This document shows, one piece after another, positions 1 through 64,000 of a stretch of 64,000 nucleotides of DNA; position 1 is the stretch's first letter; each line of letters opens with the position of its first letter. The DNA is from Gracilinanus agilis. Lineage: Eukaryota. The notes beneath the pieces are model-generated. The model did not search any database. It worked only from the letters and a program-made list of their open reading frames with translations, and had not been told where the DNA came from. The stretch is from the NCBI RefSeq assembly GCF_016433145.1, contig NC_058133.1:169851553-169915552 (forward strand). The letters run 5' to 3'. Position numbers and translations under genes: made by a program.

Positions 1-81
<81 letters not shown>
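1..81. repeat. (TC)n microsatellite, truncated by the window start
   Basis: Pure TC dinucleotide run seen directly. Confidence 0.98.
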
Positions 82-86
<5 letters not shown>

Positions 87-314
87 CCATTCCCCCTCTC
101 TCTCCCTTACTCTCCTTCAATAGGACAATTAAAACAGCCCTCATAAATAGACCTAGTCAAGCAGAATGCAAATTCTCACATTGGCCATTCATGTCAGGTC
201 CGAAAATGTATCCCTGGAGATGGCTCCCACTCACCAACCCCGGAATCCTCCCCCGAGAAGATGGGAGTGGGCTGCCGTGGGGACAATGAAAGTTTAACAG
301 GCATTCATTCTGGG

Positions 315-468
315 CTGAGAGTCAGCCTCGGAGCTGGGACGCTCTAAACCTTCCCTCCTGGTACTGGGCAAAGCCTTTGGCACTTTCAGTGCTCTTGTCG
401 GAGCAGTTTCATTTGTAGATGTCAGGAGTCCCCTCACAGGGAGTGCCCTACGCCAATGAAATCACAGG
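315..468 (+). mobile_element. Old CORE-SINE (MIR3/THER2-like) remnant, unusually GC/CpG-rich
   Basis: Tail gggagtgccctacgccaatgaaatcacagg resembles the marsupial MIR3-type 3' end; an antisense copy of the same tail lies at ~59667-59690. Boundaries approximate. Confidence 0.55.
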
Positions 469-1048
469 ATAAGACCAAAAAAAAGATGACTGTACAAATT
501 TACACAATGTGGGGGCGGGCTCTCGAAAGTACAGCAAAGCCTGGGGTGACTCCTCTCCCCTCCCCAGTCCGGCGGGTCAGGAATCAGCTGCAGGGTGACC
601 CAAGCAAGCGAGGAAGGCTGGAGAGAGAGTCCCAGCTTCCTGCACTCACTAACCCTTTGTACCCTGCCCCTCTCCCTCTTCCCTCCGACCCTCCCCCCGT
701 TTCCTGTATCCTGCCTCTTGGAGGGAGGGCCAAACTCATAAACCCCTTCCTCATCCCCATGCCACCTGTCACTGACCATCTCCTTTCCCAGCTTCCCTAT
801 TTCCTGGGATTTCTCCCCCTTCCCAACCTCCCTTTCCAACGATGGTTTCTGGGTCCCGGGCCCTGACATTCCCCCTAATCTTTCTAGGCTGGTCTTTGGA
901 CCCTACTTTCCAGCTCTCCTCCCCATCGCCATAGCCCAAGACCCTTTGGATGGGTTTCCCAGGCTCCCTCTCTCTCTGTCCCGTCTGGGTCAGGGGGGGT
1001 GGTGGCCTCGCCTGGTTCTAGACTTTTGGGTCCCTCCCTCCTCGCAGC

Positions 1049-1056
1049 GGGGCGGG
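1049..1056 (+). promoter_or_regulatory. S100A14: GC box (Sp/KLF site) in the S100A14 promoter
   Basis: GGGGCGGG about 130 bp upstream of the TATA box, in a CpG-enriched, repeat-free promoter. Confidence 0.5.
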
Positions 1057-1182
1057 CCCTCTGGCTCTGAGCCCGGCCTGTAGAGCAGCTGCCACTGGCA
1101 TAACCCAACTGCAAACCCTTCCCCCTCTTTGCTCCCTCCTCCCCACCATTTCTCCTCTCCTCCTCCTTTCCACTCCCCCAGG

Positions 1183-1188
1183 TATAAG
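1183..1188 (+). promoter_or_regulatory. S100A14: TATA box of S100A14
   Basis: TATAAG 59 nt upstream of a consensus donor CAG|GTAAGT; typical S100 short non-coding exon 1 layout. Confidence 0.75.
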
Positions 1189-1209
1189 GGCTGGGCCAGG
1201 TGAGCCGAC

Positions 1210-1241
1210 TCCTCCTGTCTCTGTCCCAGAAGCCCTAGCAG
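1210..1241 (+). other. S100A14: S100A14 non-coding exon 1 (start approximate)
   Basis: Ends at CAG|GTAAGT (GT at 1242); start inferred ~28 nt after TATA. Confidence 0.7.
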
Positions 1242-1836
1242 GTAAGTGAGCCCCTGCCTCAACACAATGGGCTCTTCCTAACTCTCTTGTTCCTGCTGCT
1301 CTTGGGGAAGAGCTTCGAAGGGAAGGCGTGCTTTAGGGATACCCATGCCATTCCCACCTCGACTCCTATGAGGTCCCAGGGGAGGGAGCCTGTGGGAGGA
1401 GGAGGCTGGCCAACTGGGGGACCCAGGCTCGGAGGGCACCATGATGAGGATCATGTTTGTGACCAGGCTGGGAAAGGAGAGGTGGCACCTTGGCAGGATT
1501 ACAGGGTCCGGGGGCATCAAGGCTGAGGAGGGCTTTGGGGCGAGGACAGAAACTCCTGCCTTTCCCAAGGGTGCACGTGGGCGTGGAGTGATGGGGATCT
1601 GCCGCTGACCCTCTCCTCTCCCCCACCTCCTGTTTCCAGCTTCCTGGAGGGAGGGGCAAAGTCATGTGGGTGGGTGGGGTGAGGGGGAGATGGAATCCTT
1701 AGCTTCCCCCTCATATCAGATCGCTCACATTTGCCAGGCAGAAGATGAACCACTGGTCCCTCAGGGACACGCCATAGGATAATACTCCCAGATATCCAAG
1801 AAGTGACCCCCTGCCCCCTCACCCACCCAGGTCATC

Positions 1837-1866
1837 ATGGGACAGTGTCATTCTGCAAATGCTGAG
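1837..1866 (+). CDS. S100A14: S100A14 coding exon 1 (MGQCHSANAE)
   Basis: Matches human MGQCRSANAE; Kozak atcATGG; donor GAG|GT at 1867. Nearest acceptor is cccacccag at 1830; upstream AGs at 1639 and 1737 are alternatives for the UTR part. Confidence 0.93.
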
Positions 1867-2764
1867 GTTGGTTCATTCATTCCCCTGCCTTCTGTCCAAG
1901 AAGCTCTTGCTAGCCTCCTGCTCCCTCTTCCCTATTCCGTTTCTTCTTGTCCTTTCTGAAGTTCCTTTCTTGAATCCCCCCCTTCCACACTCCTTTCCCT
2001 GGCCCCCGACTCGGAGACCTCCTCTCTCCTCCCTTCCATTGATTCCCAGGCTTCCCTCCTTTAAGTCCCTGACTTCCCTCTTGATCTCTGTATCCTCTTC
2101 TCTAGGATTTCCTTCTGCCTCTTTCCATCCTTTTCTCTGCTGTACTCTTCAGCTTGGCTTAGAATTCCCAAAGACAGGGAAGGAACCTGCTCTCTTTTTC
2201 CCACGTAGCCTGTCACTAGAGAGCCTTCCCTCTGAGACAGAGCCAGACGTGGACCCACGTGCTGGGACCTGCCCTGGCTGGGAGAATGGTTGGAGGTTGG
2301 GGTGAGAAGCAGGTTTACCCGACTCAAGGCTTTCCACGTAGTGGGTCTGAGGAGGAAACCTGGAAAAGGGGAAAAATGGGGAATGATTCTGGATAACCAA
2401 GAGGGGCTGGAAGCTGGGGCCAAGCGGATTGTACTCCCCTCTTGCCTTGTTGGCATTTCCTAAAATGGCACCCAGTAGAGTAGGGAGGCCTTTGGGTAGG
2501 TTTCTGTGGTTTGGAGCAAGAGATCCAAAAGAGGGAAAAGTATAGTGAGGATGGATAGGATTAAAGAGGAAGTTCCAGAGCAAAAAGATATTTGGACCAA
2601 TGGATAAGCCTAAAATTAGGAAAAATGTCACTGGAGGGTGGGCGAGGGAGATTTTCAGGCAGAACCAGAACACCCTCCCTAAATTGGGTGTTCTGTGGGG
2701 ACCCTGGGTCCTGGGGTTGGGAAACACCTATTTGATTTTGGTTTTCTGCTGCCCCTATCCTAAG

Positions 2765-2911
2765 GATGCCCAGGAGTTCAGTGATGTGGAACGGGCCATC
2801 GAAACCCTCATCAAAAATTTTCATCAGTATTCAGTAGCAGGGAAGAAGGAGACACTGACACCTTCTGAGCTTCGGGATCTGGTCACCCAGCAGTTGCCCC
2901 ATCTCATGCCG
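2765..2911 (+). CDS. S100A14: S100A14 coding exon 2, pseudo-EF-hand ([49 protein letters not shown])
   Basis: Near-identical to human S100A14; acceptor taag|GAT, donor CCG|GTATGG, phase 0. Confidence 0.97.
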
Positions 2912-3185
2912 GTATGGAATCCTAGGCATCTGAGCCCTGTGTTCCTGTGAATCTCTGTCCCTCAGTTTCCCCATCCTTTCTCCTTTTCCCCAGCTAACTC
3001 TGGGTAGCAGGGCCTCGGGTTTGTTGGTTGATTAGCTACTCCCTAGGCTGGGGGAAAGGTCCCCCCCTTGGGCCCCTGTCTCTTTTTTTGGAGGGGTGGA
3101 GTGGGGTGGGGTGGGAAGGCTAGGATGGAGACTCTTTCTGAGTTGTGGGTGTCTCCCCTTTGCTCCACTCCCTATCTTTCCTCAG

Positions 3186-3323
3186 GGCAGCTGTGGGCTG
3201 GATGAGAAAATCGCCAACTTGAGCAGCTGCAACGACTCCAAGTTAGAGTTTGGGAGTTTCTGGGAACTAATCGGAGAAGCCGCCAAGAGTGTGAAACTAG
3301 AAAACGTGAACAGGGGAAACTGA
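3186..3323 (+). CDS. S100A14: S100A14 coding exon 3 ([45 protein letters not shown])
   Basis: Acceptor tttcctcag|GGC; TGA at 3321-3323; spliced protein is 104 aa, as in human. Confidence 0.97.
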
Positions 3324-3392
3324 GCCTCCTCCCCCAGCGCTAACCAGGAATCTTGGGAAGGCCTCCCCCCCCAGAGACTGTGTAAACATAAA

Positions 3393-3398
3393 AATAAA
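3393..3398 (+). terminator. S100A14: Proximal polyadenylation signal candidate of S100A14
   Basis: AATAAA 70 nt after the stop codon, followed by a T/C-rich tract. Confidence 0.4.
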
Positions 3399-3962
3399 AG
3401 TTTCTCTCTTCTTCCCTAACTCCCCACCCTGTTCCCCACCTTCTCCCCAAGGCTTTGCGTATACCTTCCTCTCCTAATGGAGCATTTAATAGCTCCATAG
3501 GGTTTTGGGAGGTGGAATTGGGGGTCCCCACACAGTAGGAGGTATAGAAGGGGAACCAAGGTGGAGGGTCAGATTTGTAGGGATAATGGTGGCATGAACT
3601 AGAGCAGAGAGGGCATTCAGAAGGGGCCTGGGACCTGAATTGACTAAGGGAGAGACAGGCATGGGGGCAAGAGATAGGATATTTGGTGCTAAATGAACTT
3701 CTGGCCCTCACCCCATTCTGAAGTGTAACTATCCAGCCAGACAGGTCCCTTTCTTTCTCCTCCTTTCCTCCTTTCCCTCCCTCTCCTCTTCCACACATAA
3801 ATTCAAGGGACCTTAACCTTTTTAGGGTTTTGTCCCTTCAGAAACAGCATCAGTCGAGGGGACAGTGGTTGGGCTGGGATTAGGGAGGGTGTGATTTTGA
3901 GGGTGAGGGGGCTTGGTGCTTTGGGCATTTTGGAATGATGGTTGTTTTGTATCGTTTGATTT

Positions 3963-3968
3963 AATAAA
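3963..3968 (+). terminator. S100A14: Distal polyadenylation signal of S100A14
   Basis: AATAAA preceded by TTTTGTA-type U-rich sequence and followed by GT-containing sequence. Confidence 0.65.
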
Positions 3969-4284
3969 AAAAAAAGAGAGATAAAAGAAATATGGTGACG
4001 TGTGATTCAAAACTCCTGGGGATCTTGGAGGGAGAGTGGGTCTGAAGCCTCATGGTGGGGTGTGGATGTTAGTGATGGGCAACTAGGAGTAGTAAGTGGT
4101 AGAAGTTAATGAGTATCAGTTTATTCTTTTAAGGCTAAACTTGGATGGCTCCTGGACTAGACAGTGGGATATTTGCTTTCCTATTTTGTCTGGGAGTCCT
4201 CTATATGATATTTGTTGAGGGGGTATTGCTGCATAATCTGGCAGTCCCTGTTTTCCTGGATAATAACACATACACACAAACATA

Positions 4285-4363
4285 CAAATATATCCATCTA
4301 TGCATATGTATATATATATATATATCCATATGTATATATATCCATATGTATATATATATATAT
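4285..4363. repeat. (CA/TA/TG)n mixed microsatellite
   Basis: Seen directly; explains ORF-track entries 4145-4471, 4201-4398 and 4212-4430. Confidence 0.9.
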
Positions 4364-4600
4364 AGTGCTTTACAGTTTACAAAGCACTTTACATACATTA
4401 TCTATCTCATGTGGTCCAATAATCCTGTAAGATGGATAGTAGATGTATTATTATTTCCATTTTGGCAATAAGAAAATAGCTGCAGAGATGTTAACTGACT
4501 TACCTAAGGTCACACAGCTTGTTAGTGGGAGAGCCAGGATTTAACCTATGTCTCCTAACTCCAGAAACTGTATCTTTTCCCAAATACCACAGTTACTCCT
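4364..4600 (-). mobile_element. MIR-type CORE-SINE
   Basis: Antisense MIR motifs gtgctttacagtttacaaagcactttac and actgacttacctaaggtcacacagc. Confidence 0.75.
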
Positions 4601-4917
4601 CTTGGGTCCTGGGGAGGCTAGGTGTGGTAGGGGGAGTGAAGGAGCCTAGCTATCCCATCCCAATGGCTTGGTTTCCAGGGGGAACAATAAAGGAAAGGAA
4701 TTGTCTAGGAAAGGGGTGGGAATGCACGGGCCCCTTAGTGGAAGGAAGACCTGGATTTTGAGAAGTGGGGACTAGGTTGATCCCCAGTTGGGTCCAGAAT
4801 GCAAGACTCCAGAGGTTCTGTTGCTCTCTGACTAAACAATCAGGAAGGCTAAGGCCTAAAGGAATTCAGCTTTAGGTATGGAATGTAAGGGCTAGTCTGG
4901 GTCCCTGTCCTGCCCAA

Positions 4918-4943
4918 GGCTGGGCTGGGCTGGGCTGGGCTGG
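4918..4943 (+). repeat. (GGGCT)n pentamer array
   Basis: Five tandem GGCTG/GGGCT units directly abutting TATATTAA. Confidence 0.9.
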
Positions 4944-5009
4944 TATATTAACTGGTCTGTCTGCAAGGGTGAGTTATAGCCCCTGAAACTAGTCCTCTCA
5001 TTGACCCAG
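4944..5009 (+). promoter_or_regulatory. S100A16: Candidate TATA box plus short first exon (1a) of S100A16
   Basis: TATATTAA at 4944-4951 and donor CAG|GTGAGC at 5010; the 66-nt spacing matches the other three S100 genes here (57-73 nt). Confidence 0.45.
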
Positions 5010-5289
5010 GTGAGCCATGTGGCAGCTGATGACAGCCCCTTTCTCTGTAACTTCAGGAAAGGACTAAGAAGGTGGGGAAGTTGGGGGAAAGCCAGCCTCT
5101 CTGGCACACCCTTTTGGAGGGGTGGGGGAAAGAGGTGTGTGTGTGTGTGTCTCTTTAACTAGGGCCCAACCCCACAGCCAGGTAAAGATTGAGCTAAGTC
5201 TCTTTATATCCCCACTCAGCCAGCTCAGTCAGGCAAATCAGGGAGGGAGTTAGGGGAGACTTTGGGAAGAAGTCAGGGAGGAGTCTGGG

Positions 5290-5367
5290 CAGGTTCAGGA
5301 GCTACTTGGCAGTCAGTACCTGAAGCCAGGCCGGAGAGACCCGCCGGAGGAGGACTCGAGGAGGCAG
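5290..5367 (+). other. S100A16: Candidate non-coding first exon (1b) of S100A16 (start approximate)
   Basis: CpG-containing purine-rich segment ending at GGCAG|GTGAGA (GT at 5368); position fits a distant S100A16 exon 1. Confidence 0.55.
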
Positions 5368-6051
5368 GTGAGACTCGGAAATCCTCAGGGCCAGAGGAAG
5401 AAGGGAAGGAGTTAGGGAGGAAGCAACAGAGAAGCGGCTAAGGGGAGAGCTGGGTGGTTGAGGTGGGGGGTGAGAGGAGCCAGCCGGGAGGGAAGTTAGT
5501 TAATAATTTATTTTGGGAGGGCCACTTTTGGCCTAGAAGGGAGGCATTGCCAAGGGGCAGAGGCGAGGTTACTGGTGGAGCAGGCGGGTGGGAGGACCCC
5601 ATGCCCAGGCAGACCAGATCCATCCTCAGTAGACAGGGTCAGTGATCAGGAGGCCTCAGTGCCTACTCTGGGGAGAGGAAAAAGCATGAACAAATACAAT
5701 AAAAGCAAGTGTTACCCCTTCACAATCCCCCAAACTCCTTGGGTATGGGCCTAATTATTTATTGGGTTGAGATGAGCAGAATTCAAAGAGTGGGGCCTAC
5801 TGCAGGCAAACATTAAGGGAGTGGTGATAGGAGGAGATGCAAGAGAACAGGATAGCCAGGGGGGAAAGGGGGGAAAGAACAGCTAGGACTTCTTCACCTG
5901 GGGAAGGAAACAAGTCTCAGCTTGAACCACTCTGCATGGTGGGGACACACCTGTACAGCTCAGCATCGGATAATGTTCTCTCAACCCATCCAGGAACTGG
6001 GGGTACCTTGGATGTAATAGAGGGACTTTAGAATCCTAGAGTCTAGGGTTT

Positions 6052-6210
6052 GGGGCAGCTCAGTGGCTAAGAGTGCCAGGCCTGGAGCTGGGAGGACCTG
6101 GGTTCAAATCTGGCCTCAGACACTTCTTAGCTATGTGACCCTGGGCAAATTACTTAACTCCATTTGCCTAGCCCTTCTTTCCTAAGAATTGTTACTTAGA
6201 CAGAAAGTAA
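6052..6210 (+). mobile_element. tRNA-derived CORE-SINE (marsupial SINE1/2 type)
   Basis: ggggcagctcagtgg head, B-box ggttcaaatc, CORE tgaccctgggcaaattacttaac. Confidence 0.85.
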
Positions 6211-6247
6211 GATAGAATTGTTACCAAGATGGAAAGTTAGCCTTTAA

Positions 6248-6333
6248 GAAAGAAAGAATGAATGGATGAATGGATGGATGGATGGATGGATGGATGGATG
6301 AATGAATGGATGAATGAATGAATGAATGAATGA
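6248..6333. repeat. (GAAT)n/(GGAT)n compound tetranucleotide repeat
   Basis: Seen directly. Confidence 0.95.
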
Positions 6334-8220
6334 TGGCCTCTCCTTATGTAGTAGTCCCTCTATATGAGGGACTAAATGACAAAAATCCCAAGGTAGGCAG
6401 AGTAGGGAGGTGGAAGGAGGAGTTGATGGTAGGTGTACACTAGGGTCTGAGAAGGCCAGGGGCTGGAGGGCACATCCCAGTTCTTGGAGGAATGGAGAAG
6501 AATTTGACTTTAAGACTTAGAGTGAAAACTGAGTAAGGGTGGAGTGGATATGGGAGAGGAGGGGCCTGTAGGAGGGCAGGCCAAGGCACCTCTGAATGTG
6601 CCACAGGTGTCTTAGAGAGGCGAGTGAATGAGGTGAGCTGGCACAGGTAGGAGGGGAAGGACTGAATGGTGGGGAATAAATGTGAGATAGCGTTTGGAGG
6701 AACAAGTTAGGGGCATTGTTGAAAACTGGTGTTTCTGGGTGGAGTGGGAAGGGGCCCAAGGGTCAAGAGTGCATCTGGCAAGAGCCTAGCCAGGTAAGAA
6801 GGGAAGGGAGGGAAAGAGATTAGGGGATTAGGAGGAGTTCCAGAGAGATGGTGTCAGGGGGGGTAATTTGGTCTTTTTTCGGAAAAGTCAGCAAGCCTTG
6901 GGGTGGGGCAGTAAACCCTGTAGGAGGGGCAGGAGAGGGATCAGGGGTAGCTCATTGCACACAGGTGAATCAGCCTGGGGGACGGCAACGACTGTCTTGA
7001 GGGGTTGAGAACCCCCAGACGAGAGATCTTTTACTCAGGCTTCTCTGTCCACGTGGAGAGATTGCTGAATTGGGAAAAGGATTATATTCCTAAACTCTAC
7101 ATTGTCCTGCCCTCCTAACTCTCAACACGTTTTCTGTTTCCTCCTCTATCTAAGTAAACACTAGAGACCCCAGCAAATAGCAAAGTCCATGCTGGATACA
7201 CCCTGGGTTTTATGAATAACCTGGACATCCTCTTCCCTGACCTGCTCTGCTTTAGGACTCCCCAGAAGGGGGTGGAAGCAGCAGGAGGGTGGGGTCAGCA
7301 GTTAAAGCGGGGGAGGCAGAGGAATGGGAGAGGGAGGCTGTGGGCTGGTGAATGGGGGTGGTTAGGGATGGGCTGAGTGGCAAAGCCAGTCTGCCATCCC
7401 CAGGGGGAAAAGAGAAGGTAATGATGCCTTGCATGTGTCTCCGCTCTCTGAGGATCTCTAGGCATTTTTTTTTTCAGATGGTATCTCTTGGGATGCCCAT
7501 CTCACATAAGAAGCAGAAGGGTGGAGTAGATTGGGGTGGGTGTTATGAGCAGTGCTTGAGAACTGAGGTATAAAGAGGGGGGCAACCCTAGGAAAATGGC
7601 TTCCTAGCATTGCCCAGAGACCAGGTGGAGACAGAAGAACCAGATTTTTCAGCACCTCCCCTCCTCCCCACAATTCTTGCCTTCCTTTAGCTTTGTTGCT
7701 GGGCAGCCTTGGGAAGAACAGAGCAAGATTCCTCTGCTTAAAGAAATACCATCAGGAAGGAAAGGGTGGTTGGGAAGTAGGTGGAGTAGGGTGGGGGAGT
7801 AGATGAAACAGGGACAACATGTGATAAACTAGTGTGCCCCACTACCCCCAGCTCCTTCCTTTCTCTGTCTCTTCTCTTTGGCACTTAGCTCTATGATGAA
7901 GGTGGGATGTTCTCTGAAGCCTGGGACCCCTATCCGGTGGGATTTAAGTCTTTCTGATGGTTTTCTCATGTGGTGATTACCTACTTCACCCTAGTCCTTA
8001 GACCCTTTGGGGAACAGGTTTGGCCCTCAACCCCCCAGGAAGGCACAACTTCCAAAGGCCTCAGGATTATGCTCCAAGGGGCACAGGCTAGGCTGATCTC
8101 TGTCTGTTCAGGAGAAGGGCAAACAATGAAAATGTCCTTTGAGATTTTCCTCTGTCACACACTGAACTCTTCCTAGTCCTCTCCAGTACCCTCTGTACCC
8201 CTAAATTTACATTCATCTCT

Positions 8221-8423
8221 TTTTTTTTTTAAACTCTTAACTTCCATCTTGGAGTCAATACTGTGTACTGTCTCCAAGGCAGAAGAGTGGTAAGGGCTAG
8301 GCAATGGGGGTTTAGTGACTTGCCCAGGGTCACACAGTTAGGAAATGTCTGAGGCCAGATTTGAACCTAGGACCTCCCATCTCTAGGCCTGGCTCTCAAT
8401 CCACTGAGCCACCCAGGTGCCCC
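8221..8423 (-). mobile_element. SINE1_Mdo-like SINE with 15-bp TSD
   Basis: Full antisense copy; TSD tttacattcatctct at 8206-8220 and 8424-8438. Confidence 0.93.
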
Positions 8424-9675
8424 TTTACATTCATCTCTTAGCCCATCTTCTTTCCTACAATAATTCAGCCCCTAAGAATTTGTAGGAAGGAGCTACCAGA
8501 CCTGGGAAAACTCAAATAACTTATGTGTTCAGTAAATAAAGTGAGATATTTGTTCAGGGTCCAGGGACTGCAATTCAGGTCAGTGTGCTAAGGAAGAAAA
8601 TGGAAGAAGAGGGGTTCAATTCAGTTTAATTTCTTCCAACAAACATTTATTTTTATTCTGTTCTATTTTTTCTACTGGGTGGAGAACACTCTGTTTGGGG
8701 TAGGGGCATGTGTGAGTATATGACAGAGATGAGTAAGCCAAGGTTCCTGACCTCAGGGTTCCAGTCTAGTAGGAGGGATGACACATGGCCATATGAATTT
8801 GTTACCACTGTAACATGATAAGAACACGTGTCAAAGGAAGGACAGTTGCTTCTGACTGCAGGGGTCAGAAAAAAACTTTATGGAAGAAGGGCCATATGAG
8901 CTGAGGCTTGATGGAGGTAGTGAAGGCATAATGGAAGGAGCACGTCAGAGAATCTGACTTCAAATCTTTGTTCTATGGTTCTTCATTCGTGTGACTATTG
9001 GGCAATTTACTTAACTCTTCTCTGGGCCTCAATTACCTACAATTATCTATAAATAGGTGGGTTGGATGAGGTGATCTCTAAGATTTCTAGTTTCACATTC
9101 TCTGCTCCAAGAAAAATAAGATCCTAATAGACACAGGAAAGCCCCTGGCTGCCCTTTCCTCCTCCCTCCCCCCCCTACATCTTCTTCCTTAAATTCCACT
9201 AAAGCATTGATGCCCATAAGCTCTTGTCAGGTCCCAGAATGCCTACCTAGGACCTGGAACACTGGTGGTCAGGACTTGGGTGGGAGAGGGGAGTGGGGGA
9301 TAGGGGCATAATTAGCTATTTAACAAACACCTCTACTTTACGGGGGCACTGTGCTAAGCCTGAGGAATACATCACAGTTCCTGCTTTCAAGGAGTTTCTG
9401 ACCTAGCTGGGGAGACAAGACAGTGCACGTTACTAACTTACTAATGTAGGAGTAGTGTCCTGGAAAAGAAATACCACAGGAGTTCAGAACAGGGGAAACA
9501 GGATCACTGTGGGCTGGGGTGGTATTCAGTTAGGTAGGAAAAAAAAAAAAAAAAAAGCTTAAGGGTTAGGAGATACCAGTCTAGGAGAATGGCTTGAGGA
9601 GTACCTTGACTATATACATCCTCACTTTTCTGGGACAGGCTCAAGAAAAGAAAACATATTAACTTTAAAACATTA

Positions 9676-9878
9676 TTTTTAAAAACCCTTACCTTCTGTC
9701 TTAGAATCAATACTACGCATTAGTTTCAAGGCAGAAGAGTAGTAAAGTCAGGGAATGAGGGTTAAGTGACTTGCCCAGGGTCACGCAGCTGGGAAGTGTT
9801 TGAGACCAAATTTGAACCCAGAACCTCTTCATCTCTGGGCCTGGCTCTAAATCCACTGAACCACTTAGCTGGTGCCCT
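9676..9878 (-). mobile_element. SINE1_Mdo-like SINE
   Basis: Full antisense copy, upstream member of a tandem pair. Confidence 0.88.
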
Positions 9879-9888
9879 CCTTCCCCCA

Positions 9889-10095
9889 ATTTTTTTTTAA
9901 ACCCTTAACTTCCATCTTGGAGTCAATACTGTCTATGGCTCCAAGGCAGAAGAGTGGTAAGGGTAGGCAATGGGGGGGTCAAGTGACTTGCCCAAGGTCA
10001 CACAGCTCGGAAGTGTCTGAGGCCAGATTTGAACCTAGGACTTCCCATCTCTAGGCCTGGCTCTCAATTCATTGAGTTATCCAGCTGCCCCCCCC
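9889..10095 (-). mobile_element. SINE1_Mdo-like SINE
   Basis: Full antisense copy with poly-T tail. Confidence 0.9.
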
Positions 10096-10293
10096 CTCGT
10101 ATTTACTTTTAATCAATCACTTAACAAACATGAGATATTTATTTGTTATGTGCTATGTATCATGCTAAATGTTGGCAATTCAAAGATAATGAAATAAATT
10201 TTGTCTTTAAGAATTAACATTTTCTACAGGGATATAATAAGATATGTACAAAGTAAATAAAAATTCATTTGGGAGGCAGCATTAGCAGTTAGA

Positions 10294-10540
10294 GGGGTAT
10301 CTAGGTGGCACAGTAGATAGAATACCAGGCCTAGTCAGGAAGATTCATCTTTCTGAGTTAAAATCTGGCTCAGATACTTACTAGCTATGTATCTCTGGGC
10401 AAGATAATTTATCCTGTTTGCCTCAGTTTCCTCCTCTGTAAAATGAGCTGGAGAAGAAAATGGCAAACCACTTCAGTATCTTTGCCTAGACAATCTCAAG
10501 TGGGGTTATGAAGAATTGGACCCAACTGAATGGATTGAAC
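10294..10540 (+). mobile_element. MAR1-type CORE-SINE (RTE-like tail)
   Basis: ctggagaagaaaatggcaaaccacttcagtatctttgcc tail motif. Confidence 0.8.
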
Positions 10541-10817
10541 CTTAGCAGCTAGGGGAGGATCAGGAAAGGGCTTGTAAGAGATGAAGGGAGTTAAGGATTC
10601 TAAAAGATGGAGGTGTAAAGAGAGGGTATCCTAGGCATAGGGGATAGCCTAGGCAAAAAATGGAGGGAGGAAATGATGTAGAGAATGTTGTGTGTGAGAA
10701 AGAGCAAGAATTTGTGAAGGGGAATAATGGAAAAATAGGCTAGAGCCAGATTGTGGAGAGTATTAATAAGAGTTTGTTTTTTCTCCCTAAAGGCAGTAGG
10801 GAGCCACTGGAGCTTTT

Positions 10818-11026
10818 TTCTTCTTTTTTAAAACCTTTACTTTCTCTCTTAGAATCAATATTGTGTATTGGTTCTAAGGCAGAAGAGCAGTAAGGGTGAG
10901 GCAATGAAGGTTAAGTGTCTTGCCCAGGGTCACACAGCTAGGAAGTATCTGAGGCCAGATTTGAACCCTGGACCTTACTATTTCTAGACCTGGCTCTCAG
11001 TCCACTGAGTCTCCTAGCTGCCCCCT
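10818..11026 (-). mobile_element. SINE1_Mdo-like SINE (older of a same-site pair)
   Basis: Antisense copy flanked by ccactggagcttt at 10804 and 11027. Confidence 0.9.
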
Positions 11027-11039
11027 CCACTGGAGCTTT

Positions 11040-11250
11040 TTTTTTTTTTTTTTTTTTTTAACCCTTACCTTCCATCTTGGAGTCAATACTGTGTATTGGC
11101 TCCAAGGCAGAAGAGTGGTAAGGGTAGGCAATGGGGGTCAAGTGACTTGCCCAGGGTCACACAGCTGGGAAGTGTCTGGGGCCAAATTTGAACCCAGAAC
11201 CTCCCATCTCTAGGCCTGGCTCTCAATCCACTGAGCTACCCAGCTGCCCC
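11040..11250 (-). mobile_element. SINE1_Mdo-like SINE (younger of a same-site pair)
   Basis: Near-consensus antisense copy with long poly-T; flanked by ccactggagcttt (11027) and ccactggaccttt (11251). Confidence 0.93.
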
Positions 11251-12298
11251 CCACTGGACCTTTTTAAGCAAGGAAGTGACTGATCTTTTAGCAATATATC
11301 TTTGGCAGTTATATGAAGGATGAATTGGAGAGAAGAAATTTGGGGTAAGGAAATATATTAGTCAGGAGACTAATTTCATTAGTCTAGATGGGAGGTGATG
11401 AGAATCTCTCCAATAGTGGTTGTGGTAGGAATGGAGGGAAAGGGACAGATGCGAGAGAGAGGGGTAGAGGTAGAATCCATAAGTCCTGGCAAATCAGTTG
11501 CTGTAGAGGGACTGAATCAGGCATTGACTAGCTGGTGATGACGTAGAAGCTGCCAACTTGGGTAATGAGGATGATGGTGACTTTGACAGAAATAGGATAG
11601 TTAGTCTGAGGGGAAAGTTTTTTTTTTTTTTAAAGATAATTTAGTTATGTTTTGGACATGTTGGATTCAAACTATTGAATGCTGTGTTAAAAATATGTTG
11701 AGTCCAGGATATATTTCCAGGACATATAATTGGAAATGTCTAATTGGCAGTTAGTGATATGATCCTGGAGATCAGGAGACTAGGGCTGGAAATAAAGATC
11801 TGGGAATCATCGGTATAGAGATAATCATCGAACTCATGGGAACTGATGAGATCATAGAGGGTTCTGCAACATATCTTCTGTCAGATTTTGTGTCCCAAGT
11901 TTTAGATTGGAAAAAATGGTTGCTGTTGGCATAAGGAAAACCAAGGAAGCAGGAATGTGTGAGGCCTGCGGGCTGGAGGAGAGTGAAGATTCCAGGAGAG
12001 CTTTACCTCTGAGCTTTCATCCTAGCTCAAAGCCCTATTTTTCTCCCTACCCAGCATTGGGAGCAAATCAACAGGCTTACACTGGACAGTAATGGTGATT
12101 TGATTATCTAAAAGCAGGCACGAGGGCCAGGAAGAGGACCTCATTAGTACATAGATATTCAGGAAGCAGGAAAGGTCCTGATCAGAGCATCTGGAAACTG
12201 GTGTCTCCTGTCTTAGTTTTCGGGCAGATCTTGGAGAAGGGGTAGCAGGTAAGGATGGGCCTTTAGGCCTTGGAGCATCCTCAATCTACTAGTCTGGA

Positions 12299-12491
12299 CT
12301 TTTTTTTTTTTTTTTTAAACCCCTACCTTATGTGGTAGAATGGATACTAAGTATTGGTTCCAGGACAGAAGAACAATAACGGCTAGGCAGGCAAGAGTCA
12401 CACAGCTAGTAAGGGTCTGAGGCCACATTCAAACTCAGGACTTCCTATTTCTAGGACTGGCTTTCTATCCACTGAACCACCTGGCTGCCTC
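12299..12491 (-). mobile_element. SINE1_Mdo-like SINE with internal deletion
   Basis: Poly-T, aaacccctacctt..., ends ccacctggctgcctc. Confidence 0.8.
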
Positions 12492-12914
12492 TCATCTGCA
12501 CCTTCTTAACTCATCTAGAATGAGAAAAAAGGAGTGCAAATAAAAACTCCTCTAAGGTGTATTAAATATATGACTGGACAAATTACTTACCTTTTCTGTT
12601 CCTCAGTTTCCTTAGCTGTAAAAGGGGAATAACAACACTTGAAGGCAGGCGACGAGCATTTATTAAATGTTTATTATGTGTACATGAATATAGACATGAA
12701 GAAAGCCAGTCTGTGCCCTCAAGGAGCTTGCATTCGAACAGGAGACAATATATAACAGGGAAGTGAAAAACAGGAGTCTAAATGGGCATTTGCATAGAGC
12801 AGTTGTGAGGAAAGCACTCTATAAACCTTTGAGTGCTCTAGAAATAGCATTTGTTGCAGTTATTACTGTTAATAATTGTTATTATGATTTCTTTCCAAGT
12901 AACGGAGAGGTGGG

Positions 12915-13150
12915 ATAGGACTGTGGCCTAGTGGGTAGAGTGCTAGACTTGGGAGTGAGGAAGATTTGAATTCAGATCCTGCCCCAACAGTTACTGTTTA
13001 ACCCCACGCACGACCTTTCTTTGCCTCAGTTTCCTTGTTTGTAAAAAAGGGGAGAATAATGATGTTGGTCTGTCCCTCACAGGGTCGACGTGGGGCTCAA
13101 AGGAGCTGATCTGTCCAAAGCACTTTGCAGACCTGCCAGAAACGTGGGTT
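12915..13150 (+). mobile_element. MIR-type CORE-SINE, GC-enriched at its 3' end
   Basis: Head tagtgggtagagtgctagacttggg, CORE ttgcctcagtttccttgtttgtaaaa, tail ...aaagcactttgcagacc. Confidence 0.75.
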
Positions 13151-13379
13151 GTTATTCTGTGGGCTTGTCCTGAAGGCTTGGATTCACTTGGGCATGGGTG
13201 GTGGTGAATCACGGAGCACATCGAGGCTGCCCCCCTCCATCCCCCTGGCTACACCTTCCCTCACATCCTGTTATTCAGGAGGCTCTCTGGGGTTGGGAAG
13301 TGCGTACATCCTGCACTCTGGGCTGTGGGGAGGGAGCAGAACTGGGATGGCTTGCCAGTGATGTCCTAGAGCAGCTGGA

Positions 13380-13620
13380 GGAGCCGAGTGGCCAAGGCAG
13401 GGTGTGCCCAGCCCGGGAGCGGACGGATTGGGTCTGGAGAAAGAGCTTGGCTCCGTTTCGAGGAACGAGAGGATTCCCAGAACTAGGGCCTGGGCGGGGA
13501 GTCGGGAGCCTGGGCAGGCGGGGAGGGGGTTGCAGAAGGAGATAGGCAGGATCTCTGGGCTGGAGGTCTTCTCGAAGACATTGGAAAACCACTTGTTGGG
13601 GGTTGCTGCTCAGGTACGGG
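13380..13620 (+). promoter_or_regulatory. S100A16: CpG-rich intronic segment, candidate alternative S100A16 promoter/exon
   Basis: 10 CpGs within 13381-13520, GC box GGGCGGGG at 13492-13499, donor CAG|GTACGG at 13614. Confidence 0.45.
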
Positions 13621-14362
13621 CCAGGGGGGACCCCTTCTAGGGCTGGGATTCTGCGTGAGCCTGGGCCATGGGGTACACTGGGGTGTGGGTCGTGGCCTGA
13701 CTAGCTGGAAAGGGCCTTAGAGATCCAGCTGCTGCTGGCTGCCGCTGCGGCCACAATGCTTGGGCACTTTGCCCCAGTGGCCCACGGAGTGCGGGTGTGG
13801 GGTGTGTGTAGAGTTTGGGGGAAGATTGTTCCACTCTGGATGCAGATGAGGGGAAGAGAGGGTTTCTATTAATCCTAGAAGGTGTGTGCCAGTTGGGAAA
13901 GTTACTCCATTCAGAATTTGGGCTGGAAGAAAAATGGGGAGAGGGTCTCTCTGTATCTGCCCCCCCTTTCACCTAAGGTGTGGGTGGGAGGGGACAGGGG
14001 ACACCTGGGAGGGCCCAGGGTGTGGGGCTGGGAGGGGCTGGCAATTAGAATCCGTCTCTCTTCCCACGGAAGCCTCTCTCCCAGTTGGGGTTCTGCTGCG
14101 CTCCTAGCCTTGGGCCTGAGGCTGGGGAGGGACCGGGAGAACCTGTCTGGGCGGTTGGATGGTGGAAACACCTGGAATGGGGGAGCTCCATAGCTCTCAT
14201 TCCAGATCGGAGCCCCTCCACCCACCCTCCCCTCTTTTCCCAGGGCCTGAGGAGCTCTCCCTTACCTCTTCCTCCGTCTCCCAGGGCTGGGGCTGGTGGG
14301 CTGGGGCCGAGTTCCTTTCCTTAATGCCCGCTGCTTTTCCTTTAGAGCCCTGAGCAGGTGAG

Positions 14363-14518
14363 ATGGCCGAGGAATGCTACACAGAGCTGGAACAGGCAAT
14401 CCAAGTCCTGGTGGTCAACTTCTACAAATACGTATCCAAGCACAGTCTGGTTCGGAACAAGATCAGCAAAAGCAGTTTCCGAAAAATGCTGCAGAAAGAA
14501 CTCAACCACATGCTGACA
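14363..14518 (+). CDS. S100A16: S100A16 coding exon 1 (MAEECYTELEQAIQVLVVNFYKYVSKHSLVRNKISKSSFRKMLQKELNHMLT)
   Basis: Translated by hand (absent from the ORF track); close to human/mouse S100A16; acceptor ttttcctttag at 14345, Kozak gagATGG, donor ACA|GTAAGG. Confidence 0.97.
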
Positions 14519-14977
14519 GTAAGGGATTGAACCCCTTTCCGGACCCCCACCTCCACCCCGAGGGAAAAGTCCCACTGGGCTGTGGGCTGCATGCCCGGGA
14601 GGCCTGGGGTGGAGCTGGTGGACAGACCTTCTTTTGTTTTGAAATCTCTAAGGGGGAAAGGGGCGGGGAGGGAGGTGGTATGTGACTTGCCGCCTCAATT
14701 GGGTCCTAGTCAGAGATTTAGAGCCAGAAGGGACCCTCAAGCCCTCCCATGTTATGGAGAAGGAAACCGAGGCTCAGGGAGGGACCTCAGTGAAGGGCAT
14801 GCAGATGGTAAATGTTAAGAGGTGGCGTTTGAACCCCGGTGTCCTCTGACTCCAGCCCAGTGCCCTTTCCCCTAAGTCCCCCTGCCTCCAGCTCTGGGCT
14901 CTCCTCTCGGCCGCCCAGCCTGCCCCCAATCCCCACGGACTCCTCCCTGGCCTTACTGACCATTGCCTCCCTCCCAG

Positions 14978-15136
14978 GACACCAGCAACAGGAAGGCAGC
15001 TGACAAGCTCATTCAGAACCTGGATGCCAACCATGACGGGCGCATCAGCTTTGATGAATATTGGACCTTGATAGGTGGGATCACCTGCCCAATCGCCAAC
15101 CTCATACGCCAGCAGGAGCAGCAAAGCAGTGGCTAG
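14978..15136 (+). CDS. S100A16: S100A16 coding exon 2 (DTSNRKAADKLIQNLDANHDGRISFDEYWTLIGGITCPIANLIRQQEQQSSG*)
   Basis: Acceptor ctcccag|GAC; canonical EF loop DANHDGRISFDE; TAG at 15134-15136; total 104 aa. Confidence 0.97.
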   Translation, partial: DTSNRKAADKLIQNLDANHDGRISFDEYWTLIGGITCPIANLIRQQEQQSSG

Positions 15137-15635
15137 CAGCCCTTCTTTCTCCTCCGGAACCTCTCCTTCCCCTCCCTGTCAAACTGCGGCCTTCTGGCCT
15201 TGAACTTCATCCTTTAGGCTCCAGCCTTCTTCCAGGCCCTGCTCTTTCTCACCTTTTCCTTCTCCCCATGGACTGCTCTTCCCATCTCTAATGAACTGGG
15301 GGAGGGTGAGATATCGGGGACCCCCGTGGGGCGTCTCAGGGTCCCTTCCCCTTTGCCCCCTGTCCACCTCCTCCCCTCCTTTCCCTAGTCTTCTTGAGCT
15401 GAAGCAGTCTCTGGGGCTTGTCCTCTGGCATCGCCCTGGGTTGGGAGGCTTTGATGACTTGTGGCATCTTGGGTGCCAGCAGCATCAACTCATTCTCAAA
15501 CCCTCTGTCCCTAGTGAAGTAGGGACAAAAAACAAAACAAAACCTGGCTGGGGGGGGGGGGAACTCTCTGTCCCATGGTCTATTAAGGACCCTAGCAAGG
15601 GCTCCTGTCTCACCCCCTTTCCCCTTCCATTCTGC

Positions 15636-15641
15636 AATAAA
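15636..15641 (+). terminator. S100A16: Polyadenylation signal of S100A16 (a second, ATTAAA, at 15694-15699)
   Basis: AATAAA 500 nt after the stop codon; repeats resume shortly after. Confidence 0.6.
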
Positions 15642-16903
15642 AGCTGGATTTGGAGTCTAAACCCCTTCTCACCCTGGTACGCTTGTGTCACTCATTAAAT
15701 CTCCTTACTTCCTCTTGGTTCAACTCCTCTCATCATTAAGGTACCTGAATTCCTGAACACAGGACCAAGGAGGAAGCTCTGAGAGATAAGAAACTGAAGG
15801 ATCATCGGAGAGATCAGTGCCTAGCACTTAGTAGGTGCTTAATAAATGTAGAATGATTGATTGATTGGTGAAGAGTTGAAGAAGGAATCAGAAATTCTTG
15901 ATTTTAGCATATGCCTTAGGCCCTAAGGTGAGACATTTATTCATTCATTGATTCTTTCAACCAACATTTATTAAGGATTTACTATATGTCAGGCACTGTT
16001 CTCTGGGCTGGGGAATAAATGCAAAGATGTAAAGCAAAATAAAACAATTTCTTACCTCAAGAACTTACATTTTGTGCCCTAAATGGAGAGAAGCTCTTGC
16101 ACTCCTCCCATAGCACTTCATATTTCCCCAAACACTTTTATCTGCTCCCATCTAATTCCCACAACCATCCTGGGAACTGGGCATGGCAGGCATTATCCCC
16201 ATTTAACAGATGAGGAATAGAGGCCCATGGAGTTAGTGACAGAACCAAGAAACCATACTTGCCTTTCTCATCTCTTAAACAGTTGTCCCACTTCCATTCT
16301 CCGTTCCTAACTGCAACTCCTCTCTGTTACTCCCCTTTCTTTCCAAAGGGGGAAGATCTATACTTTTAAGTGAGATGCAATGGGGTCTTCTAGATCAGGA
16401 ATGAGAACAGAGGTAGGAGGATGCCTAGAATGACCTGTCAAAGTCTTAGACAACAATCATCCCCAGATCTCTTCTACTTTTTTTTTGCCCTGAGACAATG
16501 TTGTAGCTGTACCCCATTTAGTCACTTAATTCTGAAGCTCAGTATTTAATTGCGGCACTTAGTCTAGAATCTCTCATACCTGACATTGATTCTTCTACAC
16601 CTGAGACCTATCTACCTCCCCCTGATATATTCCCCATCCATGACACCTTTTCCATCCTATATGCATAAGCTGCATCCCCAGCACACTCCTCTAACACATA
16701 ATAAAGGAAAAGTGCATTTTTATCAATGGGGGGACTCTCAGCATGGAAACTCTCTTCTTCAAAGCAAAGAACATCCTATGGTTTTGAAGTCAGAGAAAGT
16801 GACTTGAAGCAGCTAGTGGGATAAAGTAGCTAGTAAGTGTCAGAAGTAGTTTTTTTTTTTTTCCGTTTTTAGGTTTTCTGGGTTTCTTAGGAAGAAAAGT
16901 TTA

Positions 16904-17110
16904 GGGGGAAGCTGGGTGGCTCAGTAGGTTGAGAGCCAGGCCTAGAGACAGGAGGTCCTAGTCTCAAATCTGGCCTCAGACACTACCTAGCTGTGTGACC
17001 CTGGGCAAGTCACTTGACCCGCATTGCCTACCCTTACCAATCTTCTGCTTGGAACCAATACAGAGTATTGATTCTAAGATGGAAGGGAAGGGTTTAAAAA
17101 AAAAAAAAAA
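16904..17110 (+). mobile_element. SINE1_Mdo-like SINE
   Basis: Full sense copy ending aagggtttaaaaaaaaaaaaaaa. Confidence 0.9.
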
Positions 17111-17231
17111 GGTTTAATTGACTCATGGCAAAAACCCCATCTAAGAAATCTGCCTGACTCCAATCCTGACTTAACTCACTATGCCTCTGTGGTCCCCCTA
17201 AAAATAGAGTTGAAATAGACTTGCTATTCTT

Positions 17232-17429
17232 TAAAATTTTTTTTGAACCCTTATCTTCCGTCTTGGAGTCAATACTGTGTATTGGCTCCAAGGCAGAAGA
17301 GTGGTAAGGGTAGGCAATGGGGATCAAGTGACTTGCCCAGGGTCACACAGCTAGGTAGTGTCTGATTTGAACCCAGGACCTCCCATCTCTAGGCCTGGCT
17401 CTCAATCCACTGAGCTACCCAGCTGCCCC
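17232..17429 (-). mobile_element. SINE1_Mdo-like SINE with 16-bp TSD
   Basis: TSD tagacttgctattctt at 17216-17231 and 17430-17445. Confidence 0.93.
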
Positions 17430-17669
17430 TAGACTTGCTATTCTTGATACTTATTCCCTGCCCACTTCACTTTTGATCTTTGTCTCTCAATTTTGGATAT
17501 TTTTCTTATCCTTGAAATTTACTGGGGCAGCAGAATTTATTGTCTATCAAACACATGTCTCTCCATTTCTAACATCTCCCATTTTGGGCACATATCTTCA
17601 CTGCTTTCTTTTCTTTATCCTCCCTTCCCTACTCCTTCCTTCCCTACTCCTTCCTTACCCATCTCCACA

Positions 17670-17945
17670 TCTCTGATACTTAACTACATTCCTGATGGAT
17701 GTTATCTCCTATTCCTGACAATTATTTCTTTACTCAGTTCCTACCCCTCATCCTGGTTACTTATCCTTTGTTCCTGACAATTATCTCCCTACTCCATACT
17801 TATCCCTCATTCCTGACACTTATCTTTACACCTGACACTTATCTCTCAGTTCCTGATACAGATTCCTCACCTCTGAGACTCATTCTTCATGTTGACACTC
17901 ATCCTCTTCCTGACACATTTCTATTTCTCACATTTATCCATTCTC
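17670..17945. repeat. Degenerate ~20-bp minisatellite (core CCTGACACTTATC)
   Basis: CCTGACA at 17714, 17773, 17812, 17831 and 17909, with variants in between. Confidence 0.65.
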
Positions 17946-17987
17946 CCCTTTTTTTAATCCATACCATTTCCCCCCCACCCCATTCTT

Positions 17988-18163
17988 AGTTTCTGTCTTA
18001 GAATCAATAGGTTCCAAGGCAGAGGAGTGGTAAGGGCTAGGCAATTTGGGTCAAGTGACTCACGCAGGGTCACATAGCTAAGAAGTATCTAAGGCCATAT
18101 TTGAACCCAGATCCTTCCAACTCCCGGTCTAGCATTCTATCCACTGAGCCACCTAGCTGTCCC
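17988..18163 (-). mobile_element. SINE1_Mdo-like SINE
   Basis: Antisense copy ttctgtcttagaatcaat...ccacctagctgtccc. Confidence 0.85.
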
Positions 18164-18256
18164 CTTCTCCCCTTTTATTCCATCCCATTTTATCCTAGCT
18201 TATCCCCTATCCTTGACAGTTGCCCTTTGACATTTATCCTCTATCTAGGAGACTTT

Positions 18257-18877
18257 TGTTAAAGGGATTTTCTTAATCTCTCCTCCTTTCTCCTTAAGAG
18301 GCTAGAGAGCAGGATTTCTAAGTAGATCCGAACTGACAGGAGTGAGTGAGGCTGAGCTGAAGATTCTGTTACCAGGGAGACCAGCACTGAGGAGAGGAAG
18401 TGGCCGGTCCTCTGACAGAAAGTTAGGGGAGACAGCTGGTCAGTGAGGAGATAAAGGAAGCAGCGATGAGGGAAGGAGGTCTTCTGCCTCTGGGCTCTCT
18501 AGAGAGCAGGAGGTCTGTCTCTGGGGCAAGCATCTTCTGGCAGTTGGCTACTGACAGTCTGGGCTGCTGTAGAAAACTGATTGAAGGAGTGAGAGAGTGG
18601 AGGCTGTCCATTGTTTTAGGGAGTTAGTTAGTGAATCGTTTATAGATAGAGCAGGTTAGATAGGCCTGGCATGCTAGGCAGAAGAAACTGTCCTCAGAAG
18701 ACAGTTAGAGGTAGTTTTAGGAACTTTTAGGTAGTATTGGGAATTTTAGATATATTTATAGGATATGAGATTAATCTTCTTTTCTATCTTTCTATCTATA
18801 CTTCTTTCTTAAATTAACCAAAATTTCTGTTAAACTGCTCTCCTCACTTTGTTGAACTCCTTAATTTAACCCTTACA
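18257..18877. mobile_element. Probable solo ERV LTR (~620 bp)
   Basis: Begins TGTTAAAGGG and ends CCCTTACA (imperfect inverted termini, TG...CA); composition differs from flanks; no clean TSD seen. Confidence 0.6.
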
Positions 18878-19160
18878 CCGCCCATCCTAGACACAATTCC
18901 CCTCCCTACTCCTAATCCATCAACTAGCTTCCATGTTCTTGGCATTCCAGCTTTATTTATCCTTGACACACAATCCTTCTCCTGTGACTCATTGGTCTCT
19001 TATCTCTGGCTTTTAGCTTACCCACAATCAATCATCAATTTATAGAGCACCTACTGGATAGAAGGGATTATGGAGAAGGTGGAAGTTTGTGGCCTGGCCC
19101 TTATTTTCAAGGAGGTTATAATTTAGTCTGAGGAGAGACAACACAGAAGCAAACAGAATA

Positions 19161-19358
19161 GGGGGCAGCTAGGTAACACATGGATAGAGAGCTAGGCCTG
19201 GACTTGAGTGGACCTGGGTTCAAATCTGACCTCAGACATGTCCTAGTTGTGTGACCTTGGGCAAGTCACTTAACCACAATTGCCTAGCCCTTACTACTCC
19301 TCTGTCTTGGAACCAATACACTGTATTGATTCTAATATGGAAGGTAAGGGTTAAAAAA
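19161..19358 (+). mobile_element. SINE1_Mdo-like SINE
   Basis: Full sense copy. Confidence 0.88.
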
Positions 19359-20079
19359 TTATGTAGATTATAGTTCTTGAGTATTGATCTATGAAGTTGG
19401 TTGGGTTGGGTAGGAGGACAGATGGCAGATCACTGAGGGAGGCAAATAGGAGTTCAAACAATGTGAAAATGAGGAGTCAATGAAAGTTTTTGAGCAGTTA
19501 TGATAGCTCATAATTTTTAGCACTTTAAGTTTCATAAAGCAATTTACACAAATTATTTGATCCTTACAACAACCTGCAAGGTTAGGTACTAGAGGTATTA
19601 TTATCTCCATTTTATAGATGGGCGAAGTGAGGCTTGCCTAAGGTCACACAATTGGCATGTTCTGGAGTCAACTGAATATTTGTCTCTTCTGGTTCCAATC
19701 CCAGCACTCCCTACTATGTCATACTGCCTGGAAAGAATTTTTAAAAGATCAGTCTGCTAGTCTTATATAAATAGCAATTGCCATTATTACTATCATCATT
19801 TAAGATTAGTCTGGCAGTCTGGCAGTCAGAGGATTTGGAAAGGGAGGGGATTGTGGACATAGTTATATTGAGAAGAGATATCTCTCCCTTCCTCTGAGAC
19901 TGGATGGAAGGATGAAGGGATAGATGCAGAGAGAGGAATAAGTTTAGCTGGGAACAAGGGGCGCATCCCAATGGTTTTGGCTTTGTGTAATAGTAATACT
20001 CTTAGGGCAATAGCAATATTTTACATTTACAAGAGATAAATAAAAGGTTTGTTTGGCAGTGAGAATGGCCCATGTGGTG

Positions 20080-21180
20080 TTAGGATGAATTTGTTTTATA
20101 GTAGGTAGGCATAACTCTATATCTTCCTCTAGAAACATTCTATGGTTTGAGAGTTGGAACGGAGAAGCCGGAGAAACCCTGGATGTGATCTAAGGTTGGA
20201 GACTGGAATGACGGTCAATTAAAGGTCAATGAGGCAAAGACATTTAGTTGGTGGTGAGATCATTACTGAAGTGATTCATATGGGGTGAAGGATAGGTAGA
20301 GAGCCCAGGGAAGCCGACAGTGCCTGGTTAATGCACCTGAGGAAGGGGAAGAGATTGGGTGATCAGAGGTTTGGAAGAGAGCAAAGGACTAGTTTTGTAA
20401 CTATGGGGAATGAAGAAATTAGGATATTGTGGTTGAATAAGGGATCCCCATGCTTGATATCTCTGGGGCAGAGAAGTGAAATGTGAGGAGATTCAGGACG
20501 TGTGACTAATATGGAGGGAAGAAAGAAGTCAGTAGAGTTAAATGGGTAACCATTGCTTGTCAGGGACATTGGAGAGGGGAAGCAGTGCCAGTTGACCATG
20601 GCCATGATGGTTCAGAGTGGAAGCAAGTAAGGAGCTGTAAAATCAAGGAGCCCAATTCATTGTCAGTATAGGTGCTGGAATCAGAGGGGGGAACGAAGGA
20701 ACTCGAGCCAGGTGCTGAAGTTGTCAAAGAAGAGAGAAATGAGTCCGGTGGGCAGTAGTGGCATGACAATGATGTAGGAAAGGTTGTCTAGACAGACATA
20801 TGGAAGTCATCGACGTGGAAGTGATAGCTGAAGTTGGTAAAGTGTACAAAGAGCAGGGCTTGAACCTTGGAGAGTAGTCAGGGAGGAAGAAGAGTCAAAA
20901 AGCCACCAAAGGTAGGAGAGGTAGAATGATGAACCAGGATACAGTAGTAGTGACCTGGGAACCAAGGGAGGAGGAGCTTTCTAGTGTACAAATTCAGTCA
21001 ATTGCTTAGGATTGAACTGCCAGAGCAATTATTTACCTCCCCAAACACTCACCCACCCATTTATTCAGTGACACTCTCTAATCAAGCATTTATTAGATAC
21101 TCACTGTGTAGGGTGCTAGGGGCACAAAGATAAAAATGAAAAAAGTTTCTATTTCAAGTGGATCATATTCTAACGGGGAA
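20080..21180 (-). mobile_element. L2 LINE remnant including a decayed ORF2 endonuclease region
   Basis: Minus-strand translation GDPLFNHNIL (ORF 20363-20605) resembles the APE-type endonuclease motif xPLSDHNLL; flanking antisense L2 motifs; boundaries approximate. Confidence 0.55.
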
Positions 21181-21199
21181 AATATATGTTGTTGTTCAA

Positions 21200-21401
21200 T
21201 TTTTTTTTAAACCCTTACCTTCCGTCTTGGAGTCAATACTGTGTATTGGCTCTAAGGCAGAAGAATGGTAAGGGTAGGCAATGGGTGTTAAGTGACTTGC
21301 CCAGGGTCACACAGCTAGGAAGTGTCTGAGGTCAGATTTGAACCTAGGACCTCCCATCTCTAGGCCCGGCTCTCAATCCACTGAGCTACCCAGCTGCCCC
21401 C
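21200..21401 (-). mobile_element. SINE1_Mdo-like SINE nested in a MAR1-type SINE (21185-21645)
   Basis: Near-consensus antisense copy flanked by tgttcaatt on both sides. Confidence 0.9.
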
Positions 21402-21644
21402 TGTTCAATTGTTTTGAATCATTTCTGACTCTTTGTGACCCTATTTGAAGTTTTCTTAGCAAAGATATCAGAGTAGCTTGCCATTTCCTTCTTCATCCCT
21501 TTTTATAGATGAGAAAACCGAGACAGAGTTAAGTGACCTTCCCAGCATCTCACATCTAGTAAGTGTCTGAGAACAGATTTGAACCCAGGAAGATAAGTCT
21601 TCTTGGCTCCAGGCTGGTAATTTGTCTACTGTGCCACCTAGCTG

Positions 21645-21737
21645 TCACACACATATATACAAACACACATACACATATACATATATGTGTTTATGCATAC
21701 ATAACATGTATACCTGTGTGTGTGTGTGTGTGTGTGT
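21645..21737. repeat. (CA/TA)n and (TG)n microsatellite
   Basis: Seen directly. Confidence 0.9.
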
Positions 21738-22284
21738 AAAAGCTATGTAAGAGCAAGAGTAGAGGGACTGATGGCACCAAGCATAGAAAGCTTTTTTTTA
21801 CGCTTTGTTTGAAAAAGGAAGGAGAAATATAGGATGCTAGCTAGAGGGAAAAATAAGATCTAGTGAGAGTGTTTTAAGAATAGGGAAGACCTGGGTGTTT
21901 TTGGAGGCTGTAATGAAGGAATCAGTAGACTGAGATGGAAGATTATAGAGAGAGGAGATGATAATGGGGGCTATCTGCTGGGAAAGGATCAAGATATATA
22001 TAGGGATGGGGCCTAATCAAGGAAAAAGGCCTCTTCAAGAGAGATTAGAATAAAGGGGGATATGGTAGAGGATGATGTCAAGGGATTTTGAGACAAGGAA
22101 GAGAGAAGAAAAGTGGATTCAGTTTTCTTGGCTGAGAGAGTGGCAATGATGTGGGATGTTTGAAGAGAGAAGAGAAACTTTGGAACAGATTCTAAGGTGA
22201 GTGGGATAGGGAATCAATGAAGGCAATTCAAAGGATGTCTTATAGTGAGGGCTCAAATGGTGTAAGGTAACATAAAATTGTTAT

Positions 22285-22545
22285 GCTTGGTGGTACAGTA
22301 GATAGAGTGTTGGGCCTGAAAGCAGGAAGACTGATTTTCCTGAGTCAAATCTGGCCTCAGACACTTAGTAGCTATATGATCCTAGGTAAGTCACTTAACC
22401 CTATTTGCCTCAGTTTCCTTTTCTGTAAAAAGATGAGCTAGAGAAGGAAATGGCAAACCATTCCAGTATCTTTGCCAAAAAATCCCAAATAGGGTCAATG
22501 AAGAGTTGTATATAACTGAAAATAATCTAACAGCAACAACAACAT
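22285..22545 (+). mobile_element. MAR1-type CORE-SINE
   Basis: gagaaggaaatggcaaaccattccagtatctttgcc tail ending in (caa)n. Confidence 0.82.
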
Positions 22546-23689
22546 AAAGCTGTAGTTGACCTAGTCAATACCATTGTGTGTGACTTATACAATTGTGTGT
22601 GACTTTTGTTCAGCAGCATATTCATGGGAGCAGAGGAGTCAGATGGTAGGAGTAATCTAGAATGGGGCTTAGCAATGCAACAGACAAAAGAACCAGGAAT
22701 ATGAGAGTAGAGGAAAATTTATAGTTGAAGTGGTTCACTAAACAAGTCTAGATTGAGAAGGGAAGAAAATATCACCAGAACAGAAATGGTAGTTTGGGAA
22801 CCAGTGAAGGGGTGGAAGGACTGGAAATCATGGTGAAGATAAAGATTAAGTCTAGTAGGACAGAGAGAAAAAGAGAGACAGAGACATACATATGTGGACA
22901 GAGACACAAAGAGAAAAAGACATGCAGAGAGATAGACAGAATTAGAGAAAGACAGAGACCGAGATGGAATGATGGGAAAATAGGATCAGATAAAGGCATT
23001 TCAGAGAGATAGAAGTAGCAGGTTTTGGGAAGAAAAATCTGAGGTTTATACACATATAATTAACTACATTGTCCCATCCTGCTCCCCATCCCTCCCTCAA
23101 ATTCAGAATGTTCTTATTTTTTAATCTTTTTTTCCACTTTGGTGTTGAATTTTACAGAAACATCAATAAAGATGAATATGGAGAAGAGACTATTTTCTGT
23201 CTAGAATATTATCATTTGTCCAGTTCCCCATGTTTGAAATTTTGGAGTTATCTTTCTTTCTTTGACTCTTTTTCTTCATCCCTCATATCAATCAAACAAT
23301 CAATCAGCTAATTGGCCACTATGTGCTAGGTGCAGTGATATTTGGGGATACAAAGACTAAAAATTGAAATGTTTTCTGCTGTTGAGGAACTTATATTCTA
23401 CTGGGGAAGCAATGTATATATATATGTATATACATATATATGTAAATCTCTCTATATAATGGAAAATAATTACAAGGTAGTTAGAGAAGGCTCCAGAAGT
23501 TGGGGTATCAGAAAGGATTCATGAAGCAAGTGATGCTTGAGCTGCATCTGGAAAAAAGTGAGATTCTATTTGGCCGAAGTGAGAGGGGAGTGAATTTCAG
23601 ACATGGGAGATAGTCAGAGATAGGAGAAGTGAAGATGAACTGCAATGGGTGAAGAACAGAGAGAAGGCCAGGTTGCCTGGACTATAGAA

Positions 23690-23937
23690 GAGGGAGTTGT
23701 TCAGATGTTTCAATCGTGTTTGACTCTTCATGACCCCATTTGTAGTCTTCTTGGCAGAGATAAGTGGTTTGCCATTTTCTTCTCCAGCTTATTTTATAGA
23801 TGAGGAAACTGAGGCAAGCAGGGTTAAGAGACTTGTCCAGGGTAACACAGGCATCAAGGGTCTGAGGCTGAGTTTAAACTCAGGTGTTTCTGATTCCAGT
23901 CGTGGCCCTCTATCCACTATACCCCCTAGCTGCCCAG
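23690..23937 (-). mobile_element. MAR1-type CORE-SINE
   Basis: Antisense tail gttgttcagatgtttcaatcgtgtttgactcttcatgaccccatttg plus CORE. Confidence 0.82.
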
Positions 23938-24344
23938 ATGAGGGAATAGAGTAGTGTACAACCAGGCTGGAAAGACAAGTTAGATACACCTTGTGAAGGG
24001 CTTTAAGTAGCTAGCATTTATACAGCACTTTAAGGTTTACATAACATTTTACAAATATCTCATTTTCACAACAAGCCTGGTAAGTAGGTGCCATTATTAT
24101 TGTTCCTCTTTTAAAAATGAGTATATTGAAGTAGGCAGAGGTTAAGTGAGTTGTTCAGGGTCACAAAGCTAGTAAAATGTCTGAGCCAAGATTTGAGCTT
24201 AGATTTTTCCAATTTTTGCTTGAATGTTCTACCCACAGAGTCACCCAGGCTTTTCTGTGAAAGGTCAAATTGGAAGATGATGGTTTATTTATCTACAAAT
24301 TTCTCTTTGTCTCTCTGTCTCTGTCTCTCGTCTCTCTTTTTCAC

Positions 24345-24530
24345 ATGCTTACCTTCTGTCTTGGAATTGATACTATCGGTTAGATATATAATTGGTTCCA
24401 AGGCAGAAAAGTGGTAAGGGCTAGGCAATTGGGGTTAAATGACTTGCCTACTAGGGTCACACAGTTAGGAAGTATCTGAGATCAATTTTGAACTTAGGTC
24501 CTCCTGACTCCAGTTCTGGCTCTCTATCCA
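24345..24530 (-). mobile_element. SINE1_Mdo-like SINE
   Basis: Antisense copy lacking the extreme 5' end. Confidence 0.8.
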
Positions 24531-24539
24531 CCCACCGGC

Positions 24540-25445
24540 ATCAGGTTATGGTTTATGTTAGAGGAAGCACCTGGAGCTTTTAGAATTGGGGAACTGAAAT
24601 TTTCGATTAGGGAAAATCACTCTTGACAGTTATGTAAAGGATGGATTGAAGTAAGGACAGACAAGTCAGGGAGACCAATTGGGAGAACATTAGAATTGTC
24701 TAGGCAAATAGTGATGAAATTCTGAACAGATGTGGTAGTGGAATGAATGAAGAGAGTGGGTCAGCTAGGAGAAAAGTTTAGAGGGAGAAATGACAAGCTC
24801 TGGCAGCATATTGGGAATGTGGGGGTGAGGGTAAGGGAGAAGATGAATATGACACTGAGCTTTCCAACCTAGAAGACTGAAGGAAGTGAGATTTGGTAGA
24901 GTGGAGAGTTTGGAGGAAAAGAAAAGTACTATTTTTGAAGTGTTGAATTTGAGATTCCTATAATACATTCATTTCTAAATGTTCAAAAGATGATCTGGGA
25001 CTGGAGCTTAGGAAAGAGGCTGGCGGATCTATGTATTTATCTATCTCTGTATCAGAGAGTCATCTTTTCTGAGATAATTAAACTCATGGGAGCTGATTAG
25101 ATCATTGCTAGAAAGTACAGAAAGAGAAAAAAGAGGGCCGGGGACAGAGTTTTAGAGTATTTAATATTAATTAGTGGTTGACGATATGAATGATGATATA
25201 GTAAAGGAGACTGAGAAGATAGGTCAGAAAATTAGGAGGAGAACCAGGAGGGTGTAGTAATAGGAAAATCCAGGGAGAAGAGAGAGTCTAGGAAGAGAGG
25301 GGATCAACAGTGTTCAATGCAACAAGGGGATCAAGAAGGATGAAGAGTGATTAAAAGACCATCAGATTTGGCATTTAAGAGGTTGCTGGTAATTTTGGAG
25401 AGAGCGATTTCAATTATATGATAAGGTCAGAAGCCAGAATGCAAA
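24540..25445 (-). mobile_element. L2 LINE remnant
   Basis: Antisense L2 motifs gatttggcatttaagagg, ggagagaaccaggag, aaggtcagaagccaga. Confidence 0.65.
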
Positions 25446-25446
25446 A

Positions 25447-26119
25447 CGTAAAGTAAAAATTGCAATTAATTGGTTAGTGATCATTCTTGTTAATTAATCT
25501 GGTAAAGCTGTAATTGCTGATTTAATAGTAGATAATAATTCCAGTTATTAGCGGATTGAATAACTATGAAAGTTAATATAAATCATAGAAGCAAATGATA
25601 AAAATGGATAATTAAGTATTAAGTACATGTTAACCCTACAGCGGGAACCTTCTGACCCTGAGAGGAAGGGCAGACTGGTACAGACTAACTACTCGTCACA
25701 GTATTGCTTCATTGTCCAGTGATAGCACCAGCTGGCTTGTCATGACATCCCCATTACAAGATGACTATAAAATTACATCACAAGACCTAGTACAGAAACT
25801 GGCTGGTGCGAGACGTGTAAGAGTGACATTTTTGTGACTTTATTATTCTCAGATTGTCCATATATGGCATATCCTGCCACAGATCTCTGTAAGTGAGGAC
25901 CTGAGAAAAGACCTGTACCTCCCAACCCTTTTAGAAAGAAAGTGATGACACAAAAATCTCTAACTGCAATATTTTTACCTATAATTATCCGTCAGCTGTA
26001 ATGATCAGTGTCTCAGACCATGTTGGGTTCATCCGTAGACTCTGCCTGTTGGGATGTGCACCTCTCACAATAAAGTCAGTTTGCTCAGAAAATTGGTAGC
26101 CAGTCTTTTTCTTTGAACA
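25447..26119 (+). mobile_element. Probable solo ERV LTR (~670 bp)
   Basis: AT-rich U3-like start ([C/T]GTAAAGTAAAAATTG), internal TATAAAA near 25767, AATAAA near 26070, ends TTGAACA; sits between unrelated L2 pieces; no clean TSD. Confidence 0.5.
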
Positions 26120-26759
26120 AGATAGCCAAACATTTCCCAATTCCCATCAACTCCATTTCTGGAACACTTCTCAAGTCTATTGCCTCCTCCTTATTTTTGC
26201 TTTTGCCACCCTAATTTAAAAAGAGCTTGAAATCTATGATCCTACATTATTATCTTATTACCTCTTGTCTAGACCATTGCAATAGTCTCCTTCTTGCCTC
26301 TACAGTTTTTTTTCTCCATCTTGTTCTTTTTTTCCCCCTCCCAATAAAACTTATTTTTAAAGAAATAAATTAATTAAATAAAATTAGAGGGTAGGAATAG
26401 ATAGATGGTCCTAAGGTCCTTTCCCAACTCAAAATCCTTTGATCATTAGATAAAGAGAAAGTCAGTCAATTAACATTTATTAAGTCTCTACCATGTGCCA
26501 GGAACACAAAAGGCAGTCATTAACATCAAAACCCCTCAGGTTTACTCCTAGAACCTTGAGGGGAAAAGCAGTCAGTCCCTCTCTGGGGATCCAACCTGCC
26601 AGTGAGAGTGGGAGTTTGGAGAGTGAACCCAGAGGATATGCTACATAATTATTCAATTAATTTGATTGATGTAGCCTCTCTCTAGGGGTCAGCTCCTGAC
26701 TCATCATCAAGGGGTGTGAAGATTTATAGTCAATTAGACTATAACTCTGAGTACTTACC

Positions 26760-26975
26760 CAGGGCAGCTAGATGGCACAGTGGGCTTGGAATCTGAAAGT
26801 CTTCTGAATTCAAATCTGGCCTCAGATACTTGTTAGCTGTGTGACCCTGGGCATGTCACCTAACTGTTTGCCTCAATCTCTTACTCTGTCAAAGGAAATG
26901 ATAAAACCCTTTAGTATCTGCAAATAAAAGAGGCCGGAAAGAGTTGACACAACCCAAACAACTGAATGATGATGA
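26760..26975 (+). mobile_element. MAR1-type CORE-SINE
   Basis: Head gggcagctagatggcacagtgg, CORE, RTE-like tail. Confidence 0.75.
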
Positions 26976-27369
26976 CCCACTCACCATTAAAGTCACATTT
27001 CTTTTCAAGAGGTGACTATATTTCAGTGAGAACTAGTCATTTGTCATAGAAGTAGCAGGCAGGAATACTTGAATACTGTCTAAAATAACTCTGAGTATAA
27101 AAGTGATAAGCAAATAAATAGTTTGTAACAAGGGCACAATGGAAAATTAAAAATTATAAAACATCCTAAAAAGGGCTTTGAGCCGGCTGCTTTCCTAAAT
27201 CCCAGATTGATCAGGACTCAGTTCTTAGGAATTAAATAGCACGAGTGTGTTTAGTTCCCCAGAAATGCCTCACCTGCTAGGCAACAGAAGAATGCAAACA
27301 ACACAATTTCTCTAGGATGTTTGAATGACAATTTTTTTGGTAGCAATGTCTTTCTCCTTTCTTCTAGAC

Positions 27370-27699
27370 CAGTGATGGTGAACCCTTTAGAGACTGTGTG
27401 CCACGTCCCATCCTCCCAGAGGCTGGGTGCTATGCCTCAGCCCCCCCAGAGACCTTATGCCACATGCCCTGCACCCCCACCTTACCTACCCCAGACAGGG
27501 AAGGGAAGAAGTGCTTCCATTGGGCAGAAGGGTGGGTGAAGTGAGGAATGTCTCAGGTGCTTGAAGAGGAGGAAGGGAGCAGCTCCCCCAGTCCCTTTGG
27601 CTTACTAGTAATGAATTCTGGCAGGTGATGGCTCACATGCCCACAGAAAGGGCTCTGTGGGCCCTGTTTGGCACACATGCCAGAGGTTTGCCATCGTAG
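27370..27699. mobile_element. hAT (Charlie-group) non-autonomous DNA transposon, 330 bp
   Basis: TIRs CAGTGATGGTGAACC / AGGTTTGCCATCGTAG; perfect 8-bp TSD TTCTAGAC at 27362-27369 and 27700-27707. Confidence 0.9.
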
Positions 27700-28173
27700 T
27701 TCTAGACAGCTTACGTTATAGTTTCCGTAAGAGGTCTTTCCAGGTCCTTCTACCCTCACCCTCTCATTAGTGCCTCTGTGATTATCTTCTGTTTCTACTA
27801 TATATCTTTTATATACATAATTATTCAATTGCTGTCTCCCCCATTAGAATGGGAGCTCCTTGAAGGCAGGGACAGTGTTTTTTCTTTATATTCCCAACAC
27901 TTAACAGGGTAGTTGGAACTTAATTAACCAAGCTTAATGAATGATTATCGGTTGCCTGATTTAATGGCCAACAAAAGCAGAGGCCAAAACTCTGAAGAAA
28001 GTGGGACTTGGAACTCACAACCTGAGTGAGATACTGAGGATCTGGTCAGATTGAGGGTCTCAGCTCAGCCAGGGGTGTGGAATTTGGTCCTGGATATCTT
28101 GTCCTTGGATGGAAGTGATTTTTAACTTCTTATCACATTTAGCTCATCACAGAGCAAGGTGTAGTAGTTAGAA

Positions 28174-28378
28174 TTTTTTAAAACCCTTACCTTCTGTCTT
28201 AGAATCAATATCATGTATTGGTTCCAAGGCAGAAGAAAGGTAAGGGCTAGGCAGTGGGGGAAAGGGTAAGTGACTTGCCCAGGGTCACCTAGGTAGGAAG
28301 TGTCTGAAGCCACATTTGAACTCAGGACCTCCCATCCTTAGGCCTGGTTCTCAATCCACTGAGTCACCTAGCTGCCCC
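28174..28378 (-). mobile_element. SINE1_Mdo-like SINE
   Basis: Full antisense copy. Confidence 0.88.
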
Positions 28379-28477
28379 AAGCAATTGGGATTTGATAGAG
28401 TGTAGACCAAATCATGTTTCTGAGCTAGACATCATTTATTAAAAGGGTGATTCTATCTGGAGATAAAATATAGATCT

Positions 28478-28640
28478 GGGGTAACTAGGTGGCACAGTGG
28501 ATAAAGTACCAGACCTGGACTTGGGTTCAAATCTGACCTCAGTTACTTCTTAGCTATGTGACCCTGGGCAAATCATTTAACCCCATTTGCCTAGTCCTTG
28601 CTCTTCTGTCTTAGAGTTGTTACAAAGACAGAAAAGTAAG
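28478..28640 (+). mobile_element. tRNA-derived CORE-SINE
   Basis: ggggtaactaggtggcacagtgg head; tail cttagagttgttacaaagacagaaaagtaag. Confidence 0.82.
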
Positions 28641-28649
28641 GGATATTAG

Positions 28650-29370
28650 GGAAAGGCAAACCAAAATGGTTCTGAGGCATCATTTCATACCCATCAGATT
28701 GGCTAAAAGGACAAAAGAGCAAAATGACAAATGTTTGAGGGGATATGGAAAAGTTGGGGGCACTAATACATTGCTGGTGGAACTGTGAACTGATCCAACT
28801 ATGTTTGAGAGCAATTTGGAATTATGCCGAGAGTTCTAAAATGATGTGTGTATGTTTGTGTGTGTATATGTACATATGTGCATGTATGTACACATATTTA
28901 TATGTGTATATATATGTGTATATATGTATAGTCTATTTCTCAAAGAGATCAAGGATAAAGAAAAAGAACATATATGTTCCAAAATATTTATAACAGCTAT
29001 CTTCGTGACGGCAAAGAACTGGAAATTAAGGGCATGCCCATCAATGGAAGAATGTCTAAAAAAATTGTGGGATATGATTATAATGGAATCCTATTGCATC
29101 CTAAGAAACAGCGATCAGATTAATTTTTTAAAAAACTTGGATAGAACTATATGAAATAAAGAATGAAATGAACAGAACCAAGAGAACATTATATACAGCT
29201 GCAGATTTAATGTTTGAAGAATAACTTGTGAATATCCACCTCCAGAGAATGAACTGAGAAATGGAAACACAAAAGAATATATATATTTTGCCAGATGATA
29301 CCTTCTTTGACATAGAGAGGGAAGAGAGGGAACTGAATAAAAAAAAGTAGAGATTAAAAACAAAAAAGGA
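28650..29370 (+). mobile_element. L1 3' fragment (ORF2 C-terminus plus 3' UTR) with an inserted (TG/TA)n at 28845-28930
   Basis: ORF-track peptides GALIHCWWNCELIQ and KIFITAIFVTAKNWKLRACPS are L1 ORF2 C-terminal motifs. Confidence 0.85.
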
Positions 29371-29574
29371 TAGGTCTAATGGTCTCTTTCTGGCCAAGAG
29401 AACTGGAGTGAGAGAGTCAACAGCATCTTTTATACCTAGATAGGTCTTCCTTCTAATAGGCTTGACAATACATCATTTAGGACCTCCCCTGGCAAAGTAA
29501 GGCAACCCTGATTGATGGATATTTTAATCAGGAGGTGGGTTAATAGTTCTCAGCTCCTTCCACAGCTAGGGACA

Positions 29575-29810
29575 GGGAAGTGTTGTACTGAATAGAACTT
29601 TGGACTTGGAGTCAGGAACATCTGAGTTTAAATCCAGCCTCAGACACCTACTAGCTCCATGACTCTGGACAAGTTATTTAACCCTGTTTGCCTCAGTTTC
29701 CTCATCTGTAAAATGAGTCGGAGAAGGAAATGGCAAACCATTCCAGTATCCTTGCCAAGAAAACCCCAAAGGAGGTCACAAAGAGTCAGACATGACTGAA
29801 CAACAATGTA
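29575..29810 (+). mobile_element. MAR1-type CORE-SINE
   Basis: gagaaggaaatggcaaaccattccagtatccttgccaagaaaacccc tail. Confidence 0.82.
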
Positions 29811-30514
29811 TAGTTTCCCCCTTTAGTTCTGGTGAATTGATTGGGTTTGGGAGTTCTGGACTCCACTAGACTCAGGCCAGGGAGGAAGAAGTGGGGAAGG
29901 GGTAGAATGCCCCTAATAAGGGGCAAACAGCCAGATTCAGAAATGGAGCAGACCAAAGCTCCTGGATGAGTAGTGGTAGGGTCAGACCCTCACTACAGTG
30001 AGTGGCTGCTTCACTTCCAGTCTGATTGAGAGAGGAAGACACAGTTTAGTAAAAGAAAAGAAAAAGAATGAAACAGCTCTTGGTTTCAGCAATGAGGTTA
30101 CCAGTGATCTTTGAGAGGGAAGTCTTAATAGAGTTCAGGGGAGATGAGATGGAGTTTCATTATGAACTTAAGTAACTTCATCTAATCATCATTTAAGCAA
30201 TTACAGATCTTCTGTAGTTTGCTGAGCAAACACAGTGTATAACAAAGTGTATCTGAAGAAATATTCCATTCTACTTCTTATTTCCCAAAAGTGTAGATGT
30301 CTTGTTTGCTGCAACTAATTTTCCCTAGGGGTAAAATCTCTGAAGAAGACCCCAAAAGGGATAATGAAGAGCCAGACATGACTGAAAAATAATTTCTCAA
30401 TAACAGTTTTCTCTATCATATATCACCTAGATCTTTTATTTTACTATAGATATTTCTTAACTATTAGTGTTTTTTCTATTCTACCATATATTCCTGTATC
30501 TTATTAGTGTAGCT

Positions 30515-30703
30515 CAGTGGTTCCCAAACTTTTTTGGCCTACCACCCCCTTTCTGGAAAAAATATTACTTAGCTCCCTGGAAATTAATTTAAAAATTTAA
30601 TAGCAATTAATAGGAAAGATAAATGCACCTGTGGCCATCACCGCTTCCCTGGATTGCTGCAGCACCCACCAGGGGGCGATGACGCCTACTTTGGGAATCA
30701 CTG
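30515..30703. mobile_element. hAT MITE, 189 bp
   Basis: TIRs CAGTGGTTCCCAAACT / ACTTTGGGAATCACTG; flanks GTGTAGCT and CTCTAGCT (6/8 TSD match). Confidence 0.85.
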
Positions 30704-30939
30704 CTCTAGCTAGTCAGAGAAGAAAGTAAGCATTTCCTTTGATATTGTTGGTTTTCTGTATCAAAGAAGCCTTATAGTCAAATCTGAGATTCCTTTCAGC
30801 TACATTTCTATCTGCGCATATCCTTTGCATTGCAAGTAGAAAGAATTTGCCAAGAGTCAGCAATGTCTTGGACCTTTCATGTACCATAGCAGAAAACAAT
30901 TGCAGAGAGAAGAGAAAAGAGGGAATGATATTGCCACAG

Positions 30940-31830
30940 ACTGTCGATTTTACCTTTGCAGCATCTCTCCCACACAGTCCCTTCTCTCCTCTGATGCAGT
31001 TACTACCATTCTGGTGGAGGCCCCCATAATCTCACAATAACATCAACCTGCTGGTAGGTCTGCCTGCCTCAAATCTCTCTCTTTCTCTGCTCCTGTCCAT
31101 CTTCCAGCTCCATTGTCAAAGGAATCTTCCTAGAGCTCAGGTCTGACCATTTCACTTCCACTTCAGTAAACTCCAGTGGCTCCCTAGCATCTCCAGAATA
31201 AAATATAAAAATCCTGTTTGGTATTCAAAGCCCTTCAGAATCTGCTTCATCCCTCCCACCTTTCCAGTCTTCTCACACCTTACTCTCATTGTCCTCCACC
31301 CCACCCCCAGACCCAATAACCTCCTTGTTGCTCCTAGAATAAGATGTTCCACCTTCTGACTCCCATTTAGATGGCTCTTCCCTCTCATCTCCACTTCCTG
31401 GCTTCCTTCACCCAGGGAAAATATGTCTTCCATGAGAAGCCTTTTCCTATCTCACTTTCTTCTAGTGTCTTTCCTCAGTGATCTCCCTTTTTTCCAGTGT
31501 CTTTCCTGTTATCTCCTTTTTCTAGTGTCTTTCCTCTATCTCCCTTTCTTCTAGTCTTTCCTCTGTTATCTCCTTTTCTTCTAGTGTCTTTCTTCTATGA
31601 TCTCCCTTTCTTCTAGTATCTTTCCTCTGTTGATTAGCTTATCTGTATATAATTGTTTGCATGTTGTCTCTCCCATTAGAATGAGCTCCTTGGGAGCAGG
31701 GATCATTTTATATATCTTTCTCTGTATTCCCAGCACTTAGAGTAGAGCCTGGCACATAGTAAATTTCCACAATAAACCACTTAAATACTTAAAAATATAT
31801 AAATACTTAAAATATGTTAATTGACTTGCT
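30940..31830 (+). mobile_element. L2 LINE 3' portion containing an internal tandem expansion
   Basis: Sense L2 motifs aaactccagtggctccct, cccattagaatgagctccttgggagcaggg, cctggcacatagta. Confidence 0.75.
31462..31631. repeat. ~30-bp minisatellite, six copies
   Basis: CTAGTGTCTTTCC-type anchors at 31462, 31494, 31522, 31551, 31581, 31613. Confidence 0.85.
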
Positions 31831-32151
31831 GAAGAGTGAGACTGAGATGTTTCCACTCAAAGGGAAGAGAGGATAATTGCTAGTGGGTACAAAAAGGAGT
31901 TTTTAAAAATTTTATTAAACTTTTTTAATAGGGTAAGATGAAAACAGGCAGTGTGGAGGAAGAGTGATGGAGAGGCAGGAGAGGGAGAGGATAAGTGTTA
32001 GGAGTCAAGAAGGAATTTGATCACAGGGACAGACAGGTGGAGACCTGACCCAAGCAGATTGCTTCCACTATCATTCCTCACTTCTAATCTTCAGTCTGTC
32101 CCTAGCTATATCTATTGGCTCCTTTCCTGCAGCCTACAAATGGCCATATGA

Positions 32152-32352
32152 CTTTTTTTTAAACCCTTACTTCGTCTTAGAATCAATACTGCATATTGGT
32201 TGCAAGACAGAAAAGCAGGAAGGACTAAGCAATGGGAATTAAGTGACTTGCCAGGGGATCACGCAGCTAGGATGTGATTGAGGTCAGATTTGAACCCAGG
32301 ACCTCCCATCTCTAGGCCTGACTCTCAATCTACTGAGGCACCTAGCTGCTGC
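32152..32352 (-). mobile_element. SINE1_Mdo-like SINE
   Basis: Antisense copy flanked by ccatatgacttttt / cccatgactttt (degenerate TSD). Confidence 0.85.
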
Positions 32353-33162
32353 ACCCATGACTTTTCATCCTTCACCCTCACTTGAAGCTACTTTTCCCAG
32401 CTATGAGAGTTCAGTAGTTTTTGGGAGGAAGAGGAGGAATCCGTTTCCTCTGAAATTGAACAGGAGGATCAGTAAGTCAGTAAACATTTATTAAATGCCT
32501 ACTATGGGCCAGGCACGGTGCTAAGCATTTAGGGTTTCAAAGAAAGACAAGGTGGTCCCTGCTGTCAAGGACCTCACATTCTGGAGGGGGACAACATGCA
32601 GTAACCATGTACATACAAGACATGGACAGGACAAATGTCTTGTCTATATCTTAGAGATACTCGATACAGGGAAGGCACTAATGTTAGGCAGAATCAAGAG
32701 AGGCTTCTCACAGAAGGTAGGATGTTAGTTGGTTCATGAAGGAAGCCAGAAAATCTTAATTTGGAGATGAGGAGGGAGAGCATTCTAGGCCTGGGGAACA
32801 GCCGGAGGAACCTGCCTTGAGCTGGTGTGGAGTCTCTTGTTTGAGGGATAGCCAGTATCCCAGGAATATGTCTGGGAGCGGGGAGGTTGGGGTGAGGGCA
32901 AGAATAAAGTATAGGAAGATTGGACAGAGACCTTTCTTTCCTTATTCCTGCCCCCCTCAAACTGTCAGCTTTTCCCTTCTCTGAAATTACTTTGTATATT
33001 CTTTTTATGGGTGGTCTGCCCTGCTCTATTTTGTCCTCCCCTTTTTGTCCACTTTACTTATTTTCTCTCAACAATCATTGTTTAATTGTTTTTCAGTCAT
33101 GTCCATTTGGGGTTTTCTTGGCAAAGATACTGGAGTGGTTTTCCTTTTCCTTCTCCAGCTTA

Positions 33163-33600
33163 TTTTACAGATGATAAAACTGAGACAAACAGGATTAAGT
33201 GGTACAGTTTACAGATAAAGAAACTGAGGCAAACAGGATTAAGTGGTACATTTTACAGATGAGGAAACTGAGACAAACAGGGTTATAAGGGATAGCACAT
33301 TTTATAGATGAAGAAACTGAGGCAAACAGGGTTAAGTGATATATATACACACACCCTTACTTTCTGCCTTAGAATCAATACTATATATTGTTTCCAAGTC
33401 AGAAGAGTGGCATGGTTTAGGCAATGGAGGTTAAGTGACTTGCCCAGGGTCACCCAGCTGGGAAGTATCTGAGGCTAGATTTGAACCCAGGACCTCCTGT
33501 CTCTAGGCTTGGCTCTCAATCCACTGAGCTCCCCAGCTGCCCCCAAGTGGTAGATTTTACAGATGAAGAAACTGAGGGCAAATGGTTAAGTGACTTGCCC
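33163..33600. repeat. ~44-bp minisatellite made of SINE CORE sequence, five copies, inside a MAR1-type SINE
   Basis: Unit ttttacagatgaggaaactgaggcaaacagggttaagtggtaca at 33163, 33207, 33251, 33300 and 33555. Confidence 0.88.
33353..33544 (-). mobile_element. SINE1_Mdo-like SINE inserted into the CORE minisatellite
   Basis: Antisense copy between units 4 and 5; aagtg on both sides (33334-33338, 33545-33549). Confidence 0.88.
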
Positions 33601-34559
33601 AGGATCACACAACTAGTAAGTATCAGAAATCTTGGATAAACTCAAGTCTTTCTGCCTCCAGTTCTGATGCTCTAACTACTTACTATATCACTCAGCTACT
33701 TCTCTCTAAACAGTATTTAAGGATGATTTCATCCTTTGGGTTGTTGTATATTGCAAACTTCCATCTATTGCTTGCAAAGGATTACACATTACAGAAATTT
33801 CCCAGGCCTGGGGTGAATGCTTCTAGTCCTTTGTGCCACACTGGCCAATATCCTTGGGATGGCCATTTAGGAAGGCTATTCTGAATCCTGTTTAGGCTTT
33901 CCGTAGGATCACAGATTTTAGAGGCAGAAGGGACCTTTAGAAGTGATCATGTAACTTCTCAGTTAGGACACTAGGAAGTGCCTTATATGGGCAAGGATGT
34001 GTGTGTGTGTGTGTGAGAAGAGGTAGCCCCTAATTAGAGATGAATCAGCTTACTAGCTTTCCTCAATGAATCACTGGGACTGGAAGGGCGAGGTAGATGG
34101 GGGAGGAATAAAGGGGAGGAGAGGGATGGAACAAGTCGGGCAAAGAGATGTCTCATTTTCCCAAGCAAGACTTCTTTGGCTCCTTCTTACCACGAGAGGG
34201 CAGGCCACAGCTGGAGAAAAATCCTACTCAAGCTCGAGATCTTTGGCAGGGACCTGGGAACAGTGTGTTTCTATGTTAAGGCTAAGACTAGTTTTAGAGG
34301 CCCTGTAAAAGGGCTCCTTACTCATTGCCCTGGGGCAAATGTTGGGCCTTTCCACTTTCTGGTTTCTCTTAGTAGTTCTCACAGAACCACAGCATACCAG
34401 ATAATGCTAAAGGGGCATTTGGTTTCTCTGCATTTGTTGCAGGAATGGGGATTTCTTGGTTAGGAGATGGGTACCTCCCTGTCCTGCCTCCTGAGCCTCA
34501 GTTTCTCCTTTGTCAGCATCTGTCCCTCATTCACTTTCTGAATCTTTCTCTTTCTTTGC

Positions 34560-35286
34560 CAATTTCCCTTCACTGATAGCTCTTGTCCTCTTTCTCTCTA
34601 CTTGTTTCAGTGGGTCTAGGTTTGGGTCTCTGTCTCTTGTGTCTGTTTTTAAAATTTGAATCTGTACTTTCTTGTTTCTCTGCTCCTATTTTCCTTTTCA
34701 CTATTCCACACTGTTTCTTGTCCCCTCCCCTCAGGATGCCATCTCTTTCTCTACTGTGCCACCATCTCTTTCTTTACTGGACCATCACTATTTCTTTTTC
34801 TTTGTCTTTATCTCTTGTGCAATCACTAGCTGTCTCTTTGTGTCTGTCTCTTTTGTGCAATCATTTCTGTCTTTTTTCTATCTCTGTCTCTATGGTATCA
34901 TTCTTTCTATCTTTTTGTCTCTATTGTACCATCATCTGTTTTCTTTTTTTGTATCTCTCTTTGTCTCTTTCTCTGTTTCTGTCAAGTCATCACCTGTCTT
35001 TTTTTCTGTCTCTAACTTTATGACACCACTCTTTCTGCTCTATTGTACCATCGTCTGTTTCCTTTTCTGTCTCTCTTTGTCTCTCTCTCTCTGTTGAGTC
35101 ATCATCTGTCTTTTTGTCTGTCTCTAACTTTATGGCACCATTCTTTCTGTCTTTTTGTCTCTAGTGTTTCCTTTTTTTTTTTTTGTCTCTGCCTCTGTCT
35201 CTGTTGAGTCATCACCTGTCTTTTTTTCTGTCTCTAACTTTATGGTAACATTCTCTCTGTCTCTTTGTCTCTTTTGTATCATCATG

Positions 35287-35321
<35 letters not shown>

Positions 35322-35566
35322 ATAATCTGTCTTTTTTTTTGCCTCTAACTTTATGGCACCATATGGCACCATTATTTCTATCTCTTTTTCTCTTTCTTTC
35401 TCCATTGTACCATCACCTGCCTCCTTTTCTGTCTCTGTCTCTATAGCATCATCATCTCTGTCTGTCACTATCTGTCTCCATTGTACCTATATCTTTCTCT
35501 TTTTCTATCTCTGTCTCCATGGTATCATAATCTCTGCCTCTGCCTATTGTAACGCCATCTCTGTCC
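34560..35566. repeat. Pyrimidine-rich tract with a ~111-bp higher-order repeat
   Basis: TCTAACTTTATG at 35011, 35123, 35233, 35344; (CT)n at 35288-35317. Confidence 0.85.
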
Positions 35567-35752
35567 TTTTTTTTTTTCAAGCCTTTAACTTCTGTGTATT
35601 GGCTCCTAGGTGGAAGAGTGGTAAGGGTGGGCAATGGGGGTCAAGTGACTTGCCCAGGGTCACACAGCTGGGAAGTGTCTGAGGCTGGATTTGAACCTAG
35701 GACCTCCCATCTCTAGGCCTGACTCTCAATCCACTGAGCTACCCAGCTGTCC
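35567..35752 (-). mobile_element. Young short-tail SINE1_Mdo-like SINE
   Basis: Tail ttaacttctgtgtattggctcctaggtggaagag; flanked by ccatctct[g/t]tcc. Confidence 0.9.
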
Positions 35753-35808
35753 CCATCTCTTTCCTTTTTGTCTCTGTCTCTGCTTCTCTTTCTTTCTCTC
35801 TCTTTGTC

Positions 35809-36430
35809 TCATAGAATCTCATCTTAAGAATGGACCCAGAGATCACCTTGCTCAGTCTGTATTTGAGCAGAAACCTCCACATATTATTCCTGACAAGTGC
35901 TTGTCCAGCTTTTCTTTGAAGGCTTCCAGTCCTGAGCTCTGACTGTTAGGAAGCTTTTCTTGACAAGGAGATGAAATCTGCATCTCTACAACTTCTGTGA
36001 ATCTGTGAATCTTTTTTAGTTCTTTGCTGTGGGGCAAAGCAAAACAAGTCTAATACTTCTCCCGCAGCTTTTCAGATTCTTGAAGTTAGTTCTAATGTTC
36101 CTGCTAAAGCTTATCTTTTACAGACCAATCACCCCCAGTTCCTTCATTGGACCCTCATATACACTGCATGTTCTCTAAGCCTGTCATCATCCTGGCTATC
36201 CTCCTTCGGATGCTCCAGAACTTGTCAATCAAAGCCCCTTTTTAAATGTACTGCTCAGAATGGAAAAGCATCTCAGAGTATGGGGGACTGCCACTTCTTC
36301 CTACATGACCCTTCCTTTTGCTAGGGCCATCTAAGATTCCTTTACCTTTTTTTGACTGTTGTAGCATACTTTTAACTCAAACTATGACTTCATTCCTTTA
36401 AAATCTCCAGGTCTTTTTCATATGAGTTCT
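35809..36430 (-). mobile_element. CR1/L3 LINE 3' remnant
   Basis: Starts tcatagaatc (reverse complement of the CR1 terminal GATTCTATGA repeat), followed by typical antisense L3 sequence. Confidence 0.65.
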
Positions 36431-36832
36431 ATCTCGATTTCCATTTCTCTATTCTATCCTCTGCTCCATTTCCTTCCCTGCCAGTGGGGTTTGCTCTACT
36501 TAATCAGTTCCCAGAGGGAACTTGGCTGTTTCCTACAGTTATTCCCCTGTTGCCTATACTTGTTCTCTGTTATTCATCTCTACACATTTTAGTTTCTTTT
36601 CTGCATTATGACTAGGCAGCTATATGGGAATCTAAGCCCTAAAAAAGTCTTCTTCCCGCATTTCCACACCTTCTGCCTAAAAGCTGAAAATCCACCTTTA
36701 GAGAGTCATTCCTTTTATGTATTTCTTCCTAGTAAAAGTATTACTTAGAGAAACAATACCTTGAGCTGTCTTAATCATACCTGAGAGTGAATAAGTGTAT
36801 TAGAGCTTTTTATTTTCCTCCAAGTGTAGGTT

Positions 36833-37335
36833 TGGGAATGACTGAACAAAGTGTTTTATGATCATAATGGAATACTATTGTGTGATAAGAAAGGATAAAC
36901 AGTATGCACTCAGAAAAACTTGGAAAAACTTACACGAATTGATGCAAAGTGAAGTGAGCTGAACCAGGAGAATATTGTACACAGTAAAAGCAATACTGTA
37001 TGATGATCAGCTATTCTCAACAATACAAGGATCCAAGATAATTCTAAAAGACTTTTGATGAAAAATCTTATTCCCACTTTAGAGAAAGAACTCATGGAAG
37101 TGCAGATGGCAGCATACTATTTTCCACTTTATTTTCTTCCTTTTTTAAAAAATATGTCTTCTTCTACATGACCATTATGGAAATATGTTTTGCATGATAG
37201 TAAATGCCTATAATAAATTGCTTACAGGGTTAGGAAGGGGAGAGGGGAGGGAGAAAGGGAGAGAATTCAGAGAAAATTAATGTTAAAAATTGTTTTCATA
37301 TGTAATTGGAAAAAAAATAAAACATTGAAAGATAA
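36833..37335 (+). mobile_element. L1 3' end fragment
   Basis: aatggaatactattgtg, gatgcaaagtgaagtgagc, and 3' UTR aaattaatgttaaaaattgttttcatatgtaattgg. Confidence 0.82.
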
Positions 37336-37391
37336 AAAAGGGACAGCAAAGTAACTTACCTTGTAGATAGATAATCTTGTTGTAGATAGAT

Positions 37392-37590
37392 AGGGAGCTA
37401 AAGATAAGGTAGATAGCCAAACCTGGAGATAAGAGATTCTGGGTTCAAATCTGGTTTTAGATACTTCCCAGCTGATAACTCTGAGCAAGCCACTTACCTC
37501 CACTGACCTGGCCCTTAACTGCTCTTCTGTCTTGGAACCAATAATCAATACAGATGCTGAAAGAAGGTAAGGGCTCAAAAAAAAAAAAAA
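37392..37590 (+). mobile_element. SINE1_Mdo-like SINE (older)
   Basis: Sense copy with A-rich tail. Confidence 0.75.
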
Positions 37591-37636
37591 AAAGAAGAAG
37601 AAGAAAGAAGAAAGATTAAAAAAAAAAGTAGGTTTT

Positions 37637-37825
37637 AGGGCAGCTGGGTAGCTCAGTGGAGTGAGAGCCAGGCCTAGAGACAGGAGGTCCTAGGTTCAAA
37701 CCCGGCCTCAGCCACTTCCCAGCTGTGTGACCCTGGGCAGGTCACTTGACCCCCATTGCCCACCCTTACCAATCTTCCACCTATGAGACAATACACCGAA
37801 GTACAAGGGTTTAAAAAAAAAAAAA
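37637..37825 (+). mobile_element. Very young SINE1_Mdo-like SINE
   Basis: CpG-retaining copy with tail tatgagacaatacaccgaagtacaagggtttaaaa. Confidence 0.93.
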
Positions 37826-38289
37826 GTGAGTTTTGAGAGAAAGAGAGCCTGAAAACAGCACAAAGAATAGTGGAAATTAAAATTCAACATTTTCTAAATG
37901 CCTGGCCTATACTCTGCTAGGTTTTAGGAACACAAAGGCCAAAATGCTTACGAAGCTTTCATTTTGGGGTGGAGGTGGGAAAGGGTGTGGTATAACATAT
38001 CTACAAATAAATACAGCCTGTCCCCAAAGCCTCAGTGGAGTTTTTAAAGCTTGTTTTCCTATTGCAAGGAAAATTGAGAAGGGAGTGAGTACTGCAACTG
38101 GGGAATCAGGAAAGAGAAAGGCACCTGAGCTAAGGATCTGAGATGGAAGACCAGGATTCTGTGCGACAGAGAAGGGGAGGGAGTACTTATACATTCTAGC
38201 CAGGGAGAATGACTCATACAAATATAATGAGCAAATCTGTCTCTGAGAAAGTACTGTTGGGAGTCAAATGCAGATCAGAGGATAACATT

Positions 38290-38530
38290 TTTCACATTAG
38301 TTTATTTGGGGGGGTTTGTTTTTATTTGAGTATTCTCTTACAATGATCACCAATATGGAAGTATGTTTTGCATGGTAATACATGTATAGATCAAATTGTT
38401 TACCATCTCCAAGGGAGAGGAGGGAGGGAGACAATTTGGATCTTATTTCGGAAAATGTATGTTGAAAATTGTTATTTCATGTAATTAGGAAAATATCTTT
38501 GAAAATTAAAAAACAAAACCAAAAAACCCC
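38290..38530 (+). mobile_element. L1 3' UTR tip
   Basis: atggaagtatgttttgcatggtaatacatgta...aattgttatttcatgtaatt. Confidence 0.7.
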
Positions 38531-40199
38531 AAATGTAATGAGCAGAGACACTGAGGACAGGAAGAAGGAAATAGTCTAATTTGGCCAGAAAGTACTGGAA
38601 TAGTATGAAAGAAATCTGGAAAGGTAAGGAGAGGTGATTAAGGGGAGTCAGATGCCAACCTAAAGGAGTTTATGGTTTATCCTAGAGGTAAAGGGGACCA
38701 CTGAAGGCTTTGGGGGGCAATTCAGTGAGTGACACTGAATTGAACTTTAGTAAGATTATGCTGGCCACCACGTGGAGGATTAATTTGGAGAGGAGATAGA
38801 TTATTGTAGTAGTTTAAGAGAAGTGATGGAGGGCTTAAACTAAGGTGGAGGCTGTGTGAATGGAGAGAAGAGGACAGATGTTATGTAGTGAAAATTGATA
38901 TCTAATAATTAGCCTTCCTTTTATTTTTTTAACTTAAAAAAAGCTTTTTAGCTTTAACTTTTAACTTTGTTTACTTTATTTTTTAACTTTACCATAGAGA
39001 CAGAGATAGAAAGAGAAATTTTATATTTTAGCTCTAGTAATTACATGTAAAAATGATTTTTAGCATTCATTTTCTAACATTTTGAGTTCCAAATTTTGTC
39101 CCTTCCTCCTCTTTCCCCTCCCTGAGACAGTGATCAGTTCTATAGAGGAATAATTAGTTTTTCTAGATCACTTTAAGGTTTGCAGAGTACTTCACAAATA
39201 TTATCTTATTCTTGTAAGAACTCTAATGTGCTCTTATTAATCCCATTTTACAGATCTGGAGATGGAGGCCGAAAGAGGTTAAATGACTCACCTCACATAA
39301 CTAGTAGGTGTCTGAGGCTGTATTTGAACTGGGGTCTTCCTGACTCCAGGTCCATTACCCTATCCACTGAACCACCTATTCACCCCCTAGGTCCTAGAGC
39401 TAGGATGGTTCCAAAGTTCTGAAACTGGGTGACGGATCCTCTTGACAAAAACAGAGAAGTTTATGGGAGTGGCAGATGTAGTAGAGAAGATAATTGACTG
39501 GAAATTTTGAGCTACCTAGGAGGGGGAGAATCTGGATGAATATGGAATCAGATGATTCCTGTTTTTAATTGGCAACTGACAGGATCTTGATTGAATAGTT
39601 TCTCCTTTTCTGACCTTCCTCCGATTTCCCATTTATTTGACAAGATTCTCTTTAACCTTTTATTTTTATTTTTTAATTTTAATTTTGAATATTTTCCCAT
39701 AGTTACATGTTTCATGTTCTTTCCCTCTCCCCCCAACCCCTGCCCCTTAGCTGACACACCATTCCACTGCTACCCTTAAATTTTGTAAGTCCATAGAGGA
39801 AAGGGCCATCAAAGAAATAAGAAAAAAGAGTGAAGAAAGAGGATTTAGGGAATACCAAAGATTTTCCGTAGGGCCATCCCTGCTGCCATTTGGGTCTCCA
39901 CTCTGACCATACTGAGCCACACATTTTAGTCCAGCTATTACAGCCTGGCTTTAATAAGCTTTGGATCTCTGAGAGGTTGTCAGTCTGGGCAAGGGGGAAT
40001 ACTCTTTGGTTGGGTCTTCCCATTCTGAGATCTCTCCCAGAAATCTCTCAGCCTAGAGGCACAAGTCTCCCCCCTGCCCGACTTGGGGTCCGTCCCTTTG
40101 TAAGTTTCTCTAAGGGTGCCTCATTTGGGGATTCCAGTCCTTTCTGCTTTCTACCCCCGTGGCTGCCTGCTGATCTGGTAACTCTGCTGCCCCTGGCCT

Positions 40200-40670
40200 C
40201 GGGGTGGAGGGCGGTGCCCACTGAGTCATAACTAGGGCATTTGGTCCTGGAAACCACTGGGTGAGTCACCCAGGATGGGGGGGTGAGGGGTGGGGAGGAA
40301 GGGGGTGGGAGAAATTTGACTTCGGGAAAAAGGAGGGTGGCGTGGAGGGAAGGGGGAGGAGAGTTGGGCAAGGGACAGAAAGGGTGGGACCCGACCTAAG
40401 GGGGATGGTGGTAGGCAGAAAGAGGGCACCGGCATAACGAGGGCACCGAGGCTGCAGAGAATAGCTGGAAAAGGAGAGAAGAAGGAAGAAAGTCCGCTCT
40501 TTCCCCCAGTAATCCGACCCTAATTCCTGAGGCTGGATTCTGCTCTACTTTTTAGGCAGAGACAATAGAAAAACCTTGCACTGAGGGGTTTAGAATAAAA
40601 AGCATGAAAACCTGAGACTCGAGCCTTCAGACCCCTTTGCCCACTGGCCATGGGCTGAGTCATGGGAAGG
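40200..40670. promoter_or_regulatory. Candidate S100A2 upstream enhancer (AP-1 cluster)
   Basis: TGAGTCA at 40222, 40262 and 40656; KLF/Sp motif at 40201-40214; repeat-free and CpG-retaining. Confidence 0.5.
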
Positions 40671-41340
40671 TTGGTTAGGCTCACTCTGTCCTAGCCCCAG
40701 CCTTGTTAAAAAGGAGGTCGTGTGGTCTAATGAGGGCAATAAACCTTTGGGAGTAATGGGGAGAGAGATGGGGGTCAGGGATTGGAGAGAGGTGGGGAGA
40801 GCAAACTGGTCTGAAGGAAAATTCGAGATAACCATACTCTGCCCTTTTGGGTTAGGGGTGAGAAAAACTCCCGAGGACATCCCATTTTAGACTCTGATGC
40901 TGCTTCCCAACTTATGGGATCCTAGAATTCTGGATCAGGAAGGAACCTTAGAAATATTTGTCCATGTGTGTCTACCTTTGTCATTATGCCTATTTATTGT
41001 TCAGGAGGACTGTATTTGTGTATATTTATGGGAACTAAACCACCCTGAAATCGGGATTATCTCACTAGGGAGAAAGCAGAGCACAGGGTGGGGATGATGG
41101 CAGTTGATTAAGGTTTTGGCAAGGAGACTCCCTCAGAGTGGAATTGAACTTATGCTTGTGGTAGTAGCCTGTGGATTAATGTATTTTGTACTTTTGTTTC
41201 TTGTTGGGCTGTGAAGGGGTCTGAGATATGGGAGAGGGAGTGGGAGAGCAGCTGGGTCTCAAGCAGCTCACTCCAATTCAGTTCCTAGGCTGCATGACTT
41301 ATAAGTTTAGTGTCTAGAGGCACTGATAATTCCACTGCCT

Positions 41341-41386
41341 TTTTCCTTCCTTCCTTCCTTCCTTCCTTCCTTCCTTCCTTCCTTCC
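41341..41386. repeat. (CCTT)n at a SINE tail
   Basis: Seen directly; abuts an antisense SINE at 41387-41560. Confidence 0.9.
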
Positions 41387-41845
41387 CCTTTACCTTCTAT
41401 CTTAGTATCATTTCTAAGGCAGAAGAGTACAAGGACTAAGCAATTGGAGTTAAGTGACTTGCCCAGGGTCACACAGTAGGAAATAGTCTGGGGTCACATT
41501 TGGATCTGGGTCCTCCCAACTAGGCCTGGCACTCTATCCACTATGCTACTTAGCTGCCCCAATTCCATTGTTTTTTGCTCTGTCTGGTATACAGTTTGGC
41601 TGGAAGATGTGGAAAGGAATAGTGTGAAGTAAAACTTCTGAAAAAAAGATATGGTGATGCCAGTTCATAGAAGGCTTTGAATGCCAAAGTAGTGAGTTTT
41701 GACTTTACCTGAGAGCCAGTAGGGAATCAGTCTCTTAGGACTGAAGTTCTGGGACATATTAAGGATTGGGGACAATATATGTCTCACATAGATTATATAT
41801 GAAATAAACCCTAGGGTCCCCTTGAGGAGTTACAGTGCCTTGAAC

Positions 41846-41973
41846 ATATAGTAAGAATTTAATAAGTACTTTTTGGGGGCAGCTAGGTGGCTTAATGGAT
41901 AGAGAACTAGGCCTGGAGAGGGGAGGTCCTGGGTTCAAATTTGTCCTCAAATACTGCCTTGTTGTCTGATTCT
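41846..41973 (+). repeat. Left copy of a long direct duplication flanking the L1 (29 nt unique sequence plus SINE 5' half)
   Basis: Matches 44059-44178 with 3 substitutions and one 8-bp indel. Confidence 0.95.
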
Positions 41974-41984
41974 CCACCCCTCCC

Positions 41985-44048
41985 TTTTTTAATCAATCAC
42001 TTGTTTATTTTTTTAGAAAATTTTTTTTCATGGTTACATGATTCGGGTTCTTGCTCCCCCCTACCCCCCACAACCAATGCAAATTTCCACTGGTTTCTTC
42101 ATGTATCATCGATCAAGACCTATTTCCATATTATTGATAATTGTTCTAGGGTGGTCATTAAGAGTGCATCCCAAATTGTGTCCACATCAACCCATGTGTT
42201 CAAGCAGTTGTTTTTTTTCCCGTGTTTCTACTCCTGCAGTTCGTCCTCTGAATGTGGGTAGAGTTCTTTTTCATACATCCCTCAGAATTGTCTTGGGTCA
42301 TTGCATTGCTGCTAGTACAGAAGTCCATTACATTCGATTTTACCACAGTGTATCAGTCTCTGTTCTTCTGGCTCTGCTCCTTTCACTGCATCAATTCCTG
42401 GAGGTCTTTCCAGTTCACATGGAATTCCTCCAGTTTATTATTCCTTTGAGCACAATAGTATTCCATCACCAGCATATACCACAATTTGTTCAGCCATTCC
42501 CCAATTGAAGGACATACCCTCATTTTCCAGTTTTTTGCCACCACAAAGAGTGAGGCTATAAATATTTTTGTACAAGTCTTTTTCCCTATAATCTCTTTGG
42601 AGTACAAACCCAGCAATGGTATGGCTGGATCAAAGGACAGGTAATCTTTTAGCTCTCTGAGCATAGTTCCAAATTGCCATCCAGAATGGTTGGATCAGTT
42701 CATGATGCAGCAATGCATTAATGTCCCTATTTTGCCACAATCCCCCCAACATTTATTACTTTCTTTTGTAGTCATGTTAGTCAATCTGCTAGGTGTGAAA
42801 TGGTACCTCAGAGTTGTTTTGATTTGCATTTCTCTAATTATAAGAGATTTAGAACACTTTTTCACATGCTTATTGATAGTTTTTATTTCTTTATCTAAAA
42901 GTTGTCTACTCATATCCCTTGCCCATTTATTGATTGGAGAATGGCTTGATTTTTTGTACAATTGATTTAGCTCCTTGAATATTTGAGTAATTAGACCTTT
43001 GTCAGAGTTTTTTAATCATAAAGATTTTTTCCCAGTTTGCTGTTTCCCTTCTGATTTTAGTTGCATTGTTTTTGTCTGTACAAAACCTTTTTAAATTTAA
43101 TGTAATCGAAATTATTTATTTTACATTTTGTAATTTTTTCTAACTCTTGCTTGGTTTTAAAATCTTTCCTTTCCCAGAGATCTAACAAAAATACTATTAT
43201 GTGTTTGCCTAATTCTCTTATAGTTTTCTTCTTTATATTCAAGTCATTCACTCACTCTGAATTTATCTTGGTGTAGGGTGTGAGATGTTGATCTAAACAT
43301 AATCTCTCCCATATTGTTTTCCAATTTTCCCAGCAGTTTTTGTCAAATAGTGGATTTTTGTCCCAAAAGTTGGGCTCTTTGGGTTTATCATAGATTGTCT
43401 TGCTTACCCCAAGCCTATTCCACTGATCCTCCCTTCTGTCTCTTAGACAGTACCATATTGTTTTGATGGCCACTGCTTTATAGTATAGTTTAATATCTGG
43501 TTCTGCTAGGCTACATTCCTTCATGTTTTTTTTCATTATTTCCCTTGATATTCTTGATCTTTTGTTCTTCCAAATGAAATTTGTTATAGTTTTTTCTAAT
43601 TCTGTAAAAAAGTTTCTTGGTAGTTTGATAGGTATGGCGCTAAATAGATAAATTAATTTGGGTAGAATGGTCATTTTTATTATGTTTGATTGTCCTACCC
43701 ATGAGCAATCAATGTTTTTCCAATTGTTTAGATCTAGTTTTAATTGTTTGGAAAGTGTTTTGTAATTGTGTTCGTATAATTGCTGTGTTTGTTTTGGTAG
43801 ATAGATTCCCATGTATTTTATATTGTCTAGGGTGATTTTAAATGGTGTTTCTCTTTCTACTTCTTGCTGCTGTGATGTGTTGGAAATATATAGAAATGCT
43901 GATGATTTATGTGCATTTATTTTGTATCCTGCAACTTTGCTAAATTTGTTCATTATTTCTACTAGTTTTTAAGTTGATTCTCTAAGATTTTTTAAGTAGA
44001 ACACAATATCATCTGCAAAGAGTGATAGCTTAGTCTCTTCATTGCCTA
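41985..44048 (-). mobile_element. 5'-truncated marsupial L1 (~2.06 kb; end of ORF2 plus 3' UTR)
   Basis: ORF2 peptides in the track (FSKVAGYKINAHKS, WKNIDCSWVG, ILPKLIYLFSAIPIKLP, CSKSLIIREMQIKTTLRYH, KIFIASLFVVAKNWK); T-rich 3' end at left. Confidence 0.97.
43252..43953 (-). pseudogene. Open 233-codon remnant of L1 ORF2 (post-RT region)
   Basis: Clear L1 ORF2 similarity; neighbouring segments fall in other frames, so the element is dead. Confidence 0.9.
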
Positions 44049-44058
44049 TAGTAATTAT

Positions 44059-44178
44059 ATATAGTAAGAATTTAATAAGTACTTTTTGGGGGCAGCTTAG
44101 TGGATAGAGAACTAGGCCTGGAGAGGGGAGGTCCTGGGTTCAAATTTGTCCTCGAATACTGCCTTGTTGTCTGACTCT
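44059..44178 (+). repeat. Right copy of the long duplication; the SINE continues to ~44300
   Basis: See 41846-41973; the SINE 3' half follows only this copy. Confidence 0.95.
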
Positions 44179-44653
44179 TGATAAGCCACTTAATTCCAAT
44201 TGCCTAGCCCTTACTGTTTTTTTTTTTTTTTTTTTCCTTGGAACCATACTTAGTAATATCTATTCTTAGTCAGACAGTAAAGAGATTTTTTTTTTTTTTT
44301 AGTGTTTATCCACTGATTTATTCACCACTTTTTCCCAGCAAGTGAGGACCATTCTTAGGTAGAAAGCCAGAATACCTGGATAGGATGCTTGTTTTCTGGG
44401 GAAAAAAAATTTCAGATGGGGCAGGGGAGGCTCCCTTTTGGGCCTCTAGGAGTGTTCACTTGCTTCTTGGGGATCTCCTTGTCCTTAGCCAGCCTTTATC
44501 TCCAACTTTCCCTGGCAGCTTCTCCAAGAACTCTAAATAAAGAAGGGAGGAGAGGAATGGGTGGATGGGTGGCTGGGTGCCAGGCTGCTGGAAGGATCAG
44601 GTTAGGACAGGTTGGCTTCCCCTGAAATGCCAAGTGGGGACCAGCAGGGCTCC

Positions 44654-44661
44654 TATATAAA
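44654..44661 (+). promoter_or_regulatory. S100A2: TATA box of S100A2
   Basis: TATATAAA 73 nt upstream of donor CTG|GTAAGT. Confidence 0.85.
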
Positions 44662-44684
44662 TTGTCAAGATCTCAACCCTGTTC

Positions 44685-44726
44685 TCTTCTCACTCCTATC
44701 TGAAATCCTTCCTGCTGCCTAACCTG
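44685..44726 (+). other. S100A2: S100A2 non-coding exon 1 (start approximate)
   Basis: Ends at aacctg|GTAAGT (GT at 44727). Confidence 0.75.
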
Positions 44727-45869
44727 GTAAGTCCTTTGCTGCTGGGAGTTTGAGAGGGAAGGGGACTGAATAAAGAAAGGACTCGAGTCCTCTTATTCCA
44801 TTTAGCTTTTTAAAAAAATAATTTTATCTTACTTCTTTGGTCTCTCTCTTCTTTGGACCCCTTTTGTGGGGTCTCTCAGTCTGGGGCCCTCCATGAAGTC
44901 TCTCAGACTAGGACTCAGGTAGAAGGAGATAGGGACTCTTTGAGGAGCCCATCAAGGGCTGACTTCTATCTAGTTTCTATTGAAGAACAAGAGATCTTTG
45001 TCTGATATATCGAAGACCCTGAAACATGGGGCCAGGAGCTCCTGGAATATCAGCTCTCCATTATGGGAAGGAAGGTTTCCCAAGTGGTGGAGGCTTCTAA
45101 CTCTCTCTCTAAAGATCTCAGCCTGGGCGACATTGGGAATGCTGGGGAGCCAGAGAGAAATAAGGGTGATCTTCTCAGCTGGGTTGAAGGTGTGACTATT
45201 ATGGCACTATCTGGAGGAAGCTTAAAATAAATGAATCCTGAATCCTCATGAACTCTAAAGAAAGTGATTGGAATAATTTTGGCCTTTACACAAGGGTGGT
45301 GGTGGTGAGAGGGAGTAGTGCAAAGTCCTATGTGTAGGGATGAAGTTAGGCCCTGGCAAATAACAGGAGAGGGAGAGTGGGGTCCCAGTTTTTCTTCCCT
45401 ACTGATCCCTCCCACGCATTACAAGTAGAACTGGCTGGACTAGGCCACAGAGTGTCTCTCTGCCCCTAGCACCAGACTCCTTTGCCTACCTACCTTTAGA
45501 TCCAACCTGCCTGGATTGGTTTGGGTCTGTTTAGAGCCCAGGACTTGAATGAGATGACCTCAAGGATTTTTTTCTGTCCCAAGGCACCTGGTTCAATTCT
45601 AATCCCACTCCAGTAGGAAAGCTTCTTTTTAAAGTGGGAAATTTTGCTTCTTGAGTACATCTTATATGGGAAGGAATCCAAGAGAAAAAAAGGTCATGGA
45701 GGGAGCTCACAGTCTGATGAAGTCCCTGCTTTGGGGAAGCCCCCATCTGATAGGGAAGAGAGAGATGGCTCCTATAATCATGAATGAAAGTTGATAAGAT
45801 TGGGCACTGGATGAATTGTGGTTGTGAATGTGAAGACCAACGAATAGTACAATATAGCACAGGAAGGTG

Positions 45870-46095
45870 GCACCATATTGCTCTGGAATCAGGAAGACTC
45901 ATCTTGAATTCTAATCTGTCCTGAGACACTTAGTAGTTGTGTGTCCCATGGCAAATCACTTAACTCTGTTTGCCTCAGTTTCTTTATCTGTAAAGTGAGG
46001 TGGAGAAGGAAATGGCAAACCATTACAGTATCTTTGTCAAAAAACTTTAAATGGTATCATAAAGAGCCAAACACAACTGGACAACAACAACAATT
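45870..46095 (+). mobile_element. MAR1-type CORE-SINE in S100A2 intron 1
   Basis: ggagaaggaaatggcaaaccattacagtatctttg tail ending acaacaacaac. Confidence 0.8.
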
Positions 46096-46162
46096 TGGAT
46101 GGGTTAAAAAGGTTCATAAGGAGCCTGTGGAGGGCACCCTTTCTGCCTTGAGGACCTCCTAA

Positions 46163-46435
<273 letters not shown>

Positions 46436-46849
46436 TGATGGGGTAGGAGATACAGAGGAGGAATGATGAATTTAAGAGCCTAAACTAATTCTACTCAATT
46501 ATTTATTAATTCAGTTCATTCATTTAAGTTCTTACTTGAGAGAGGATGTTGTGCTAATTAATGGGATGAAGAAACCATTTCATCTCTCTCAAGATGAAAT
46601 GCTCTTTCAAGTTTATAATAAAAGGAGAAATGCAACACGTGCACAGATAAGTATGATGAGTCCAGGGAGAGTGGGAAATTCTTTCAAGTTTGAAAATGTC
46701 ATCACTTTCATTTGGGGGTAGGGAATTAGGGAAAGCTACGTGGAGGAGGTGGCACCTAAGCTGGTAGTGGAAGTGGAAGGAAGAAGATGTATACACTAGA
46801 AGCAAGCAAGGAAGGAATTCTAGGAATTCAGAGAGGGCCAACAGACAAC

Positions 46850-47090
46850 ATTTTGCTGTTCTGTCTGACTTTTCGTGACCCCATTTGGGGTTTTGTTGGC
46901 AAAGATGCTAGAGGGTTTTGCCATTTCCATCTCCAGCTCATTTTGTAGATGAAGAAACTGAGGCAGAGTGAAGTGACTTGTTCAGGGTCAAATAACTAAT
47001 ACATGTCTGAAGTCAGACATGAACTCAGAATGAGGAGTGTTCTTGACTCTAGGCCCATTACTCTAATCACTGTACTACCTACCTGCCATC
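46850..47090 (-). mobile_element. MAR1-type CORE-SINE in S100A2 intron 2
   Basis: Antisense tail gactttTcgtgaccccatttggggttttgttggcaaagat. Confidence 0.8.
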
Positions 47091-47684
47091 AACAGACAAA
47101 ATAATCCTCTTTTATTCCTGCTGGTGGCACAAATGATACAAAATGATAGAAAACCCCCAAATCACTTTTGGCCATAAAATACATGACGAGGTTGTTTTCT
47201 GACCACCCCTCACTCAGCAGACTTACCTGCCTCATTCATTTTGGTCCTTAGGCAAATTAAAGTGTGCCTTCATTTCTTGAGCTCACAATGACTGATTGTG
47301 GGAGGAGGAGGAGATGTAAGAGAGCTACCAGAGACAGGTAGGAGGCTGCCCTGGTGGGGACAGAAGTCAGTCAGAGACTAAGAATCTGCTTTCAGCAATA
47401 GAGGATTTACTGAATGGGATTTTTTTTTCTCATGCTCTTGCTTTTATTTTGACCAGAGCAGGTAGACTATAAGGAGATCAATCAGTCAATGAATCAATGA
47501 AAAGGCATTTAATACTGTAATCAAATACTTCCTTTGGGGTACTATGCTAGGTGCTGAGGATACAAAGGGAAAAAAAAGCAAGTCCCTTGACCTCAAGGAA
47601 CTTACATTCTATTGGAGAAGACAATATACACAACTATAAACAGGGTAGAACTGGGGGAAGAATGTTAGATTTGGAGACTCTTGA

Positions 47685-47925
47685 TTTGTTGTGGTTCAGT
47701 TGTGTCTGACTTTTTGTGATTCCATTTGGGATTTTCTGGGTAAAGATACTAGAGTGATTTGCCATTTCCTTTCTTAGCTCATTTTACAATGAAGAAACTG
47801 AGGTGAACGGTGTTAAGTGACTTTTCCAGGGTCACACAACCAGTAAGTTTCTGAGGCTAGATATAAACTCAGGTCTTCCTGACTCCAGACTGGGTGCTCT
47901 ATACACTGTGTTACCTTGATGCCCT
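47685..47925 (-). mobile_element. MAR1-type CORE-SINE in S100A2 intron 2
   Basis: Antisense MAR1 tail and CORE. Confidence 0.8.
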
Positions 47926-48435
47926 GAAGTGTCAGGGCCCTGAATTCAAATCCCAGCTCTGCCATTTAGTATTAGTGTGACCTTGGGCAAGTTACTCCAT
48001 CTCTCTGGGCCCTAATTTCCTCATGTGTAAGTTGGAATGGACCAGATGATGTCTCTGGTCCATTCCAACTCTTCATCTCCTTTCTCTGTGACCAAGCATA
48101 TGCAAAATTAATATAGGGTAGTGTTAGAAGAGAGGTTACTAGAGGCTCAGGGGAATCAGGAAAGGCTTTATCTAGAGGATGGTGTCTGAGCTAAGTCCTG
48201 AAGATTTGGATTCTAGGGTTGATGGATGGGGATGACGGGAGGGAAAGCCAAAATAAAGGCAGTGAAATTGATGTGGGTAAGAGCGAAACAGCAGGAAGGT
48301 CACTATGGCTGGACTATGGATTTTGGGAAGGGAAATAATATCTAATGAAGCTGGAGTGTATGTTGGGGCCAAATGGTGAATGACTTGAAATGCCAAACCA
48401 ACCTTTCTTATAAAGAGGAAACAGAAATAGGCAGG

Positions 48436-48657
48436 TAAAGCTGGGTATCTCAGTGGATTGAGAGCCAGGCCTAGAGGCGGGGAGGTCCTAGGTTCAAATC
48501 CGGCCTCAGACACTTCCCAGCTGTGTGACCCTGGGCAAGTCACTTGACCCCCCATTGCCCACCCTTACCACTCTTCCACCTAGGAGCCAATGCACAGAAG
48601 TTAAGGGTTTAAAAAAAATTAAAAAAAAAAAACAAAAACAAAAAATAAAAAAATAAA
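48436..48657 (+). mobile_element. Young short-tail SINE1_Mdo-like SINE
   Basis: cttccacctaggagccaatgcacagaagttaagggttt plus A-rich tail. Confidence 0.9.
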
Positions 48658-48843
48658 CTGAGTAGTGGAGCCTAGGGGAAGTCACAAAAGTCATAGGATC
48701 AGGTCATGTAGAGCTGGAAAGGATTTTAAAGCTTAACTGATCCAACCAACATTTTACAGATGAGAGAACAGACTCTATGAGATGACGTTCCCAACTAAAG
48801 ACACAGAGGTAGAAAGTAGCCAATGTGAACCCAGGGCTTCTGA

Positions 48844-49080
<237 letters not shown>

Positions 49081-49171
49081 AATAATATGACCACCCCTTT
49101 CCTACTTCCCTGCCCTATTCTGTTTCCCATGGCATCAATCTGCCCTAGGCTCAATGCATTGTTTTATATTC

Positions 49172-49177
49172 AATAAA
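49172..49177 (+). terminator. S100A2: Polyadenylation signal of S100A2
   Basis: AATAAA 92 nt after the stop codon. Confidence 0.75.
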
Positions 49178-50179
49178 GGTTTCTTTGAAGATAGAGTTAT
49201 GGCTACAAGGTGACATTCTCTAGAACGATGCTGACTGAGCCCTGCCATCCCTAACCCCTGAACCAACATTGCCCCAGGTCCCTTTGACTCAGCCAAGTTC
49301 CCTTGGACAGACCAACTAGCCTCAACTCCCAGTTCTAGACCTAGACTGTCCTTTGGTCTGGAATCCACTCTCATGAATCTCTACTCGGTATATCCTCACA
49401 ATGACTTTGCCCATGCTCCCCATTCCATTTCATTCTGAGGGTAATGTGCGTATAGAATAACTGAAAAGGGATTTAGGCAAAAGGGAAGACTGGGGACAAA
49501 GGAAGAGAGCAGCGGTGGCTCCCATATATATATATCATGCCCTGCCTCTTGCCTAATTCCTTTCTCTTCATCGTTGATTCTCTTAGTGAAGAGAAGCCAT
49601 GTTTCTTGGGGAAAGTTCAGGTTTCTACTTGCCTTGCAGAATCAGGCTAAGAACTGGGTCTGACCCTTGGGGATCTCTTGTATCCTCTTTGGAGGTCTCC
49701 TAAATTCATCTTCCTTCCCCCAAACCAAATCACTAAATTCAGAAGAGCTAAGACTGCCCTTCTACTTCATTTCTTTTAGACCTTAGGCACATAGGAAAGT
49801 ATCTGGGGACTCTATCCTTTCTGAATTTTTCCTAAGGTCAATCTCCAGAGACTGTTCCTGTACAGTGGAGAGGCTGCCTCCACCCACTCTGTATCTTTAA
49901 CATTTAATCACACTAATTGCCCCTAGCCTAGTTTCTCCAATGCCTTCTGGGTATTTGGTAAAAATTGTTTCCCCCTTTACAGCCCCAGAAATGTTCCTGG
50001 GCTTCTTTTGGACCCCAATCAGCAGTGATTTAAGCAGATATAAGGGTTAGAGGTTAGTTTTGAGTGTGGGTTTCTCTCCCAACCTTTATAGGCCTCCTCA
50101 GAATTCCTCTTAGTTATCAAGATGGATGAAAAGGCTAAAGAAGTGGGTATTTTTGTCAGCCTCTAGACCAAGAATTCTT

Positions 50180-50362
50180 TTTTTTTTTAAACCCTTGTAC
50201 TTCGGTGTATTGTCTCATAGGTGGAAGAGTGGTAAGGGTGGGCAATGGGGGTCAAGTGACTTGCCCAGGGTCACACAGCTGGGAAGTGGCTGAGGCCGGA
50301 TTTGAACCCAAGACCTCCCATCTCTAGGCCTGACTCTCAATCCACTGAGCTACCTAGCTGCA
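50180..50362 (-). mobile_element. Very young SINE1_Mdo-like SINE with perfect 17-bp TSD
   Basis: TSD ctagaccaagaattctt at 50163-50179 and 50363-50379; same diagnostic tail as 37637-37825. Confidence 0.95.
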
Positions 50363-50394
50363 CTAGACCAAGAATTCTTAACCTTCTTTCTATC

Positions 50395-50600
50395 CATGGA
50401 CTCCCCAAAGGGCCAATGGATAGGTTTCAATGTGTCCAAAAGCTTAGATAGAAAAAATTAGTTTTATTTCAATGAAATTGATTTCCTTTGTAATAATATC
50501 ATTTATTTAATGAATTAAAAAAATAATCTTCTAAGGAGGCATAAACTACTGCAGACTCCCAGAGGGTCTATGACACAACAAAGATCAACAAGAACTCCTT
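50395..50600. mobile_element. Old hAT (MER5/Charlie-like) MITE remnant
   Basis: tccatggactccccaaagggccaatggataggtttc...agagggtctatgacacaa resembles old Charlie-type MITEs; TIRs not clearly intact. Confidence 0.4.
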
Positions 50601-52438
50601 TAGGTCATGCTCACTCATGTAGGCCTCATGTGGCTTTAGGTTCTTGCAGGGTCAGTAGGCACTTAATATTGATTGAGTGAGGTGACTTTTGATTTAGATT
50701 TTTGACAAAAATTGAGCAATTTGAGGAGATTTGGACAGCAAATGGCTAATTGTGGGGACTGAATGAACCTCACTGAGTCCATCTAGTAACTCAATTCTAG
50801 CACTACCTTATTTCCCTTTCTATTCAATTCTGGGTCTAATTCAAATTCTGTCTTGTGAGAAAAGTTTATTTCATTGTAGGAATTGGTAGAAAACCTTATT
50901 GCATTGCTTGAACTGGACCTTCAGTACCTGCTGTTTAGAGACCTTTAACCAAGGAGTTAACAAAGAGTTTCTCATGTACATCTCAAGCAATTCACATGCC
51001 TTATCTGAAAACTGGCCCCATGCTGATCAATCAGCTATTATTTCCATTTTCCTTTGATTCTTTACAGACACTTGAAGGGAGTGGGACATCTCTTTTTTCT
51101 AAGTTCAGGGACTATACCTGTTTATTCTTCCCCTCCCAACTTGGAAAGTCCCTAATTTTTCCTCTAATTACAAATCAGATCACCTGTTGTATTGTTTCCT
51201 TTTAATGAATTGGTCTTATTTGATTAATTTTTTTACATTAGACAATTACCATGCATTGCTCAATGAATTGATATTTTTGAAGATTGAACCTTTCTTTCCT
51301 TAGTTATATCATCTTTCACTTGACACACAACCCCCTCCCCATCTCCACCTCTCAGTTTTAGTGTTAGAGATGTGGGTGAGGAAGAGCTCTTAGGATGGGG
51401 GTTCTAAGGAAAGGAGAGAGCAGAAAGGAGACAATAGGACACAGTGGAAAGGTCACCACTAATTTTGGGATCAGAGGATTTCTACTTGTGTGACCTTTAG
51501 AAAATCCCTTAAGATCTCTGGATTTGTGTCATCATCTGTGAAACAAGGGCCTCTCAGTGGCACTGGAAGTTCCTTCTAACTCTATGAACCTAAACTTAAG
51601 TGGGAAGAAGCTGGTATCTTTGGGAAGCTCTGGCCCACTGGAGGGGAATAAGCAAATAGCTATGAAATGTTATTTTAAAATGTGGTGGTACGTAGTGTCA
51701 AGGGGAGAAAGGTGTATGGATAGTCTCAGTCTTCTTCTAGGTTGGGACAATGAAGAATGTGGTGATTCTTGGGTTTTGCTGGAGGAAAGAGGTTCTCCAT
51801 GGCCATATCTATTTTCATGAACTGTCTTGGGCTCAAGACAAGACAGGGGTGGGGATTACCAGCTCAAGAAAGGGAGGTTGTCATAAGAAATAGACCTTAT
51901 TTGATAGAATATGTGTAAGTTGTCCGGTGAAAGGGAGATAGTAGGGGATATTTAGAGAGACGTGTGAGAGGAAGTAGAGGTGTCAGGGATGAACATGGGG
52001 TAGAATGCTGGGGAGAAGCCTGGCAGTGTGTGGGTGGCAGAAAAATGCTGAGAGGTATTGGGGAGGAGAAATGTCTGTAGGCACAGAGAAGAGGAATTGG
52101 GAAAGGAGAGGTCTAAGTATGTGGGGGAGAAGATGGGAGGAGTCTCCCTACCTGAGATAGTGTCAAGAGAAAGAGGTCTGGAGTTTATAATTATGGTACT
52201 GAGGCATAAATAGCCTTTGGGGTAAACCAAGAAGTAATTTTAGTTTATTCCTTTGCCTTGAAGCAGATTAAGAATGGATTATTCTCTTTTTTGCAATTCC
52301 TCTTTCACCTTCCCTCTGCTTCATTTTCATAAATCTACCATTAACTTTTTCCCCTGTAGATTTGGCTCATTGTTACTGAGAAGTAGCAGATCTTTAGTTG
52401 ACCTCTCTTTAATGGGCCACATCTAGAAATAGAGTAAT

Positions 52439-52502
52439 TTCTTCTTCTTCTTCTTCTTCTTCTTCTTCTTCTTCTTCTTCTTCTTCTTTCTTTCTTTCTT
52501 TC
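52439..52502. repeat. (TTC)n followed by (TTTC)n
   Basis: Seen directly. Confidence 0.97.
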
Positions 52503-52864
52503 AAAGCCCAGTCTCCTATTCCCAGGTTCTATTAGGGTGCGTGTGGGATGGAGGTTAGTAAAATTAAAAAAGAGGTCCCTGCATCAATGACATCACGGGT
52601 TTGCGCATCTTCCTTCAAAAAGGAGGTGGTTTAAGGCTTCTGGTTCTTCTATCCAAGTATCACCTTCTACAAGAGCCTACTTTCTCCTGGTTTTTAGTAT
52701 TCACTCCCTCTCCTTGAAAATTACTTGGTACTTACTTTTCTGTGTACCTGCTATTTCTTCATAGTAGAATGGAGAGAGTCAAGTGGAGAGATTAGATGTT
52801 AGCTCTGAATGTGGGCCTCTCCCAACCTCTATATCATATCCATCTTAGTCATTAGATTAAAAGG

Positions 52865-53239
52865 CTGAAGAAATCATTATTTTTGTTGAGTTCCCCGTTT
52901 TTGTTCTTATAGCCCCCTCTGCCTTGCATAACATCTGACATATAATAACAGTATAAAATAATATTTTAAAAATAAATTTTAAGTTATTTATTTAAAAATA
53001 AATTTTATGTTTTTTAAAAATGTTGCCACAATTTCCCCTACTATCCTTCCCNCTGAAGAAATCATTATTTTTGTTGAGTTCCCCGTTTTTGTTCTTATAG
53101 CCCCCTCTGCCTTGCATAACATCTGACATATAATAACAGTATAAAATAATATTTTAAAAATAAATTTTAAGTTATTTATTTAAAAATAAATTTTATGTTT
53201 TTTAAAAATGTCGCCACAATTTCCCCTACTATCCTTCCC
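52865..53239. other. 187-bp tandem duplicate separated by a single N (probable unmerged contig overlap)
   Basis: 52865-53051 = 53053-53239 except T53024/C53212; N at 53052. Confidence 0.85.
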
Positions 53240-53398
53240 CAGAGGAATTTTTCCCATATAACAAATGAAATTCTTAGAATCCCAAACAAAAAAAGAATAG
53301 GAAAGTATCAGCAAAACTGATCAATGCATCAAGAAAAGTCTGAAAATAAGTTTGATGTACCATATTCCTAGACCTCTTACCTCTACCAGGAGGCCTTA

Positions 53399-53402
<4 letters not shown>

Positions 53403-53483
<81 letters not shown>
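53403..53483. repeat. (TC)n microsatellite
   Basis: Seen directly. Confidence 0.97.
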
Positions 53484-53834
53484 TTCCTTAACCCTTACCT
53501 TCTGTCTTATTTTTTAAATTGTCCTAGATTGTATAAGTCAGTGTAGTAGATAGAGAAATGACCTTAGAGCCAGTTCTTCTCTTGACACATACCAATCGTG
53601 TGGCCTGGGGCAAGTCACTTAACATCTTCAAGCCTCTAGATAATTTTCCAAGACTGATAACTGCTCTGTAAGTTATAATCTGTGAGTCTAAAAGGGATTT
53701 GCCTTATCTAAAGTTTCCTGTACCAGGACAATTTTGAGGGATTTATGCCAAAGAGTGCTCTCCACTTCCAGGGAAAGAAATGTCAGAGTCAGAAGGCAGA
53801 TGAAAGCAGCTGATTTTCCACTTGTTAATTTGGA

Positions 53835-54047
53835 TTTATGCTTTGGGGTTTTGCTTTGATAAGATTATTCACTTACAAAAATGAACTATATGCAAATATG
53901 TTTTGCATGATAATACATGTATAACCCAGATAGAATCACCTGCCAGCACCAGGAAGGGAAAGGAAGGGAGGGAGGGAGATAAGGGATATAATTTATGAAA
54001 ACTTGTGTGGAAATTTGTTATTATATGTGGTTAGCAAAATTAAAATA
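53835..54047 (+). mobile_element. Older L1 3' UTR tip
   Basis: aatatgttttgcatgataatacatgtataaccc...ggaaatttgttattatatgtggttagc. Confidence 0.65.
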
Positions 54048-54670
54048 GCGTTCTTTCTCATAAGTCCCTCAGAGTTGTCCCGGATCATTGCATTGCTGCT
54101 AGTAGAGAAGTCCATTACATTCGATTGTACCACAGTGTATCCATCTCTGTGTACAACGTTCTCTTGGTTCTGCTCCTTTTGCTCTGCATCAATTTCTGGA
54201 GTTCACATGGAATTCCTCTAGTTCATTATTCCTTTGAGCACAATAGTATTCCATCACTAACAGATACCACAATTTATTCAATATTATGAATATTTTTGTA
54301 CAAGTCTTTTTCCTTATGATCTCTTTGGGGTATGAACCCAGCAGTGGTATGGCTGTATCAAAGGGCAGGCAGTCTTTTAAAGTCCTTTGAGCATAGTTCC
54401 AAATTACCATCCAGAATGGTTGGATCAGTTCACAACTCCACCAGCAATGCATTAATGTCCCTATTTTGCCACAATCTCTCCAACATTTATTACTTTCCTT
54501 TGCTGTCATGTTAACCAATCTGCTAGGTGTGAAATGATACCTCAGAGTTGTTTCTATTTGCATTTCTCTAATTATAAAAGATTTGGAATACTTTTTCATG
54601 TGCTTATTGATAGTTTTGATTTCTTTATCAGAAAATTGCATGTTCATGCCCCTTGCCCATTTATCAATTG
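54048..54670 (-). mobile_element. L1 fragment (ORF2 C-terminus plus part of the 3' UTR)
   Basis: Track ORF 54189-54824 contains IDKWA..MN.QFSDKEIKTINKHMKKYSKSFIIREMQIETTLRYH and TLMHCWWSCELIQPFW. Confidence 0.92.
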
Positions 54671-54672
54671 GG

Positions 54673-54844
54673 GACCTTACTTTCTGTTTTAGAATCAATC
54701 CTAAGTATTGGTTCCAAGGCAGAAGAGTGGTAAGGGCTAGGCAATGGGGATTAAATGACTTGCCCAGGGTCACATCAGATTGGAACCTAGGACTTCTTGT
54801 CTCCAGACCTGTTTCTTTATTCACTGAGCCACCTAGCTGCCCCC
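54673..54844 (-). mobile_element. SINE1_Mdo-like SINE
   Basis: Antisense copy; supplies the N-terminus of the chimeric track ORF 54189-54824. Confidence 0.85.
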
Positions 54845-54849
54845 ATATT

Positions 54850-55245
54850 TCAATTTTGAGCTGTGCTTGTTTTATATAATTTTGCAGTGCTCCCTTTGGA
54901 TTTTTTGGGGGGTGGTTCTTTCCATTGGCATTGTTTCTGTCACCATGAATATTGTTTTCTTGACTCTGCTTAGTTCACTCAGCAGCAAGTCATGTAGATC
55001 TTTCCATTTTTACTTGTAGTCATTATATTCATCATTTCTTACAGCATTGTAATGCTCCATTCTATTCAAATACCATAATTTGTTTAGCTATTTCCCCAAT
55101 CAAAAGGCGTATACTTGTTTCCAATTCTTTGTTACCACAAAAAGTATTGCTATAAATATTTTAGTGTACCTGGTGACTTTTTTAAAATCAATGACCTAGT
55201 GGTGGAATTTCTGGGTCAGAGAATATGGGCCTTTTAGTCACACGT
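54850..55245 (-). mobile_element. Older L1 3' fragment
   Basis: taccataatttgtttagctatttccccaat, ttgttaccacaaaaag, ggaatttctgggtcagagaatatg. Confidence 0.7.
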
Positions 55246-55654
55246 AGTAAGCGATTAATACATGGTTGTTCGATTGAATTAGATTGACTCAGCATTAAAT
55301 TGGTTGTATTTACTACTTAACTCAGAGATTGAGAGGAGAATGAGTTTCTTAGAGATGGAAGATTAGAAAACCTTCTTTAGTCCTCTGGCTGGAAGAGGAA
55401 GATTATTTAGGATAGTGACTTTTTATTCCAATTCTATTCATTCATTCCATATCTTTCTTCCACCACCAACTTTCTTTCTCAAACTTAAGCCTTCTATCTT
55501 CCCAAGAGTAGAGGGAAGAAAGTGGTTTTCTGTGTATTTTGTGGGATTGGGGCTGTTGTAAGAAGAGAAGGCTACCTCTTTTATCTGTAGAGAACAGAGG
55601 GTAACTCCAAGAAGAATCTCTTGGCTTGGGGATTTGTGAGATGTTCAGAGAGGA

Positions 55655-56195
55655 CTATCACCTCTGGTGTGAGGGCTTACCAAGCTTTTTTCAGGGTTGT
55701 TCATTCATCTTTGGTGTCTACCTTTCACCTAACTCTCACTGGTAGTTCCAAGAAGCTGTAGCATGTGCTGCAGCCACACCCCAGGAAAACCATGTAGACA
55801 AACAGGCTAAACCAGGCTGATGACAACTGACAGACCTCAAACTCTTGGTGAGTTAGGTGGATGTCTATCCCAAGCATGTGAAGACTTATCCCAGGGAGAA
55901 TGGTCAGATGAGAATAATTTGTTCCAACAGCCATGAAGGCAGTTGAAGCAGGCACTGTGGACTGATGAGAGCTTAGTCAGACATCAAAGATGTCAAAGAT
56001 CATCTACAGAATTTTAGGCCATCACCGATTGTCTTGACTTTTGTCTTGCCATTGAACTTGGAGGACTCTGGAAGAGAGGATGAAACTGATGACTTTGTGC
56101 AACTCTGCCTTACTTAAATCCAATTCATTTCCAAATCAAGACATCATCCTGTGATACCAATGGTCCTTTTAAAAAATCAAGGATAAACCACAACC
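55655..56195. mobile_element. RTE-related non-LTR repeat (WALLSI/RTE-SINE-like)
   Basis: gatgactttgtgcaactctgccttacttaaatccaattca...caagacatca is a recurrent marsupial RTE-associated motif; family assignment from memory. Confidence 0.5.
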
Positions 56196-56396
56196 TCTTG
56201 GCTTTCAGTAAACCTTCTCTTTCTATACTTCCCCTAATCAATGGGAAAGGAAATGGATTTCTGAAGTTGTCATTCTGTGCATATAAGAAATCAAAGAGAA
56301 TAATTTTTTCATAAAGCAAATCTTATTCAATATATAAAATTTTTAGGATCATAAAGTTGTCAACTATTCAGCAAACTAGTAAGCCCTTTGATTCTT

Positions 56397-56610
56397 TTTT
56401 TTTTTTTTTTTTTTTTTAAACCCCATACCCTCCTCTTGGAGTCAGTATTGTGTATTGGCTCCAAGACAGAAGAGTGGTAAGGGTAGGCAATGGGGATTAA
56501 GTGACTTGCCCAGGGTCAAATAGCTGGGAAGTGTCTGAGGTCACATTTGAACCTAGGACCTCTGGTCTCTAGGCCTGGCTCTCTATCCACTGAGCTACCC
56601 AGCTGCCCCC
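56397..56610 (-). mobile_element. SINE1_Mdo-like SINE with 16-bp TSD
   Basis: TSD aagccctttgattctt at 56381-56396 and 56611-56626. Confidence 0.93.
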
Positions 56611-57683
56611 AAGCCCTTTGATTCTTATTTCTCATCAACTCAGTTTTATTTATAGTTTAGTTTTTGAAAGATAATACCCACATTTTATGTTCAGTCCCTG
56701 GGTTGTTTCTTGCTTCAGATTTGAATGAGAATCTTGATTCACTAAATAAGTTTTTATAAGTGGAATGAAAGTTTTGTGCTATGAAGTAAGAATGAGATCT
56801 GTTTCTCCAAGGACACATTAAAAAGGTAACTTCATTGATTGGAAATTAATTTGGACTTATTGGCTATTTCAGAGATCAATTAGTTTATCTTTCACTGGGT
56901 CATTGTTGCTGAATCCAGATCACTGTGAAAAAAAATTTTGTATCCAAATCTCATTTATTTGATTTTGATCAGCAGAAATTATTTTTTCAACTCTTTCAAA
57001 ATGTTCACATGTATTCTCCTCCTTTCCCATCCTGCCCCTACTTCCTTATTTTTCTCTCTATAATCCACACTTTTTTCCTTTTTGCTTTCAGAATATTTCA
57101 ATTAGCTAACAGTTGTGTGACTCTAGGTAAGTCACTTAACCTTGTTTGCCTCAGTTTTCTTATCTGTAAAATGGGATGGAGAAGGAAATGGTAAACAACT
57201 GCAGTCCCTTTGCCAAGAAAACCTCAGATGGAGTTACAAAGAGTTGGATTGGACTGAAATGAATAACAACATCATTATTTGCCACTAATTTCCTGTACCC
57301 CTTTGACAAACTTGCCATATTCTGTGGGTGATACAAACACCCCTGTTTAGGAAACCCTAGTATAGACTTCAAAGGGTCTCATATTGCTTCCACCACCACA
57401 AAACAGCTGGCCAGAGTCCTACAGCGGTGATTTCTACCTCCAACTCTTAGAACTTCTTTATGGACTGTGGTTATCTCTTTTCTCAAAAGAATGATGCAAA
57501 GAGGTGGTGCTCCACCTTGAGATGGGTAACTGGGGGATAGCAGAGGGGGAAATGACATTATTGACATTCTTACAGTCTGTGAAACTTTCCTCTGAGAAGT
57601 AGTCTTCCCAGTTGATGACTTTCCTGAAGGTTCTTTGCTTTTTGTTTGGATTTATTCTGACCTAATCCCTGTGAGCTTTTTGT

Positions 57684-57685
<2 letters not shown>

Positions 57686-57714
<29 letters not shown>

Positions 57715-57880
57715 TTTACTCATAGGTGTATACAGATTTATAATATATAATATATAGGAATATATTATATGTGGTTGTAAATAATATATAAAAGTAAAAT
57801 GTATGCATGTATGTATATACATATGTATACAAGTACATTTATATTTTATATATATATATACATACATACATATTGTGTAT
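57686..57880. repeat. (AC)n followed by a TA-rich low-complexity tract
   Basis: Seen directly. Confidence 0.9.
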
Positions 57881-59265
57881 AATTGATGAAGGAACTGAGC
57901 TTAAAGAGCAAAGTCTTTCTTTCGCCTTGGAACCAATAATCAGTATTGAGTCCAAGAGAGAAGGCAAGGGTTAAGGGGAAAAAAACAAACTGTTTGAGGT
58001 TGAAGAACAATTTTTGTGTCAGAACCAGGATTTTTTTTTAACTGAATAAACCTTGATCTAGAATTGAATTAGTCTGGCGTCCTACTTTACTATGTTCTTC
58101 CAATCTCCCTCCTCCTCTCCCCCAAAGTTCCCTTGGCAATAAAAGAGGGATAATCAGCTGTTCCCTCACTCTCCTCTGCCCCTCCCTCTGCTGCTTCCGG
58201 GGGGGGGTTTAGCTTCAAGGAGATGATGACACAAGAAGGGTTTGGGACTGGGGGCTGTGGATGAGGTCAAGGTATCATTAGCTTGTCTGGCTCCTCTAGG
58301 ATTAAAGCTTCCTCATAGCTGTGGGACTCTAGATTCTCCCTCAGCCTCCTTTGTCCTCCTACACTTTGCTGCAGTATCTTGGGCAATCACCTTTCTGGCC
58401 TTCTTTGGACCTGAGTTTCTTCTGTCAAATGGGAAAAATACTCCTTGGTTCTTGAGGAAGGGGAATGAGAATGGGCATGAGGTCATGGAATATTCTCCCA
58501 GTGTATTTCTGGTATACCTGGCCCATTCTTTAAGGTGGTCAGCAAGGATTTAATTAAGTACTCTCTAGGTGCCAGGCACTGTGCTAAGCTAAACAAAATA
58601 CATCAAAAGGTACCATCTCTACCTCAGTCTCCGTGCTCAAAGAGTGTGCTTTCTAATGGGATGCATGTCTATGCATGAAGATTCTGGGGAGGATGTTGGC
58701 AGAGGGAAGGGATCGTTCCATGGATTTTTATGGAGCTGAGCTTCAACCTTGTGTTCTGTAGACTAACCCTCCTTGGGGGTGGGAGGATAGATGTCTGAGA
58801 GGGACCACTCCAGTGTAGAGGCACACTGACCATGTGTTGAAGATGGCCAGACTCGTTGACTCCATGGGATCTGGAGCAAAGTAGGAGCTATTTCTGAGCC
58901 CAGAGTATGGGAACTGGATAAGATGGATGCTTTTAGCAACCAGAGATAGACTCTTGTAGCATTGTTTTAGTTGGAAAGAAGCTGGTCGTCTTTTCTGGGA
59001 ACATTTATTAGATGTTCTGGAGCACACAGAACATGTAAACTCCTTGAGGAATTTAAGGGAAGGGGAGAAAGAGGGGAGAACTGAATGCTCATTGATGACC
59101 CAAGAATGGGTGGTGCTGAGGTTGGCAGAATTTGATCTTTGATGTGTGAGAGCAGCCAGGGAAGAGGTAGGCGCCTATAATAAAGGGTGCCCTTGGGGGG
59201 AGTCCCTAAGCTCTATCCTTGCTAAAGTGTCCACATCTAATTGCCTCCTTTCCCAGGAAGGAGCC

Positions 59266-59273
59266 TATAAATA
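59266..59273 (+). promoter_or_regulatory. S100A3: TATA box of S100A3
   Basis: TATAAATA 57 nt upstream of donor GTG|GTAAGT. Confidence 0.75.
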
Positions 59274-59295
59274 GGGATAACCCCTGTCCATTGGA

Positions 59296-59322
59296 TCCCA
59301 CAGCTGAGAAGCTAACCTAGTG
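59296..59322 (+). other. S100A3: S100A3 non-coding exon 1 (start approximate)
   Basis: Ends at ctagtg|GTAAGT (GT at 59323); joins acceptor ccttcctccag at 63683. Confidence 0.65.
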
Positions 59323-59549
59323 GTAAGTGTTCTGGGTTGGGAGCCAGGTGAGGTGGTTTGTAAGAGGAGACTTTCTCTATACTACCACCAGACCCTGGTT
59401 CCATGGGATGGTGGGGTAGGGAGGCTGAGCAATTGATTGCCCCAGTGGGGATAGACAAGGGAATAGAGGTTGGGGATACAGAGAAGATGGTTCCAGAGAA
59501 CAAATGTTCAGGCTTCCTTGGCAAAAGTAGGCTCTTTGAAAGCAGGAAA

Positions 59550-59551
<2 letters not shown>

Positions 59552-59589
<38 letters not shown>
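59552..59589. repeat. (TTA)n microsatellite in S100A3 intron 1
   Basis: Seen directly; source of the poly-Tyr in ORF 59403-59624. Confidence 0.97.
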
Positions 59590-60029
59590 TGCCTTTGTGT
59601 CCTCTGAGCCTGGTCCAGTACTAGGGACATAGGAATAAGGATAAGGATGGAGTTAGGAACTGGTTCTGTGATTTCATTGACATTGGAAATGTTCCTTCTA
59701 GTCTTAGATACTTAGAATACTGAGATGTTAAGTGACTTGCCTGGGGTCACACAGCCAGGATGATAGGTCTCAAATGCAGGTCTTTCTGACTCGAAGCCTG
59801 GTTCTCTACCCACTATGACAGGCTGTTTTTCAAGCTGTCTGGGATACACTAGGCATTTAATCAATGCTTATTGATGATACTAACAATCTTAGGGTAGTGA
59901 GGCTAGTCATAAAAAAAGACTGTAAAGACATAAAAAGGAAAAGGAATTGTGGGTGATTCAGAAAGGAAGTTTGGGTAATGTAGTTTTTTAGGGATTCAAG
60001 ATAATTCTAACTACACAAGACTTAGGGTT

Positions 60030-60243
60030 AGGGGCACCTAAGTGGTTATAAATAGAGAGCCAGACCTAGAAATGGGAGGTCTTGAGCTCAAATTTGGCCT
60101 CAGAAAACTTCCTAGCTGTGTGACTCTAGACAAGTCACTTAATTTAAACCCCCTTGCCTAGCCCTTACTGCTCTTCTGCCTTGGAACAAATACTTGGTAT
60201 TGATTCTAGGACAGAAGTTGAGGGTAAAAAAAAAAAAAAAAAA
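60030..60243 (+). mobile_element. SINE1_Mdo-like SINE
   Basis: Sense copy with poly-A tail. Confidence 0.85.
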
Positions 60244-61129
60244 GACCAGTTTGGTGGTCAGTGACCAGGATAGCTCCCTCCCATCCCTTTCCCTGTTTAC
60301 TTAGGGAGAGATCAGGGACAGGTAGAGACAGGTCTGTGCACTGACTGGGAGATCTCTCTGTTAAAGGCTTCTCTAACATTTGTGGCAACTCCCTGGTTAG
60401 AGCTTGGAGAGATTGGCTGAGGGAATAGCGTTGGCCCAAGCAATTCCTGAAGCTTTCCCTCCCTTCCCATTCCAACTATGCCTTTCCTCTGGTTTCTGAG
60501 GACATTCTCAGTCTGCTGGCAAGAGGAAACACTTCTGCATCCACCTATCCCATGGCTACAGCCTCACCAACATTCTGCTCTGCAGAAGTGAGCAAAAAAG
60601 GGTCCGGCTAGGAGAGGGTGAGAGGGCTTATGGTGTTATGGACGACTCTCTTGCTGTTTATCAGAGAAATCTCTCTTCTCCTTAGGGAGCAGGGTATGAG
60701 TCACCTTGTACGAATGGAAACGACTATCACTTTCCTGGCTAGCTTTGGGATTTCCTGGCTTGGGATTGGTGAAAGTTAAGACATGGTTATGCCCCAAAGG
60801 ATTTCCCAGTTGGGGAGCTATTCCCTAATATGGTCTGGGAAGGGTAGCCCCATGCAGGATTCCATCTCTCAGGATTCCCTCAAAGTGGCCCAAGTCAGAA
60901 GGAAAGTTCCCCCATGTGGTATGAGTTCTGAAGGGGGTATTCCTATATCTAGGACTAGAAGGACCACAGGATGTTTGCTCTAGTATCCTGTATTCAGGCA
61001 GGTAAAGTGTCATCATTCATATTTTAGAGATGAGGCAACTGAGGTCCAGAGAGGCTGTGACTTGCCCAAGGGAGCAACAGGAGGAGGCATAGAACCCCCA
61101 TCTCTTTATGCTTTGTATGAGAATCTTTT

Positions 61130-61300
61130 TTTTTTTTAAGTCTTTACTTTCTATTTCAGTAACAACTCTAAGACAGAAGGGTAAGGGCATTAAGTAATTG
61201 CCCAGGGTCATGCAGCCTAGTTAGTGTCTGAGGTCAGCTTTGAACCCAGGACCTCCTGTCTTTAGACCTGGCACTCTTGTCTATTGTGCCATCTAGTTGT
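61130..61300 (-). mobile_element. tRNA-derived CORE-SINE
   Basis: Antisense copy with tail cagtaacaactctaagacagaaggg. Confidence 0.8.
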
Positions 61301-61429
61301 TCTGGTGTGACAATCTTTTTACTACATCATTCTGCCATTCATGAGGTTGGAAAGACAACAATGAGGAAGATGGGAAGGCTTTGGGAGTCCTCAGCATTCC
61401 TGATTCCTGCTCATTTTTGGCTATTATTA

Positions 61430-61620
61430 TTATTTAAACCCTTAACTTTCATCTTAGAATCAATACAATATTGGTTCCAACTTAGAAGAGCAGGAAAGAC
61501 TAGCCAATTGGGGTTAAGTGATTTGCCCAGGGTCATGTAGCTAGGGAGTGTCTGAGATCAGATTTGAACCCAGGACCTCCCATCTCCAGGATCTCTATCC
61601 AGCAACCACCTAGTTGCCCC
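61430..61620 (-). mobile_element. SINE1_Mdo-like SINE
   Basis: Full antisense copy. Confidence 0.85.
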
Positions 61621-62138
61621 TTTTTGGGGTTACTTTTTCAGTGATCTGAGGGTGAAACACTATTGGGATTCAGCATCTCCAGTGCTCCCTGTGATCACCT
61701 CCAGCTTGCAGTCCCTTTTCTTTTCAGGAAGTCCTTGGGAGCTATTGAGATGGGGGCTTCACAAGGTAAAAACTGCCAGATTTGGGGGAGGTAAGGTTAA
61801 GGTCTCTAATGGAATCAGTTTCCAAAAGCCACGGGCCAAAACTCTTCATACAATCTAGGGCCACAGGGATAGGCAGGAGAATCCCGAGTGAGGACAAAGT
61901 CTGAAGGGAGAGACAAAGAGATCAGAGAAACATTGACTCTGAGCTAGGGGGGACCCCAGAAGTCATTGAATCCAAGTCCTACCTCAATAGTTATCTCTTC
62001 TACAACACCTATGATAAGAAGTTGGATTACATGACGTCTTGGCTTCCTTCCACCTCTGATCTTCTGCTTGAAACCTTCCGATGGCTCATAGTTCCATTCT
62101 GCCAAGATCTTACTGGATTCCAATTCTGTCATCTAGCA

Positions 62139-62356
62139 CAGTGGTGTCAAGCTCAAATAGAAAAGGAAAAGGCCAATAAACCATACATAAAGATCCCTAT
62201 GGGCCACATCTTGATTTAGAAAATCACCTATGAACATTATTTATGTTTTATTGAATTTTTATTTATGTTGTTAAATATTTTCAATTATATTTTAATCTGG
62301 ATCAGGCCATACTTGAGAATGTTGTGGACCTCCTGTGAGTGTATTTGATACCTCTG
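62139..62356. mobile_element. hAT MITE, 218 bp
   Basis: TIRs CAGTGGTGTCAAG / TTTGATACCTCTG; flanks ATCTAGCA and CTCTAACA (6/8 TSD match). Confidence 0.75.
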
Positions 62357-62899
62357 CTCTAACATATGAACTTTTAACTCCCAACTTAGTGCTATTTGCA
62401 AAGATGGTAAACTTGCCGTTTACACTAGTGTTCAAATTATGATAAAACATGAGAGAAGATAAGTCTAATATGTTTCCTATATCTGACAGCTATTTGCCAG
62501 CTGATGAATTTTTGTAACTACATAGGCTCATAGGATTATAGATCTAGAGATGGATTTTTAGAAAGCATCTAATCCAACACTCTCTTTTTACAAATGGGGA
62601 AACTGAGGCTCAGAGTGGTTAAGAGGTTAAATGACTTGTCCAAGATTACATATGATGGAAGGAAGATTTAAATGCAGTATATGACTCCAAAGTCAGGGTT
62701 CTTTTCCAGTTTGCCATGCTAAGAAAGACTTCACAGAGATACTTGAGTTTGCCCTTGAAGGAATTTGGGCAGGAAGGGAGGGGATATGAATAGAACCTTA
62801 GGTATTAGGGAGTCATTGGGAGGATGAAGAACTCTGAGGGAAGGAGTTGAAACTGAGGCGGTACATAGAAAGGAGAACCCATGAGGTTGAGAAACTCAA

Positions 62900-63120
62900 G
62901 GGGACTCCCCTGACCTTAATTCTGTCACAACCATTTCCATAGCCCATTCTGGGAGAGATGGAGAGATCACTAAGATTTGATTTTGCATGACGGCACATGT
63001 ATAACCTAGATTTGTTGATTACTATCTTTGGGAAGGGAGAGGGAGAGAATTTGGAACTCAAAATTTTAGAAAAACAATGTTAAAAATTGGCCACATGTAA
63101 TTGGGAAAATATATTAAATA
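62900..63120 (+). mobile_element. L1 3' UTR tip
   Basis: agaatttggaactcaaaattttagaaaaacaatgttaaaaattg...catgtaattgggaaaa. Confidence 0.7.
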
Positions 63121-63266
63121 CCCCCCCCCCAAAAAAAAAAGAAAAGGAAGGAAAAAAGAAAGAAAAGAAAAGAAAAATAGAGATTCTATTTTGTCTCATT
63201 TAGAGCTTACAGTGTTGTAGGGGGAATGATAATTTCTAACTTTCTAATGTATTCAGGAAATGTGGT

Positions 63267-63450
63267 GTTTTTTTTAAAACCCTTAACTTCTGTGTATTGG
63301 CTCCTAGGTGGAAGAGTGGTAAGGGTGGGCAATGGGGGTCAAGTGACTTGCCCAGGGTCACACAGCTAGGAAGTGTCTGAGGCCAGATTTGAACCTAGGA
63401 CCTCCCTCTCTAGGCCTGACTCTCAATCCACTGAGCTACCCAGCTGCCCC
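63267..63450 (-). mobile_element. Young short-tail SINE1_Mdo-like SINE
   Basis: Near-consensus copy flanked by gaaatgtg[g/a]tgtttt. Confidence 0.92.
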
Positions 63451-63688
63451 TGAAATGTGATGTTTTAAAATTTTTATGTATTTATTTTTAGTGTTTGTAT
63501 TAATGTTTTTTATCTTCTTCCTAAAAGGTAAACTTCATGAGGGAAGGGACCAGGACTTATCTACACTGTATACCTTCTTTAGTGCCTTAGCATGCAGTCT
63601 GTGCTTAATGTTTGCTGAATCCCATGATATGACATGCATTCATTTACCCCATCTGTAGAATAATTATGTCCTCCTTCCTCCAGTGACC

Positions 63689-63829
63689 ATGCCAAGTCCT
63701 TTGGAGAACGCAGTGGCTGCCATTGTGTGTACCTTCCAGGAGTATGCAGGGCGAGATGGGGACAAGTATAAACTCTCTCAATGCGAGCTGAAAGAGTTGT
63801 TGCTGAAGGAGCTGCCCACCTTAACCCCG
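63689..63829 (+). CDS. S100A3: S100A3 coding exon 1 (MPSPLENAVAAIVCTFQEYAGRDGDKYKLSQCELKELLLKELPTLTP); gene continues past the window
   Basis: AVAAIVCTFQEYAGR.GDKYKL is diagnostic of S100A3; acceptor at 63683, Kozak accATGC, donor CCG|GTAAAA; true start is ATG 63689, not the GTG at 63683 used by the track. Confidence 0.93.
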
Positions 63830-64000
63830 GTAAAAGGCAATTGGGGATGGTTGAGAGTGGAGGATGAGCTTTTACATTCTGTGTTTCCTATTTCTTTGAG
63901 ATGAAAATCATGTTCAGAGAGGAATGGGAGTGGGATGGGGCAGGATTCTTATCTTGCCCTGAATGGTGGCATAGTAAAAAGATTCCTGGATTGGGAGTCA

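What the first reader, a model, noticed from the sequence alone, without database searches (positions are those of the whole stretch)
41846..44178. L1 insertion with a ~128-bp target-site duplication
Seen: a 5'-truncated minus-strand L1 (41985-44048) lies between two direct copies, 41846-41973 (128 nt) and 44059-44178 (120 nt). They differ by 3 substitutions and one 8-bp indel. The first 29 nt (atatagtaagaatttaataagtacttttt) are non-SINE flank, so this is not two independent SINEs. The SINE 3' half follows only the right copy, and the breakpoint reads ctct|tgat (TCTT/GA, close to the L1 endonuclease site TTTT/AA). Established: TPRT normally gives 7-20-bp TSDs; long TSDs are rare and mostly known from cell-culture retrotransposition assays. 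Inference: first nick on the top strand inside a SINE, second nick ~125 bp to the left, which is the geometry TPRT predicts for a minus-strand L1. The ~2.5% divergence between the copies argues against an assembly artefact and gives an LTR-like clock for the insertion.
Basis: partly seen in the sequence, partly recalled or inferred. Interest (0 to 1): 0.7.

Follow-up and report, generated by a model that had tools for sequence, protein, structure and literature searches.

The report
L1 insertion duplicating 128 host bases
A dead LINE-1 jumping gene in a marsupial genome sits between two copies of the same 128 bases of host DNA, most likely duplicated when it landed (about 15 bases is normal); this is a rare but known outcome, and the two copies are more alike than the element's age predicts, so they are not a reliable clock.

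Summary
Observation confirmed. 41846-41973 and 44059-44178 differ by 3 substitutions and one 8-bp indel and flank a 5'-truncated minus-strand L1 (41985-44049).

For a long target-site duplication (TSD): a relative's contig shows left flank and repeat contiguous; the SINE's 3' half follows only the right copy; the breakpoint reads TCTT/GA, an L1 endonuclease motif; the 5' filler repeats the start of the duplicated stretch. It is rare: 0 of 138 other uninterrupted L1 loci had one, 45 had 11-21-bp TSDs.

The proposed clock fails. The L1 is 3.3-4.7% from its relatives' majority, predicting 8-11 differences between the copies; 3 are seen (p 0.005-0.09). No source copy was found. An 11-nt C-rich spacer makes the 3' junction non-canonical.

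Best reading (0.6): long TSD made at insertion, later homogenised or alike by chance. Main rival (0.2): an ordinary short TSD extended later by repair. The empty allele was not seen. Long L1 TSDs are published from cultured cells, and this scan noted them before in other genomes.

The parts
41846..41973 (+). Left copy of the duplication (128 nt): 29 nt of unique flank plus the 5' half of a SINE (41875-41973)
   Evidence: contiguous with the left flank in organism A
41974..41984 (+). 11-nt C-rich spacer between left copy and L1 T tract; origin unresolved (resembles the L1's own G-rich 3' UTR tract read on the other strand)
   Evidence: junction pattern unique in the genome at up to 1 mismatch
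41985..44049 (-). 5'-truncated dead L1: C-terminal part of ORF2, 3' UTR and decayed A-rich tail; 11 indels against the majority of its nearest copies
44050..44058 (+). 9-nt filler at the L1 5' junction; with the last 3 nt of L1 it forms an 8-mer (44047-44054) identical to 41847-41854 and 44060-44067
44059..44178 (+). Right copy (120 nt), carrying a derived 8-bp deletion
   Evidence: the 8 bp are present in organism A (gap count)
44176..44181 (+). TCTT/GA, inferred first-strand nick between 44179 and 44180
   Evidence: sequence; same motif at 4 of 45 control TSDs, related motifs at 15 of 45 in all; TCTT/g listed as a cleavage site in PMC5223499 Table 3
44179..44285 (+). 3' half of the SINE, present only after the right copy (end approximate)

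Best explanation
A 5'-truncated L1 lies between two 128/120-nt copies of host DNA that were most likely duplicated during its insertion, because the second-strand break likely fell about 128 bases from the first nick instead of about 15. Inferred steps: ORF2p nicked the top strand at TCTT/GA inside an old SINE and reverse-transcribed from that end; the other strand was broken or primed at 41845/41846; the cDNA end joined the start of that stretch after one abortive priming (the 8-mer filler); fill-in copied the 128 bases. The copies were then likely homogenised in part by gene conversion, or stayed alike by chance. Shown directly: the repeat, the L1, the motif, the filler, the flank-repeat adjacency in a relative. 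No function is implied.
For: Removing spacer, L1, filler and one copy restores flank + whole SINE. Organism A's contig covers 41565-41926 in one piece in 2 of the 4 runs laid. The T tract faces the end of the left copy, as TPRT requires for a minus-strand L1. The right breakpoint is an endonuclease motif; the four such 6-mers occur at 0.19% of window positions and at 15 of 45 control TSDs. The 5' filler repeats the start of the duplicated stretch (that 8-mer occurs 7 times in the window counting both strands, including these). TSDs over 100 bp are documented for engineered L1: up to 10% in HeLa, 57-91% in NER-deficient cells (PMC5223499, passages).
Against: Copies differ at 3 of 120 sites where 7.9-11.3 are expected: Fisher p 0.093 (second codon positions, 12 of 366), 0.013 (positions 1+2, 32 of 730), 0.005 (84 of 1779 against the 16 nearest of 65 copies). 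Likelihood ratio 3-30 in favour of a later date unless conversion is invoked, and conversion is not shown. The copies are also more alike than the left copy and flank are to organism A (3 of 120 against 28 of 358, p 0.026; against flank only, 16 of 279, p 0.13). The 3' junction is not canonical: only 1 of 45 control TSDs has 5 or more G in the 11 nt before it, and that one still ends in A's. 0 of 138 control loci have a long TSD, so the prior is low (upper 95% bound 2.1%).
Confidence: 0.6

Rival explanations
1. The L1 inserted at TCTT/GA with an ordinary short TSD. Much later a break near the L1 5' end was repaired by the right-hand end invading the left short TSD, copying 128 bases leftwards and end-joining to the L1. 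The long repeat is then a secondary extension.
For: Explains the age gap directly while keeping the nick motif and the exact restoration of the SINE. A templated filler at the 5' junction is also what microhomology-mediated end joining leaves (established knowledge).
Against: Needs a second rare event at the same locus; no direct sign distinguishes it; does not explain the 3' spacer; no precedent was found in the paper searches. The p values are uncorrected and the locus was picked for the likeness of its copies.
Confidence: 0.2
2. The whole event is young, and the insert was copied from an already decayed L1 locus (trans-mobilised RNA or DNA capture) together with 11 nt of that locus's 3' flank.
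For: Would explain both the age gap and the spacer with no A tract behind it.
Against: No source: best other copies are 85-87% (3' end), 85-92% and 92-94% identical in three searches that each scored 40 of 5,411-25,525 candidates. The spacer-tail pattern matches only this locus. Of 11 other loci sharing one 9-bp deletion junction, the 9 fetched are 77-88% identical and share none of four other deletions.
Confidence: 0.08
3. A tandem duplication existed first and the L1 inserted exactly between the two units.
For: The junction would read TTCT/AT, which resembles listed cleavage sites. One control locus (L013) shows an L1 inside a tandem repeat.
Against: The copies would be older than the L1, which worsens the age gap; the TCTT/GA motif at the far end would be coincidence; no second TSD is seen.
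Confidence: 0.04
4. Assembly artefact.
For: This assembly does make false duplications: a 187-bp, 99.5%-identical repeat flanks the window's only N at 53052. No laid contig spanned the locus, and the run X15 contig did not break where the right copy should join.
Against: No N here; 3 substitutions and an 8-bp indel; two distinct novel junctions. The X15 contig (0 differences) ends at 41884, exactly where the two copies first differ without a gap, and X15 has cover to 42000. X15 may be the source sample, so this is not independent.
Confidence: 0.03

Closest known systems
Large TSDs of engineered human L1 in HeLa and NER-deficient cells (Servant et al., PMC5223499; passages and parts of tables read)
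   Same: L1 at an endonuclease motif flanked by a duplication over 100 bp; TCTT/g is among their cleavage sites; some of their inserts lack a normal tail.
   Different: Here the event is old, inherited and in a marsupial; size is at the low end of their range (up to several kb); the copies look younger than the L1.
Long TSDs of zebrafish ZfL2-2 in chicken DT40 cells (PMC2666801; passages)
   Same: Sporadic long TSD (1 of 25 wild-type insertions, 1228 bp); extra nucleotides at 5' junctions attributed to template jumps.
   Different: Different LINE clade, cultured cells.
L1-bridged tandem duplications and altered target sites in tumours and induced cells (PMC7058536, PMC11702581; passages)
   Same: L1 at the junction of a direct duplication with the endonuclease motif at its 3' breakpoint; 5'-truncated inserts show the most varied target-site changes and templated sequence.
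   Different: Somatic; the tumour example is 22.6 Mb.
Canonical L1 TPRT insertion (TSD 10-20 bp; PMC12350158 passages; 11-21 bp, median 15, in this genome)
   Same: 5' truncation, A-rich tail, endonuclease motif.
   Different: TSD eight times longer; 11-nt spacer between tail and TSD.
Endonuclease-independent L1 insertions (PMC1920257; abstract only)
   Same: Irregular junctions.
   Different: Those lack signs of endonuclease activity and delete target DNA; here the motif is present and DNA is duplicated.

Membership tests
L1 insertion with long TSD made by TPRT | Insert is an L1 with an intact 3' end and A-rich tail | tested here: met
L1 insertion with long TSD made by TPRT | Direct repeat of host DNA abutting both ends of the insert | tested here: met
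   128/120 nt, within 11 and 9 nt of the L1 ends
L1 insertion with long TSD made by TPRT | Endonuclease motif at the TSD end next to the tail | tested here: met
   TCTT/GA at 44176-44181
L1 insertion with long TSD made by TPRT | A tract directly abuts the TSD | tested here: not met
   11-nt spacer at 41974-41984; tail decay or an RT template jump could account for it
L1 insertion with long TSD made by TPRT | Single copy at the empty orthologous site | tested here: inconclusive
   Organism A contig confirms flank-repeat adjacency but ends at 41926
L1 insertion with long TSD made by TPRT | Copies as old as the L1 (pair divergence about twice the L1's own) | tested here: inconclusive
   3 seen, 7.9-11.3 expected, p 0.005-0.09; short-TSD calibration uninformative
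L1 3' transduction or copy of an older locus | A source locus with the same tail and downstream flank | tested here: not met
   (heuristic searches, one assembly)
Endonuclease-independent L1 insertion | No endonuclease motif, target deletion instead of duplication | tested here: not met
   motif present, duplication present
Two independent SINE insertions | Similarity limited to SINE sequence at family-level identity | tested here: not met
   29 nt of unique flank shared; 96.4% against at most 85.2%; L020 shows what such a pair looks like

The most novel reading that the evidence does not exclude
An ordinary short TSD served, long after the insertion, as the homology for a repair event that copied 128 bases of neighbouring DNA across the L1. 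Some 'giant TSDs' in genomes would then be secondary repair scars, younger than their elements.
Probability: 0.2. Interest if true: 0.5.

Novelty: new member of a known kind. Interest (0 to 1): 0.3.

Why it matters
It is an inherited, old example of an outcome described mostly in cultured and tumour cells, and one that TSD-finding pipelines can miss (one pipeline's default limit is 50 bp; PMC3024322, passages). The survey puts a bound on its frequency in this L1 family (0 of 138, under about 2%). The age gap warns against dating insertions from long TSDs. It is a single neutral-looking locus with no sign of function, so its weight is modest.

Tried and rejected
Short TSDs as an internal clock: 22 of 29 clean short TSDs were perfect. 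A first simulation suggested only 2-4% pair divergence, which would remove the age gap, but with shorter assumed TSD lengths 6.5-9% fitted as well, so the test decides nothing.

G-to-A editing of the cDNA as a cause of excess L1 divergence: significant against a set dominated by another sub-lineage (p 0.0002), not against the 16 nearest copies (23 G>A, 17 C>T; p 0.058). Not accepted; removing it would not close the gap.

Spacer origin: it matches the L1's G-rich 3' UTR tract within 2 mismatches in 35 of 99 copies against 63 of 1854 background windows, which fits internal priming followed by a jump to the tail. But the tract is hypervariable, this copy's own tract is 3 mismatches away, and an inverted 2-mismatch match lies inside the repeat itself at a background of 1.3 per kb. 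Unresolved.

Candidate second long TSDs: L020 (185 bp) is two independent SINEs, L013 a tandem repeat with a 16-bp TSD, L040/L089/L061 paralogous repeats; the other anchored hits of 23-55 nt were A- or T-rich or under 87% identical.

Run X4 (organism B) gave no orthologous contig; cover of 41985-41999 in X1 and X2 is within the background seen in X4's neighbouring bin and is no evidence on L1 presence. Pfam found no family above its cut-off in three ORF2 fragments. No earlier notes by place or for the age-gap wording.

Full report
Setting. The window is G000:C4:169851553-169915552 in a 3.70-Gb assembly. Its SINE and L1 families look like those of opossums (labels recalled, from no call). The locus lies about 480 bp upstream of a TATA box (44654-44661) of an S100 gene whose first coding exon matches S100-A2/A4 best.

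Observation. The two copies, their three substitutions and the 8-bp indel are as described. The left flank is single-copy, and its last 30 nt recur only at the right copy. The SINE part is 96.4% identical between the copies against at most 85.2% for 83 other SINE hits. The insert is the 3' 2.07 kb of an L1 on the minus strand. Two details were added: a 9-nt filler at the L1 5' end that, with 3 nt of L1, repeats bases 2-9 of the duplicated stretch, and an 11-nt C-rich spacer between the left copy and the T tract.

Geometry. For a minus-strand L1, TPRT nicks the top strand at the right end of the future TSD. That end reads TCTT/GA (44176-44181). The same motif was found at 4 of 45 control TSDs and the four related 6-mers at 15 of 45; together they occupy 0.19% of window positions. 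A contig of organism A (runs X1 and X2; 2 of 4 runs laid) covers 41565-41926 in one piece with 28 substitutions and 7 gap letters, all 7 in the flank. So flank and repeat were adjacent ancestrally and the 8-bp deletion is derived in the right copy. The contig ends inside the SINE, so it does not show whether organism A has the L1. In run X15, possibly the source sample, a contig with no differences ends at 41884, where the copies fork; it does not break where the right copy should join, which I cannot explain beyond graph simplification (inference).

Frequency. Of 259 fetched loci, 253 had a recognisable L1 3' end, 190 were unique, 162 had both ends inside the stretch, and 24 interrupted ones were dropped, leaving 138. 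Forty-five had a clean TSD of 11-21 bp (median 15). None had a long one within up to 3 kb of flank; the method recovered this locus. Upper 95% bounds: 2.1% of loci, 6.4% of those with a visible TSD. Apparent cases L020 and L013 have other explanations. The loci were the top hits of similarity searches, not a random sample.

Age. If both copies date from the insertion they should differ by twice the L1's own divergence. The L1's nearest copy differs by 7.7%; it differs from the majority of the 16 nearest of 65 copies at 84 of 1779 non-CpG sites (4.7%; those copies 3.0-5.0%) and carries 11 indels. Second codon positions, least affected by master-lineage change, give 12 of 366 (3.3%) against 27 of 40 fetched copies. 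Expected differences in 120 bp are 7.9-11.3; 3 are seen (Fisher p 0.093, 0.013, 0.005). The copies are also closer to each other than this region is to organism A (p 0.026 overall, 0.13 for the flank alone). Against this: the numbers are small, the locus was picked for its likeness, and short TSDs of equally diverged L1s are mostly perfect too (22 of 29), a result that simulation could not separate from detection bias. The gap is probable, not certain. It removes the clock claim and opens two rivals.

Source search. If the insert were a young copy of an old L1, a sister at about 97% should exist. Three DNA searches and two pattern searches found none. These searches are heuristic and cover one assembly.

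Mechanism. Most likely (0.6) a long TSD made at insertion: nick at TCTT/GA, distant second-strand break or primer, cDNA joined to the start of the stretch after an abortive priming, then fill-in. Partial gene conversion or chance accounts for the likeness; conversion between LTRs is documented (PMC4921805, abstract and opening of the introduction) but was not shown here. The main rival (0.2) is later extension of a short TSD by repair. Re-mobilisation of an old copy (0.08), a prior tandem duplication (0.04) and artefact (0.03) follow.

Literature. Long TSDs are known from engineered L1 (PMC5223499, passages and parts of tables; Gilbert 2002/2005 and Symer 2002 only as cited there), from ZfL2-2 (PMC2666801, passages) and as L1-bridged duplications in tumours and induced cells (PMC7058536, PMC11702581, passages). 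Human polymorphic insertions mostly have 10-20 bp (PMC12350158, passages). PMC1920257 was seen as abstract only, PMC3024322 as passages. Nine searches listed no report of a long inherited TSD in a marsupial; most hits were seen as listings only, the library lacks most subscription papers, and supplementary TSD tables were not read and may hold such cases. This scan noted 438-bp to 5.9-kb L1 cases in other genomes; those notes are unchecked.

Verdict. Real, rare, and of a known kind. Interest 0.3.

Noticed in passing
window 44654-49000: An S100 gene (best matches S100-A2 and S100-A4): TATA box 44654-44661, short first exon ending near 44727, coding exon 46193-46333, a further exon near 48929. 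The L1 and duplication lie 0.5-2.8 kb upstream of it.
   Followed up: partly
window 52865-53239: A 187-bp tandem repeat, 99.5% identical, around the window's only N (53052): probably a scaffold-gap overlap artefact.
   Followed up: partly
L013 (G000:C2:552592021-552595445): An L1 with a 16-bp TSD inserted in the first unit of a roughly 100-bp tandem duplication of an older antisense L1.
   Followed up: partly
L020 (G000:C1:536915133-536918545): Two independent SINEs, one inside an L1 and one at its tail, mimic a 185-bp TSD.
   Followed up: yes
control loci L005-L263: Target sites of this L1 family often read TC/AAGA or TC/AAAA on the sense strand (7 of 45) besides TT/AAAA (7 of 45).
   Followed up: partly
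window 42364 and L264-L273: The same 9-bp deletion near the 3' end of ORF2 recurs in unrelated L1 copies (11 other loci within 1 mismatch), likely by short microhomology.
   Followed up: partly
window 41895, 41949, 41970: At all three substitutions the left copy has A or T and the right copy G or C; at two of them the right copy matches the common SINE letter.
   Followed up: no
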